The notes: generated by a model not told the origin, from the sequence alone. 57,306 nt of DNA from an uncultured Gammaproteobacteria bacterium (GCA_964517555.1 CAZFEF010000003.1:1-57306); one strand, 5' to 3'. Numbered from the stretch's first letter, positions 1-57,306 are shown. Translations and numbers: made by a program.

Positions 1-8
1 CCCGTATG

Positions 9-37
9 AAAAAAGCTACCTTTCAGGGTAGCTTTTT
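9..37 (-). terminator. Intrinsic terminator hairpin overlapping the stop of ORF 16..486
   Basis: Stem AGCTACC/GGTAGCT flanked by an A-run and a T-run. On the minus strand it reads as a hairpin followed by a U-run. Confidence 0.5.
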
Positions 38-486
38 GAGTGCGGGGAGGAGGTCATTTCGGCTTCGCGACGATCGCTCCACATGGCGTAGATAAAGAGT
101 GCGGCCGTCCCGAAAACCATTAGTATTGGTATTAGCAATCCGATGGCTTCTTCGGTCGGGTTGGTGGGTGCAATTACTGCTCGGTTAACAGTGTCGGCTA
201 ACAGATAGCTAGCCACGGTGATTATACTATCGCCTCTTTGTTCTTGATGCCACAATCTTGGTCCTTTGACGATAACTTTTTGGCCCTGGTATTTAATTTC
301 TCTCGTCTGATTTTCATGGCGAAATTCGGTCAGGGTTTTTAATTTTTGGCCCGGTTTAGCCAAGTAGAGGTTTTTAACCAAGAAGACGGTATCACTTCCG
401 TCGATTGTTTGGTTTATTTCCTCGTTGATTTGGCTGAAGGCGGATAATCCGCAAAGCAGGAGAGCAATAGCTATTAAAGTTTTCAT
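16..486 (-). CDS. Hypothetical secreted / C-terminally anchored protein
   Basis: N-terminal signal-like segment MKTLIAIALLLCGLSAFSQ and a C-terminal hydrophobic helix GLLIPILMVFGTAALFIYAMW. No recognisable catalytic motif. Confidence 0.6.
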   Translation of the reverse strand: MKTLIAIALLLCGLSAFSQINEEINQTIDGSDTVFLVKNLYLAKPGQKLKTLTEFRHENQTREIKYQGQKVIVKGPRLWHQEQRGDSIITVASYLLADTVNRAVIAPTNPTEEAIGLLIPILMVFGTAALFIYAMWSDRREAEMTSSPHSKSYPER

Positions 487-555
487 GGGATGATTTTAGT
501 TAATGAACTGTATTTTAGATTATAACAATTTTATTTTTTTGTCAATTTAAAGGAT

Positions 556-584
556 TTGCTATTTTAAATCTTTTACGCTAAGAT
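556..584 (+). promoter_or_regulatory. Candidate sigma70-type promoter for mreB
   Basis: TTGCTA, 17-nt spacer, TAAGAT, about 25 nt upstream of the ATG at 610. Confidence 0.3.
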
Positions 585-609
585 ATAGGTGTTTATTATT
601 ATTTTTTCT

Positions 610-1623
610 ATGTTTATCAAGCGAATTGGCATTGACCTAGGCACCACTTATACTTTAGTTTACCTACCGAAAAGGGGAGTGGTGATTAATGAACCTTCAG
701 TAGTGGCGGTCTCAGTTGAGGATCGTAAGGTTTTGGCTGTGGGCAATGAAGCCAAGGATATGTTAGGCCGGACTCCGGATACTATTGTGGCTTTAAGGCC
801 GTTGAAGGATGGAGTAATTGCTGACTACAAGACCACTGAGGCCATGATTCGTTATTTTATTAATAAAACTTTAGGAGGTGTTCGTTTCTTTCGTCCGGAA
901 GTGATGGTGGCTGTACCGGCTGGTATTTCTTCTACTGAACGTCGAGCAGTCATTGAAGCTACTTTAGCCGCTGGGGCTAAGGCGGCTTATATTATTAAAG
1001 AACCGGTAGCGGCTGCTATCGGCGCCGATATTCCAATTAGCTCAGCCACCGGTCATATGATTATCGATATCGGTGGCGGCACAGCAGAAATGGCCGTGAT
1101 TTCTTTGGGCGGAGTTGTGGCTTCCACCTCGGTGAAAGTGGGCGGAAATCGTTTTGATGCCGCTATCTTGGAATATGTTCGCAAAAAACATAACTTGATT
1201 ATTGGCGAGAGAACAGCGGAAGAGATAAAGATCAAGGTTGGATCGGCGCTTTATTTACCGGAAGATGAGAAATTGAAAATGGAAATAAACGGTCGTGACG
1301 CTATCTCTGGTTTACCTCGCACTATGATTATCACTAGCGACGATGTCACTGCCGCCATTCAGAACGAATTGGAGGAGATATTAACTGCCACCAAGAGAAT
1401 TTTACAAAAGACTCCGCCGGAATTAGTGGCTGATATTATCGATAAAGGTATTGTGATTTCCGGTGGCAGCGCTTTATTGCGCAATATTGATCAATTATTT
1501 TCTCGAGCTATCGGCGTTTCCGCCTATATTGCCGATGATCCCTTGCTGTGCGTAGCTAAGGGAACCGGAATCGCTTTGGATAATTTGGACTCCTATAAAC
1601 GCAGCATCTTGGCGACTAAATAA
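610..1623 (+). CDS. mreB: Rod-shape-determining actin homolog MreB
   Basis: Actin-fold phosphate motifs GIDLGTTYTLVY and DIGGGTAEMAVISLGG, plus ISGGSALLRNID. The ORF track starts at GTG 589. ATG 610 (MFIKRIGIDLGT) fits the usual MreB N-terminus better. Confidence 0.93.
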   Translation: MFIKRIGIDLGTTYTLVYLPKRGVVINEPSVVAVSVEDRKVLAVGNEAKDMLGRTPDTIVALRPLKDGVIADYKTTEAMIRYFINKTLGGVRFFRPEVMVAVPAGISSTERRAVIEATLAAGAKAAYIIKEPVAAAIGADIPISSATGHMIIDIGGGTAEMAVISLGGVVASTSVKVGGNRFDAAILEYVRKKHNLIIGERTAEEIKIKVGSALYLPEDEKLKMEINGRDAISGLPRTMIITSDDVTAAIQNELEEILTATKRILQKTPPELVADIIDKGIVISGGSALLRNIDQLFSRAIGVSAYIADDPLLCVAKGTGIALDNLDSYKRSILATK

Positions 1624-1629
1624 AATAAT

Positions 1630-2853
1630 ATGACTATCGGGATCGACGCTTCGCGAGCTAATCGCGAATTTAAAACCGGTACAGAATGGTATTCTTACCA
1701 TGTCATTAATAATTTGGCTGAATTGGATCATCGTAATAACTATTTGCTCTATGGCCTTGATCCTTGGCGACCGGAATTAAAGCAAATTATTAAGGAACAT
1801 CGAAATGTTCGAGGGAAAATATTATTTTGGCCCTTTACTTATTTTTGGACCTTGGGACGCTTGAGCTGGGAAATGCTTTGGCGACGTCCCCGAATATTGT
1901 TTGTCCCGGCCCATACTTTGCCATTGATTCATCCTCGTCGAAGTATAGTAACTATCCATGACATTGCCTTCAAAAAAGAGAAACAAGTCTATGAAGAGCA
2001 GTTTGTAGAGCGAGGTGGTCGCCCTCTTAAGCGAGCGATAATTTTCTTGCTTAAACATTTTTCTTTTCTAATTGGCTCGGGATTTAAATATGAACCCACT
2101 ACATACCTAGATTGGTCTACTAAGTTTGCCTTGCGTCACGCCAAGAAAATAATTACCGTTTCCCAGTTTACTAAGAATGAATTGATCAACGCTTATCGTG
2201 TGACGCCGGAAAAGATTACAGTGGTGCATAATGGCTATGATCATAACTATTACCGGGTCATCAAGGATCAGGAGAAAGCTATTCAAGTCGCCAATGGTTA
2301 TGGCTTAGATTTTCCATATCTTTTATATGTCGGTCGTTTGGAAAAAAAGAAAAATATTCCTTTCTTGGTAGAGGCCTTCGCTTTGCTCAAAGAAAGACAT
2401 CCTGAGATTAAGGAGAAATTAGTGTTGATCGGCCAGGCTAGTTTCGGTTATGATGAAATCAAATATATTATCGAAGAATATGACTTGGACCAGGAAGTGG
2501 TAATGCCGGGATGGATTAGTGAAGCCGATTTGCCTTATTTATATAACCGCGCTCAGGCTTTTGTTTTTCCTTCACGTCATGAAGGATTTGGAATTCCGGT
2601 TATTCAAGCCTTGGCTTGTGGTTTGCCCACCGCTGTTTCTGATTTGCCGGTAATGCGCGAAGTGGCCGGCGAGGCGGTAATTTATTTTGACAAGGATAAT
2701 AAAGAAGAAATGGCTGAAAAATTGTTTCAACTATTATCTGATCAAGAATTACGGGATAAGCTACGTCTGGCAGGGCTGGAACAGGCCCAGCAATTTAGCT
2801 GGGAAAAATGTGCCGCTGAAACTTTAAAAGTATTGCAGACTGTGATAGAATAA
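1630..2853 (+). CDS. Glycosyltransferase, GT4 (GT-B fold) family
   Basis: C-terminal motif SRHEGFGIPVIQALACGLPTAVSD (E-x7-E region) typical of GT4/GT1 retaining transferases. Confidence 0.85.
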   Translation: MTIGIDASRANREFKTGTEWYSYHVINNLAELDHRNNYLLYGLDPWRPELKQIIKEHRNVRGKILFWPFTYFWTLGRLSWEMLWRRPRILFVPAHTLPLIHPRRSIVTIHDIAFKKEKQVYEEQFVERGGRPLKRAIIFLLKHFSFLIGSGFKYEPTTYLDWSTKFALRHAKKIITVSQFTKNELINAYRVTPEKITVVHNGYDHNYYRVIKDQEKAIQVANGYGLDFPYLLYVGRLEKKKNIPFLVEAFALLKERHPEIKEKLVLIGQASFGYDEIKYIIEEYDLDQEVVMPGWISEADLPYLYNRAQAFVFPSRHEGFGIPVIQALACGLPTAVSDLPVMREVAGEAVIYFDKDNKEEMAEKLFQLLSDQELRDKLRLAGLEQAQQFSWEKCAAETLKVLQTVIE

Positions 2854-2859
2854 CTAATT

Positions 2860-4932
2860 ATGAAACAGATTTTTATCCTCATATTTTCTATTTTTTTATT
2901 TTTGCCGCTAGTCTCAGTGCAAGCGGCCTTTTTTCCTAATGATACTTATTATCGCCAGCAATGGTACTTAGAGAAAATTAAGGCTTATGAAGCCTGGGAC
3001 AAGGTTAATTCCAGCCCCAGTGCTGTTATCGCGGTCATTGACTCGGGCATCCAGATCAATCATCCGGAACTACGGAGCAATATTTGGGTTAACACTCGAG
3101 AAATACCAGGCAACAATATTGATGATGATCATAACGGTTTTATTGATGATTTAAACGGTTGGGACTTTGTGGCCAACGTTCCTGATCCAAATCCTAAGTT
3201 TGGAGAAAAGTATACTGATTCTGGAATTTCTCATGGTACCATGATCGCTGGTATTATCGCCGCTAATGGCAATAATAGTTATGGCGTCGCTGGTATTACC
3301 TGGAGGGCCCAAATTATGGCTTTACGAGTGTTAAGCGATTCTGGCGAGGGGAGAATGGCGGATGTTATCAAGGCTATTGATTATGCTGTCAATAATGGTG
3401 CCGATATCATTAATCTTAGTTTTTCTAGTCCTAGCTATAGTGAGGCGCTGAAAGAAGCTTTAGAGAGAGCTTATCGGGCCGGAGTTATTGTTGTGGCCGC
3501 TTCTGGCAACGAACAACCCGGTGGCCAAGGCTACAATTTAAATCGCAACCCACTTTATCCCGTTTGTTATCAGGGTGATAATGGCGAAAATTTAGTAATC
3601 GGCGTGGGGGCCACTGATACTTTAGACGCTAAGCCGACCTTTGCCAGTTACGGAGCTCAATGTATTGATATCTCCGCTCCGGGTGTTAGCTTTTTTAATA
3701 TCGTGACTTATAATCCGGCGGCTTACCAGGGTCAATTTGATAAATATTTTGACGGTTATTGGTCTGGTACTTCTATGGCGGCGCCTTTAGTTTCTGGAAC
3801 CTTAGCTCTAATTCGAGAAGTTAATCCTAACTTAAGCCGTGATGAGATTATAAACATCTTATTACGCAGTGCTGATAATATTAATGTTTTTAATCCAGAA
3901 TATATTGGCCAGACTGGCACTGGTCGTTTAAACGTTGGTGCCGCTATCAGGTGGGCTACGGAAAGATTGGGCGACCAAGCCGGATCGATCATTGTCTCAC
4001 CTTATTGGTCTCGTTTCAGTTCTTACTCCTATCGTTTTGATAGCCATTTGAATAAAATAGATTGGCGCTTAGATGATGGTCAGATCGAGAAAGAAATTAA
4101 TTGGGGTGATAAATCTCGGACTGGAGTTAATTTGACTACTGGAGATTTGACTGGTGACGGCCAGAGCGAAATTATTTTAGGATCTGGTTACAGCGCTGAG
4201 CCGTATGTAACTGTTTTGGACCAAAGCGGAAAAGTTTTAACTAAATTTTTGGCTTATAGCCGCACTATGCGCGGTGGTATTAATGCCGCGGTGGGCGATG
4301 TTAACGGCGATGGGAAGCTAGAGATTATTACCGCCCCTAATTATGCCGCCTATCCGCAGGTTAAAGTCTTTAATTCTCGCGGTCAATTGTTAAAAGATTT
4401 TTTGGCTTATGATCGGCGTTTCACCGGCGGAGTTAATGTGGCCAGTGGCGATGTTAATGGTGATGGCCTAGACGAAATAGTTACCGCTCCCAGTTCTTCT
4501 GGCGGTCCACATATTCGAGTTTTTGATTATCAGGGGCGAGTCTTGAACCAATTTATGGCCTATGACAAAAATTTTCGCGGAGGGGTCAATGTAATAGTGA
4601 GCAATATTGATGGTCGCTTGGAGCGGAGTCGGGCCGAGATTATCGTTGCGCCCCTTAAAGATAGCGAACCTCGAGTTAAAGTTTTTTCCAATGACGGGCG
4701 CTTGAAATTAAATTTTCTGGCTTATGACGCTAAATTCCGCAATGGAGTTAGTTTGGCTAGCGGTGATATTGACGCTGACGGCCAGGTAGATATCATAACC
4801 GGCGCTGGTCCGGGCGGATCTCCTCATGTCAGGGCTTGGAGCAATCGGGGCGAGCTTTTGAGTTCGTTTTATGCTTATCCGGAAAACTTTGACAAAGGGG
4901 TCAATGTTGGCTTTATCTTATCAGCCAAATAG
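2860..4932 (+). CDS. Secreted subtilisin-like serine protease (S8) fused to a C-terminal FG-GAP/VCBS repeat beta-propeller
   Basis: Signal peptide. Catalytic triad contexts AVIDSGI (Asp), HGTMIAGIIAA (His) and GTSMAAPLVSG (Ser). About 5-6 repeats of F-AYD--FRGGVNVA-GDVNGDG--EI-TAP follow. Confidence 0.88.
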   Translation: MKQIFILIFSIFLFLPLVSVQAAFFPNDTYYRQQWYLEKIKAYEAWDKVNSSPSAVIAVIDSGIQINHPELRSNIWVNTREIPGNNIDDDHNGFIDDLNGWDFVANVPDPNPKFGEKYTDSGISHGTMIAGIIAANGNNSYGVAGITWRAQIMALRVLSDSGEGRMADVIKAIDYAVNNGADIINLSFSSPSYSEALKEALERAYRAGVIVVAASGNEQPGGQGYNLNRNPLYPVCYQGDNGENLVIGVGATDTLDAKPTFASYGAQCIDISAPGVSFFNIVTYNPAAYQGQFDKYFDGYWSGTSMAAPLVSGTLALIREVNPNLSRDEIINILLRSADNINVFNPEYIGQTGTGRLNVGAAIRWATERLGDQAGSIIVSPYWSRFSSYSYRFDSHLNKIDWRLDDGQIEKEINWGDKSRTGVNLTTGDLTGDGQSEIILGSGYSAEPYVTVLDQSGKVLTKFLAYSRTMRGGINAAVGDVNGDGKLEIITAPNYAAYPQVKVFNSRGQLLKDFLAYDRRFTGGVNVASGDVNGDGLDEIVTAPSSSGGPHIRVFDYQGRVLNQFMAYDKNFRGGVNVIVSNIDGRLERSRAEIIVAPLKDSEPRVKVFSNDGRLKLNFLAYDAKFRNGVSLASGDIDADGQVDIITGAGPGGSPHVRAWSNRGELLSSFYAYPENFDKGVNVGFILSAK
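4123..4915 (+). repeat. In-frame tandem FG-GAP-type repeat units (about 60 aa / 180 nt period) inside the S8 protease gene
   Basis: Recurring GDVNGDG / GDLTGDG / GDIDADG calcium-loop-like motifs, each followed by EII(T/V)AP and VKVF segments. Confidence 0.8.
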
Positions 4933-4969
4933 GGTATAATTAGCTTAGTTATTATTTTTATCAATCTAT

Positions 4970-5986
4970 ATGCCTCAAGTAATTTTTGACAAAAAAAACA
5001 TATTGATTATCGGTGGTGCCGGATTCATCGGCTCGCATTTATGTGAAGAATTGGTCAAGGAGGCCAAGATTATTTGTGTAGATAATTTTAGCAGCAGCTC
5101 AGAGTCAAATATTGAGCATTTATTGCCTAATCCTGATTTTGTTTTTATAAACCATGATATTTCCTTGCCGCTTGATTTAGAATCGAGACCGGAATTAAAA
5201 AAATTTAAAGTTGCCTTTCAGGGGATTCAGGAGATTTATTATCTAGCTTGTCCGACCTCGCCCAAGCACTTTATTGAAAATCGTTTAGGAATGCTACTGT
5301 CCAATTCGCTGGGAATAAAGAATGCTTTGGATTTAGCCTTAAAATATCAATCCAAACTTTTACATTTTTCCTCCTCAGTGGTTTACGGTCCCAGGCCCTT
5401 GGGTACCAGTATCAAGATTAAGGAAGATTTCCAGGGAATCGTCAATCATTTGTCCGATCGCAGCGCCTATGATGAAGGCAAGCGTTTTGCGGAGACGATG
5501 GTCAAAAATTATCGCGATATTTATAATTTAGACACTAAAATTATTCGCGTCTTTAGAACCTACGGTCCGCGAATGAACTTGCATGATGATCAGATGTTGC
5601 CGGATTTTATTCTTAGCGCCATGAATAATGAAAACTTGGTTATTTTCGGTGATGAGAATTTTTCCTCTTCATTCTGTTATGTAACCGATATTGTTGATGC
5701 GGCTATCAAGATGATGTCTTCCAATTTTTCCGGTCCGATTAATGTCGGTTCTGATGAAGACGTAAAACTATCTTCCATTGCTCAAATGATAGTTACCGAA
5801 CTGGGATCTAGCTCCTCGATAATTTACAGCGAAAAGAAAATGTTTATGAGCGAATTACCATTACCGGATATTACCATTGCCAAGAATGAGTTAAGTTGGA
5901 TGCCAGTGGTCACTCTTAGTAACGGCTTAAAGAAAACTATTTTTGACTTGCAGGCCAAAAAACAACTAAAAGGTTTTTCTTCTTAA
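4970..5986 (+). CDS. NAD-dependent epimerase/dehydratase, UDP-glucuronate decarboxylase (UXS)-like
   Basis: Rossmann motif IIGGAGFIGSHL and SDR catalytic YDEGKRFAE (YxxxK), characteristic of UDP-xylose synthase-like enzymes. Confidence 0.82.
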   Translation: MPQVIFDKKNILIIGGAGFIGSHLCEELVKEAKIICVDNFSSSSESNIEHLLPNPDFVFINHDISLPLDLESRPELKKFKVAFQGIQEIYYLACPTSPKHFIENRLGMLLSNSLGIKNALDLALKYQSKLLHFSSSVVYGPRPLGTSIKIKEDFQGIVNHLSDRSAYDEGKRFAETMVKNYRDIYNLDTKIIRVFRTYGPRMNLHDDQMLPDFILSAMNNENLVIFGDENFSSSFCYVTDIVDAAIKMMSSNFSGPINVGSDEDVKLSSIAQMIVTELGSSSSIIYSEKKMFMSELPLPDITIAKNELSWMPVVTLSNGLKKTIFDLQAKKQLKGFSS

Positions 5987-7083
5987 TTATTATTTATCAC
6001 TTCGATTATTCGGGCGGTGTAGCTAGCTACTTCGCCCTTTTTGATATAGAGAGGGTTTTTGAGATGATTGTTTATGGCCGCTATCAATTCGGTTTCGTTT
6101 TGCGGCTCGAAAGTGGTCCCGCCAAGACGGGTGATTAATTCGGGAATACCACCAATATGACTAGCGATAGTCGGAGTGCCCTGAGAGGCGGCTTCGATGA
6201 TAACATTAGGTGAGTTTTCATAAGTCAGGGAGGGTAGAATGAGGGCGCTGCTTTCAGCCAATAAACTAAATATTTTATTACTTTCAAGCCGCCCCAGGAA
6301 TCTTATATTTTCTCTCTTGGTATTTTCTTTCAGATTGTCTAATTGTGTTCCGTCGCCGACGATGTTTAACTTCAAGTTTTTAGGTAATTTCTTCCAAAGG
6401 GCTACTAGCCAAGGAATACCTTTAGATTTTTCTATTTGGCCAATAGTGATAAATTGGTTCGGATCGCGTTTGGTTTTTTGGTGCTCAGCGATCATCACTG
6501 GGTTTAATCCAACATATGTCTCTGATTTGGGAAAGAATAAACGTTTTTGATGAAGTTCTAGCAACCATTTCGAGGGAGAAATAACTAGATCTGGTGATCC
6601 CATTAATTTTCTGGTTTGCTTCTGATAATAGCGGGCCATGATTGAATCTAGTTTTTTTTCTTCTTTCCAGAGAATAATGCCCGAGGGGTGGAGCAGTTGC
6701 AAATCGTGGAGAATATGGATATGTCGTAATTTGTTCTTTTTTATCAGGCGGGGGATTAATAGTCCTAAGCCCATTAAATTATTAGTGATGACCATCTCTG
6801 GTTTTTCAGTTTGCCAGATTTTTTTGGTTTGGTGATAGCGACGATAGTCATATAAGTTGTTCGTCTGCCAGAGGCAACGATAGAGCCAGTTTTTTTCTTT
6901 TAGTTTTGAATAATTGGATTTTAAGTAATAGTTATTATGGGAACGATATGATTTGGCGGCCGTAGAGATGGTAAAAACTTGGTGTCCTGCTTGGGTTAAT
7001 TCCCGACTCAAATTAGCGGCTATTTTTTCAGCGCCGCCACGTTCATGGGGATAGTAAAGGTTGTTGAGGATGGCAATTTTCAT
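5983..7083 (-). CDS. Glycosyltransferase, GT4 family
   Basis: YENSPNVIIEAASQGTPTIASHIGGIPELI, a GT-B C-terminal nucleotide-sugar binding motif. N-terminal ERGGAEK motif. Confidence 0.85.
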   Translation of the reverse strand: MKIAILNNLYYPHERGGAEKIAANLSRELTQAGHQVFTISTAAKSYRSHNNYYLKSNYSKLKEKNWLYRCLWQTNNLYDYRRYHQTKKIWQTEKPEMVITNNLMGLGLLIPRLIKKNKLRHIHILHDLQLLHPSGIILWKEEKKLDSIMARYYQKQTRKLMGSPDLVISPSKWLLELHQKRLFFPKSETYVGLNPVMIAEHQKTKRDPNQFITIGQIEKSKGIPWLVALWKKLPKNLKLNIVGDGTQLDNLKENTKRENIRFLGRLESNKIFSLLAESSALILPSLTYENSPNVIIEAASQGTPTIASHIGGIPELITRLGGTTFEPQNETELIAAINNHLKNPLYIKKGEVASYTARIIEVINNN

Positions 7084-7113
7084 TTTTGTCCCTTTTTGGT
7101 TATAATGGAAGAT

Positions 7114-8961
7114 ATGAAGTCTTTATTCCAATATCTAAGAAATGATTATCATCTGGTCTTGACCCTGCTTTTGGGTTTAGTGTCTTTTTGGGGAGCTATC
7201 GTCTATTTACTTTATCAGCTTAATAGTTTGGGTGTGTTTTTGGCTTTAATTTTGGTGCTTTTATCAGGCTTTTTTATTATACGTTATTTGCGCTTGGCTA
7301 GGCAAGAGAAGAATATTTCCGAGCCAAAACGCTTTTACCCCTGGCTGACCATCGGCTATATTTCGGTGGCGGTTATATTTTTAATTCTAGTGATTGAGAG
7401 TCGAACCGGGAGGAGCCTGGTTTCGCCCTTTGAAGTTTTGCCAATTTATTCTTTGGGTTTATATTTAGTGTTGACTCTGGTAGCTATAATTTTAGTTTAT
7501 CGTGGTGCTAGATATAGTACTTTAGTATTAATCGGTCATTTTCTTTTATCTTTTTCCGTTTTGCCTTTGGTTTATAGCGCCGGCTATGGCTATGATCCGT
7601 TTTTGCATCGGGCGGCCCTGAAAGCGATTGATGTTGGCGGGGTAATATATCCCAAAACTTTTTATTATTCCGGCCAATATAGTTTAGAGGTAATCATTCA
7701 TCGCTTGAGCGCGATTGATTGGCGCTGGATTGATAATTTTCTAGTTCCAGTCTTGGCTGCTTTTTTCTTACCCTTAGTTTCTTTAAAAGTCGGGCAGGGC
7801 AGGGGGAAATATTTTGCCGTACTGTTGCTTTTATTGTGGCCTTTTTCTTTTTTAACTTACACTGTCCCTCAGAATTTGGCTTATTTATTTTTACTCTTAG
7901 TTATTTTGCTATCTCTCGAGCGCCGGAAAGGAAATTTGCCGGGCGGCAATTTATTAGTCATGTTGATTTTGTCCTTGGCGGCAGTCTTGACCCAGCCCTT
8001 AGCGGGTTTACCGGCCCTGTTTCTAACCTTAGCTTTATTCCTAGGAATTAAATATCGCTTCGCTTATTGGGGGCTCTGGGTGCAGGCTGTTTTTTGGCCG
8101 TTATTTTTTTGGCTATTTCTGCCGACAAAATTAGCCTGGCCTCATTTGAGTTCTGGCCGTTGGCTAGAAAATGTTGGTAGTTGGTGGGAAAATATTATCT
8201 ATTCCTGGGAAGATATTCGTTGGCTGGTTTTATTAGCTGTGGCTTTGTTTTCTTTTTGGTTGGCTAATAAAAGAAAGCATTTATATCCTTATGTTTTTTC
8301 GGCCAGTAGTTTATTTCTAGCTTATGGCCTTTGTCTGTTTTGGCCTTCTGATAATTTGGCTTTAACCGAAAAATATGATTATGCCAACCGTCTTTTAACC
8401 GCCGGAGCATTGTTCTTGTTGCCGCTGTTATTGGCTGGCGGTGAGTTTATCGGGGAAAGGTTGGGTCGAGAGAAGCTTCCTGGCCGAATGATAATTATTT
8501 TTTTCTTGGGGGTTTTTATAACCGCCTCGTTCTATCTGGCTTATCCGCGTCAAGACGCTCATTTTTCCGCTAAGGGCTATTCGGTCTCGGCTAGCGACTT
8601 ACGGGCAGTGGATTATGTTGATTCAGTCGGCGGTGATCGTAATTATATCGTTTTAGCTAATCAACAAGTGGGGGCCGCCGCTATTTCCAGTTTTGGGTTT
8701 AAGCGTTATTTTGGACCGTATTTTTATTACTCCACTCAAAGTGGCGGTGAATTACAAGAATATTTTACTACTTTAATGGCTGACCCTCGTCGTGAAACGG
8801 TTATTGGCGCCATGGATTTAGTCGGAGTGAATGAGGTCTATGTAGTGGTGAATAATTATTGGTGGGATTTTGAACGGGTGGTGCGATTGATGAAATTTAT
8901 TTCCGATGATTGGCAAAAAATTGATAATGGTGAGGTTTTTGTATTTTGGTTTAAGCGTTAG
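7114..8961 (+). CDS. Large polytopic membrane protein with a C-terminal soluble domain (possible GT-C-type glycosyltransferase or polymerase)
   Basis: More than 12 predicted hydrophobic helices, then a roughly 150-aa non-hydrophobic tail. It sits among glycosyltransferase genes. The ORF track starts at 7045, inside the divergent GT4 gene. ATG 7105 or 7114 is more plausible because a TATAAT box sits at 7101-7106. Confidence 0.6.
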   Translation: MKSLFQYLRNDYHLVLTLLLGLVSFWGAIVYLLYQLNSLGVFLALILVLLSGFFIIRYLRLARQEKNISEPKRFYPWLTIGYISVAVIFLILVIESRTGRSLVSPFEVLPIYSLGLYLVLTLVAIILVYRGARYSTLVLIGHFLLSFSVLPLVYSAGYGYDPFLHRAALKAIDVGGVIYPKTFYYSGQYSLEVIIHRLSAIDWRWIDNFLVPVLAAFFLPLVSLKVGQGRGKYFAVLLLLLWPFSFLTYTVPQNLAYLFLLLVILLSLERRKGNLPGGNLLVMLILSLAAVLTQPLAGLPALFLTLALFLGIKYRFAYWGLWVQAVFWPLFFWLFLPTKLAWPHLSSGRWLENVGSWWENIIYSWEDIRWLVLLAVALFSFWLANKRKHLYPYVFSASSLFLAYGLCLFWPSDNLALTEKYDYANRLLTAGALFLLPLLLAGGEFIGERLGREKLPGRMIIIFFLGVFITASFYLAYPRQDAHFSAKGYSVSASDLRAVDYVDSVGGDRNYIVLANQQVGAAAISSFGFKRYFGPYFYYSTQSGGELQEYFTTLMADPRRETVIGAMDLVGVNEVYVVVNNYWWDFERVVRLMKFISDDWQKIDNGEVFVFWFKR

Positions 8962-8972
8962 GATGGTTAACT

Positions 8973-8999
8973 AAAAAAGAGGCGCTCTAGGCCTCTTTT
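8973..8999. terminator. Bidirectional intrinsic terminator between convergent genes
   Basis: A-run, stem AGAGGC/GCCTCT, T-run. Overlaps the 3' end of the minus-strand GT4 gene. Confidence 0.6.
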
Positions 9000-10078
9000 A
9001 TCATATCTTGAATTTTTCTCTTTATACTCTCTGTGCTATATTTAGTTTCAGCTAATTGTCTGGCGGCTAGTTGATAGTGATGGAGTTTTTCCGGATTGGC
9101 AAATATTTCTTCTATTTTTCTAGTCAAATCAGCAATGTCGTTTGGCCTGACCTTTAAGCCTTCTTGTTCATCGGTAAAGACACTACGAACGCCGGGTAGG
9201 TCAGAGGCGATTACTGCTAAACCGCAGGCCATAGCTTCAATTAAGACGATGCCGAAAGCTTCATGGCGGTTGATAGAGGGCAAGATTAATACGTCGTGGT
9301 CTTGATAGGCGGCGACTAATTTTTGATCGTCTAGTTTCCCCAAAAAATTGACCCGCTTTTCTATACCTAGTTCTTGTGTTAGATGTTGATAATGTTTTTC
9401 CAGATTACCACTACCGGCAATGCTTAATTGCCAATTGTTTAACTGACTCTTGGCTAAGGCTTGAAGCAAATTGTCGACTCCTTTGAAGTAATGGGCTTGG
9501 TCTAGGCCGCCGACAAAGATAATTTTCTTTTTTTCCTGATGATCGATTTTTTTGGGGAAAAACTTTTGGGTATCAACAGCAAAGGGTATGGCCACAAATT
9601 TAGTTTGGTTTTTTTGGTAATACTTCTTCCAGGGACCGGTGGCGATATAGTCTAGACTAGAGACAACAATTTTTTCGGCGCGGTCAAAGAGCCAGCGGCT
9701 GGTAATTTTTTCTGGCCAGGAAAGTATTCTTTTCCAGCCTTTTAAATCGGTAGTGTCCATGTGGTATTGGACGATCAATCTAGGGCGATTGTGGCGAACA
9801 AGAGCTAGCCACAGAAGTAGGCCAACGCCGAAGAAGGGATAATGGAAATAAATCAAATCGTAGGCTTTGATTTTAGCCCAGAGATTTTTAGGCAAGGCGC
9901 CATGCCCCAGACGAATTAGGGGATTTAGATAGGTAACGCCATCAAGCGAGGGTGGGGTTATCCCGGGAGGGGCCAGGGTAATGGTCGGCCAATTAAAATA
10001 GCGCCGCAAATTAGCGGCACTAGTACCGATACCGCCGGCATATGGAGGATAGGCGCAGACTAATTGAATAATTTTCAT
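8987..10078 (-). CDS. Glycosyltransferase, GT4 family
   Basis: NRHEAFGIVLIEAMACGLAVIASDLPGVRSV motif. N-terminal YPPYAGGIG motif. Confidence 0.87.
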   Translation of the reverse strand: MKIIQLVCAYPPYAGGIGTSAANLRRYFNWPTITLAPPGITPPSLDGVTYLNPLIRLGHGALPKNLWAKIKAYDLIYFHYPFFGVGLLLWLALVRHNRPRLIVQYHMDTTDLKGWKRILSWPEKITSRWLFDRAEKIVVSSLDYIATGPWKKYYQKNQTKFVAIPFAVDTQKFFPKKIDHQEKKKIIFVGGLDQAHYFKGVDNLLQALAKSQLNNWQLSIAGSGNLEKHYQHLTQELGIEKRVNFLGKLDDQKLVAAYQDHDVLILPSINRHEAFGIVLIEAMACGLAVIASDLPGVRSVFTDEQEGLKVRPNDIADLTRKIEEIFANPEKLHHYQLAARQLAETKYSTESIKRKIQDMIKEA

Positions 10079-10082
10079 ATAA

Positions 10083-10403
10083 CTATTCTTTCAAGGCTTC
10101 TTGACGAACAATTTTTGTGATATCTTTTTCGATTTTCACTATCTTTAATCTAGTTTTAAAGAGGAGATAAAAGAGGACTAAGACGGCGATATAGAGCAAG
10201 TAGTTGATGCCGGCCCCAGATAGCCCCAGTTTAATTACTAATTGATCGATTAATTTCAAACTGGATATTGCTCCGGCGGCGATGATCCAAAAGATTAGCC
10301 AGAAACGGAATTCGTTCCGGTTTATTTTTTGTTTTTTCTTCTGGATGATCAAGCGGTAGACGAAGAAGATGATTATTAAGAGAGCGATGATTTGTTGCCA
10401 CAT
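10083..10403 (-). CDS. Small 3-helix membrane protein (DUF2304-like GT2 partner)
   Basis: 106 aa with three hydrophobic helices. Immediately downstream of, and tightly spaced with, a GT2 gene, which is the usual context of DUF2304 proteins. Confidence 0.5.
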   Translation of the reverse strand: MWQQIIALLIIIFFVYRLIIQKKKQKINRNEFRFWLIFWIIAAGAISSLKLIDQLVIKLGLSGAGINYLLYIAVLVLFYLLFKTRLKIVKIEKDITKIVRQEALKE

Positions 10404-10404
10404 A

Positions 10405-11070
10405 TTATTTGATGATATTTTTATAAATTAAATCTTTGATGATTCTTAGGCCACCACCGAAGTTTTGTCCGAAGCGATGGTAGATGACTTTGATTGGTAC
10501 TTCGGTTATCCGGTATTTATTTCGATGAGCTTTAATAATTATTTCGCTACAATGCGCCATGCCGTCGTTTTCGACAACCAACTCTTGTGCTACTTGGCGA
10601 TTGAAAGCCCGGAATCCACTTTGGGGATCGCTTAATTTTATTCCCCATAGCCAGCGGCTCAAGCAGCGAGCCATTGGCATAATAATCTTTCTTTTGCTCC
10701 AAGGTAATTTATTTTCGGCCGTTAGGAAGCGGGAGCCAAAAACTATATCGGCTTGATCAGCTAAAAGTGGGGCGCAAACTCCTGGGACGTCAGTAGCTAA
10801 GAATTGGCCGTCAGCATCAAAATGAACGATGATATCTGCTCCCAAATCCTTGGCTTTGCGGTTGCCGGTTTCTAAAGCGGCCCCTTGACCGCGGTTAGTT
10901 TTATGCCTGACCACTAAAGCCCCGGCTTTCTTAGCTAGTTCGCTGGTGTTATCCCCAGAACCGTCGTCGACTACGATAACCCACTCAGCCAAAGGTTTGA
11001 CTGAGCCAACTACGGTAGAGATAGACCTGGCTTCATTTAGAGCGGGAATAATGATCGCAATCCTTGCCAT
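10405..11070 (-). CDS. GT2 glycosyltransferase, polyprenyl-phosphate sugar synthase-like (DPM1/GtrB/ArnC type)
   Basis: IIIPALNEA, VVVDDGSGDNT and the DxD-type FDADGQ motif. Short, single-domain GT-A protein. Confidence 0.85.
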   Translation of the reverse strand: MARIAIIIPALNEARSISTVVGSVKPLAEWVIVVDDGSGDNTSELAKKAGALVVRHKTNRGQGAALETGNRKAKDLGADIIVHFDADGQFLATDVPGVCAPLLADQADIVFGSRFLTAENKLPWSKRKIIMPMARCLSRWLWGIKLSDPQSGFRAFNRQVAQELVVENDGMAHCSEIIIKAHRNKYRITEVPIKVIYHRFGQNFGGGLRIIKDLIYKNIIK

Positions 11071-11138
11071 AATATTATAAATATGGTGTTTTAGTGCTGG
11101 GATAGGTTAATTATATCACTATTTTATATTATTTTAAA

Positions 11139-11600
11139 ATGTATTATAATGAAAGGAGAAATTATTTATTTAACCTTTATTTTATGCTTTTGACTGGGAA
11201 GTTTGCCCATTATTTGTCAGTGAGTCGAACTAATTTTAAAATTGCGGTGAAGGCGGTTTGGGGGTTTGGCTATATTCGTCTTTACTTGCTTATTGCCGCG
11301 GTAGTTAACTTACTGGATTGGATCGGTTCCTGGTTGCTTTATCGAGCTATTGGGCCCAATTTAACTGTTTTGCATTATAATGTTGATTTTGGTATTGATT
11401 TGGTGGGTCAAAGGCAAAAATTATTTCTTAATCCCACCATTGGCCTGACATTTATCATTCTAGATTTTCTTTTTCTCTTGCTTTGGACCAAACAGAAAAA
11501 TTTAGGTTTTGTCGCTAACGTTTTATTGGTTTCGGCTATTTTGGTTAATGCTTTATTGCTATTAGCTCTTTTGGCTGTTTATCTGATTAATTTTCGCTAG
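11139..11600 (+). CDS. Hypothetical membrane protein upstream of mraY
   Basis: Three to four hydrophobic helices and no recognised motif. The start is uncertain, with alternative in-frame Met codons downstream. Confidence 0.5.
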   Translation: MYYNERRNYLFNLYFMLLTGKFAHYLSVSRTNFKIAVKAVWGFGYIRLYLLIAAVVNLLDWIGSWLLYRAIGPNLTVLHYNVDFGIDLVGQRQKLFLNPTIGLTFIILDFLFLLLWTKQKNLGFVANVLLVSAILVNALLLLALLAVYLINFR

Positions 11601-11605
11601 TCTCT

Positions 11606-12652
11606 ATGGATTTTTATATTATAAAAATTATTTTATTGTCTACAGCTGCTTTTGTTTTTACTATCCTTTGGACACCGCTTCTGACTAATTTCTTGTATAA
11701 ATACAAGATGGGCAAGCGGATTAGGAATAATGGGAGTACGCCGATATTCAGCCAACTACATGCTCATAAGGCCGGAACGCCGACTATGGGAGGATTATTG
11801 GTGTGGGTGACTCTCTTGTTTTTTATTTTAATCTTATATTTAGCCAACCGCTTTGTTGATTGTCCGATCTTGTGTCAGATGAATTTTTTGACCAAAAAAG
11901 AAACTTTATTACCGCTGATCGCCTTGGTGGCTTCGGCTATTATTGGCTTGTTTGATGATTGGTTAGATGTCCGTGGTCGGGGTGAGAAGGGCGGTGGCGG
12001 ACTGAGAATGAAACATCGTTTGTTGATTTATACTATCATTGCCATTATCGGCGCCCTGTGGTTTTATTTGAAATTAGATTGGACAGTATTGCACATTCCT
12101 TTCTTGGGTAATTTTGAAATCGGTTGGTGGTATATTCCAATTTTTATTTTAGTGATTGTGTCCACTTCTTTTTCAGTTAATGAAACTGATGGATTGGATG
12201 GTCTGGCCGGCGGTACGCTCTTGATGTCTTATGCGGCTTATGGCATCATCGCTTTTTCCATGGGGCGTTATGATCTGGCCGCTTTTTGCGGAGTGATTAT
12301 CGGCGCCTTGATCGCTTTTTTATGGTTTAATATTGCTCCGGCCCGGTTTTATCTGGGGGATACTGGCTCTATGAGTTTGGGCGTTACCTTGGGGGTGATT
12401 GCGATGTTAACCAACAACATGTTCATTCTGCCGATTATCGGCTTAGTGTTTGTAATCGAGTCAGCTTCGGTTATCATTCAGATAATTTCTAAAAAAGTCA
12501 GGCACAAGAAAGTTTTTCTCTCCAGCCCCTTGCATAATCATTTGCAAGCTGTCGGTTGGCCAGAGACTAAGATAGTGATGCGCTTGTGGTTGATTGCCGC
12601 GGTTTGCGCCGCTGTTGGCTTAATGATTTTCTTATTGGATAAACATCTTTAA
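11606..12652 (+). CDS. mraY: Phospho-N-acetylmuramoyl-pentapeptide transferase
   Basis: NETDGLDGLAGG and GDTGSMSLG motifs, and a 10-TM-like profile. Confidence 0.95.
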   Translation: MDFYIIKIILLSTAAFVFTILWTPLLTNFLYKYKMGKRIRNNGSTPIFSQLHAHKAGTPTMGGLLVWVTLLFFILILYLANRFVDCPILCQMNFLTKKETLLPLIALVASAIIGLFDDWLDVRGRGEKGGGGLRMKHRLLIYTIIAIIGALWFYLKLDWTVLHIPFLGNFEIGWWYIPIFILVIVSTSFSVNETDGLDGLAGGTLLMSYAAYGIIAFSMGRYDLAAFCGVIIGALIAFLWFNIAPARFYLGDTGSMSLGVTLGVIAMLTNNMFILPIIGLVFVIESASVIIQIISKKVRHKKVFLSSPLHNHLQAVGWPETKIVMRLWLIAAVCAAVGLMIFLLDKHL

Positions 12653-12655
12653 TTT

Positions 12656-13786
12656 ATGGTCTGGCAAGGCAAGGCGATGGTTCATGCCAAAATCAAACAG
12701 TCAGTCGACAAGAAGCTCGTTATCACCATAATTGGGCTTCTTGTTTTCGGTTTTATCATGTTGTTTAGCGCTTCTTCAGTGGCCGGCTATATCAAGGGTG
12801 GGAGTAGCCTTTATTTCTTAAAACATCAGTTATTGGGTTTAATCGCCGGAGGCATTGCTTTTGCCATTCTGTTTCGAATCGATTATCATCGTTTTAAGTC
12901 TCTAGCTATTTATGCCTTGATCGCTTCCTTTTTATTATTGCTCCTGGTTTTTATTCCTGGCTTAGGAGCAGGGTATAATAAGGCTAATAACTGGATCAAT
13001 CTTTTTGGCTTTTCTTTCCAACCCTCGGAATTGGTTAAGCTAACTTTTCTGGTGTATTTAGCTGCTTGGCTAGAGGTTAAGGCGGATAGGATAAACAGTT
13101 TTTCGGAAAGTATCGGTCCGATGTTGATTATCATCGCGGGCATTGCTTTCTTGATGTTGAAACAACCAGATCTAGGGACTTTATCTATTATTTTAGGCAG
13201 TTCTTTTGTGGTTTATTTTGTGGCTGGAATTAAATGGCGTTATGTAGTAATAGTAGCGGCTGTTTGTTTAGTGGGGCTATTGGTGTTGCTCAATCTAAAG
13301 AGCAATAAGATGGAGAGAATCGAGTGTTTCAAAAATCCAGAAATTAATTCTGGCGGGCAATGTTATCAGATCAATCAATCATTGATCGCTATCGGTTCCG
13401 GTGGTTTTTGGGGGCGAGGATTAGGGGAGAGTCGGCAGAAGTTTATGTATTTACCCGAGGTTTGGAGTGATTCCATTTTTGCCGCTATTGCCGAGGAAGT
13501 TGGTTTCTTGTTTAGTTTGGGACTCATTGCCGCTTATTTTTTTCTCGCCTATCGGGGATTGATGATTGCTTCGCAGGCTCCAGATTTATTTGGTCGTTAT
13601 TTAGCTACGGGAATTTCCGCTTGGGTGATTATTCAAGCTATATTAAATATCGGCGGAGCTATTAATTTTATTCCTATGACTGGTGTCCCTTTGCCTTTTG
13701 TTAGTTCTGGCGGATCAGCTTTAATTGCTCTTTTAGCGGCCATGGGAGTCTTGGCTAATATCAGTCGGCAAGTAGTAAAACATTAA
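12656..13786 (+). CDS. ftsW: SEDS-family peptidoglycan glycosyltransferase (FtsW/RodA)
   Basis: PSELVKL, SDSIFAAIAEEVGF and PLPFVSSGGSA motifs. Positioned between mraY and murG. Confidence 0.92.
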   Translation: MVWQGKAMVHAKIKQSVDKKLVITIIGLLVFGFIMLFSASSVAGYIKGGSSLYFLKHQLLGLIAGGIAFAILFRIDYHRFKSLAIYALIASFLLLLLVFIPGLGAGYNKANNWINLFGFSFQPSELVKLTFLVYLAAWLEVKADRINSFSESIGPMLIIIAGIAFLMLKQPDLGTLSIILGSSFVVYFVAGIKWRYVVIVAAVCLVGLLVLLNLKSNKMERIECFKNPEINSGGQCYQINQSLIAIGSGGFWGRGLGESRQKFMYLPEVWSDSIFAAIAEEVGFLFSLGLIAAYFFLAYRGLMIASQAPDLFGRYLATGISAWVIIQAILNIGGAINFIPMTGVPLPFVSSGGSALIALLAAMGVLANISRQVVKH

Positions 13787-13788
13787 TT

Positions 13789-14859
13789 ATGAAAAACAAT
13801 TCACCTAAACTAATCATTCTTTCTGGCGGCGGGACCGGGGGTTCGGTGACTCCGCTTCTAGCTTTAGCCGAATATTTGCGTCGAGAGGATCAATCTTGTC
13901 GTTTTCTATTCTTAGGCACTCACCGAGGCCCAGAAAGGGGTTTGGTGGTGGCTGAGGGTTTGGAGTTTAGATCTATGTTGAGCGGCAAGTGGCGCCGTTA
14001 CTTTTCCTGGTTGAACTTTTTAGATATTTTTTTAATCTTTTTAGCTTTCTGGCAATCATTCTATTGGCTTATCCGCTATCGACCAGCGCTCATAATTTCG
14101 GCCGGTTCCTTTGTTAGCGTTCCCTTGGTCTGGGCCGGGAGAATTATGGGGATTAAATCAGTTATTCATCAGCAAGATTGGCGAGCTGGGTTGGCAAACA
14201 AGTTAATGGCCAAGGCCGCTGCCAAAATCACAGTTACTTTTGAAAAGTCTCTAGCTGATTATGGTCCGGTCGCGGTTTGGATTGGCAATCCGATTAAAGA
14301 AGTTGATGCGCCGACTTTACGCTCGTGGCAAAAGGAAGTAATGGAAAAGTATCATTTGACCGATACTAGCCAACTAATTTTAATTATCGGTGGTGGTACT
14401 GGTTCACTTTTTCTAAATCGCCTGGGGGCTTCTAGTCAGAGAGGGTTGGCGGCCCTGGGTCAAATAATTCACGTTTCCGGTCAAGACAAGGAATTAAAAG
14501 CGGTTGCTAATTATCAGGTTTTTCCTATTCTACCTCATCGAGAACTGCTAGCCTTGGAATCTTTGGCTAAAGTGATTGTTTCTCGTTGCGGCCTAGGAGC
14601 CTTAACTGAAATATGTTATTTTAGAAAACCAGCTATTTTAGTGCCGATGCCGCAGTCTCATCAAGAGGATAATGCTCGCTATTTTGCTGCTCAGTCGGCG
14701 GCCTTGGTTTTGTCAGAAGCGAATTTAACGCCAGCTGTTTTTGTTGACAGTGTCAAGAAAATGTTAGAGGAGGGGAATAAGTATGCGGCTAACCTGGGAA
14801 AAATCATGAAGCCCGGGGCCGTATCCCGATTGGCCCAAATTGTTAAAGAATTATTATGA
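13789..14859 (+). CDS. murG: UDP-GlcNAc:lipid I GlcNAc transferase
   Basis: N-terminal SGGGTGGSVTPLLALAE glycine loop. GT28 layout and dcw context. Confidence 0.92.
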   Translation: MKNNSPKLIILSGGGTGGSVTPLLALAEYLRREDQSCRFLFLGTHRGPERGLVVAEGLEFRSMLSGKWRRYFSWLNFLDIFLIFLAFWQSFYWLIRYRPALIISAGSFVSVPLVWAGRIMGIKSVIHQQDWRAGLANKLMAKAAAKITVTFEKSLADYGPVAVWIGNPIKEVDAPTLRSWQKEVMEKYHLTDTSQLILIIGGGTGSLFLNRLGASSQRGLAALGQIIHVSGQDKELKAVANYQVFPILPHRELLALESLAKVIVSRCGLGALTEICYFRKPAILVPMPQSHQEDNARYFAAQSAALVLSEANLTPAVFVDSVKKMLEEGNKYAANLGKIMKPGAVSRLAQIVKELL

Positions 14860-16247
14860 AGAAAAATATAGATTTTAAATCAGCTTATTTTATCGGCATC
14901 AAAGGGGTGGGCATGACTATGTTGGCTCAATTTTTGGCTAGCCGAGGAGTTAAGATTAGTGGTTCTGATGTTTTAGAAACCTTCATGACTGATCAAGTTT
15001 TGAAAAAAAATAAAATTAAGGTTTCTTCTCCTTTTTCTCTGGCTAATTTACCAAATCAAGTTGATCTATTTGTCCATTCCTCGGCTTATACTGCAGAAAA
15101 CAATATTGAAGTCAAAGAGCTTAAGTCACGCGGAGCCAAGCTGTATTCCTATGCTGAAGCTCTAGGGCAAATTTTTAATTTATACCAAGGAATAGCTGTT
15201 TGCGGCAGTCATGGCAAGACCACTACCTCGGCCTGGTTGGGGTATGTATTGCAAGCGGCTAAAAAAAGCCCCAATGTTCTAGTGGGGGCTAGGGTGCCTC
15301 AGTTTCAGGGCAATGCCTTGATTGGAAAGTCGTCATTAATGATTGCCGAGGTTGATGAATATCAAAACAAGCTACAATATTTTCAACCCCAAGGAGTGCT
15401 ATTGAGCAATATTGATTATGACCATCCTGATTTTTTCAAAACAGAAGCGGCCTATCAGCTGGTGTTTGCTGAATTTATCAAGAAGATTCCTCGTGCCGGT
15501 TTTCTAGTAGCCAACTATGACGATCCTTTAGTCAAAAAAATGGTTAAGGATAATCGAGGGCAGACTATTAGTTACAGCTTGAAGGATAAGCGAGCCGATT
15601 ATTATGCTACTGATTTAAAGATTGAACGAGGGCGACAAGTTTTTTCAGTTTTTTATCGCGGCCGTTTATTCGGTCAGGTCAAAACTGTTTTAGCCGGAGA
15701 GCATAATGTCTATAACGCTTTGGCTACCATGGCCGCCGCTTTGAAATTGGGAGTAAAAAAATCGGAGGTATTAAGAGCGATTGGTAAATTTAAGGGAGCG
15801 GCTCGAAGATTAGAGGTTTTAGGGAAATATCGAGGAGTGGAAATTATTGATGATTATGGCCACCATCCCACCGAAGTTCAGGCGACTCTTTCGGCCCTGA
15901 AAAATCTTTATCCCAAGCGACGCCTAGTAGTTCTGTTTCATCCTCACACTTTTACCCGTACTAAAGCTTTGTTCTCGGCTTTTAGTTCCAGTTTTTTTCA
16001 GGCTGATTCAGTCTTGTTGTTGGATATCTACGGCTCGGCCAGGGAAAAGCAGGGCGGGGTATCAGCTGTTAAGCTGGCCAAGGCCATTGGTAGCCGAAGC
16101 CGAGTGGAGACTAAATATATTGGTAGCTTAATAGCGGCGGAAAAATATTTACGGCAAAATTTAAAGCCGAATGATTTATTGTTACTCCTGGGGGCCGGCG
16201 ATGTTTTTCGGGTCGGACAGTCATTGATTTATGGAAAAAGAAAATAA
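14856..16247 (+). CDS. murC: UDP-N-acetylmuramate--L-alanine ligase
   Basis: GIKGVGMTMLAQFL and the Mur ligase P-loop GSHGKTTTSAW. Its ATG overlaps the murG stop in an ATGA motif. Confidence 0.94.
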   Translation: MKKNIDFKSAYFIGIKGVGMTMLAQFLASRGVKISGSDVLETFMTDQVLKKNKIKVSSPFSLANLPNQVDLFVHSSAYTAENNIEVKELKSRGAKLYSYAEALGQIFNLYQGIAVCGSHGKTTTSAWLGYVLQAAKKSPNVLVGARVPQFQGNALIGKSSLMIAEVDEYQNKLQYFQPQGVLLSNIDYDHPDFFKTEAAYQLVFAEFIKKIPRAGFLVANYDDPLVKKMVKDNRGQTISYSLKDKRADYYATDLKIERGRQVFSVFYRGRLFGQVKTVLAGEHNVYNALATMAAALKLGVKKSEVLRAIGKFKGAARRLEVLGKYRGVEIIDDYGHHPTEVQATLSALKNLYPKRRLVVLFHPHTFTRTKALFSAFSSSFFQADSVLLLDIYGSAREKQGGVSAVKLAKAIGSRSRVETKYIGSLIAAEKYLRQNLKPNDLLLLLGAGDVFRVGQSLIYGKRK

Positions 16248-18006
16248 TAAGTTAAGTAATTCTCAATATTGGCGCAATCTTTGGCGCCTGATCACCCCGA
16301 TTCGCGGTCGTCTGTCGGGTATCTTGATATTGGTAATTTTGAGTACTTTGCTGGGAGCTTTGAAGCCCTATACTTTGAAATTGATTATCGATCAATTGGC
16401 AGAAATGGGAATTCAGGATTGGAATTGGCTGCTTCTGTGGGTAATGTTATTCTGGGGAGCCGATGTTCTTCGCACTACTCTGCAATATTTTCAAAGAAGA
16501 TCATTGCTTAAAGTATTGGTGGAATTGGAGTATTTTTTGCCGATTAAAGCTCATGAAAAGTTATTACAGCTTAATTTGGCTTATCACGAACGAGAAAATA
16601 CCGGCAACAAGATTATTAAGATTGAGAAAGGTGTCTACAAAATATCAGATTTGCTGGGCAACACTTTTTATGAAGTTTTGCCAACTGTCATTCAGTTGAT
16701 TATTACGACGATAATTTTGGCAGTGGTGGATTATCGTTTCGCTCTCGGTTTTCTGATCTTTTCCGTTCCGTTTGTAATTATCACCTATATTTTTAATGCT
16801 CAATTATATCCTGTCCGCCGGGCGCGCTACCGTCTTTATGAAAAGGCTTCCGGCAAAATTGCCCAGGCTGTCATGAATATTAATGCTGTCCAGTCCTTTG
16901 TGCAGGAACGACGAGAGCTGAAAGATTTAGGAACGATTAAGACTGATATCAGGAAAAAAGAGGATCGGGAATGGCTAACGGTCAACCGTTTGAATTTGGG
17001 GCGCAATTCTTTAATTGACATCGGTCGCGCCGTAGTTTTATTATTGGGAGCATATTTGGTTTTTGGTGGCGATATTACTTTGGGTACTTTGGTATTTGTT
17101 ATGAGTTTAAGTGAAAGTGCTTATAGCTCATTGTATCGCTTGAGCCATTTCTATGATTTAATCGCCGAAGGCCGGGAAGGTGTTTCGCGCTTGCAAGAAT
17201 TAATTGATCAAGAACCGGAAATTAAGAATCCAGAATTTGGCAAGAAGCCGCGGAGTATAAGCGGTGCTGTGGAATTCAAGAGGGTCGGTTTTAATTACCA
17301 GGAGAATAGTTCGGCGGTCTTGAGGAATGTTAATTTAAAGATTGCCGCCGGCGCCGTGACCGCCTTGGTTGGTCCTTCTGGATCCGGAAAAACGACCATC
17401 GCTCGTTTAATTTATCGTCACTATGACCCCACCACTGGGCAGGTTTTAATCGACGGACAAGATTTAAAGAACCTAGATCTGTATAATTATCGCCGTTTCT
17501 TGGCCATTGTCCCGCAAGAGGTGGAGATTTTTGATTTAAGTATTAAGGATAATATTGCCTATGCCAATCCTCGGGCTAACTTGAAAGCAATTAAGGCGGC
17601 TGCTAAGATGGCCAATGCCGAAGAGTTCATCTTGAAGTTGGATGAAGGGTATAACACTATGGTGGGGGAGAGGGGGGTAAAATTATCCGGCGGTCAAAGA
17701 CAGCGGCTGGGTATTGCCCGAGCTATTTTAGCTAATCCCCAGATATTGATTTTCGATGAAGCTACTTCTAGTTTAGACAGTTATAGCGAAATGTTAATTC
17801 AAGAAGCTATTGAACGGGTAAGACAACGACGCACCATGATTATTATCGCTCACCGGCTTTCAACTATCAGGCGGGCCGACAAGATTGTGGTGTTAGAGAA
17901 CGGCAGGATTGCGGAAGAGGGTAATCACTTAGAATTGTCGCGCCGAGGGGGCTTATATCGAAAATTGTTAGATCTTCAAGCTTCGGGCGAGATAGTTAAT
18001 AAATAA
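16231..18006 (+). CDS. ABC exporter half-transporter (fused TMD-NBD, MsbA-like)
   Basis: Six N-terminal helices. Walker A GPSGSGKTT, signature LSGGQRQR, Walker B ILIFDEATSSLD. Overlaps the murC 3' end by 17 nt. Confidence 0.92.
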   Translation: MEKENNKLSNSQYWRNLWRLITPIRGRLSGILILVILSTLLGALKPYTLKLIIDQLAEMGIQDWNWLLLWVMLFWGADVLRTTLQYFQRRSLLKVLVELEYFLPIKAHEKLLQLNLAYHERENTGNKIIKIEKGVYKISDLLGNTFYEVLPTVIQLIITTIILAVVDYRFALGFLIFSVPFVIITYIFNAQLYPVRRARYRLYEKASGKIAQAVMNINAVQSFVQERRELKDLGTIKTDIRKKEDREWLTVNRLNLGRNSLIDIGRAVVLLLGAYLVFGGDITLGTLVFVMSLSESAYSSLYRLSHFYDLIAEGREGVSRLQELIDQEPEIKNPEFGKKPRSISGAVEFKRVGFNYQENSSAVLRNVNLKIAAGAVTALVGPSGSGKTTIARLIYRHYDPTTGQVLIDGQDLKNLDLYNYRRFLAIVPQEVEIFDLSIKDNIAYANPRANLKAIKAAAKMANAEEFILKLDEGYNTMVGERGVKLSGGQRQRLGIARAILANPQILIFDEATSSLDSYSEMLIQEAIERVRQRRTMIIIAHRLSTIRRADKIVVLENGRIAEEGNHLELSRRGGLYRKLLDLQASGEIVNK

Positions 18007-18008
18007 AT

Positions 18009-19028
18009 ATGGAGAATATCAAAGAAAATATTAATTTAAGTGAGTATACTACTTTGCGAATCGGCGGACCGGCACGATATTTTGTAATTATCAGTGATTT
18101 AGATGAATTGCGCCAGGCGATTTCTTTCGCCAGAGAGCGATCCTTACCGTTTCTGATATTGGGCCGGGGAGCTAATATGTTAATTAGCGATGCCGGTTTT
18201 CCCGGCTTAGTGATTAAAAATGAGATCAAGGGACGAAAAATAATTTCCCAAGACGAAAGCCGAGTAGTTTTAGAAGTTGCTGGCGGTGAAGATTGGCCAG
18301 ATTTAGTTAGCTATACTGTGAGCCAGAAGTGGTATGGGTTGGAAAATTTAGCTTCTATTCCTGGTACGGTCGGTGCGGCGCCGGTTCAGAATATTGGCGC
18401 CTATGGCGTGGAGCTCAAAGACCATTGTTTGTCAGTGACCTATATTGATCTGAGCGACCCAGAGTTAGCAGTGTCTGCTAAGACGACGGCTGATTGTTGC
18501 TTTGCTTATCGCGATAGTTTTTTTAAACAAGCCGGCCAAGGCCGTTATTTTATCTTGGGGGTTACCCTTTCTCTGGATCGATATTTTAGTCCGAAGATAG
18601 AATATGGGGCTATTAAGGATTTTTTACTTGGAAAAGAAATAACCGCAGAGAATGTTTATCAAGCCGTAGTTTCTATTCGCTCTACTAAACTGCCTGATCC
18701 GGCAGTTCTAGCTAGTGCTGGTTCTTTTTTTAAAAACATTGAATTATCCCCAGCAGAATTTGCTCCGATCTTAGAGAAATATCCGGAAATAAAGTATTTT
18801 GATAATAATGGCCAGATTAAGATACCTACTGCCTGGCTCATTGAGCAATGTGGCTTCAAAGGGTTTAGGGAGGGCAACGTTGGCGTTCATATTAATCAGC
18901 CGCTAGTGTTAGTTAATTATGGTGGCGCTACTCAGGCTGAGCTTTGGTCGCTAGTACAACGAATTGTTAATAAAGTCAAGGAAGAGTTTGGTCTAATATT
19001 GGAGCCGGAGGTTAATTTGATAAAATAG
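18009..19028 (+). CDS. murB: UDP-N-acetylenolpyruvoylglucosamine reductase
   Basis: TTLRIGGPARYF and GRGANMLISD FAD-binding motifs, and the C-terminal MurB domain. Confidence 0.93.
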   Translation: MENIKENINLSEYTTLRIGGPARYFVIISDLDELRQAISFARERSLPFLILGRGANMLISDAGFPGLVIKNEIKGRKIISQDESRVVLEVAGGEDWPDLVSYTVSQKWYGLENLASIPGTVGAAPVQNIGAYGVELKDHCLSVTYIDLSDPELAVSAKTTADCCFAYRDSFFKQAGQGRYFILGVTLSLDRYFSPKIEYGAIKDFLLGKEITAENVYQAVVSIRSTKLPDPAVLASAGSFFKNIELSPAEFAPILEKYPEIKYFDNNGQIKIPTAWLIEQCGFKGFREGNVGVHINQPLVLVNYGGATQAELWSLVQRIVNKVKEEFGLILEPEVNLIK

Positions 19029-19049
19029 CCGCAAATCATATTTTTCCCC

Positions 19050-19078
19050 TTGACAAGAATAGGGCGCTTGGCTATAAT
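19050..19078 (+). promoter_or_regulatory. Consensus sigma70 promoter upstream of infA
   Basis: TTGACA (19050-19055), 17-nt spacer, TATAAT (19073-19078). Confidence 0.7.
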
Positions 19079-19140
19079 GAAGGCATTATTAGAAATTTGT
19101 ATAAAAAGATTTATTTTTTAGATATTTGATAAGGCTACGG

Positions 19141-19162
19141 GCATAGTTAGCCTATGCTTTTT
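19141..19162 (+). terminator. Terminator-like hairpin in the infA leader (possible attenuator)
   Basis: GCATAG-ttagc-CTATGC followed by TTTTT. It lies between the consensus promoter and the infA ATG. Confidence 0.45.
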
Positions 19163-19189
19163 AAGTCTTTATCAATTTTTTTTGCTTTA

Positions 19190-19429
19190 ATGTCTAAAGC
19201 TGACAATCAAAACATTGATTCCAAGAATTTTATCGAAACCGAAGGTGAGGTTTTGGAATTGATGCCGGCCGCTACTTTTAAGGTATCCCTGGATAGCGGT
19301 CATGAAATTTTAGCCCATTTATCTGGCAAGATGCGGATGAATAAGATCAAGTTATTGCCCGGAGATCGGGTCAGAGTCGAAATGAGCCCTTATGACTTAA
19401 CTAAGGGGCGAGTAACCTATCGTCTTTAA
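19190..19429 (+). CDS. infA: Translation initiation factor IF-1
   Basis: S1-like OB motif [61 protein letters not shown]. The track start at 19154 lies inside the leader hairpin, so ATG 19190 is preferred. Confidence 0.93.
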
Positions 19430-19446
19430 ACTTTAATTTATTATCT

Positions 19447-19560
19447 ATGAAAGTTAGAGCTAGTGCCAAGAAAATCTGCAAAGATTGTAAAGTCGTCCGC
19501 CGTAGCGGTCGTGTTTATGTTATCTGCAAGAATCCTAAGCACAAGCAAAGACAGGGTTAA
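19447..19560 (+). CDS. rpmJ: Ribosomal protein bL36 (37 aa, not in the ORF track)
   Basis: Hand translation gives [37 protein letters not shown], the canonical L36 C-C-C-H zinc ribbon, in the expected infA-rpmJ-rpsM position. Confidence 0.93.
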
Positions 19561-19584
19561 TAATTTTAATTTTCATTTAATCTT

Positions 19585-19977
19585 ATGGCAGTTAGAATCG
19601 CCGGTGTTAATATTCCTAACGAAAAGAGAGTTGAAGCCGCTTTGACTTATATTTATGGTATTGGTCCGGCCAAAAGCCAATTAATACTGGAAAAGCTTAA
19701 GGTGGATCCGAATACTCGCGTTAAAGATTTAAAAGAAGAAGACGCTAACCGTATTCGGGAATTGATTGAAAAAAGTCATATAGTTGAAGGTGATTTGCGC
19801 CGCGAAGTCGCTGGCAACGTTAAACGTCTTAAAGAAATCAATACTTTCCGTGGTCAACGTCATAATCGTCATTTGCCGGTTCGAGGACAAAGAACTAAAA
19901 CTAATAGTCGTACCGTTCGTGGCAACAAGCGGGTTACCATGGGTTCTGGTCGCGCTAAGGCCGCTCAGAAGACTTAA
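19585..19977 (+). CDS. rpsM: Ribosomal protein uS13
   Basis: [25 protein letters not shown] motif. Confidence 0.96.
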
Positions 19978-20000
19978 TTTCATTAATTTATCCTTTTTAT

Positions 20001-20597
20001 ATGGCAGAAGAAAAGAAAATTGAACAAGAGAAGGCTGAGTCCCAAGCTGAAGCTTTAATGGATGAGGCTTTAGATACTCCAGAAGTTGCGGTTGATAATT
20101 TTGACGATCAAGAAGAAACGACTATCAGCAGTTTAATGTCTGAAAGCGAAGAATTGCCGGCTGAAATCAAGGAAAAATTAGAAAAAAACAAACAAGCTAG
20201 AGCCAAGAAGAAGATTATTAAGAAAAAGAAGCGTAAAGTGGCTAAAACCGTTAAATCTGGCAAGGCTTATATCAATGCTACCTACAACAACACTATTATG
20301 ACCTTGACTGATAATAATGGCGATGTGATATCTTGGGCCAGTGCTGGTATGGCTGGTTTTAAGGGGGCAAAGAAGGCCACTCCTTATGCCGCTCAAATTA
20401 TTACCAAAATTGCTGTCCAGAAAGCCCGAGAAGAGTTTGGCTTGGAAGAGGTTAAGGTTTTTGTGGCTGGCGTTGGCACTGGTCGCGAAGCCGCTATTAG
20501 GGCTTTAAATGCTAATGGGCTTAATGTGGCCGCGATCAAGGATATTACTCCGATTCCGCATAATGGTTGCCGGCCAAAGAAGCCGAGAAGGGTATAA
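20001..20597 (+). CDS. rpsK: Ribosomal protein uS11 with a roughly 70-aa acidic/lysine-rich N-terminal extension
   Basis: Core [12 protein letters not shown]...[14 protein letters not shown]. The N-terminus is E/D-rich, followed by a [11 protein letters not shown] stretch. Confidence 0.94.
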
Positions 20598-20620
20598 TTT
20601 AATCTAATTATTTTGTTTAT

Positions 20621-21250
20621 ATGGGAAGAAATTTGTCTCCGAAATGCAAACAATGCCGCCGCTTGGGCGAAAAGTTACTCTTAAAAGGTGAACGTTGTTT
20701 TACCGCTAAGTGTGCTATGGTCAAACGCAACTACGTTCCTGGCATCCATGGCCCTAAAGGCAAGAAGAGAACTAGCGATTATGGTTTGCAGTTATCCGAA
20801 AAACAGAAAGCCAAAAAGATGTATCATTTACTAGAAAGCCAATTTCGGTTAACTTTTGACAAGGCTAAAAAACAATCCGGAGATACTGGTCATAATTTTT
20901 TCAAATTGTTGGAAATGCGTTTGGATAATGCTATCTATCGCTTAGGTTGGGGTACTTCCCACGCTCAAGCTAGACAATTAGTTAATCACGGTCATTTTAC
21001 CGTTAATGGTCGTAAGGCTGATATCCCTTCTTTTAATCTGAAGACCGGTGATGTTATTAAAATCAAAAAAACCAGCGCCAAGAGCAAGTTCTTCCGTGAT
21101 TTAAACGAACGTTTGAAGAATGTTAATTTGCCTAGTTGGATAAATTTCAACGCCGAAGATCTAAGCGCTAAGGTTCTGCATGAACCTAAAAAAGAAGATA
21201 TGCCTCAGCATATCAACGTGCAAATGATCATCGAATTTTACTCAAAATAA
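20621..21250 (+). CDS. rpsD: Ribosomal protein uS4 (zinc-ribbon form)
   Basis: CKQCRRLG...CFTAKC cysteine cluster, RLDNAIYRLG and an S4 RNA-binding domain. Confidence 0.96.
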   Translation: MGRNLSPKCKQCRRLGEKLLLKGERCFTAKCAMVKRNYVPGIHGPKGKKRTSDYGLQLSEKQKAKKMYHLLESQFRLTFDKAKKQSGDTGHNFFKLLEMRLDNAIYRLGWGTSHAQARQLVNHGHFTVNGRKADIPSFNLKTGDVIKIKKTSAKSKFFRDLNERLKNVNLPSWINFNAEDLSAKVLHEPKKEDMPQHINVQMIIEFYSK

Positions 21251-21280
21251 AGTTCTCATAATAACTCTCATTTTAAAACT

Positions 21281-22084
21281 ATGGAAAAAATTGCTCTGCC
21301 AAAAAAAATTGAATTCCAAGCTGGCACTGAATTAAACGAGGGCAATATTGTCATTGAACCTCTTTTCCCCGGCTATGGTATGACTTTGGGCAATTCTTTG
21401 CGACGGGTTTTGTTGTCCTCGCTTCCGGGGGCGGCAGTCACCGGCGTTAAAATCAAGGGCGCTAGCCATGAGTTTATGGCCCTGGAAAACATCAAAGAAG
21501 ATGTTTTGGAAATGATTTTGAATCTAAAGCAATTACGTTTAAAAATTCACGGCGAAGAAGAAGTTAAATTGGATTTGTCGGTTTCCGGTAAAAAGACTGT
21601 AACCGCCAATGATATCGCCAAGAACAGCCAAGTGGAAATTGTTAATCCGGACTTGGTTTTAGCTCACATCACTGATCCGGCTGGTAATTTGGAAATGGAA
21701 ATTTATGCCAAGCCTGGCCGTGGTTATCAATTATCTGATACCAGCGAAAAGGGGAAGGGCGAATTAGGTTTTATCGAAGTTGATGCTATTTTTTCACCGA
21801 TCCTTTCTGTCTCTATTCAGAATGAAAATGTCCGTGTTGGCAAAATGACTAACTGGGATAAATTGATTTTGAAGGTTAAAACCGATGGAACCTTGAGTTT
21901 TGAGGAGGCTTTCAATGAATCAGTCAAGGTTTTGATTGACCAGTTTAGCTCTTTGCTTCCGGGGGCCTTGGCGGTTGAAGTTTCCGAAGAAGAACCGGCA
22001 GAAGTAGTAGCTGAGCCAGAAGTGGTGGAAGTTGCCGAGGAGGAAGTGGTGGAAGAAAAACCTAAAACCAAGAAGAAAAAATAA
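21281..22084 (+). CDS. rpoA: RNA polymerase alpha subunit, N-terminal domain only plus an acidic tail
   Basis: GNSLRRVLLSSLPGAAVT and the dimerisation/assembly domain are present. After about residue 225 only EVSEEEPAEVVAEPEVVEVAEEEVVEEKPKTKKKK remains, and no alpha-CTD helix-hairpin-helix is visible. Confidence 0.9.
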   Translation: MEKIALPKKIEFQAGTELNEGNIVIEPLFPGYGMTLGNSLRRVLLSSLPGAAVTGVKIKGASHEFMALENIKEDVLEMILNLKQLRLKIHGEEEVKLDLSVSGKKTVTANDIAKNSQVEIVNPDLVLAHITDPAGNLEMEIYAKPGRGYQLSDTSEKGKGELGFIEVDAIFSPILSVSIQNENVRVGKMTNWDKLILKVKTDGTLSFEEAFNESVKVLIDQFSSLLPGALAVEVSEEEPAEVVAEPEVVEVAEEEVVEEKPKTKKKK

Positions 22085-22103
22085 GTTATAATAAATTATT
22101 CAT

Positions 22104-22454
22104 ATGAGACACAGCAATAAAGGCAAAATTCTAGATCGCGACAAGCAATCCCGTGAATTGATGATTCGGAATTTAGCTTCCAGCGTGATTTTATACGAAA
22201 AAGTAAAAACCACCGAAGCTAAGGCCAAGGTTGTTAAGCCGGTAGTGGAAAGATTAATCACTATTGCTAAAACCGGAGACCTTAATTCCCGTCGCCGCTT
22301 AATTCAGGTGCTCTTGCAAAAGAATGCCGTTAAGAAATCCATGGAAGTCTTAGGAGCGCGTTATCAAGACCGTTCCGGGGGCTATACTCGGATAGTTAAA
22401 TTAGGCTCTCGCCAGGGCGATGGCGCTAAGATGGTTCAAATCGAATTAGTTTAA
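22104..22454 (+). CDS. rplQ: Ribosomal protein bL17
   Basis: MRH...GGYTRIVKLGSRQGDGAKM motif. Follows rpoA. Confidence 0.95.
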   Translation: MRHSNKGKILDRDKQSRELMIRNLASSVILYEKVKTTEAKAKVVKPVVERLITIAKTGDLNSRRRLIQVLLQKNAVKKSMEVLGARYQDRSGGYTRIVKLGSRQGDGAKMVQIELV

Positions 22455-22459
22455 ATAAT

Positions 22460-22831
22460 ATGGCTGAAAAAAAAGCACAAGCAATCAAGCGCGATATTCA
22501 TCATTTAGATGCCAGCGATCAAGCTGTCGGCCGTTTGGCCACCCAGGTTGCTACTTTATTACGTGGAAAGAATAAGGCTAGCTATTTGCCGCACATCGAT
22601 GCTGGTGATATTGTGGAGGTTAAAAATATCAAGAATTTGAAATTTACTGGCAAGAAGTTGGAGCAGAAAGAATACAAGAGCTATTCCGGTTATTTAGGCG
22701 GATTAAAAACTAAGAAAATGTCTCAGGTCATGAAGAGTAACCCTGGCGATGTTTTAGTCCGAGCCGTGAAACAGATGTTGCCGAATACCAAGCTTCGACC
22801 GGCGATGATGAAGCGTTTAATTATTAAATAA
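22460..22831 (+). CDS. rplM: Ribosomal protein uL13
   Basis: [23 protein letters not shown] motif. rplM-rpsI pair. Confidence 0.95.
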
Positions 22832-22844
22832 AGCTTTTAATTAT

Positions 22845-23336
22845 ATGGTAGAAAAAGCGAAGAAAACTGTTAAGGCCAAGGTAGCTCCCAAGAAGCCGGC
22901 TAAAGAAAAAGAACCAAAGAAGGAGGTTAAGGAGGCTGGAGAATTTTCCGGTAAGTACATTGCCGCTATCGGTCGTCGGAAAACCGCTGCCGCTCGCGTT
23001 CGTCTTTATTTGTCCGGCAAGGGCAGTGTGATAGTCAATAATGAGAAGCCAAACAAATATTTTTCCGAAGATCAAGCTAATTTAATTACTCAACCTTTGC
23101 GCCTTACCGGTCAAAATCGCAATGTCAGTGTTTCTGTCGTTGTTCATGGTGGTGGTAAGAGCGGTCAAGCCGAGGCTATTCGCCTGGGTGTCGCTCGAGC
23201 TCTGCTTAAGACTGATGAAAATTTGAAACCAGCATTGAAAGCCGCTGGCTGCCTAACTCGTGACCCGCGCCAGGTAGAAAGAAAGAAGCCGGGTTTGCGC
23301 AAGGCCCGCCGCGCTCCGCAATGGTCCAAACGTTAA
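22845..23336 (+). CDS. rpsI: Ribosomal protein uS9 with a lysine-rich N-terminal extension
   Basis: [19 protein letters not shown] and the C-terminal [25 protein letters not shown]. Confidence 0.95.
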
Positions 23337-23356
23337 TTATCTCTTTTTATACTCTC

Positions 23357-23382
23357 AAAACCCGCAATTAATAGCGGGTTTT
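23357..23382 (+). terminator. Intrinsic terminator after rpsI
   Basis: AAAACCCGC-aattaata-GCGGGTTTT. Confidence 0.7.
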
Positions 23383-23408
23383 GTGTTTAAGTCAAACTTT
23401 GCTATCAT
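23381..23408 (+). promoter_or_regulatory. Candidate promoter for prfB with its -10 box 6 nt from the ATG (leaderless-type spacing)
   Basis: TTGTGT, 16-nt spacer, TATCAT (23403-23408). ATG at 23415. Confidence 0.35.
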
Positions 23409-23414
23409 GATTAT

Positions 23415-24506
23415 ATGGAGAATTTGATCAAGAAAATAGAAGAATTACGAGAGAAAATTATCCGGGCTGGGGCGCTTTTAGATTTGCCTAAACTAGAAAC
23501 TGAGTCGCGAGAATTAAAGCGGCAAATGAGTCAAGCTGATTTCTGGCAAGATCAAAGACGGGCCACTGATATTTCTCGCCGCGCCGAAGGAATCGAGAAA
23601 GAATTAGACAGATGGCAGACTTTGGCTAGGGAGATTAGGGAATTAGAAGAGTTAGCAACCCTAGCTGACAAGGAAGGAGTCTCCGGATTAAAGGATGAAG
23701 TTGAATTTCGATATCAGGAAATTCTCGACCGTTTTTCTGCCGCTGAATTTCGATTGCTTTTCTCGGAAAAATATGACAGCCAAGACGCTATTATCTCTAT
23801 TCATGCCGGCGTCGGCGGCGTCGACGCTCAGGATTGGGCCCAGATCCTAGAAAGGATGTATTATCGTTATGCTGAAAAATTAGGATTTAAAGCGGAGATT
23901 ATTGATCGTTTAGAGGGTCAAGAAGCTGGCATCAAAAGTGTTTCATTTCGGGTGAGCGGTAGTTTTGCCTATGGCTATTTCAAAAGCGAGAATGGGGTTC
24001 ATCGATTGGTCCGTATTTCTCCTTTCGATGCCGAGTCCATGCGCCATACTTCTTTCGCCTTAGTGGAAGTTATTCCTGACATTCCCGAAGAAGAAGCCCC
24101 GCCCTTAAGGGAGGAAGACTTGAAGTGGGAATTCTATCATTCTTCTGGTCCGGGCGGACAAAATGTCAACAAAACCGCTTCTGCTGTTCGCTTAGTGCAT
24201 TTGCCGACTAAAATTTCAGTTACTTGTCAGAGCGAGAGGTCACAACTGCAAAATCGGGAAATCGCTTTGCGGGTTTTGCGTTCTAAGTTAAAACATCAAG
24301 AAGAAGAGAAACGCTCTCGAGAAGAGAAACAATTAAAAGGTGACGTCAAGGTGGCTGAGTGGGGAAAGCAGATCAGGTCTTACGTGATGCAACCTTATCA
24401 ACTAGTCAAGGATCACCGCAGTCAACATGAAGAAACCGATATCAATTCGGTGCTTGATGGGAGCCTGGAAAGGTTTAGTGAAGCTTATTTACGTTTTATT
24501 AAATAG
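23415..24506 (+). CDS. prfB: Peptide chain release factor 2, single uninterrupted frame
   Basis: SPF tripeptide (RISPFDAE) and the GGQ motif (SSGPGGQNVNKT). No internal frameshift site is needed. Confidence 0.95.
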   Translation: MENLIKKIEELREKIIRAGALLDLPKLETESRELKRQMSQADFWQDQRRATDISRRAEGIEKELDRWQTLAREIRELEELATLADKEGVSGLKDEVEFRYQEILDRFSAAEFRLLFSEKYDSQDAIISIHAGVGGVDAQDWAQILERMYYRYAEKLGFKAEIIDRLEGQEAGIKSVSFRVSGSFAYGYFKSENGVHRLVRISPFDAESMRHTSFALVEVIPDIPEEEAPPLREEDLKWEFYHSSGPGGQNVNKTASAVRLVHLPTKISVTCQSERSQLQNREIALRVLRSKLKHQEEEKRSREEKQLKGDVKVAEWGKQIRSYVMQPYQLVKDHRSQHEETDINSVLDGSLERFSEAYLRFIK

Positions 24507-24522
24507 AGTATTAGGGAAATAT

Positions 24523-24546
24523 AAAAACTACCATGGGGTAGTTTTT
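24523..24546. terminator. Bidirectional intrinsic terminator between prfB and the convergent ORF
   Basis: AAAAACTACC-atgg-GGTAGTTTTT. Confidence 0.7.
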
Positions 24547-24973
24547 AGTTTAAATAAAAGCACAACGAAACTCCTCCTTGCATTTTTTGCAAGATAATTT
24601 CGCAGATGATCTTGGCTGCCGCGATAACACTGCTTAGCATTTCGCAGAGCAATAGGTGTTCGTTAAGATCTCGTTTTAGCAAGATGCTCTCCTCGGCCGC
24701 CTCGATATCCTCGAGAATTTCATTGGTAGTATGGAGTATCAGGTAGCTGACTTCGAAAGCCTCTTCGATTTTATCCAGCAAGATATAGTCGCATTGGGTA
24801 TAGGCTTCATCCCAGAGGTCTCTCAGCGGCATCCTGACCTTCTCGGCCCAAGTAAAGGCCTTTTTGGCGTACTCCAGCAGAGCCGGTGTCAGTTCCGGAA
24901 ATAGTTCCGGTAATTGACTGATTTCTTGATTGGCTAGAGACAATTGGTCTAGCCTGTCGTCTCTTTCGGCCAT
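24545..24973 (-). CDS. Hypothetical acidic, predicted helical protein
   Basis: 142-aa ORF, E/D/L-rich, with no recognised motif. Isolated on the minus strand. Confidence 0.5.
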   Translation of the reverse strand: MAERDDRLDQLSLANQEISQLPELFPELTPALLEYAKKAFTWAEKVRMPLRDLWDEAYTQCDYILLDKIEEAFEVSYLILHTTNEILEDIEAAEESILLKRDLNEHLLLCEMLSSVIAAAKIICEIILQKMQGGVSLCFYLN

Positions 24974-25070
24974 GGGTTTAAATTTAAGGTGCTAATATTA
25001 TTTTTGCTCAATATTCGGCTTTTGTCAATTTTTCATCTGTTTTTAATCAGATCCGGAGTATATTATCGGG

Positions 25071-26489
25071 ATGCGTCTTTTATTATTTGGAAACTACAAG
25101 TTGAAGCTAATTCTGGGGAGCTTTATTTTGGGCCTGTCTTCGCTTTTAATTTTTGGCTATTACTGGTCTTTTTTAATTTTATCATTATCCGCGATAGCCA
25201 TTTCGGTTAAGAAGAAGGTTTGGTTCTGGTTGATAATCCCGGCCTATATTTTAGGTATGCTTCGGGTGGCCTGGTTACCGGAGACCATACCTTTTTTTCC
25301 GGGAAGATATAATTTGCCGACTAAGGTTTGCGTTGAACCGGATTTAAGGATGGAACAGCAAAAATTAGTCCTTTGTTCTCAATTGGGTAAAATTTTAGCC
25401 ACTGTTAGTCGCTATCCCGAGTTCTTTTATGGCGATCATTTAATTTTTAAAGGGCGGATAGAGCGTCCGGGAGAGATCGATGGCTTTCGCTATGACCGTT
25501 ATTTGGCGCTCCAGGGAGTTTATCTAGTTTCTTATCAACCAACGCTAGAAAAGTTTGGTGATAGCCATGGAGGGTTGTATGGGCGGTTATTAAATTTCAA
25601 GAATCGTTTGCGTGACCAATTGACGGCTGGGATGAAAGAACCGGAAGCCGGATTGGGCAATGCTTTAATTTTGGGCTATCGCCATACATTGGATACGGAA
25701 TATATGGATCGGTTTTCGCTGATCGGGATTAGTCATATGATTGCTATTTCCGGAACGCACATCACTTTGCTAGCAGTTATCTGGCAAAGAGTAGCTCGTA
25801 TTTTTTGGCGCCGACCTAAATTGATATTGACGGCTGGATTTTTGGTTACTTATGTAGTGTTAACCGGCTCTTCGGCTTCGGCTTTGAGGTCGCTACTGAT
25901 GGGACTAATGTCTCTAATGATCGTCTCTCGTGAAGGGAAGCAAGATGCTGGCTGGCTTCTGCTTTCTTCGGCCGCTTTGATGTTGAGTTTTAATCCTTTA
26001 TTTTTAATAGCTGATCTCGGCTTCCAGTTATCTTATCTAGCTATGATCGCCCTGATCTATTTCTATCCGACTTTTAATTTCTACTTAGCTCGGATTAGGA
26101 TGGGGAAGAGATGGCGGGCGGTGTGGGAGTTATTGTTGCTGACGATATTATCCCAGCTTTTAACCGCTCCGATTATCGCTGTTAACTTTGGCATAATTTC
26201 TTTGATAGCTCCAGTGGCCAATTTAGCTCTTCTTTGGATTTTCCCTTTTCTAATGGCTACGCTTTTGGGGGGATTGTCTTTGGCTTTATTTTTTCCGGTC
26301 TTTAGTCGTTGGTTTTTCTTTCCGGCTTATCTGGGCCTGGCCTATGTTTTTTTGGTTAGCCAAATATTATCACGGATTCCTTTGGCCAGTATCGATTGGC
26401 GCTGGAGTTGGGGCGGAGCGGTCGTTTATTATTTTGGCTTATTCTTAGTTTACTATCTTATCCGTCGTCAACAAAAAGACCGGATTTGA
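25071..26489 (+). CDS. comEC: DNA internalisation channel protein ComEC/Rec2 (OB + competence domains only)
   Basis: N-terminal helices, then an OB-like soluble segment (GDHLIFKGRIERPGEIDGFRYDRYL), then the competence domain with GISHMIAISGTHITLL. No C-terminal metallo-beta-lactamase domain. Confidence 0.85.
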   Translation: MRLLLFGNYKLKLILGSFILGLSSLLIFGYYWSFLILSLSAIAISVKKKVWFWLIIPAYILGMLRVAWLPETIPFFPGRYNLPTKVCVEPDLRMEQQKLVLCSQLGKILATVSRYPEFFYGDHLIFKGRIERPGEIDGFRYDRYLALQGVYLVSYQPTLEKFGDSHGGLYGRLLNFKNRLRDQLTAGMKEPEAGLGNALILGYRHTLDTEYMDRFSLIGISHMIAISGTHITLLAVIWQRVARIFWRRPKLILTAGFLVTYVVLTGSSASALRSLLMGLMSLMIVSREGKQDAGWLLLSSAALMLSFNPLFLIADLGFQLSYLAMIALIYFYPTFNFYLARIRMGKRWRAVWELLLLTILSQLLTAPIIAVNFGIISLIAPVANLALLWIFPFLMATLLGGLSLALFFPVFSRWFFFPAYLGLAYVFLVSQILSRIPLASIDWRWSWGGAVVYYFGLFLVYYLIRRQQKDRI

Positions 26490-26501
26490 TCCGGTCTTTT
26501 T
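26473..26501. terminator. Bidirectional intrinsic terminator between comEC and rpmB
   Basis: AAAAAGACCGGA-tttga-TCCGGTCTTTTT. The comEC stop codon lies in the loop. Confidence 0.75.
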
Positions 26502-26515
26502 GAATAGTCTGAAAA

Positions 26516-26692
26516 TTATTTTTTTTCTTTTTTCATACTGCGCAGACAAGAGGTGCAGAGCTTGACTTTGATACCGCCGATATTTTTGACTTGCAGATTG
26601 ATATTTTGGCGTTTCAAGGTTTTTCTTTTGGAGTGGGAGCGGGAAGCACCTCGAGTAGATCCCCGGCCGCACAGGTCACATTTCTTAGCCAT
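26516..26692 (-). CDS. rpmB: Ribosomal protein bL28 (58 aa, not in the ORF track frame)
   Basis: Hand translation of the minus strand gives MAKKCDLCGRGSTRGASRSHSKRKTLKRQNINLQVKNIGGIKVKLCTSCLRSMKKEKK, the canonical L28 N-terminus with CxxC...CxxC. Confidence 0.88.
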   Translation of the reverse strand: MAKKCDLCGRGSTRGASRSHSKRKTLKRQNINLQVKNIGGIKVKLCTSCLRSMKKEKK

Positions 26693-26737
26693 ATTTTTCT
26701 TTACTTATTTTAGCAACTTCACCTATCATATCATCCT

Positions 26738-26766
26738 TTGATAAAAATATCAAGGTGTGTTAAAAT
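26738..26766 (+). promoter_or_regulatory. Promoter with extended -10, 7 nt upstream of the M50 protease ATG
   Basis: TTGATA, 17-nt spacer, TGT-TAAAAT (26761-26766). ATG at 26774. Confidence 0.5.
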
Positions 26767-26773
26767 TGGGATT

Positions 26774-27382
26774 ATGATTCAATTATTTCAAATCATTGTT
26801 TTGATTTTTTCGGCAATAATCCATGAATATATGCATGGATTTGCCGCTTATCGCTTGGGAGATAATACGGCCAAGAATCTGGGTCGATTGACTCTTAATC
26901 CCTTGCCCCACATCGATCTTTTTGGTTCGATTATTTTGCCGTTACTGATGATTATTTCCAACACCGGAGTAGTTTTCGGCTGGGCCAAGCCAGTGCCTTT
27001 TAATCCCTATGCTTTAAAGGATCAAAGATGGGGAGCGGCTAAAGTAGCCGCCGCCGGTCCTTTGGGGAATCTGATTTTAGCTTTGTTGTTTGGCTTGGTG
27101 ATTAGATTTGTTCCGTTTTTGAGCGAGATGATGGTGGCCTTCTTGGGACTAGTCGTCTATATCAATTTATTGCTTTTAGTGTTTAATTTAGTACCAATTC
27201 CGCCGCTTGATGGATCAAAGATACTGGCATCTTTTCTGCCACCGTTTTGGCAGGAAAAATTTTTGAGCTTAGAGCGTTATGGTTTGTTTTTGGTATTGAT
27301 TTTCGTTTTTATGGGTTATCAATTAATCGTGCCGATAATTGACGGATTATTCTCCATAATTACCGGTTACAAACTATTTTAA
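26774..27382 (+). CDS. Site-2 protease family (M50) zinc metalloprotease
   Basis: HEYMHG (HExxH) within the first helix and a downstream LNLVPIPPLDGSKI motif. The track start at 26738 is a TTG that coincides with the -35 box. Confidence 0.85.
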   Translation: MIQLFQIIVLIFSAIIHEYMHGFAAYRLGDNTAKNLGRLTLNPLPHIDLFGSIILPLLMIISNTGVVFGWAKPVPFNPYALKDQRWGAAKVAAAGPLGNLILALLFGLVIRFVPFLSEMMVAFLGLVVYINLLLLVFNLVPIPPLDGSKILASFLPPFWQEKFLSLERYGLFLVLIFVFMGYQLIVPIIDGLFSIITGYKLF

Positions 27383-27383
27383 T

Positions 27384-27815
27384 ATGTATTCTACTGCGCA
27401 TTTAGCTGCCGGTTTGATTATTGGCAAATTGACCGGAGATTATCCTACTGCCATTATCAGTTCAGTGGCGATTGATTTGGATCACCTCATCCCCTATGCC
27501 AAGCAGGGAGCACTGGGAAGTTTCAAAAAGTTCATGACCCAGACGAAAGCTGTCCATGGTAGCGGTCGCAGTTATCTTCATAGTTTTATCGCTTTAGGAT
27601 TAATCAGTTTAGTTCTGTCGTTTATTAATTTGAAAGTGGGGTTAGTTTTCGCATTAGGCTATTTAGGGCACTTTCTTTTAGATGCTTTAGATACTTCCGA
27701 CTTCTATCCCTTGTTTCCTTTAAAGAAATGGAACACCAAGGGATTCATCGGTTATTATTCCCGAGCAGAACTTTTCTTTACCATTCTTCTTTTCCTGGTT
27801 TTTTTTCTAATATAG
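27384..27815 (+). CDS. Membrane-bound metal-dependent hydrolase (YdjM/DUF457-like)
   Basis: AHLAAGL...IDLDHLIPY...GHFLLDALD histidine/aspartate motifs within four hydrophobic helices. Confidence 0.65.
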   Translation: MYSTAHLAAGLIIGKLTGDYPTAIISSVAIDLDHLIPYAKQGALGSFKKFMTQTKAVHGSGRSYLHSFIALGLISLVLSFINLKVGLVFALGYLGHFLLDALDTSDFYPLFPLKKWNTKGFIGYYSRAELFFTILLFLVFFLI

Positions 27816-27828
27816 TTTCAAGAATATG

Positions 27829-27858
27829 AAAAAACCTTGCTGGGGGCAAGGTTTTTTT
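27829..27858. terminator. Bidirectional intrinsic terminator
   Basis: A-run, CCTTGC-tgggg-GCAAGG, T-run between convergent genes. Confidence 0.75.
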
Positions 27859-27891
27859 GTTTTTGGGAGGAAAGAACTTTAATAGATTTTT

Positions 27892-28506
27892 TTAGATCCA
27901 CGACTTGAAAGGAATTTTTGTCTTTAATCTGTGTCTAATAAGGGGAACGGTGATTGTGACCGCCATTAAAAACATATAGACAGGCAATGAGTAATTCGCA
28001 ATATTATGCTCTTTTACAGAAAATATAGCTAAGCCGTAACCGATAGCGAATACAAACCACATAAATGGTCTATCCTCTCCAGGATTTTTTAAAACCCAAA
28101 TAGCAGTTGGTATCGCCGCAAAAGTATCAGCGATGATGGCTATGTATAAAGCATATTGTGAATAGTTCGGATTTCCCAACCAGCACCACCATAAGATCAT
28201 GGAGGTGAGACTAAGAAAAACGCAAAAATACTCTATTGCGCTGAACCTTATCTTTTCTCCTTTTCTCCAAATAGCCAGTAGGGTAATAATCAAAGGATTT
28301 GTGAAGCCGAATATCGCCGGCCAGATATTATCTTCCGCCCCAACATTTCGGTAATTAAGCAAGAGGGATAAACCTATAAACGACCATAATGACCATCCGA
28401 TTATATTGGGCTTTATTTTCCTTTGAAATACGCGCCAGGCATAAGGAACTGCACTTAGCAAAACCAGCATACCTGAAATTTTTCCAATAATTTCCGTAGC
28501 GTCCAT
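27892..28506 (-). CDS. Seven-helix membrane protein with an internal duplication (PQ-loop/SWEET/PnuC-like architecture, function unknown)
   Basis: 204 aa. Two related segments, SAVPYAWRVFQRKIKP and AAIPTAIWVLKNPGED, each follow a first helix, suggesting a 3+1+3 repeat topology. Confidence 0.6.
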   Translation of the reverse strand: MDATEIIGKISGMLVLLSAVPYAWRVFQRKIKPNIIGWSLWSFIGLSLLLNYRNVGAEDNIWPAIFGFTNPLIITLLAIWRKGEKIRFSAIEYFCVFLSLTSMILWWCWLGNPNYSQYALYIAIIADTFAAIPTAIWVLKNPGEDRPFMWFVFAIGYGLAIFSVKEHNIANYSLPVYMFLMAVTITVPLIRHRLKTKIPFKSWI

Positions 28507-28600
28507 TTCTATTTATTTTTTGTGAATGAATATTTAATTTTTAAAGAATAATAGTAGCGGCATAACTTAAATTATGCCTGTTTTAGGTTAATAATTATTT

Positions 28601-28629
28601 ATAATATCACGATTATGTTAAAAAGTCAA
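28601..28629 (-). promoter_or_regulatory. Promoter for the 27892..28506 membrane protein gene
   Basis: On the minus strand: TTGACT, 17-nt spacer, TGA-TATTAT (extended -10). The roughly 88-nt leader contains hairpin GGCATAA-cttaaa-TTATGCC (28559-28578). Confidence 0.5.
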
Positions 28630-28639
28630 GGTTTTTTAA

Positions 28640-28880
28640 AAAGAATAAAGCAGCCTTATGGTGGGGGCTGCTTTTTTATCCCGTAGGTGGAGGGGGAGAT
28701 TTTTGGTGCCGCAAGTAATATGGTCTGGCTCTCATCCCTCCTGGGCCTTACTTAGTGATCAATTCTACCCGTTGATCGTTTTGCGATCGTCAGTCCTGAC
28801 CCCCTGGGATTTCTACCTCGGCAACGCTCATTTTTTTTGTCTCTGCATGGACTGAGCGGTTACGGCAATGGTAGTTTATG
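28640..28880 (-). ncRNA. Unassigned structured small RNA (about 240 nt) with its own promoter and intrinsic terminator
   Basis: A consensus promoter sits directly upstream and the terminator GCAGCC-(10 nt)-GGCTGC plus TTTATTCTTTTT sits at the 3' end. Several internal helices are possible (CGCTCA/TGAGCG, TGCCGTAA/TTGCGGCA, GGAGGG/CCCTCC). No credible ORF. Confidence 0.55.
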
Positions 28881-28886
28881 ACTGAT

Positions 28887-28914
28887 ATTATAACACATAT
28901 TAAATATTTGTCAA
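28887..28914 (-). promoter_or_regulatory. Near-consensus sigma70 promoter driving the ncRNA locus
   Basis: On the minus strand: TTGACA (28914-28909), 16-nt spacer, TGT-TATAAT (28892-28887). Confidence 0.65.
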
Positions 28915-28952
28915 GAGGGAAGAGGGGTTACGCTACCAGAGTTTAAAAATGC

Positions 28953-28981
28953 TTGACTTCATTGGGGGTTTTTGTTAAAGT
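28953..28981 (+). promoter_or_regulatory. Promoter for the rpsL-rpsG-fusA operon
   Basis: TTGACT, 17-nt spacer, TGT-TAAAGT. Divergent from the ncRNA promoter. Confidence 0.5.
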
Positions 28982-29072
28982 AAGGGGCAGGTAAAACAAC
29001 CTGATTTACAGGCAAAACTAATATATTTTTAATTAAAGCGAATTATAGCTGATTCGCCGTTTTAATTTCATT

Positions 29073-29492
29073 ATGCCAACTATTAACCAATTGGTACGTA
29101 AAGGGCGAGGAGAAAAGAAAAAAAGAACCAAAACCTTAGTTTTACGCACTCGTTTTGATTCTTTGCATCGCCGCAAAAAAGTGGATAAAAAGGGCTCGCC
29201 GTTTAAACAGGGGGTCTGTTTGAAGGTTACTACCATGACTCCGAAAAAGCCGAACTCCGCTTTGCGCAAAATCGCCAGGGTGAAATTATCCAACGGCATG
29301 GAAGTTACCGCTTATATTCCTGGTATCGGCCATAATTTGCAGGAACACTCCATTGTCCTGCTGAAAGGTGGAAAAACCAAGGATCTACCGGGTTTACGCT
29401 ACAAGGTCATCCGTGGTGTTTATGATACCCAGGGAGTGGAGTCTCGTCGCCAGGGCCGTAGCCGCTATGGCAACAAGCGTCCGAAAAAATAA
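29073..29492 (+). CDS. rpsL: Ribosomal protein uS12
   Basis: [23 protein letters not shown] and [17 protein letters not shown] motifs. Carries a roughly 15-aa basic insertion near the N-terminus relative to E. coli S12. Confidence 0.96.
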
Positions 29493-29555
29493 TTATAATT
29501 TTATTTAATTGCGATTTCAGTTGCTTATAGCTGAGTACCTGGAATCATATAATTT

Positions 29556-30023
29556 ATGCGTGGAAAAGCCGCCCCTATCAGAAAAATTGAAGGGGATCTA
29601 AAATACAGTGATCCGAGTGTTGCCAAGCTCATCAATTATTTGATGAAGGATGGCAAGAAGGCTGTAGCTCAAAAAATCATCTATAGCGCTTTTAATATTA
29701 TCAAAGACAAGACCAAGCAAGACCCGCGCCATATTTTCAATAAGGCGATCAAGCGGATTTCTCCTTTGGTGGAAGTTAGAAGCAAGCGTGTTGGTGGCGC
29801 TAACTATCAGGTTCCGGTTCAAGTTCGCGGTGAAAGACGTTATTACCTGGCTTGCTACTGGTTGATTAATGCCGCTCATGAACGTCGGGGCAAATCAATG
29901 GAAGAGAAGTTGGCAGCTGAAATTCTCGATGCTTCAAACGGCGAAGGCAACGCTATCAAGAAACGTGAAGCTGTTCATCGCATGGCTGAAGCCAACAAGG
30001 CTTTCGCTCATTTCTCTCGTTAA
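29556..30023 (+). CDS. rpsG: Ribosomal protein uS7
   Basis: VEVRSKRVGGANYQVPVQVRGERR motif. Confidence 0.96.
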   Translation: MRGKAAPIRKIEGDLKYSDPSVAKLINYLMKDGKKAVAQKIIYSAFNIIKDKTKQDPRHIFNKAIKRISPLVEVRSKRVGGANYQVPVQVRGERRYYLACYWLINAAHERRGKSMEEKLAAEILDASNGEGNAIKKREAVHRMAEANKAFAHFSR

Positions 30024-30049
30024 TTATTCAATAATTTTTCTATAATTTT

Positions 30050-32128
30050 ATGGCCCGAGATTTTTCTCTTGATAAGATTAGAAATATAGGTATCATGGCT
30101 CACATTGATGCTGGTAAAACTACTTTCACTGAAAGAGTTTTATTCTATACCGGCAAGAAGCATAAGATCGGTGAGGTGCATGAAGGTGCCGCCGAAATGG
30201 ATTGGATGGAACAGGAAAAAGAGAGAGGAATCACCATTACCTCCGCCGCTACTACTTGCTTTTGGCGGGATAATAAGATCAATATCATTGATACCCCGGG
30301 TCACGTAGATTTTACCGTAGAAGTAGAACGCTCTTTGCGGGTTCTAGACGGCGCTATTGCTGTCTTTGATGGTCAGGCTGGTGTGGAACCGCAATCAGAA
30401 ACTGTTTGGCGCCAAGCTGATAAATATCAGGTCCCAAGATTATGTTTCATCAACAAGATGGACAAAATGGGGGCTGATTTTTATATGAGCTTAAATTCTA
30501 TTCAAACTCGCTTGAATTCTAAGGCTTTTGCTATTCAACTTCCGATTGGAGCTGAATCTAATTTGCGTGGCGTGGTGGATCTTTTGGAGATGAAAGCCTA
30601 TCAATTTGAAGGTAATTTCGGCGAAAAGATTGTAGAAATTCCGATTCCGGAAGAAATGAAGGCCGATGTTGATAAATATCGAGCGGTAGCTGTCGAAAAG
30701 ATCGTAGAGTTTAATGATTCCTTGACTGAAAAATATTTAAACGGCGAGGAGATTAGTTTAGAAGAATTGCGAGTAGCTTTGCGCAAGGGGGTGATTAGCA
30801 ATGGTTGTTATCCAGTTTTATGCGGTACTGTCTTACAAAATATCGGCGTGCAAATGGCCCTAGACGCTGTTTGTGATTATTTGCCTTCACCTTTAGATAT
30901 TGCTGAAATTGAAGCGACTGATACTCGTGATGAAGAAAAGAAATTCATTGTTAAAGCTGATGATAGTTCTTCTTTCGTTGGCTTGGCTTTTAAAATTGCT
31001 ACCGATCCTTTTGTCGGCAAGCTTTGTTTCGTCCGCGTCTATCAAGGAGTTTTGCAATCCGGTTCTTATATTATCAACGCCTCCACTGGCAATAAAGAAA
31101 GAGTGGGACGCTTGGTGCGAATGCACGCTAATCATCGAGAAGAAATCAAAGAGATTTATTCCGGTGATATCGCCGCGGTTATCGGCTTGAAAGACACCAC
31201 TACCGGCAATACTTTATGCGATGAAGCTAAGCCGATGCTTTTAGAATCTATCAAGTTTCCGGAACCGGTTATCAAAATTGCCGTGGAGCCTAAGACTAAA
31301 GCTGACCAAGAGAAAATGGGTGTGGCCTTGGCTCGTTTAGCTGAAGAAGATCCGACTTTCAGAGTAGAAACCGATGAAGAATCTGGTCAGACCTTGATCT
31401 CTGGTATGGGTGAACTGCACTTGGATATTATCGTTGATCGCATGAAAAGAGAGTTTGGTGTTGAAGCTAATATTGGCAAACCGCAAGTTTCATATCGAGA
31501 AACTATTCGTGATAAGGCTGAAGCTCAGGGAAAATATGTTAAGCAGTCAGGTGGTCGCGGTCAATATGGTGATTGCTGGCTCAGAGTTGAACCCCAGGAA
31601 GAAGGGAAGGGCTATGAATTCGTTGATGAGGTTAAAGGTGGCGTAGTGCCGCGAGAATATATTCCAGCAATTGAAAAAGGTGTTCGCGAAGCTATGACTT
31701 CCGGTGTTTTGGCTGGTTATCCAATGGTGGATGTCAGGGTGGCAGTTTTTGATGGCTCTTACCACGAAGTTGATTCTTCGGAAGCAGCCTTTAAAATGGC
31801 TGGTATTTTCGCTTTTAAAGATGCTTGCCAGAAAGCTAAACCGGTGATGTTAGAGCCGGTGATGAAAGTGGAAGTGACTACTCCGGAAGAATATATGGGT
31901 AACATTATTGGCGATCTAAATGCTAAACGTGGTCAAATTGATGAAATGAGCGATCGGGCCAATATCAAAGTAGTGAGAGCTAAGGTGCCGTTGGCTGAAA
32001 TGTTTGGTTATGCTACTTCTTTGCGCTCTATGAGCCAAGGTCGAGCTAACTACAGCATGGAATTTTTACATTACAGTGAAGTGCCGCGCAATATTTTAGA
32101 GCAGATCAAGGAGAAGGGGGCTAAATAA
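30050..32128 (+). CDS. fusA: Elongation factor G
   Basis: [22 protein letters not shown] and NKMD GTPase motifs, with full five-domain length. Confidence 0.97.
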
Positions 32129-32146
32129 AGTTAATTTTATTCGCTT

Positions 32147-32506
32147 ATGTCGGATAGATTACAAAAAGTGCTAAAATTAGCCAAGAAGACTGGGGACAGG
32201 ATAGTGGTTTTTGATAATTCAGTGCCTGATGCCAGTTTTGTGGTTATGCCCTTAGAGGAATATGAGGATTTGTTAGCTCCGGCAGTGGAAAACTCTTCCT
32301 TGACAGAGGTTAATATTGCTGATAAAATAGAGCAAGTGAATGAAAAACCCAGTAATAACGGGGTTAGTCAAGGTTTTCCCAAAGAAAACATTTATTCTAG
32401 TGCCCAAGTTTTAAAACACCGATTTAAAAGCAATAACTGGCAGATACCAAAAGAAGTGAAGGAAGTGGCCAGTGAAATTGAAGATGAAAATATTAATAAG
32501 AATTAA
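32147..32506 (+). CDS. Hypothetical protein inserted between fusA and tuf
   Basis: 119-aa ORF. The N-terminal segment GDRIVVFDNSVPDASFVVMPLEEYEDLL resembles a Phd/YefM-type antitoxin fold, and the rest is low complexity. Confidence 0.5.
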   Translation: MSDRLQKVLKLAKKTGDRIVVFDNSVPDASFVVMPLEEYEDLLAPAVENSSLTEVNIADKIEQVNEKPSNNGVSQGFPKENIYSSAQVLKHRFKSNNWQIPKEVKEVASEIEDENINKN

Positions 32507-32584
32507 AAATAATTAACGATAACGACTGGTTGTCTTTATAGGCAAATAACTCTTTAGAAATTAAAGAGGTCGTTAATAAAAAAC

Positions 32585-33772
32585 ATGGCAGAAGTTTTTC
32601 AAAGAACTAAACCCCATGTCAACGTTGGTACTATTGGCCACGTTGATCATGGTAAAACTACCTTAACCGCCGCTATTTTAAGTGTGGCTGCTGCTCAAGG
32701 TATGAAAGCTACTAAGAAAGGCGTTGATGACATTGATAATGCTCCAGAAGAGAAGCAAAGAGGTATTACTATCGCTACTTCTCATCAGGAATATGAAACT
32801 GCTACTCGTCATTATGCTCACGTTGACTGTCCTGGACACGCTGATTATGTCAAGAACATGATCACCGGTGCCGCTCAAATGGACGGTGCTATTTTGGTAG
32901 TAGCTGCTACTGATGGTCCTATGCCTCAGACTCGCGAACACATTTTGTTGGCTCGTCAGGTAGGTGTGCCGTATATCGTTGTTTTCTTGAACAAGTGCGA
33001 TATGGTTGAGGACAAAGAGTTGATCGACTTAGTAGAAGAAGAAATCCGCGACCTATTGAAGAAATGGGAATTCCCGGGTGACACTACTCCGATCATTCGC
33101 GGTTCTGCTCTAAAAGTTCTAGAGAACCCGGCCGGTCCTGATGCTCAACCGATTGTTGACCTATTGAAGGCCTTGGATGAATTTATCCCAGAGCCAAAAC
33201 GTGAAATTGAAAAGCCATTCTTGATGCCGGTAGAAGATATCTTCTCTATCGAAGGCCGCGGTACCGTGGTCACTGGTAGAATCGAAAGAGGCCAGATCAA
33301 GGTGGGCGAAGAAGTCGAGATCGTTGGTTTAATGGATACCAAGAAAACCACTGTGATCGGCGTTGAAATGTTTAACAAGCAGTTAGAAAGCGGTATGGCT
33401 GGTGATAACGCTGGATTACTTATCCGCGGCACCAAGAAGGATGAAGTAGAACGCGGTCAGGTTTTAGCCAAGCCGGGTTCTGTTTCTCCTCATACTGATT
33501 TCGAAGCTGAAGTCTATATTTTGGGCAAGGATGAAGGCGGTCGTCATAAACCTTTCTTTAAGGGTTATAAGCCGCAATTCTATATCCGTACCACTGATGT
33601 TACCGGTGAGATCGAATTACCGGCTGGCACCGAGATGGTAATGCCTGGCGACACTGTTAATTTGACCATCAAATTGATCGCTCCGATCGCTTTGGAGGAA
33701 AAACAGAGATTCGCTATCCGCGAAGGCGGCCGCACTGTTGGTGCTGGTGTCGTCACTAAGATTATCAAGTAA
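32585..33772 (+). CDS. tuf: Elongation factor Tu
   Basis: [21 protein letters not shown] and NKCD motifs. Confidence 0.98.
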
Positions 33773-33832
33773 TCACTTAGGCTCGCTCTATATAGGGCGA
33801 GCTTGTAGTGTTTATTTAAAGCACATTATACT

Positions 33833-34177
33833 ATGGCAGAGACTAAAAAAACCAAAGAAAAAGAAGGCGAAAAACAAAGAATCCGTATCAAGATCAAGGC
33901 TTTTGATCATAAGATTATCGATCAATCGACTAAGACTATTATGGAAACTGCCCAACGGACCGACGCTCAGATTTTCGGACCGATCCCGCTACCGACCGAG
34001 AAACGGAAATATACCGTTAATCGTTCCACTTTTGTCCACAAGGACGCTCGGGATCAATATGAAATGCGAGTGCACAAGCGTTTGATTGATATCGTTGACC
34101 CTAACCAGAAGACGATTGAAGATTTGACCAACTTGAGTCTGCCGGCCGGTGTTGACTTGGAGATTAAAATGCAGTAA
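33833..34177 (+). CDS. rpsJ: Ribosomal protein uS10
   Basis: [18 protein letters not shown]...FGPIPLPT motif. Confidence 0.96.
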
Positions 34178-34352
34178 ATTGTATTCGTTGAAATTTTTTA
34201 GACTTTTTTGCTCGGTTAAAGTAATTCTCTTGGGAAAATGCTTTAAGCGAAATAAAAAGTTTTAGAGGAGGTAAACCTAAATTACTATAATCAAATAACA
34301 TTAGCGCCGATCATTGTGCGACGGCCATTGTTTTGAGTAATTGTAATTTTAG

Positions 34353-34380
34353 CTGGTTTACTCGACCAGTTTTTATTTTT
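34353..34380 (+). terminator. Terminator-like hairpin immediately upstream of rplC (possible attenuator)
   Basis: CTGGT-ttactcg-ACCAG followed by TTTTTATTTTT, 14 nt before the rplC ATG. Confidence 0.45.
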
Positions 34381-34393
34381 CAAATTTTCTGTT

Positions 34394-35170
34394 ATGAAAT
34401 TTATTTTAGGAAACAAATCAAATATGACCCAAGTTTGGGTAAACGACAAGGTGATCGGCGTTACTCCGATTCAAGCCGGTCCTTGCGTGATTACTCAGAT
34501 TAAAACTAAGGATAACGATGGTTATCAAGCTTTGCAGTTGGGTTTTGGTTTCCGCAAGGAAAAGAATATCCGCAAACCGCAATTGGGCCATCTCCTGAAG
34601 AGTGCCGCTAAGAATGTTCGCCATTTGCGTGAATTTACCGTTGAATCTTTGCCAGAGGTTAAATTGGGCGACGTAGTCAAAGTTGATACCTTTGCTGTTG
34701 GTGATATTGTTGCAGTTACTGGAGTTTCTAAAGGAAAAGGTTTTCAGGGCGTAGTTAAACGTCATGGCTTCCATGGTTTTAGAAAGACTCATGGCAACAA
34801 GGATCAAGAGAGACATTCTGGTTCAGTGGGACCTAAGGGCCCGGCCCATGTTTTTAAAGGAACTCGAATGGGTGGTCATATGGGCGACGCTCAGGTGACT
34901 ACCACTAATTTAGAAGTAATTTCCATCGATACTGACAACAATATTTTATATCTTAAAGGAGCCGTGCCGGGTAGCGTCAACTCTTTGATCATGATTAAAG
35001 GCGCCGGCGATTTAAAGATTGCTCAACCTGAAACCACTCCAGTGGTAGAAGTCAAGGAAGAGGTTGTTGTTACCGAAGCGGAAGCCCCAGTTGTTGAGGC
35101 CGAAGAACAGCCAACCGAGCCAGTAGCTAACCCTGAGGCCGAAGCTGAGACTGAAAATAAAACTGCTTAA
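34394..35170 (+). CDS. rplC: Ribosomal protein uL3 with an acidic C-terminal tail
   Basis: GVTPIQAGPC and KGKGFQGVVKRHGF motifs. The tail is PVVEVKEEVVVTEAEAPVVEAEEQPTEPVANPEAEAETENKTA. Confidence 0.95.
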   Translation: MKFILGNKSNMTQVWVNDKVIGVTPIQAGPCVITQIKTKDNDGYQALQLGFGFRKEKNIRKPQLGHLLKSAAKNVRHLREFTVESLPEVKLGDVVKVDTFAVGDIVAVTGVSKGKGFQGVVKRHGFHGFRKTHGNKDQERHSGSVGPKGPAHVFKGTRMGGHMGDAQVTTTNLEVISIDTDNNILYLKGAVPGSVNSLIMIKGAGDLKIAQPETTPVVEVKEEVVVTEAEAPVVEAEEQPTEPVANPEAEAETENKTA

Positions 35171-35174
35171 TTTT

Positions 35175-35825
35175 ATGTCTATTAAGACCAATTTATACAA
35201 TTTTCAAGCTGAAGCCGTGGGTAATATTGAATTATCCGACAAAGTTTTTGGCGTGACTTTCAATAATGATTTAGTGCACCAAGCCATGGTTTGCCAGTCG
35301 AACAACGAACGTCAGGTTTTGGCTCATACCAAAACTAAGTCCGAAGTCCGGGGTGGCGGCAAGAAGCCGTGGCGACAAAAGGGAACTGGACGAGCTCGTT
35401 CCGGGTCCAGCCGCTCTCCTTTATGGATTGGCGGTGGTATCACTTTTGGTCCGCGCAAAGATCGTAATTTTAAACAGAATATCAACCAGAAGATGAAGCA
35501 GAAGGCGCTACTAATGGTCCTATCCGACAAGGCTAAAAATAATAGTTTGGCAATTTTGGAGAATTTAGAGATGAAAGAATTTAAAACCAGGACTATTAAC
35601 AGCCTGATTAAGGCTTTAGAAACTAAGGTCTGGCAGAATTCACGTCGCAGTGTTTTGTTGATTAATGATGACAGATCTGAGACTCTGAAATATTCTTCCC
35701 GCAATTTAGCCGATGTGGAAATTATCAATTTGGAAAATATCAATATTTTAGACTTGCTTCATTTCCGTAACTTAGTCATCAGTCAATCAGGCTTGAAAAA
35801 ATTGGAGCAAATTTATTCTAAATAA
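35175..35825 (+). CDS. rplD: Ribosomal protein uL4
   Basis: GGGKKPWRQKGTGRARSGSSRSPLW motif. Confidence 0.96.
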   Translation: MSIKTNLYNFQAEAVGNIELSDKVFGVTFNNDLVHQAMVCQSNNERQVLAHTKTKSEVRGGGKKPWRQKGTGRARSGSSRSPLWIGGGITFGPRKDRNFKQNINQKMKQKALLMVLSDKAKNNSLAILENLEMKEFKTRTINSLIKALETKVWQNSRRSVLLINDDRSETLKYSSRNLADVEIINLENINILDLLHFRNLVISQSGLKKLEQIYSK

Positions 35826-35830
35826 TCTTT

Positions 35831-36256
35831 ATGGCATCAATATTTAATAAAAAAACTAAAGACGATTCTCAGGTTAAAAAAGTTCAGGCTGACAAGTCAG
35901 AATCGACCATGAAAGATTTATATTCTGCTGAAAAGAGCGCCAAGACTCCGGTAGCCAAGAAAAAATTGGGTACCAGAGCTGATCAGATTCTGTTGAAGCC
36001 GGTAGTAACCGAAAAGGCAACTAATCTAAGCTCTAGAAATCAATATGTTTTCTTGGTAGCCAAAGGAGCTAATAAGATTGAAGTCGCTAAAGCCATTACC
36101 GCTGTTTATGGTGTTAAACCTTTAAGTGTTAATATGGTTAATATTAAGGGCAAGAAAGTTTATCGCGGTCGAACTGTCGGAGTCAGAAAAGATATTCGCA
36201 AAGCGATTGTTACTTTAGCTAAAAATGATAGTATTCAAATTTACGAAGGCGTTTAA
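35831..36256 (+). CDS. rplW: Ribosomal protein uL23 with an N-terminal extension
   Basis: ILLKPVVTEKAT...VFLVAKGANKIEVAKAI core, preceded by about 40 extra residues. Confidence 0.93.
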   Translation: MASIFNKKTKDDSQVKKVQADKSESTMKDLYSAEKSAKTPVAKKKLGTRADQILLKPVVTEKATNLSSRNQYVFLVAKGANKIEVAKAITAVYGVKPLSVNMVNIKGKKVYRGRTVGVRKDIRKAIVTLAKNDSIQIYEGV

Positions 36257-36268
36257 TGAATTATTAAT

Positions 36269-37105
36269 ATGGGTATCAAAAAGGTAAAACCAACTACTCC
36301 TGGACGACGCGAAATCACTTTCGATGATTTTGCTGATGTCACTAAGAAGAAACCGGAGAAAGCTTTGGTAATTATCAAAAAGAAAAATAGTGGCCGCAAC
36401 GCTCAAGGTAAGATCACCGTTCGTCATCGCGGCGGCGGTGTTAAGCGCTATATTCGTTTAGTTGATTATAAGCGAGATAAGTTTGGCGTGCCGGCAGTGG
36501 TTAAAGCAATTGAGCATGACCCTAATCGTGGCGCTCGTTTGGCCTTATTGCATTATGTTGATGGTGCTAAGAGTTATATCATCGCTCCAGTAGGATTGAA
36601 GGTGGGTGATACCATTTTAAGCTCTAAAGAATTGATTGAGATAAAGACTGGCAATGCTATGCCGGTAAAATATCTTCCGGCTGGCGTGGCTGTTTATAAT
36701 ATTGAATTGGAACCGGGCCAGGGCGGGAAAATTGCTCGGGGCGCTGGTAACGTTGTTTATGTCATGGGTGTGGAAGGAAAATATGCCCAATTAAAGATGC
36801 CTTCCGGAGAAATCCGTTTAGTTAAGAAAGATTGTTTATGTACCGTTGGTCAGGTTAGCAATCCCGACAAGATGCATATTGTTATCGGTTTTGCCGGGCG
36901 CAATCGTCGTCTCGGTATTCGCCCGACCGTTCGTGGTACTGCTATGAATCCTAAGGACCATCCTCATGGTGGTGGTGAAGGCAAGCAGTCAATCGGTTTG
37001 AAATATCCGAAAACTCTATGGGGTAAGCACGCCTTAGGGGTTAAGACCAGAAAACTAAAACGCTCTAATCGTTTGATTGTTAAGCGGCGTTCTAGAAATA
37101 AATAA
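36269..37105 (+). CDS. rplB: Ribosomal protein uL2
   Basis: HRGGGVKRYIRLVD and NPKDHPHGGGEGK motifs. Confidence 0.97.
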   Translation: MGIKKVKPTTPGRREITFDDFADVTKKKPEKALVIIKKKNSGRNAQGKITVRHRGGGVKRYIRLVDYKRDKFGVPAVVKAIEHDPNRGARLALLHYVDGAKSYIIAPVGLKVGDTILSSKELIEIKTGNAMPVKYLPAGVAVYNIELEPGQGGKIARGAGNVVYVMGVEGKYAQLKMPSGEIRLVKKDCLCTVGQVSNPDKMHIVIGFAGRNRRLGIRPTVRGTAMNPKDHPHGGGEGKQSIGLKYPKTLWGKHALGVKTRKLKRSNRLIVKRRSRNK

Positions 37106-37116
37106 TATTTATTCAT

Positions 37117-37395
37117 ATGGCGAGAAGCTTAAAAAAAGGACCATACGTTAATGAAAGATTGATCAAGAAATTGCAGGCTTTGACTCCGGGCGATAAAACC
37201 GTGGTCAAGACTTGGGATAGATCTTGCACTGTCACTCCGGAAATGGTTAACTACACTATCGGCGTTCACAACGGCAAACAGCATGTGCCGGTATATATTG
37301 TCGAAAATATGATCGGTCATCGCTTGGGCGAATTCTCCCATACTCGGAAATTTGTTTCCCATGGCGGCAAGATGGCCAAAGAACAGAAAAAATAA
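37117..37395 (+). CDS. rpsS: Ribosomal protein uS19
   Basis: ARSLKKGPYV and HNGKQHVPVYI motifs. Confidence 0.97.
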   Translation: MARSLKKGPYVNERLIKKLQALTPGDKTVVKTWDRSCTVTPEMVNYTIGVHNGKQHVPVYIVENMIGHRLGEFSHTRKFVSHGGKMAKEQKK

Positions 37396-37404
37396 TCATA
37401 TCAT

Positions 37405-37980
37405 ATGGAAATTAAGGCTAGATTAAACGATTTACGAATTTCTGACCGCAAGGCTCGCTTGGTGGTTGATTTAGTTCGCAATCTAAAAACCGATAAGGCT
37501 TTAGCTCAATTATCTTTTATCAACAAGAAGTCTACCGACCCGATTGCTAAACTGATCAAGTCCGCGATTGCTAACGCTGTCAATAATTATGAACTGGATG
37601 CTGATAATCTATATGTTAAAGCTATTCGGGTTGATCAAGGCAAGACTTTGAAGCGTTGGATGCCTCGCGCTCACGGTCGCGCCACCACTATTCGCAAGCG
37701 TTCCTGTCATATTGATTTGATTTTGGCTGAGATTAAAGATAGCGGCAAGAAAGAAGCTAAAAAAGCTAAGGCTGAAAAGCCGGTAAAGCTAGAAACACTG
37801 GTTAATGCTAAGGCCGCTCCGGCTCCGGAAAAAGTTAAAGTTAGCAAGAAACAAGTTAAAGATAGCGAGGAAGTAGTTAAGGAAGAGGATCCGAGAAATT
37901 CCGGCCGTCGAGGTCATGCCAAGATGGAGGGATCGGGCCGTGGTTTTGCCAGTCGCATGTTTAATCGTAAATCTGGTTAA
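37405..37980 (+). CDS. rplV: Ribosomal protein uL22 with a roughly 80-aa K/A/E-rich C-terminal extension
   Basis: LRISDRKARLVVDLVR...RWMPRAHGRATTIRKRSCHI core, then a long charged tail. Confidence 0.94.
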   Translation: MEIKARLNDLRISDRKARLVVDLVRNLKTDKALAQLSFINKKSTDPIAKLIKSAIANAVNNYELDADNLYVKAIRVDQGKTLKRWMPRAHGRATTIRKRSCHIDLILAEIKDSGKKEAKKAKAEKPVKLETLVNAKAAPAPEKVKVSKKQVKDSEEVVKEEDPRNSGRRGHAKMEGSGRGFASRMFNRKSG

Positions 37981-37993
37981 TTAATTATCATAT

Positions 37994-38659
37994 ATGGGTA
38001 AGAAAATAAATCCAAAAGCAATTCGCATCGGTGTCGTTAAGCCTTGGCCCTCACTTTGGTTTAGCCGGGGCGAGAAATATATTAGCCAGGTAAAGCAAGA
38101 TGTGCAGATGCGCAAGTTCTTATTGAAGAATTATAAGGAAGCTGGTGTTGACCGAGTGGAGATTGCTCGCGGGGCTAATAAGATTAATGTTGATATCCAT
38201 ACTGCTAAGCCGGGAGTTTTGATCGGTCGCGGTGGTAACGGCATTGAAGAACTAAAGAAGAAACTACACCGTCAATTCTTATCTAACCCATCTGGCATTC
38301 GTCCTAGCGATGTTAATATCAACATTAAAGAAGTAACTCAGCCAGGTTTAAGCGCTCAAATAGCGGTTCAGCAAATGATCTTAGATATTGAAAAAAGAAC
38401 TCCTTTCCGCAAGGTAATGAAGCAGACCATTTCTAAAATAGAAAGAGCCGGCGGTTTAGGTGTTAAAGTTTGTATTTCTGGCCGACTAAACGGAGCAGAG
38501 ATTGCTCGTACCGAGAAGTTGACTGTAGGCAAATTGCCGTTGAGTACTATTCGGGCCGATATTGATTACGCTCGGGGTGTGGCTCATACCACTTATGGTG
38601 CTATCGGTGTTAAGGTTTGGGTCTATAAAGGTGAGATTTTTGATAAAAATAAAAAGTAA
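37994..38659 (+). CDS. rpsC: Ribosomal protein uS3
   Basis: [12 protein letters not shown], a KH domain ([16 protein letters not shown]) and [10 protein letters not shown]. Confidence 0.97.
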
Positions 38660-38670
38660 AGAATTCAAAT

Positions 38671-39078
38671 ATGTTAATGCCCAAGAAAACCAAATTTAGA
38701 AAAAGTCATAAGGGCCGCAAAGGCGGCAAGGCTAGCTCCAAGCTAAGTGTTAGCTTTGGTTCCTATGGCTTAAAAGCTTTGGGTAGTCACTGGATTACGG
38801 CTAGACAGATTGAAGCCGCTAGAAGGGTAATGACTAAATATACCAAGAAAAGTGGTAAGATTTGGATTCGAATTTTTCCGGACAAACCGGTAACCGATCA
38901 CGGCAATGAATCAACTATGGGTGGCGGTAAAGGTGCTGTTGATTACTATGTAGTCGTTATTCATCCGGGTATGGTTTTGTTTGAAATGGATGGTGTGCCA
39001 GAGGAAATGGCCAAAGAAGCTTTAGAGGCCGCCGCTTATAAATTACCGATTAAGTGTCAATTTGTTAAACGTAGCTAG
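38671..39078 (+). CDS. rplP: Ribosomal protein uL16
   Basis: [16 protein letters not shown] and [14 protein letters not shown] motifs. Confidence 0.97.
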
Positions 39079-39083
39079 CTTAT

Positions 39084-39284
39084 ATGGAATATAAAGAACT
39101 AAAAACTAAGACTGAAAGCGAATTGAATAAGATGTTGGCCGAAGAGCGTTCTCGGCTAACTGAATTGCGCTTTAAGGATTCTAATCGGCAATTGAAAAAT
39201 GTCCGGGCCTTAAGAGCCGCTAAAAAAATGATCGCCATGATTATTACCGCTTTAAATGATTTAAAAAAGAAAGCTGTTAAATAA
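39084..39284 (+). CDS. rpmC: Ribosomal protein uL29
   Basis: LKTKTESELNKMLAEERSRLTELRFK pattern. Position between rplP and rpsQ. Confidence 0.93.
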   Translation: MEYKELKTKTESELNKMLAEERSRLTELRFKDSNRQLKNVRALRAAKKMIAMIITALNDLKKKAVK

Positions 39285-39292
39285 ATTATTAT

Positions 39293-39553
39293 ATGAAAGA
39301 AGTGCAATCCGCCGCCCCGGCGTTAATCCGAAAGAAGTTTAAAGGCGAAGTCGTTTCCGACAAGAACGACCAGACTATTATTGTTCGGGTAGAGCGGGTA
39401 AAAATTCACCCCAAATATCACAAACGTTATGTGGTCAGCCGCCGTTATAAGGTGCATGATCAAAAGAACGAGTTTAAAGTTGGAGATATCGTCAACTTCG
39501 TTGAGTGTCGGCCCCTAAGTCGAGACAAGCGATGGCGAGTAGTTAAGGCTTAA
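39293..39553 (+). CDS. rpsQ: Ribosomal protein uS17
   Basis: [28 protein letters not shown] and [13 protein letters not shown] motifs. Confidence 0.95.
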
Positions 39554-39557
39554 ATAT

Positions 39558-39929
39558 ATGATTCAAGTTCAAACTATATTAAAAGTAGCTGATAATTCTG
39601 GAGCTCGCTCCGTCTTGTGTATTAAGGTTTTGGGTGGTTACAAAAGACGTTATGCTCGAGTTGGAGATATTATCGTGGGAGCTGTGAAGTCGGCCACTCC
39701 GCATGCCGCTGTTAAGAAGAGCGATGTAGTCTATGCCGTAGTGGTTCGAACCCATAAAGAGATTCGTCGTCCCGATGGTTCCTATTTGCGCTTTGATGAT
39801 AATGCTTGTGTGATTATTGATAAGGAAAAGAAAGAGCCTAAAGGCAGTCGTATCTTTGGACCAGTAGCTCGCGAATTACGCCAGGCTGGTTACATGAAGA
39901 TTATCTCTTTAGCTCCTGAAGTTTTGTAA
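39558..39929 (+). CDS. rplN: Ribosomal protein uL14
   Basis: [17 protein letters not shown] motif. Confidence 0.97.
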
Positions 39930-39949
39930 CTTAGTTTCATATTATTTTT

Positions 39950-40273
39950 ATGAATATCAAGAAAGAAGACAAAGTGAAGATTCTAGCTGGAAAAGATCGG
40001 GGCAAGACCGGTAAGGTTTTGCAAACCCTACCAGCTCAGGAGAAGCTCAGTGTCGAGGGTTTGAATCTTTTAATCAAGCATTTGCGCCCGCAACGTCGAG
40101 GAGAGAAGGGGCAGAGAATCGAATTCCCTCGTTTTATCGATGCTTCTAATGTAGCTTTGGTTTGCCCGAAATGCGGCAAGACTACCAGAATTGGCCATAA
40201 GCTAGTTAAAAGTGACGATGGCAAGGTTAAGAAATTCCGAGTTTGCAAGAAATGCGAACAAACTATCGATTAA
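39950..40273 (+). CDS. rplX: Ribosomal protein uL24 with a four-cysteine C-terminal motif
   Basis: KOW motif KKEDKVKILAGKDRGKTGKV. The C-terminus reads CPKCGKTTRIGHK...VCKKCEQ. Confidence 0.93.
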   Translation: MNIKKEDKVKILAGKDRGKTGKVLQTLPAQEKLSVEGLNLLIKHLRPQRRGEKGQRIEFPRFIDASNVALVCPKCGKTTRIGHKLVKSDDGKVKKFRVCKKCEQTID

Positions 40274-40277
40274 ACAT

Positions 40278-40817
40278 ATGCGCTTAAAAGAAAAATATCA
40301 AAAAGAAATAGTTAAGGCCTTGAAAGATAAATTTGGCTACAAAAACGCGATGTTAGTTCCGCGGCTTTTGAAAGTGGTGATTAATGTCGGTTTTGGTAAG
40401 CAGGCTAAGGAAAAGGAAGTTGTTGATAGCGTAGAAAAGACCTTGTTGAAGATTTCCGGACAGAAACCGGTTTTTACCAAAGCCAAGAAATCAGTTTCCG
40501 CTTTTAAGGTTAGAGAAGGAATGGTTATTGGAGCGATGGTCACTTTGAGATCTGATCGAATGTATGATTTTATTGAAAAATTAGTTAATGTTTCTTTCCC
40601 GCGTGTGCGTGACTTCCGTGGTATTTCCGATAAAGCAGTTGATCGTCAGGGGAATTTAACCGTTGGCTTTAAAGAAAATCTACCTTTCCCGGAAATTCAC
40701 ATGGAAGAAGTCACTGCCATTCACGGTTTGGAAATTATTATTAATACCAATGCTCGTAACCGGGAAGCCGGCTTAGAGCTTTTCCGCCTTTTAGGCTTTC
40801 CTTTTAAGCAAAATTAA
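40278..40817 (+). CDS. rplE: Ribosomal protein uL5
   Basis: [12 protein letters not shown]...[16 protein letters not shown] and FPRVRDFRG motifs. The track start at 40212 would overlap rplX, so ATG 40278 is preferred. Confidence 0.95.
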
Positions 40818-40831
40818 TTTTATTAATTTAT

Positions 40832-41017
40832 ATGGCTAGAACCGCCTTAATCGTAAAATCTAAGTTAAAACCGAAATTTTCTACCCGGAAGATAAATCGT
40901 TGCTGGCGCTGTGGTCGTTTGCATGGTTATATGCGCGACTTCAAGTTGTGCCGGATTTGTTTTCGGGAATTGGCTGACAACGGTGATTTACCGGGTATTA
41001 AGAAGGCTAGCTGGTAA
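40832..41017 (+). CDS. rpsN: Ribosomal protein uS14, short zinc-binding (type Z) form
   Basis: 61 aa with CWRCGR...CRIC. Confidence 0.95.
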
Positions 41018-41042
41018 TTATATTTTTAATTAATGTAAAATT

Positions 41043-41459
41043 ATGACGGATCCAATCGCAGACATGTTAACTCGCATCAGAAACGCGGCTTTGGTGAAAA
41101 AAGCGGAGGTCTGTTTGCCGTTTTCCAAAATAAAATTAGAAATCGCCAAAATTCTAGAGCGCGAAGGTTGGATTGCTAGAGCAGAATTGGTGAAGGGGTC
41201 GGCCGGTGACAAAAACCGTTCCGCCGCTTTTGATGAAATCAAATTGACTTTGAAATATGACAGTGAAGGTTTTTCCAAAATTACCAATTTGAAGAGGGTC
41301 AGCAAACCGGGCCTAAGAATCTATGTCGCGGCCACTGATTTGCCGCGGGTTCTAAATGGTTTGGGTATCGCTATTATTTCCACTTCCAAAGGTTTAATGA
41401 CCAACAAGCAAGCTCGCCACGAGAAGATCGGCGGCGAAATCTTGTGTGAAATTTATTAA
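41043..41459 (+). CDS. rpsH: Ribosomal protein uS8
   Basis: MTDPIADMLTRIRNA motif. Confidence 0.97.
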   Translation: MTDPIADMLTRIRNAALVKKAEVCLPFSKIKLEIAKILEREGWIARAELVKGSAGDKNRSAAFDEIKLTLKYDSEGFSKITNLKRVSKPGLRIYVAATDLPRVLNGLGIAIISTSKGLMTNKQARHEKIGGEILCEIY

Positions 41460-41476
41460 TTTTAATCCCATCAGCT

Positions 41477-42019
41477 ATGTCTCGCTTAGGAAAACTACCA
41501 ATTAAATTAGACTCCGGTGTCAATCTGACTCTTTCCGGCTCCTTGGTGAAGGTCAAAGGGCCCAAGGGCGAGCTCAGCTTTGATTTGCCTCGACACGTTA
41601 ATTTAGAAATTAACGGACAAGAAGCTATTGTTAAAGTTGATGATCCTGAGGATTTGAAGCAGAGAGCTCTTTGGGGTTTATGCCGCAATCTGGTCAATAA
41701 TATGGTTATTGGTGTTACTGTCGGTTTTGAAAAGAAAATGGAGATCAAGGGCGTTGGTTATCGCACTCAAGTTAGCGGCCAAAAATTAACTTTAAATTTA
41801 GGTTTTTCCCATCCGATAGAATTTTCTTTGCCCGCCGGCATCAGCGCTGTGTCTGATGGTAACTTTTTGACCATTGTTGGTATTGATAAGCAATTGGTAG
41901 GTGAGGTCGCCGCTCAAATTCGTCGTTTGCGTCTACCTGAACCTTATAAAGGTAAAGGTATCAGATATATTGATGAAGTTATTCGCCGCAAAGCTGGTAA
42001 GACCGCGGCCAGTAAATAA
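41477..42019 (+). CDS. rplF: Ribosomal protein uL6
   Basis: MSRLGKLPI...VKGPKGEL and PEPYKGKGIRY motifs. Confidence 0.97.
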   Translation: MSRLGKLPIKLDSGVNLTLSGSLVKVKGPKGELSFDLPRHVNLEINGQEAIVKVDDPEDLKQRALWGLCRNLVNNMVIGVTVGFEKKMEIKGVGYRTQVSGQKLTLNLGFSHPIEFSLPAGISAVSDGNFLTIVGIDKQLVGEVAAQIRRLRLPEPYKGKGIRYIDEVIRRKAGKTAASK

Positions 42020-42031
42020 GTATAAATTTAT

Positions 42032-42388
42032 ATGAATAAGCAAATTGCTAAAAATTCCAAATTAGAGAGACGTCACGCTCGAGTTCGAGCTAAGATTCAG
42101 GGTACTGCCGCTAGACCGCGACTAAGTGTTTTTCGTTCCAACTCCGGGATGTTTCTACAGTTGATTGATGACTTGAGCGGTAAAACTATAGTTTCGGCCG
42201 ATAGCCACGAATTAAAGGATAGCAAGAAGTCTAAGGTGGAATTGGCTAAATCATTAGGCGAGCTATTAGCCAAGAAAGCTCAGGACAAGAAAGTCGGCGT
42301 GGTGGTTTTTGATCGCGGCGGCTATCGTTATCACGGCCGAGTTAAGGCCGTAGCCGAAGGTGCTCGTCAAGGCGGTTTGCAATTTTAA
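42032..42388 (+). CDS. rplR: Ribosomal protein uL18
   Basis: RPRLSVFRSN and VVFDRGGYRYHGRVKA motifs. Confidence 0.96.
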   Translation: MNKQIAKNSKLERRHARVRAKIQGTAARPRLSVFRSNSGMFLQLIDDLSGKTIVSADSHELKDSKKSKVELAKSLGELLAKKAQDKKVGVVVFDRGGYRYHGRVKAVAEGARQGGLQF

Positions 42389-42404
42389 TATTAGCCATTA
42401 TTTT

Positions 42405-43007
42405 ATGTCTGAAGAATTGAATACCAAACAAGAAACTACTGAAGCTAAAGTGGAACAAGCCGTAGCCACCACTATTTATGGTACTAAGCCGGCCGGTGAA
42501 CGCCGAAATTTTCGCGGCCGGGATCGCCGACCTCAACGACAACAGGATGAATTTGATCAAAGAATGTTGGATGTCGCGAGGGTAACCCGCGTGATGCAAG
42601 GTGGCAAGAGAATGAGCTTTAGGGCTTGTGTGGCTTTGGGTGATAAAAATGGCAAGATTGGTATTGGTTTAGGCAAGGGAGCTGATGTTACCTTGGCGGT
42701 TAACAAAGCAGTTAACAAAGCCAAGAAAAACATGATTCATGTTAATTTAGTAAATGATACTATTCCGCACGAGGTCCGTAAAATCATGGGTGCTTCTCGA
42801 ATCTTATTCAAACCAGCCAAACAGGGAAGCGGTGTTAAGGCCGGAGGAGTGGTTAGAGTAATTTTAGAATTAGCTGGCGTCAAAAATGTTACCAGCAAGA
42901 TTTTGGGCGGAGGCAACAAGATTAATAACGCTCGTTGCACCATTGCCGCCTTAAAAAGCTTAAAGAAGATGGAACCCCGAGTTCGGCCAGTAACTGAGAA
43001 AAAATAA
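42405..43007 (+). CDS. rpsE: Ribosomal protein uS5 with an N-terminal extension
   Basis: VTRVMQGGKRMSFRACVALGDKNGKIGIGLGKG motif. The track start at 42360 overlaps rplR, so ATG 42405 is preferred. Confidence 0.95.
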   Translation: MSEELNTKQETTEAKVEQAVATTIYGTKPAGERRNFRGRDRRPQRQQDEFDQRMLDVARVTRVMQGGKRMSFRACVALGDKNGKIGIGLGKGADVTLAVNKAVNKAKKNMIHVNLVNDTIPHEVRKIMGASRILFKPAKQGSGVKAGGVVRVILELAGVKNVTSKILGGGNKINNARCTIAALKSLKKMEPRVRPVTEKK

Positions 43008-43032
43008 AAATTGATCAATTAACTTTATTCAT

Positions 43033-43449
43033 ATGTCTTTAGGGCTAAACGTCATCAAAAAATCCAGTGGTGGATTAAAACGGAAAAAAAGAGTTGGCCG
43101 CGGTAACGCCTCTGGTCACGGTACTTATAGTACCCGTGGTTTGAAGGGTCAAAAATCGCGCAGTGGTGCTTCCGGACTGAAACGTTTGGGAATGAAGAAG
43201 CAATTGCTCCAAATTCCTAAGGCCCGCGGATTTAAGTCTATTCATCCTAAGAATCAGGTAGTTTCCGTAGCTCGTATCAACGCTGTCTACAAACCTAATG
43301 AAATTGTTTCTCCAGCTACCTTAAAAGAGAAGGGATTGATTAGAAATGAATCGAAACCGGTTAAAATTTTAGGCAAAGACAAATTAAGTGTTAACGGTTT
43401 GAAATTTCAGAGCGTCAAGATGAGCGAGGGCTTGAAAAAACAACTCTAA
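43033..43449 (+). CDS. rplO: Ribosomal protein uL15
   Basis: KRVGRGNASGHGTYSTRGLKGQKSRSG motif. Follows rpsE directly with no rpmD between. Confidence 0.96.
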   Translation: MSLGLNVIKKSSGGLKRKKRVGRGNASGHGTYSTRGLKGQKSRSGASGLKRLGMKKQLLQIPKARGFKSIHPKNQVVSVARINAVYKPNEIVSPATLKEKGLIRNESKPVKILGKDKLSVNGLKFQSVKMSEGLKKQL

Positions 43450-43458
43450 TTAAATCAT

Positions 43459-44727
43459 ATGGAAAAATTAAGACAGTTATGGAAGGCCCGTGATGTCCGC
43501 AATAAAATTCTTTTCGTGTTGCTCATGTTGGTCATCTTCCGTCTAATTGCCCATATTCCAGTGCCTGGAGTCGATACGATGGCTTTGCGGCAACTTTTTA
43601 GCTCCAACGAATTGTTGGGCATGTTAGATTTGTTCTCCGGCGGCGGCATGAAGAATTTCTCCGTAGTCATGATGGGCGTTGGCCCCTATATCACTTCTTC
43701 CATCATTTTTCAATTATTAGGAATGATCGTTCCAAAGCTTGAGGAAATGCAAAAAGAAGAATCTGGCCGACAGAAAATTACCATGTGGACTAGATGGTTG
43801 ACTGTGCCGTTAGCCCTATTGCAGTCTTACGCCATGATTAACGTTTTAGGTCGTTCAGCTCGTGGAGTGTTAAGCAATATATCTACTTTCGATATGATGG
43901 TGATGATGGTGGCGATTACCGCCGGCACTGTCTTCTTAATGTGGTTAGGCGAATTGATTTCCGAAAAGAAGATCGGCAATGGTATTTCTTTATTAATCTT
44001 CGCTGGCATCGTCGCGGCTTTGCCTCAGGCCGTCGGCCAATTCTTTGTGGCTTTCGACAAATCGCAGATTTTCTTATTGGTTGGTTTCTTGGCAATTGCC
44101 ATTATTACTGTTGTCGGTGTAGTCATTATCAATGAGGGTCAACGCAATATTCCGATTCAATATGCTCGACAAATTCGCGGTTCCCGTGCTTTCGGAGGCA
44201 CCAACACTCATTTGCCTTTACGGGTTAATATGGCCGGTGTAATTCCGATCATTTTCGCTATCTCTATTATTATGTTCCCGCCGATGCTAGCCCAATTTTT
44301 CTTGCATGCCAAGACGGCTTGGTTAGTGACTGGAGCGGAAAAGATTATTGCTATTTTCCAAAATCAATTATTCTACGGCATTATTTATTTCTTGTTAGTT
44401 TTTGCTTTTACTTATTTCTACACCGAAGTTATTTTTCACCCCAAACAAATTGCTGAAAACTTACAGAAAAACGGTGGTTTTATTCCTGGTATCCGTCCTG
44501 GACAACAGACTGAAGAATATTTAGGTAGCACCACTCACAAGATTATTTTAGTCGGCGCTTTATTCTTGGGCATCATCGCTATTTTGCCTTTGATCATGCG
44601 CTATTTTACCGGCATTCAGTCTCTAGCTATTGGCGGCACCAGCTTGTTGATCGTGGTTTCGGTGGTAATTGATATGGTCAAGCAGATTAAATCCCAATTG
44701 ACGATGCGGGAGTATGATGGGTTATAA
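43459..44727 (+). CDS. secY: Preprotein translocase subunit SecY
   Basis: 10-TM profile, GVGPYITSSIIFQLL and NLQKNGGFIPGIRPG motifs. Confidence 0.97.
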   Translation: MEKLRQLWKARDVRNKILFVLLMLVIFRLIAHIPVPGVDTMALRQLFSSNELLGMLDLFSGGGMKNFSVVMMGVGPYITSSIIFQLLGMIVPKLEEMQKEESGRQKITMWTRWLTVPLALLQSYAMINVLGRSARGVLSNISTFDMMVMMVAITAGTVFLMWLGELISEKKIGNGISLLIFAGIVAALPQAVGQFFVAFDKSQIFLLVGFLAIAIITVVGVVIINEGQRNIPIQYARQIRGSRAFGGTNTHLPLRVNMAGVIPIIFAISIIMFPPMLAQFFLHAKTAWLVTGAEKIIAIFQNQLFYGIIYFLLVFAFTYFYTEVIFHPKQIAENLQKNGGFIPGIRPGQQTEEYLGSTTHKIILVGALFLGIIAILPLIMRYFTGIQSLAIGGTSLLIVVSVVIDMVKQIKSQLTMREYDGL

Positions 44728-44747
44728 TTTCATTATTTTGGATATTC

Positions 44748-44781
44748 AAAAAGGTCTTAACTGCGGTTAAGACCTTTTTTT
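44748..44781. terminator. Strong bidirectional intrinsic terminator after secY
   Basis: A-run, 10-bp stem AGGTCTTAAC/GTTAAGACCT with a tgcg loop, then a T7 run. Confidence 0.8.
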
Positions 44782-45095
44782 GTCCGTTTATTCTTTATTT
44801 TGTCGGATAGAGCGGTCATCGCTAACCCTAGATAGAGAAGGGCGAAGATGCCGCCGAAGAACCAGGCAAAATATTGCGGAAATGTTTGCTTGGAAGCAAG
44901 GGCGATAATGACAAACACTCCCAAGACGATGATTATTCCCAGGCAGTCCTTGAGAATGATATGGAGTGGTTCCCAAACCAAGTCAATGACCACGTGTTTT
45001 ACCATCTGGATTCTTTTCATTTTCGGTTTTTTAAAAGGTCTAAACTCTATTCTACTATTTATTCGCTTTTCCGTCAAATCATTGAAAAAGGGCAA
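44757..45095 (-). CDS. Hypothetical small membrane protein
   Basis: 112 aa with two hydrophobic helices. Occupies the position where adk normally follows secY. Its 3' end overlaps the terminator hairpin. Confidence 0.45.
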   Translation of the reverse strand: MPFFNDLTEKRINSRIEFRPFKKPKMKRIQMVKHVVIDLVWEPLHIILKDCLGIIIVLGVFVIIALASKQTFPQYFAWFFGGIFALLYLGLAMTALSDKIKNKRTKKGLNRS

Positions 45096-45110
45096 AAACG
45101 GTGTTAAAAT
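45082..45110 (+). promoter_or_regulatory. Promoter with extended -10 directly upstream of map
   Basis: TTGAAA, 17-nt spacer, TGT-TAAAAT (45105-45110). ATG 45119 lies 8 nt downstream. Confidence 0.55.
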
Positions 45111-45118
45111 GGATGTAT

Positions 45119-45898
45119 ATGGTTAGATTGAAGAATGAGGCAGAAATTGAATTAATGAGGCAAGGGGGGCATAAATTGGCCCTAATTTTAAGGCAACTGG
45201 TGAAGATGGTTAAGCCAGGATTGAGTACGGCACTTTTAGAGCAAAAAGCTATAGAGCTCATTGCCGCCTCTGGCGGTGAACCAGCCTTTAAGGACTATCA
45301 TATGGGGGGAGATTTATATTTTCCCACCGCTTTATGCGTTTCCATAAATGATGAAGTAGTTCACGGCCCCGCCCTACCAGAAAGAATATTACGCTCTGGC
45401 GATATTGTGGATTTGGATATCGGCATGAAATGGCCCAAGGTTAATGGGCTCTATACTGACACCTGCTATACAGTGGCGGTGGGCAAGGTTGATAAGGCGA
45501 CGCGCAAACTACTCAAAGTCTCCGAACAGTCTCTTTATCGCGGGATTAAAATGGCTCAACCCGGAAAAACTTTAAACGATATTGGCCAAGCGATTGAGGA
45601 ATATTGTTTCAACCAAGGGTATAGCGTAGTTAAAGATTTCGTCGGTCATGGCGTTGGTCATGAAGTTCATGAAGCTCCTGACGTTTTCAATTATGAAATT
45701 GATCCTCGGTCTCCGGAAAATTTAGTTTTAGTTCCGGGTATGGTTTTGGCAATTGAACCGATGGTTAATGCCGGTACTTGGCGTGTGAAGATTGCTCCTA
45801 ATGGTTATACAGCTTTAACCGCGGATGGATCTCTGAGCGCTCATTTTGAACATACTGTAGCTGTTACTGCCAAGGGGCCGATAATATTAACGCAATAA
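45119..45898 (+). CDS. map: Methionine aminopeptidase type I
   Basis: Metal ligand contexts DLDIG, GHGVGHEVHE and LAIEPM. The track start GTG 45101 lies inside the -10 box. ATG 45119 (MVRLKNEAEIELMRQGG) fits both the promoter spacing and the usual MAP N-terminus. Confidence 0.93.
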   Translation: MVRLKNEAEIELMRQGGHKLALILRQLVKMVKPGLSTALLEQKAIELIAASGGEPAFKDYHMGGDLYFPTALCVSINDEVVHGPALPERILRSGDIVDLDIGMKWPKVNGLYTDTCYTVAVGKVDKATRKLLKVSEQSLYRGIKMAQPGKTLNDIGQAIEEYCFNQGYSVVKDFVGHGVGHEVHEAPDVFNYEIDPRSPENLVLVPGMVLAIEPMVNAGTWRVKIAPNGYTALTADGSLSAHFEHTVAVTAKGPIILTQ

Positions 45899-45901
45899 TC
45901 T

Positions 45902-46288
45902 ATGGAGAATATCAAATACTTGGGAATTGATTGGGGAGAGAAAAGAATTGGCCTGGCCCTAGGAGATAGTGAAACCGGCTTGGCCTTGCCGTTTAGGGTG
46001 GTTAATTCTTGGAGCGATGTTTTAGAAGTGGTAAGCAATGAGAAGATCGATCAGATAGTTCTAGGCGAGCCCAAGAAATTATCCGGTGATCCGGCTAATC
46101 AAGATTTTTTGGCTTTTAAGCTCAAGCTAGAAAATGAAGCCGGAGTAGCGGTGAACCTAGTGGATGAACGTCTTTCTAGTTTGGCCGCCGATGCCTTGGT
46201 TGGCGAAAAAGAAGACAAGGCCGAAAGAGATGCGGTAGCGGCGATGTTGATTTTGCAGAATTATTTGGACGGGCTAATTTTAAAATAA
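45902..46288 (+). CDS. ruvX: Holliday-junction-resolvase-like nuclease YqgF/RuvX
   Basis: LGIDWGEKRIGLALGD N-terminal RNase H-fold motif and DERLSS. Confidence 0.88.
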   Translation: MENIKYLGIDWGEKRIGLALGDSETGLALPFRVVNSWSDVLEVVSNEKIDQIVLGEPKKLSGDPANQDFLAFKLKLENEAGVAVNLVDERLSSLAADALVGEKEDKAERDAVAAMLILQNYLDGLILK

Positions 46289-46881
46289 TGGAAGAGACAT
46301 ATTTAACTAAAGCGCTGGTATTAAAACGCGAGGCCTATAGAGAATTCGACGGCCGCGTTTTAGTTTATAGCCAAGACAGGGGCAAGCTAGATTTGGTAGC
46401 GCGAGGTATGTTAAGACCGGGTTCTAAGTTGGCGGCTCATTTGGAGCCGATCACCTTGATTAATTTAATGGTGATCAAAGGCAAGAATCGAGACTATGTC
46501 GGTAGCGCTATCGGTCTTGATAGTTATGCCCGGATCAAAGCTGACGTCAACCGAATCTATTATGTCGGCCTAGCTTGGAACTTGTTTAATCGTCTGGTGC
46601 ATTGGGAACACGAAGATCAAGTTTTGTTTGCTCTTTTGGTTGATTTTTTGGACGCTATCTCTGAATCGGTTGAACCAGCCGGACTCTATCAGATCTTTAG
46701 TTTACGATTGATTGCTATTTTGGGGTATAGTCCCGATTTAGATCAAGTATCGTTGTCAACCTCTTCAGTAGCTGTTTTGCGGCGGATATTATCCTCAGAT
46801 TCGCCATTTTTAGAGAAAATTGAGTCTGAGGAAGAGCTGATTGAAATTATCCCAAAAATAGTGGAATATAGTGTTTTTTAG
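46288..46881 (+). CDS. recO: DNA repair protein RecO (short form)
   Basis: N-terminal OB segment ALVLKREAYREFDGRVLVYSQDRGKLDLVARG followed by a helical domain. Size and layout fit a compact RecO. Confidence 0.7.
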   Translation: MEETYLTKALVLKREAYREFDGRVLVYSQDRGKLDLVARGMLRPGSKLAAHLEPITLINLMVIKGKNRDYVGSAIGLDSYARIKADVNRIYYVGLAWNLFNRLVHWEHEDQVLFALLVDFLDAISESVEPAGLYQIFSLRLIAILGYSPDLDQVSLSTSSVAVLRRILSSDSPFLEKIESEEELIEIIPKIVEYSVF

Positions 46882-46883
46882 GC

Positions 46884-46912
46884 TTGATTAAAGCCAGGAA
46901 AACCGCTATAAT
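46884..46912 (+). promoter_or_regulatory. Promoter for aspS-asnS
   Basis: TTGATT, 17-nt spacer, TATAAT. Confidence 0.6.
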
Positions 46913-46941
46913 TCAAGTATATTTATCAACATTTAAATAAT

Positions 46942-48240
46942 ATGATGTCTATCAACCAAGCTAAAAGCCAAGGTCAGGGAGAGGTAGTCTTATCCGGCTT
47001 TGTCTATAATCGTCGGGCCCATAAAGGGGTCGTTTTTGTTGACTTGCGTGATGCCTCCGGAGTTATCCAGGTGGTTGTAGTTGCTGACCAAGGTGAAGCT
47101 TATGCTCAGGCAGAAAAATTAACCCTAGAAAGCTATATCACCGTTACCGGTACCTTGCAGGAGAAGCCAGCCAAAAAGGGAGCTGAAGAACAAAAAGATT
47201 TTGAAGTTTTGGCTAGCCGGTTGGTAATTGAATCTTTGGCGTTGGAGCAATTGCCGATTCCGGTTTTGAATAAAATTGATAATGAGGCAGATATAGATTT
47301 GCGTTTTGATTGGCGCTTCCTGGACTTACGTCAGAGTGAAAAGCAGATGATCTTTAAGGTTTGGACTGAATTAGAAAAAGGTTGTCGCCGTTATTTTGAC
47401 GAAGCCGGGTTTATCCAACTCTACACCCCTACTTTCATGAATACTGCCTCTGAAACTGGAGCCGATGTTTTTACGGTTAAGTATTTCGATCGCCAAGCTT
47501 ATCTAGCCCAGTCACCGCAGTTTTATAAACAGATGGCCATGGCTTCGGGCCTGGAAAGAGTGTTCATGGTCGGTACTGTCTATCGCGCCGAGAAATCATT
47601 TACCAATCGCCACGTGACCGAGTTCACTGGTTGGGATTTTGAATTAGCCAATATCAATTCTCACTATGATATCATTGAGCAGGAGGAGGCGATGCTCGTG
47701 GCTGGTTTTTCGCAGGTCAAGGAGAGATTAGGTATAGATGTTGTTGTTCCGTCTCGTCCTTTTCCGCGCATTAGCTTAAAACAAGCCAAGGAAAAATTGG
47801 CGGCTCAAGGGATAAAGTCAGAAGCGATTGATGATTTTAGTCCGGAAGAAGAGAGGGAAATTTGTAGAATAATCAAAGAAGAGACTGGACATGATTTTGT
47901 TTTTGTCACTGATTATCCTTTTTCTGCTCGCCCTTTCTATCACATGTTGCATGAGGACAATTCAGAATTAACCAAGAGTTTCGACTTACTTTATCGAGGC
48001 GTGGAAATTACCACTGGCGCTCAACGGGAACACCGCATTGAAGTGTTGGAGAAACAAGCCTTGGCTAAGAATATGAATTTAGAGGAGCTAAACGATTACT
48101 TGAATTTTTTCCGTTATGGCATACCGTCTCATGGCGGTGTCGGTATTGGTCCGGCTAGAATAGTGATGAAATTACTCAATTTAGCCAATGTCAAAGAGGC
48201 GGTTTATCTGCCGCGAGATGTTAAGCGCTTAAGACCATAA
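46942..48240 (+). CDS. aspS: Aspartyl-tRNA synthetase, compact archaeal/eukaryotic-type (no bacterial insertion domain)
   Basis: Class IIb motifs [21 protein letters not shown] and [12 protein letters not shown]. At 432 aa it is too short for the bacterial-type enzyme. Confidence 0.88.
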
Positions 48241-48250
48241 TTTTGATTAT

Positions 48251-49636
48251 ATGATTTATATCAAAGATTTATATCAGCGAACCGGTGAATTTTTGGACAA
48301 AGAGATAGAATTGCAGGGCTGGATCAGGAATAGCCGCTCTTCTAAAGAATTTGGTTTTATTGAATTAAATGACGGCACTTTTTTTAAAGGAGTCCAGGTG
48401 GTCTATGCCGCCGCCTTAAGCAACTTTGCTGATATTGAGCGAGCTACTCTAGGCTCGGCTTTGACTGTTAAGGGGCAGTTAATTAAGTCACCTAAAGCTG
48501 AACAAGATTTTGAATTGCAGGCCAAGGAAATCATTATTGAATCTTTGGCACTGGCTGATTATCCTTTGCAGAAGAAACGGCATAGTTTTGAGTTTTTGCG
48601 GACCATTGCCCATTTGCGGTCTCGCAGTAATACTTTTTCAGCTGTCTTCCGTTTACGCTCGGTCTTAAGTTATGCTATCCATCGCTTCTTTCAAGAAAAG
48701 GGTTTTGTCTATGCTCATACTCCGATTATCACCACTTCTGATTGCGAAGGGGCCGGGGAAATGTTTAATGTCACTACACTAGATTTAAAGAAACCGCCGC
48801 TAGACAAGCAAGGGCAGATTGATTATTCCCAAGATTTTTTTGGTAGCCAGGCTGGGTTAACTGTCAGTGGCCAGCTAAACGCTGAAGCTTTGGCCCTGGC
48901 TTTTAACAAGGTCTATACTTTTGGTCCGACTTTCAGGGCTGAAAATTCTAATACTACTCGCCATGCGGCTGAATTTTGGATGCTGGAACCGGAGATATAT
49001 TTTGCTGAGCTGAAAGACGATATGGATTTAGCCGAGGAAATGATGAAGTATTTGATTAATTATGTTCTGCAAGAATTACCGGAAGAGATGAAGTTCTTTG
49101 ATGAGTTTATCGAACCAGGGCTCATAGCTCGATTGAAGCAACTGGCTGCTGCTGATTTTAAGCGCCTGACTTATACCGAGGCGATTGATATTTTATTGAA
49201 ATCTCCGAAGAAGTTTATTTACCCGGTTAAATGGGGGATAGATCTGCAAACCGAACATGAACGCTATTTAACCGATGAGGTTTTTCAAGGGCCAGTTTTT
49301 GTCACTGATTATCCAGAAAATATTAAGGCTTTCTATATGCGCCTAAATGACGACCAGAAAACTGTAGCCGCTATGGATCTTTTGGTGCCGGGGGTAGGGG
49401 AGATAATCGGCGGTAGTCAAAGGGAAGAGCGCAGCGAAAAACTGGAAGCTAGAATGCGACAGTTTAAATTAGATCCAGAAGAGTATCGTTGGTATTTAGA
49501 ATTGCGTCATTACGGCGGCGTCAAGCATTGTGGTTTTGGTTTAGGCTTTGAACGCTTAGTGATGTACTTAAGCGGCATGGCCAATATTCGCGATGTCATT
49601 CCGTTTCCGCGAACGCCTAAGAATGCCGACTTTTAA
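48251..49636 (+). CDS. asnS: Asparaginyl-tRNA synthetase
   Basis: [22 protein letters not shown] and [12 protein letters not shown] motifs. Confidence 0.92.
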
Positions 49637-49650
49637 TTAATTTTAATTAT

Positions 49651-50574
49651 ATGAATCAACATCATGCCAAGTACGCTTTTTATTACTTGTTATCGCTTCT
49701 AGCCTTGGTATTTATGGCGATTTCGGTCGGCATCGTTTCCTTTCAGCTGATCAACAAATATCTTTTTGACGCTTTAAGCACCAATTCAGATTATGTTTCC
49801 AATGAAGCTTTGCGTTTTGCCATTTCTGCTCTATTGATTTCCACCCCTTTGTTTTTCGTCATCTCCAAACTTATCCGAAAAGGATTAAAGCAGGGGGAAC
49901 TGCTTTTGGATTCACCGGTCCGTCGCTGGCTAACCTATTTTATCCTTCTAGTTTCCTCCTTAGTAGTGGTGGGGTCGCTAATCGCTTTGATTAATAATTT
50001 CTTGTCCGGCGAAGCTACTTGGCGGTCGGTCTTGAAAATTATTACTGTTTTAGTTTTGGGAGCTTTAGTTTTTTCTTTCTATCTCCAGGAAATCCGACAG
50101 AAGCTGGTCGCTGGATTAAAGACGATTACTAGAATTTATTTTATCGTTTCTTTGGTCCTGGTTTTGGCCGCTTTTGTGATGGCTTGGGTGTTGGTTGATT
50201 CGCCGCAAGAAGCTAGGGCCAAGAGGCTAGATCAGGTTTTGGCTAATAATGTTTCAACGATCGAAAGTTTTGTAAATACCTATTATCAGAAAAATGATCG
50301 CTTGCCCAGCGCTTTATCCGAACTGCAAGCTGATAAAGATTTTCAGTATAATTCCGAGGTTTGGTCTGATCCGGAAACAGGAAAAGAGATTGAATATATT
50401 CAAAAGGGTGAAAAAGAATTTGAGCTTTGTGCTGAATTTAGAACCGACACCAAGAACGGTGATTACCCCTCTTATGCCAGCCCGGTTATGGGCGTGATGA
50501 ATCACGGCTCCGGTCGTCAGTGTTTTCCGGGGAATCTTTGGTCAGAAACTAAAGAAATTAAAATCGCTCCCTAA
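49651..50574 (+). CDS. Hypothetical multi-helix membrane protein with a C-terminal soluble domain (DUF5671-like)
   Basis: Five to six helices, then a roughly 110-aa tail containing two Cys (CAEF...RQCFPG). The family assignment is from memory only. Confidence 0.5.
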   Translation: MNQHHAKYAFYYLLSLLALVFMAISVGIVSFQLINKYLFDALSTNSDYVSNEALRFAISALLISTPLFFVISKLIRKGLKQGELLLDSPVRRWLTYFILLVSSLVVVGSLIALINNFLSGEATWRSVLKIITVLVLGALVFSFYLQEIRQKLVAGLKTITRIYFIVSLVLVLAAFVMAWVLVDSPQEARAKRLDQVLANNVSTIESFVNTYYQKNDRLPSALSELQADKDFQYNSEVWSDPETGKEIEYIQKGEKEFELCAEFRTDTKNGDYPSYASPVMGVMNHGSGRQCFPGNLWSETKEIKIAP

Positions 50575-50577
50575 ACT

Positions 50578-51297
50578 ATGATGCAATTTCAGACCGAAAA
50601 ATTTAACGGTCCTTTAGACTTGCTTTTGGCCTTAATCGAGCAGGAGGAGTTGGATATTACCGAAATTTCTTTGGCTAAAATTGCCGATGAGTATGTCCGC
50701 TATATCAAAACAGCCACGGATATCAATCCGGAGCAAATTGCTGATTTTCTGGTAGTGGCCGCCAAATTGCTCTATATCAAGTCTAAAGCCTTACTGCCTT
50801 ATCTAGCCACCCCCGAGGAGGATGAGGAGGCCAGAGAGCTGGAAGAGCAATTGCGGATGTATAAGGAGTTTTTGGAGGCTAGCGCTCAAATTGAAAAACG
50901 CCTAGCTAAAAAGCAATTTTTATTCATGCGTGACTATGGCAAGAGTGGCCGTCGGCGTCGTTTGTTTCTGGACAAGAGCTTTTCTCCGCCCCAGGGCCTA
51001 ACCAAAGAAAAGCTAAAAGAATATTTTCAATATCTCCTGGGAACTATCGTCGGAGAAGAAGAGGAGTTACGCGAGGAGAGAATTGAATACAAAATCAGCA
51101 TCGAAGAGCGCATCGCTTATATCCAACAGGCATTACTGGAAAGAATTTGTTTTAGCTTTTCTCAAATAGTATCCGCCGCCAAAAACAAGACTGAAGTGAT
51201 TGTCAATTTCTTAGCGGTTTTGGAGCTAGCCAAACAGAAGGAATTGAGATTTGAGCAGGCTGATTTGTTTCAAGAGATTATTATTAATAAACTGTAA
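50578..51297 (+). CDS. scpA: Segregation and condensation protein A (kleisin)
   Basis: FNGPLDLLLALIEQEELDITEISLAKIADEY N-terminal motif. Confidence 0.9.
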   Translation: MMQFQTEKFNGPLDLLLALIEQEELDITEISLAKIADEYVRYIKTATDINPEQIADFLVVAAKLLYIKSKALLPYLATPEEDEEARELEEQLRMYKEFLEASAQIEKRLAKKQFLFMRDYGKSGRRRRLFLDKSFSPPQGLTKEKLKEYFQYLLGTIVGEEEELREERIEYKISIEERIAYIQQALLERICFSFSQIVSAAKNKTEVIVNFLAVLELAKQKELRFEQADLFQEIIINKL

Positions 51298-51298
51298 T

Positions 51299-51853
51299 AT
51301 GAAAAATAATAGTGCCGCCCTCGAAGCCATTTTATTTGTCGCCAATAAACCCTTGGCGCTTAATGAGCTGTCTAAATTATTTTCACTCAAAGAGTCAGAA
51401 GTGGAAACTTTGTTGGAGGAATTGATTGGTGAATATCAGGAGCGTCAGGGGGGATTACGATTGATAAAATCAGGCACTAAATACCAATTAGTCACGGCGC
51501 CGGAAACAGCGGCGATAGTTAGAGAGTTTCTGCAGGATGAGATGTCGGGAGAATTGACTCGTCCCAGCTTAGAGGCTCTGACTATTATTGCTTATCGCGG
51601 GCCAATCGCTAAGATAGACTTGGATAGGATCAGGGGCGTAAATTGTGCTTTGATTTTGCGCAATTTATTGATTCGCGGATTAATTGAAGAAGAATTTGAT
51701 AAACAGAAAAACGAAACCTATTACCGAGTGTCATTAGATTTTATCCGTTATTTAGGAGTTAACCGGGTGGAGGAATTGCCAGACTATGAGAAACTACATC
51801 AGGATGAGAGCATCGATCGCTTAATTAATCGGGTGGAAGGGGAAAATATCTAA
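51299..51853 (+). CDS. scpB: Segregation and condensation protein B
   Basis: LEAILFVANKPL and LTRPSLEALTIIAYRGPI winged-helix motifs. The track start at 51251 overlaps scpA, so ATG 51299 is preferred. Confidence 0.9.
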   Translation: MKNNSAALEAILFVANKPLALNELSKLFSLKESEVETLLEELIGEYQERQGGLRLIKSGTKYQLVTAPETAAIVREFLQDEMSGELTRPSLEALTIIAYRGPIAKIDLDRIRGVNCALILRNLLIRGLIEEEFDKQKNETYYRVSLDFIRYLGVNRVEELPDYEKLHQDESIDRLINRVEGENI

Positions 51854-51856
51854 GTT

Positions 51857-52735
51857 ATGTTTATTTATATTCTAAAATTGGTTTTAGTGGTTTTGACTGG
51901 GGCTAATTTTGGCGCCGGACATCATAGCTTGGAGGCTACATTGGAGAAATCAGCTGATTATCAAAAACCCCAGTTATCCCAAGAAGCACCGCTAATGGTG
52001 ATTAATGCTGATGCCGCCGTAGTTTTAGACGTCAAAAGTGGTAGCGCTATTTTTAGCCAGCAGGCCAACAAAGAGCATGCCATTGCCAGTATTACCAAAT
52101 TGATGACGGCCTTAGTTTTCCTGGAGCATAATCCGGGCTGGGAAGAATATTATCAGATTAAATCTGAAGATCTAAAGACCGGTGGACGGTTGTATGCCGG
52201 AGAGAAGATTAGGGTTCGAGATCTATTCTCGGCGATGCTGATCGGTTCCGACAATACGGCCGCGGCGGCTTTAGTGGCGGCTACCGGATTGGATAATAGC
52301 AGTTTTGTAAAATTAATGAATCAGAAGGCTTTGGATTTAGGCTTGAGCCATACCACCTTCGTTGACCCTATTGGCTTAGAGAGAAATTTGTCTAGCGCTT
52401 TAGAGGTGGCTAAACTGACTAAAACTGCCCTGGATAATTTAGAAATTGTCAGGACAGTATCCTTGTCAGAAGTAGAGTTTGACACTGGTGATGGAGTTCG
52501 GAAGAAAATCACTTCCACTAATTATTTGTTAAATAGTTTTTCTGAAACCGGTATGCAGATCATCGGCGGCAAGACTGGTTATACTGATTTGGCCGGCTAT
52601 TGCTTAGCGGCTAAATTCAGCGACAGTTTGGGGCATACCACTATTTCTGTAGTTTTGGGAGCCAAAAGCGAAGCTGAAAGATTTAGCGAAACTGCCAAAC
52701 TAGCTCGGTTCGCCTATCGTTATTTTAAGTGGTAA
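51857..52735 (+). CDS. D-alanyl-D-alanine carboxypeptidase (S11, PBP5-like)
   Basis: SxxK (ASITKLMT), SxN (GSDN) and KTG (GGKTGYT) motifs, with an N-terminal signal/anchor. Confidence 0.88.
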   Translation: MFIYILKLVLVVLTGANFGAGHHSLEATLEKSADYQKPQLSQEAPLMVINADAAVVLDVKSGSAIFSQQANKEHAIASITKLMTALVFLEHNPGWEEYYQIKSEDLKTGGRLYAGEKIRVRDLFSAMLIGSDNTAAAALVAATGLDNSSFVKLMNQKALDLGLSHTTFVDPIGLERNLSSALEVAKLTKTALDNLEIVRTVSLSEVEFDTGDGVRKKITSTNYLLNSFSETGMQIIGGKTGYTDLAGYCLAAKFSDSLGHTTISVVLGAKSEAERFSETAKLARFAYRYFKW

Positions 52736-52741
52736 TTTGTT

Positions 52742-53215
52742 ATGAAATTATTTTTACACATTTTTGGAAAGTTTAAGGTCTGGGGCTATCATCGTTATCC
52801 CAGAATTTATAGTCTCTTGCACTATCGCCGGGCAGTGGTAAAGTTTATTATGAGCGGTTTTATCGCCACGGCCGTCGATTTAGCCGTCCTGTATGCTTGC
52901 CACGGGTTGCTAGGCATTAATGTTATCGTTTCCACCACTGTAGCCTATATTTTGTCATTTTGGGTCAGTTTCTATCTACAGAAATTTTGGACCTTCAATA
53001 ATCAGAATCGCCAAGGGATGTATAAGCAAGTTGGATTATATAGCATCATTGCTTTTATTAATTTGAACCTAAACGGATATTTGATGCATCTGGGGGTTAA
53101 TAATTTTCATATCTATTATCTGTTTTCTCAGGTGGCCGTTAGTTTGTTAATCGGAGTCGAGAGTTATTTGATTTATAAGTTTGTTATTTTCCGCAAAAAA
53201 GCGGTGGAAGCATAG
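52742..53215 (+). CDS. GtrA-family membrane protein
   Basis: Four helices with VKFIMSGFIATAVDLAVLY and a C-terminal YLIYKFVIFRKK, typical of GtrA-like proteins. Confidence 0.75.
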   Translation: MKLFLHIFGKFKVWGYHRYPRIYSLLHYRRAVVKFIMSGFIATAVDLAVLYACHGLLGINVIVSTTVAYILSFWVSFYLQKFWTFNNQNRQGMYKQVGLYSIIAFINLNLNGYLMHLGVNNFHIYYLFSQVAVSLLIGVESYLIYKFVIFRKKAVEA

Positions 53216-53218
53216 TTT

Positions 53219-53527
53219 ATGAAAATCACTATTCCTAAAAATTCATTGAGCGAAAATCCGGAGTCCTGGTTGCGTCATGCCGGCTATGGTTTGATATTTG
53301 ACCGTCAGCGTGGAGTTCAGAGTTTTGTTCGCCGTTTAGGAAGTAATTTCTATCCTCGAATTCACTTATACGTCGAAGAGCAAGGAGAAAATTGGACCTT
53401 CAATTTACACTTAGATCAGAAGCAGGCCAGTTATGCCGGAGCTCATATGCATAATGCCGAATATGATGGGGAAGTGGTGGGGGCTGAAGTGGAGCGCTTA
53501 AAATCATTATTACTCTTTTCATTATGA
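53219..53527 (+). CDS. Hypothetical protein translationally coupled to dnaG
   Basis: 102-aa ORF with several His (HLYV, HLDQK, GAHMHNAEYDG). Its stop overlaps the dnaG ATG in an ATGA motif. Confidence 0.55.
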   Translation: MKITIPKNSLSENPESWLRHAGYGLIFDRQRGVQSFVRRLGSNFYPRIHLYVEEQGENWTFNLHLDQKQASYAGAHMHNAEYDGEVVGAEVERLKSLLLFSL

Positions 53528-55317
53528 ACCCTTTAGAAGAGATAAAATCGAAATTGGATATTACCGAAGTATTAGGGGAGTATATCAGCCTCAAGCCCGC
53601 CGGGTCTAATCTGCGGGCTTTGTGCCCCTTTCACCACGAGAAGACTCCATCCTTTATGGTTTCACCGGAAAAACAAATCTGGCATTGTTTTGGTTGTCAG
53701 AAGGGCGGTGATATTTTTGGTTTTGTCATGGAAATGGAGGGTTTAAGTTTTTCTGAGGCTTTAAAGCAATTAGCGCATAAGGCAGGAGTAGTTTTGCGTC
53801 GGGATGATTTTTCCGATAGTTCTAAGCGGAATAAGTCATTAGATATTTTAGCAACGGCTAAAGAATACTATCAGCGCCAGATGTTGCTTAACGGACCAAT
53901 AAAGGATTATTTAAAAAGCCGAGGCTTGAATGAAAAAACTGTCAGGGAATGGCAAATTGGTTATAGCCCTAATAGCTTTGATGATTTGTTGAATTTTTTA
54001 AAGAAAAAAGGTTATAGCGATGAGGAGATATTTTTAGCCGGACTATCTCAGAAAAAAGAGGGAAGTGGCCGGTATTATAATCGCTTTCGTGATCGGATCA
54101 TGTTTCCGATCAATGATCCCTCCGGATTAACCATTGGCTTTACCGCTCGAATTAATCCTCAAGGCGCTAATGCTGAGATGGAAAAAATGGGGAAGTATAT
54201 TAATAGCCCTCAGACTTCTGTCTATGACAAAAGCCGGGCTTTGTTTGGCTTGGATAAGGCTAAACGAGCGATTAAGGATCAGGATTTAGCTATCGTGGTT
54301 GAAGGGCAAATGGATGCTATCACTGCTCAATCTCGCGGCTTTCAAAACACCGTGGCCTCTTCAGGCACAGCTTTGACTTTTAGCCAAGTAAAACTACTCA
54401 AACGATATAGTCAGAATTTGGCCTTAGCTTTTGATGCCGACAGCGCCGGACAAATAGCGGCCGACAGAGGAATCGCTGAGGCCTTGGCTCAAGAGATGAA
54501 CGTTTTAGTCATCGTTATTCCTGAAGGCAAAGATCCAGATGAGTGCTTGCGCCAACATCCAGAGAAATGGAGTTTGGCCGTGGAACAGGCTAAACCGGTT
54601 TTGGAATATTATTTTGAAAAAATTACCCATGGCGTCAATTTACAAGAAATCAGCCAGAAGAAAATCATCATCCCAAAAATGTTAGCCATGATTTCTAAGG
54701 TGAAAAACAATATTGAAGCCGATCATTGGCTAAAAAAACTGTCAGCTCAAACCAATTATGACGAAACCGTACTTCGGGAAGATTTGGCTAATATAAGGAA
54801 AAATATTAAGGAAAATAAGCCAGAAACAATTGAGACTGACGAGCGTTTCGCTCAGAAAAGTCGAGCCGAGAAAATGGCTGAACTCCTTTTATCCTTAGTG
54901 CTTAAAAAACCGGAATTCTTGGATTATGTGGTTAACAATTTCTTGCCCGAATGTCTGTCCAATGAGCTGTTGCGCCAGTTTTACAACACCTTAATAATCT
55001 ATTATAATACTAATCAGAGCTTGGACTATGCTGGTCTTCGATCGGAGCTATCTAGCCGGGCCCTAGATCAAGCCGAATTGTTGGACACTTTGTCTTTGTT
55101 GGCTGACAAAGATTTTGCCGAAGCTGACGCCTTGACGATCAAGGCAGAAATCATTAAACTGGTTGTCGGCCTAAAACACGATTATTATAAAACCAGGATG
55201 AGCCAGATTGAGAGCGATTTAGACCAGGTAGAAGCGGAAAATGATCAAGCGACTGCCGCTAAACTGATGGAAGAATTGCGAGAGCTGTCCGCTAAAATTA
55301 AAGAACTAAACCTCTAA
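53524..55317 (+). CDS. dnaG: DNA primase
   Basis: Zinc finger [13 protein letters not shown]...CFGCQKGGD, the RNA polymerase core, and [15 protein letters not shown]...DADSAG. Confidence 0.95.
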
Positions 55318-55318
55318 T

Positions 55319-56572
55319 ATGAGATCTAAAAAAAATATCAAAAAGACGGTTATCAAAAAGAAACCGGCTAAAAAAGCTGTTTTCAAGAAAACGATTAAGG
55401 TCAAAACCAAACCGAAGTTTAAAGTTGCCCAGAAAAAAATGATTGCCAAAGCTAAGGTTAAGAAACGACCGTTTAAGATCGAACCCAAAGAAGTGGTGCG
55501 ACCGACTGAAGAACGAATGCAGGCGGTAATTGGCAAGGGGAGAACTAGGGGATTTGTAACCGAGACTGAATTATTATATCTCTTTCCAGAGCTAGAGGAG
55601 TATGTTTTTGATTATGATATTTTCTTGGGCAAACTACAGGAAGCTGGCGTGAAGATTATCGAAGACTCCGGTAATGTCTTAGGGCAATCAACTGAACTAC
55701 CGACTAAGGTTAAACCGGCTAATTTTGGATTAGATCTAACTAAGTTAAGCGCCGACTCTATTCAGATGTATTTGAAGGAAATCGGGAAGATACCGCTACT
55801 AAGCTCAGAGGAGGAGATCGAATTGGCCAAACGCAAGGAAAAAGGTGACAAGGAGGCTGAGCGCAAAATCATCGAAGCCAACCTTCGTTTAGTGGTGTCT
55901 ATTGCTAAGAAGTTCGCCAACGCTAAAGGCTTGGGTTTGCTGGACCTTATTCAAGAAGGTAATATTGGTTTGTTTCGGGCCGTGGAAAAGTTTGAGCATC
56001 GCAAAGGATTTAAATTTTCTACCTATGCTACCTGGTGGATTAGGCAGGCCATTACCCGCGCCTTAGCCGATCAATCGCGAACTATTAGAATTCCGGTTCA
56101 TATGGTGGAGACTATCAATAAGTTTCAGCAAGTACAAAGATTCTTGATTCAAGAATTGGGTCGAGAACCTTTGCCAGAAGAAGTGGCCGCGGAAATGGGT
56201 GAAGAGCTGGAGAAGGTGAGATATATCATTAAGATCTCCCAAGATACTATTTCTTTAGAAACAACCATTGGTGATGATGAGGATAATTCTACCCTTGAAG
56301 ATTTTATTGAAGATGTAAAAAACGAAACTCCAGATAGAACCGCCGCCCTGCAATTGCTCAAGGATTATGTTAAGGAAATCATTATCAATCTTTCCCCTCG
56401 AGAACAGAAGATTCTAGAGATGCGCTTCGGTTTAGTCGATGGCGTGGCCCATACCTTAGAGGAAGTGGGGCAGGAGTTTGAAGTTACCAGAGAAAGAATC
56501 AGACAAATTGAGGCCAAGGCCTTGGAGAAGATCAGAAAACTGAAAGGATTAGAAAAACTTCGCGACTATTAA
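55319..56572 (+). CDS. rpoD: Primary sigma factor (sigma70/RpoD) with a lysine-rich N-terminus
   Basis: Region 2 [16 protein letters not shown] and region 4 [24 protein letters not shown]. dnaG-rpoD linkage. Confidence 0.96.
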
Positions 56573-56601
56573 TTGACAGCCAGTTGGTTTTACGATATTA
56601 T
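56573..56601 (+). promoter_or_regulatory. Promoter for the tRNA gene
   Basis: TTGACA (56573-56578), 17-nt spacer, TATTAT (56596-56601), about 27 nt before tRNA position 1. Confidence 0.6.
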
Positions 56602-56662
56602 AATTCATGTTTTAAAAATTTAATATATTCCCGGGTAGCGCAGCGGTAGCGCAGTTGACTGT

Positions 56663-57216
56663 GAACGCACTCTCTTATTCTTATGTAACTATTTCGTATG
56701 CAAAAAGAAAAGAGAAAATATGCCGACAGGGCCGAATATATGAAAGCGGCCGTTGACAAAAGACGCAAGAAGATTCGTCAGATGGCGGTTGAACATCAGG
56801 GTGGAAAATGCATGATTTGTGGCTACAATAAATGCTTAAAAGCCCTAGAGTTCCATCATCTAGAATCTGGAAAGAAGGATTTTGGTATTTCTGCTAAAGG
56901 TTATACTAGAAGTTGGAAATCAGTAGCGGAAGAACTAAAAAAATGTATTCTCTTGTGTGCTAATTGTCATCGCGAAGTGCATGAAGGCATTACGCAGCTT
57001 CCTCGAGCAATCGAGGTCGAAAAACAAGGTGAATTGCTGGAAGCCTAAAGTTGAAAAATTATGGTAATCAGCAGCCAAGCCCGCATAGGTATGCGTGGAA
57101 GGTTCAGAGACTATCCCGAAAGGGAGTAGGGCCCCAGAATGGAGCTCGAAGCGCCTTGCACCCCATAATATGGGTGATGATATAGTCCACCCCATTAGGA
57201 AACTTTTGGATAAGTG
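56663..57216 (+). mobile_element. Group I intron (IC3-like core) in the anticodon loop
   Basis: R element GGTTCAGAGACTAT and S element GATATAGTCC, with P7 GACTAT/ATAGTC. P4 TTGCTG/CAGCAG in a Q-like AATCAGCAGCCAAGCC. P3 CAAGG/CCTTG. P2 CCTCGA-GCAA-TCGAGG. Guide ATTA-C-GCAG pairs with the 3' exon TAAT and the 5' exon CTGT (U-G wobble at the splice site). The intron ends in G. Confidence 0.8.
56698..57048 (+). CDS. Intron-encoded HNH homing endonuclease
   Basis: CMICGYNKCLKALEFHHL...LLCANCHREVHEG (CxxC...HH...CxxCH). The ORF lies in the P1 loop and runs through P2-P5 of the intron. Confidence 0.82.
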   Translation: MQKEKRKYADRAEYMKAAVDKRRKKIRQMAVEHQGGKCMICGYNKCLKALEFHHLESGKKDFGISAKGYTRSWKSVAEELKKCILLCANCHREVHEGITQLPRAIEVEKQGELLEA

Positions 57217-57306
57217 TAATCAATTGGTCGTGGGTTCGAATCCCACCCCGGGAGCAAGTCAGAACAACCATTGACTAAAAGTATCGTATCAAACGGTGCT
57301 TTTGTC

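Follow-up and report, generated by a model that had tools for sequence, protein, structure and literature searches.

An interrupted tRNA gene at the end of the window

Two tRNA halves, 554 nt apart, were found in the final 680 bases of the window (the whole stretch of DNA that was analysed, 57,306 nucleotides in length), downstream of dnaG and of a gene for an RpoD-type sigma factor. The 3′ half carried a T-arm reading GTGGG-TTCGAAT-CCCAC and did not encode CCA. A promoter-like site of the form TTGACA-17-TATTAT ended 27 nt 5′ of the tRNA and, from its sequence, is likely to be the promoter of the interrupted gene. The intervening DNA held the elements of a group I intron and a reading frame for an HNH endonuclease (Table 1). 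An earlier sequence-only reading of this DNA had proposed both halves and the T-arm, which were present as it described, and every sequence feature that it listed was recovered at, or no more than one base from, the place it gave. Taken together, the data indicate, with a probability of roughly 0.87, that the locus at 56629-57254 is a functional tRNA-Asn(GUU) gene with a mobile group I intron between anticodon bases U35 and U36.

Table 1. Features of the interrupted tRNA locus, in window coordinates.
Feature	Position	Strand	Description
Sigma-70-type promoter-like site	56573-56601	+	TTGACA, 17 nt, TATTAT; 11/12 consensus matches
tRNA-Asn 5′ exon	56629-56662	+	Acceptor 5′ strand, D-arm, anticodon-stem 5′ strand, loop C32 U33 G34 U35
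Group I intron	56663-57216	+	554 nt; base after U-1 through terminal omega-G
HNH endonuclease ORF	56698-57048	+	116 aa + stop; within P1 loop
Candidate P10 strand	56989-56992	+	AUUA; 4-bp pairing with 3′-exon UAAU (57217-57220), this copy only
Internal guide (P1 3′ strand)	56993-56997	+	C-GCAG; GCAG 56994-56997 invariant in 79/79
P2 hairpin	57001-57016	+	6 bp, GCAA tetraloop; 99.4% of cells paired; 6/6 pairs with compensatory changes
P3 5′ strand	57025-57031	+	Partner 57152-57158; 94.8% paired; compensatory changes in 4/7 pairs
P4-P5-P5a domain	57035-57073	+	RF00028 match and family alignment
P4	57035-40 / 57068-73	+	
P5	57043-45 / 57063-65	+	CCUAAA...UAUGG tetraloop-receptor-like internal loop
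P5a	57049-52 / 57057-60	+	GAAA loop
P6	57074-76 / 57101-03	+	98.7% paired
P6a	57080-86 / 57091-98	+	Variable, 62% paired
Element R	57101-57114	+	GGTTCAGAGACTAT
P7 5′ strand	57109-57114	+	GACTAT, in element R; pairs with 57182-57187; forms P3/P7 pseudoknot
Peripheral hairpins between P7 and P3′	57115-57147	+	
P7.1	57115-17 / 57122-24	+	GAAA loop
P7.2	57129-35 / 57141-47	+	7/7 pairs covary; 88.7% paired
P3 3′ strand	57152-57158	+	Partner of 57025-57031
P8 hairpin	57159-57176	+	5 bp; 90.6% paired; 5/5 pairs covary
Element S	57179-57188	+	GATATAGTCC
P7 3′ strand	57182-57187	+	ATAGTC, in element S
P9 hairpin	57192-57209	+	GAAA loop; 93.7% paired in family; 6/7 pairs covary
Omega-G	57216	+	Last intron base; G in 79/79
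tRNA-Asn 3′ exon	57217-57254	+	U36 A37 A38, anticodon-stem 3′ strand, variable loop, T-arm, acceptor 3′ strand, discriminator G73

The two exons, once joined, were recognized by ARAGORN as a tRNA-Asn(gtt) with a regular cloverleaf of 73 nt (72 nt to G73), as the sequence-only reading had anticipated. It had also expected annotation to pass over the tRNA, and this was the case: run with default settings, ARAGORN reported zero tRNAs anywhere in the 57 kb window, and gene callers returned the ORF as 'hypothetical' or 'HNH' only. When introns were allowed (option -i), the program called a tRNA-Thr(tgt), i(33,554), with the intron placed 2 nt upstream. The host gene would then be a tRNA-Thr(UGU), the intron would occupy 56661-57214, and the anticodon loop would read CUUGUAA. 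This solution, too, puts a U before the 5′ cut and ends the intron in G, so that the choice between Asn and Thr cannot be made from the window alone.

A comparison set was assembled from 80 loci carrying relatives of the ORF, drawn from species-representative genomes, in 78 of which a split tRNA surrounded the ORF; these and the window copy make up the family of 79 on which the counts given here are based. The labels assigned by ARAGORN to the 78 split tRNAs varied (Thr, Asn, Tyr or Ser), and most were called Thr like the window copy. The CTGT that ends the 5′ exon was invariant in 79/79 members, and the junctions were uniform in all 78 relatives, reading ...CUGU / intron...G / UAA(Y)C.... One junction rule (CUGU / ...G / UAA) yielded tRNA-Asn(gtt) for all 79 ligated sequences and was the sole solution common to the 79 loci, while the Thr placement was unavailable in copies whose intron ends in ...CTTG, ...CTCG or ...AGCG. 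Because the junctions are uniform and the Thr solution is impossible in some copies, the intron was placed between anticodon bases 35 and 36. The pair U1-A72 and the discriminator base G73, which are usual features of bacterial tRNA-Asn and serve as identity features, were present in the window and in every relative, and likewise speak against tRNA-Thr.

The group I intron and its HNH reading frame

The intervening sequence matched the Rfam group I family RF00028 from 56937 to 57209 on the + strand, with 80.5 bits against a gathering cut-off of 50 (E 6.6e-19) and over the full length of the model (positions 1-253), in agreement with the assignment made in the sequence-only reading. Family members scored between 70 and 94 bits, and RF00028 was the sole match in the 57 kb window, where no other Rfam family reached threshold. 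A secondary structure was drawn from the window sequence and scored on the alignment of 79 introns, with P7 treated as a pseudoknot. The proposed helices were paired in 89.3% of cells, compared to 70.1% in shuffles and 32–47% in slid-partner controls; 0 of 500 shuffles matched the observed pairing, and compensatory changes were seen in 50 of the 64 pairs. Judged by this profile match and pattern of pairing, the element at 56663-57216 is a group I intron.

The core elements named beforehand (R, S, a 6-bp P7, P4, P3 and a GNRA-capped P2) were all found and were borne out by the family alignment, P4 in the same register and P3 (CAAGG/CCTTG) extended to 7 bp. The alignment likewise backed each of P5/P5a, P6, P7.2, P8 and P9. 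Within P7, the four pairs G57109-A57112 / U57184-C57187 were invariant in 79/79 introns and the helix was 95% paired overall; being nearly invariant, it gives no covariation evidence. The P9 helix of the window copy contained two U-U mismatches, and its loop L9 was GAAA in 62 of the 79 introns. The internal loop of P5 (CCUAAA...UAUGG) resembles the 11-nt GAAA-tetraloop receptor, and L9 may dock into it. Both P7.1 and P7.2 were missing in seven family members. We know of no IC3 introns with P7.1 or P7.2, and in the window these two covarying hairpins fill 57115-57147, where an IC3 intron would have a compact core free of them. The subgroup label IA, assigned from the same hairpins, is provisional.

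The position of the guide sequence was well defined by the alignment. It falls within the HNH reading frame, some 330 nt 3′ of the 5′ splice site; there, GCAG pairs with exon CUGU (56659-56662) so that a U35-G56994 wobble falls at the splice site, and C56993 pairs with the first intron base, G+1 (56663), giving a P1 of 5 bp in the window copy. GCAGC (56994-56998) was invariant in all 79 introns, and T56999 was conserved in at least 90% of them. The pair between intron base +1 and the base 5′ of GCAG was formed in 75/79 (GC 51, AU 20, GU 3, CG 1). The covariation of these two bases, next to an invariant GCAG, confirms P1, the splice site, the location of the ORF in the P1 loop and the pairing of the guide to CTGT that had been read from the window sequence; the same invariant pairing and adjoining covariation argue against tRNA-Thr. 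The terminal intron G and the loop CUGUUAA of the joined exons, also proposed earlier, hold across the family, given a G in every member and uniform junctions. A further proposed pairing, between the guide region and the first four bases of the 3′ exon (AUUA/UAAU), can form a P10 in this copy, but the relatives do not preserve it, and no P10 register was conserved across the 79-member family.

The last ~20 codons of the ORF overlap P1′, P2, P3, P4 and the 5′ strand of P5. The placement of a 116-aa HNH frame in the P1 loop and over P2-P5 had been suggested from the sequence and was supported, its location in the P1 loop by the covariation of P1 and its HNH identity by profile matches. HNH families of the PHROG collection matched the ORF with E-values down to 1.3e-28, the best being PHROG 2255 'HNH endonuclease', and the Pfam HNH family (PF01844) fell just below its cut-off (21.2 vs 21.4 bits). 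The motif C38xxC41...H53H54...N89/C87xxC90-H91...H95 was invariant in an alignment of homologues and intact in the window copy. Sequence-profile matches to PDB entries were marginal (the nuclease domain of McrA and, in a group II maturase, the En domain). An AlphaFold model of the product had a mean pLDDT of 70, and the top Foldseek matches to this model were all HNH domains, none of them significant (E > 0.1).

About 2,960 homologues of the ORF were detected, the best 120 of which were 66–94% identical to the window protein. Within the family, the CxxC..HH..CxxCH..H motif was intact in 68/79 copies. Among the 11 that failed this test, two were clearly truncated (L051 and L077), five had lost a catalytic-motif residue (L023, L061, L070, L076 and L080), and two had ORFs that the script could not read in frame; the final histidine was lost in some of the 11. 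Codons 1-96 showed dN/dS values of 0.03–0.08 relative to related copies, with saturated synonymous sites, and this pattern indicates strong purifying selection on the HNH gene. In codons 97-116, synonymous change was suppressed (dS 0.07–0.45) and the AlphaFold tail was disordered. The dN/dS values, the low dS and the disordered tail together show that selection acts on the protein up to about residue 98 and that, in the last ~20 codons, it is the RNA and not the protein that is constrained. A conserved promoter-like TGnTATAAT lay directly upstream of the ORF start in many relatives and was degenerate in the window copy.

Intron-less alleles, distribution and alternative explanations

The element was found in at least 565 species-level genomes of GTDB, in Patescibacteria, Elusimicrobia, Acidobacteriota (Pyrinomonadaceae, Blastocatellia), Omnitrophota, Nitrospira and others, and a metagenome scan recovered the uninterrupted anticodon arm in at least 120 contigs. 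The sequence-only reading had recommended a search for intron-less alleles in related genomes, and three loci among these contigs (L107, L156 and L189) supplied them. Each carried an uninterrupted tRNA-Asn with the same exon sequence as several intron-bearing loci and a loop reading CTGTTAA, and each had rpoD upstream, a neighbour common to 26 intron-bearing loci. The RpoD of L156 was 91% identical to that of the window, its 3′ flank resembled the window's, and its uninterrupted tRNA-Asn scored 71.5 bits on RF00005. A hidden second, interrupted copy in the gap of ~750 nt between rpoD and tRNA-Asn in L156 and L189 was considered and rejected; the gap of L156 held a small unrelated ORF, and ARAGORN -i returned a single tRNA each in L156, L189 and L107.

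DNA contigs from two metagenomes (runs X1 and X4) joined 56662 straight to 57217, skipping exactly 56663-57216. In X1, the depth of the intron-less contigs was 91, compared to 7–11 for the window's own contigs; with a depth so far above that of the window contigs, the intron-less contigs of both runs were attributed to other community members with near-identical exons. Homing or precise loss would leave just such a pattern, in which one locus occurs with and without the intron and the boundaries are exact. The identities of RpoD and of the HNH protein to those of the window were correlated (rho 0.59, n = 17), implying that spread within Patescibacteria may be largely a matter of vertical descent with occasional loss, and not of active homing.

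That correlation is also what might be expected of a decaying passenger, in which the ribozyme still folds, the HNH protein is no longer an active homing enzyme, and the intron persists vertically in a single-copy essential tRNA gene because its loss needs a precise deletion. The degenerate promoter-like motif before the window ORF, the 11/79 copies that fail the motif test and the existence of an ORF-less intron of the same class (Pam37, discussed below) would fit such a history. However, the dN/dS values and saturated synonymous sites point to a protein that is still selected in the window lineage, the window copy keeps all catalytic and zinc-binding residues, and intron presence differs among close relatives. 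We therefore consider a decaying passenger unlikely.

Still less probable, and by a wide measure, is that the interrupted gene is a pseudogene whose intron no longer splices, with another tRNA-Asn at work elsewhere in the genome. The visible 57 kb of the genome contained no other tRNA, and the window copy has a short P1 and a weakened P9. Among metatranscriptome contigs there was no spliced junction; the matching contigs were 80–90% alike and unspliced, carry no information on splicing and may derive from DNA carry-over (the six metatranscriptome runs contained 4% of the sampled words, and reads were placed for four of the six). Against a pseudogene, the exons still form a perfect cloverleaf in which the relatives show compensatory changes, the core helices and invariant core bases are all intact, and a strong promoter-like site precedes the gene. 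Lastly, the tRNA-Thr reading is refuted by comparison of the sequences and retains next to no probability, since, besides the junctions and pairings described above, uninterrupted orthologues read CTGTTAA and the joints seen in DNA fall at 56662/57217.

Known introns, mechanism and significance

The insertion site of the intron has a precedent in the literature. Among 21 tRNA-intron settings, Williams (2020; bioRxiv 10.1101/2020.01.27.920355) named a class 'Asn.4Ug', represented in the seed alignment by Pam37.Asn.4Ug. The window intron has the features of this class: it lies in tRNA-Asn after the fourth anticodon-loop base, with U at -1 and G at omega. The insertion site is thus already on record, and the window intron is a fresh example of a catalogued class. 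Pam37 interrupts the same tRNA at the same point (CUGU/UAA, loop position 4), likewise with U-1 and omega-G, and also has GCAGCC just 5′ of P2 and, between P7 and P3′, a hairpin; unlike the window copy, with its 116-aa HNH gene in the P1 loop, it is short (~276 nt) and ORF-less. By BLAST, Pam37 matched 49 of the 79 introns in the family, most strongly L067 (70.5% over 224 nt, E 2.5e-16). For the closest relatives of the window, the match was confined to the 3′ ~45 nt and, as the window intron was not among the best matches, its link to Pam37 runs through other family members.

In the available text of Williams (2020), the ORF, the distant guide sequence and the taxonomic spread were not described. 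Our search of the literature on tRNA-Asn and group I introns returned organelle papers and a weak cyanobacterial survey only, and no paper was found that describes an HNH gene in the P1 loop, a guide within coding sequence or how widely the element occurs.

The classical introns of tRNA-Leu(UAA) in cyanobacteria and plastids, tRNA-Ile(CAU) in Azoarcus and tRNA-Arg(CCU) in Agrobacterium resemble the window intron in being group I introns in an anticodon loop, with a U-G wobble at the splice site and with the GNRA loops L2 and L9 as tertiary contacts, a docking role that we presume from the Azoarcus structure. They differ in having no ORF and a small local P1, and in their positions, which are 3 or 5 in the numbering of Williams (Leu.3Ug, Ile2.5Ug, Arg.5Ug) and not 4 as here. 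The tRNA-fMet intron of Synechocystis PCC 6803 is at fMet.2Ug, and its enzyme, I-Ssp6803I, is a PD-(D/E)XK tetramer, in contrast to the small zinc-ribbon HNH protein of the window intron. The four classical bacterial tRNA introns belong to subgroup IC3, unlike the window intron with its P7.1/P7.2-type hairpins. The insertion site had been called unusual in the sequence-only reading; none of the four classical introns lies there, yet the Asn.4Ug class of Williams (2020) shows that it is not new.

Haugen et al. (2007) listed four interrupted bacterial tRNA genes and a single homing enzyme of a tRNA intron, I-Ssp6803I (PD-(D/E)XK family), with HNH genes in phage introns only and not in bacterial chromosomal introns. 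The paper on tRNAscan-SE 2.0 mentions fMet and Ile2 introns only, and a brief remark by Lui et al. (2021) records group I introns in some tRNAs of their circularized genomes (34/36 CPR). The combination of a group I intron and an HNH gene is shared with the phage enzymes I-HmuI, I-BasI, I-TwoI and I-PfoP3I. Phage introns are commonly IA with P7.1/P7.2, that of phage Pf-WMP3 being IA2 (PMC3428280), and their HNH enzymes often nick; unlike the window intron, they interrupt protein-coding genes, and their enzymes are larger (168–253 aa), with extended DNA-binding modules. Free-standing HNH genes of the Felix O1 type (ORF44 and relatives) adjoin tRNA genes in phage tRNA clusters and encode proteins 45–59% identical to the window protein over ~100 residues, but they have an extra N-terminal region (161 aa) and are not intron-borne like the window ORF. 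The Felix O1 HNH gene next to a 'tRNA-Ile' was considered as a possible phage tRNA intron and rejected, as this locus (L201) had no RF00028 match.

The following mechanism can be proposed. The tRNA gene would be transcribed from its own promoter. As sequence and covariation show, exon CUGU together with intron G+1 pairs with C-GCAG ~330 nt downstream to form P1, and the catalytic core folds from P3-P9. By analogy with the chemistry of the family, an external guanosine would attack after U35, and the terminal G57216 would then enter the G-site for exon ligation, restoring the anticodon loop CUGUUAA. The 116-aa zinc-ribbon HNH protein most likely makes a cut or nick close to the anticodon in tRNA-Asn genes that have no intron, and repair from an intron-bearing copy would spread the element by homing. 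The presence of the element in many phyla fits a short target sequence that ranks among the most conserved in bacteria.

A bolder version, which we regard as doubtful though conceivable, is that the sole tRNA-Asn in much of Patescibacteria and in several other phyla is interrupted, so that decoding of Asn needs self-splicing, and that the element has a built-in switch between ribozyme and nuclease. Because the guide and P2-P5 are also nuclease coding sequence, translation of the ORF by ribosomes would disrupt the ribozyme fold, and TGnTATAAT could yield a leaderless mRNA for the nuclease, without the 5′ exon and unable to splice. Were this so, two transcripts of one locus would serve the host (tRNA) and the element (nuclease) separately.

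The established knowledge of group I introns is not overturned by these results, whose value lies mainly in annotation and in the example they give of dual constraint on RNA and protein. As the default tRNA finder is silent and only an orphan ORF is called, hundreds of metagenome-assembled genomes will seem to be without a tRNA-Asn, and ARAGORN with introns allowed mislabels such genes Thr, Tyr or Ser. The locus also offers a compact predicted nuclease, the likely target of which is the anticodon region of tRNA-Asn. For the family as a whole, small HNH homing genes, earlier compiled from phage introns only, are common in bacterial chromosomal tRNA introns, where they provide a clean natural case of a sequence that is both ribozyme core and protein-coding.

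Intron variants at the tRNA-Asn site and possible decay of some HNH genes

Comparison of the 79 aligned introns of the family (alignment A2) revealed that the P7.1/P7.2 hairpins, located between P7 and P3', were absent in seven members (L059, L061, L068, L070, L073, L076, and L079), four of which (L059, L061, L070, and L076) also had a divergent P3–P4 sequence, TGGGATAAC-GGTG. Four of the seven were scanned with Rfam; L061, L070, and L079 fell under the RF00028 cut-off of 50 bits, while L073 passed with 69.7 bits. Thus, a single tRNA site houses structurally distinct intron variants with related HNH genes. Additional insertions of 50–100 nt occurred in some family members, in the region of the P4 5' strand, the P5 loop, or P7.2/P8.

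The HNH genes of L051 and L077 were truncated, and those of L061, L070, L076, and L080 lacked the final histidine of the catalytic motif. These genes match the pattern expected of a homing-gene cycle of gain, decay and loss.

Promoter-like motif and phage homologues

The extended -10 promoter motif TGnTAnnnT, mostly as TGCTATAAT or TGGTATAAT, lay a short distance ahead of the ATG of the HNH ORF in 29 of the 77 relatives, and was 7–10 nt upstream of the start in L002–L015 and other Patescibacteria loci. The motif suggests a promoter inside the intron, from which the nuclease mRNA would be transcribed without a leader. The window counterpart was degenerate (TATGTAACT).

Homologues of the HNH protein from Felix O1-like and other phages were 45–59% identical and differed in being free-standing genes within tRNA gene clusters; no group I intron was found at the Felix O1 locus (L201).

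The rpoD–tRNA-Asn locus and its 3' flank

In L156, a small ORF of about 160 aa, not present in the window, lay between rpoD and an uninterrupted tRNA-Asn; the gap between rpoD and tRNA-Asn was similar in size and place (600–760 nt) in L004, L008, L013, and L189. Many MAG records (CAZ..., CAY...) bearing this Patescibacteria-type locus are titled 'uncultured Gammaproteobacteria', which is probably a wrong taxonomic label in the deposited records.

The hairpin AAAGTATCG ... CGGTGCTTT, followed by a T-rich stretch, lay 24 nt past the tRNA and could be a terminator. The end of the window cuts it, and a terminator scan did not report it.

Positions of features and records concerned
Feature	Locus or record	Position
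Intron insertion	L030, L033, L045, L048, L049	A2 columns 47-104
Intron insertion	L040	A2 columns 120-215
Intron insertion	L066	A2 columns 395-520
Degenerate motif	window	56684-56692
Candidate terminator hairpin	window	57278-57306
Segments of high contig depth over the exons, run X1	window	56606-56673, 57218-57251
Small ORF	L156	826-1311
Phage HNH homologue	L201, Salmonella phage Felix O1, NC_005282.1	25030-25515
Records titled 'uncultured Gammaproteobacteria'	L002, L004, L010, L012, L013, L015 and others	

tRNA-Asn exons in the community

In the metagenome DNA run X1, contig depth was 290–700 over the exons, compared to 7–11 over the intron and flanks, so near-identical tRNA-Asn exons are common to many community members. 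These shared exons constitute a large reservoir of potential homing sites.
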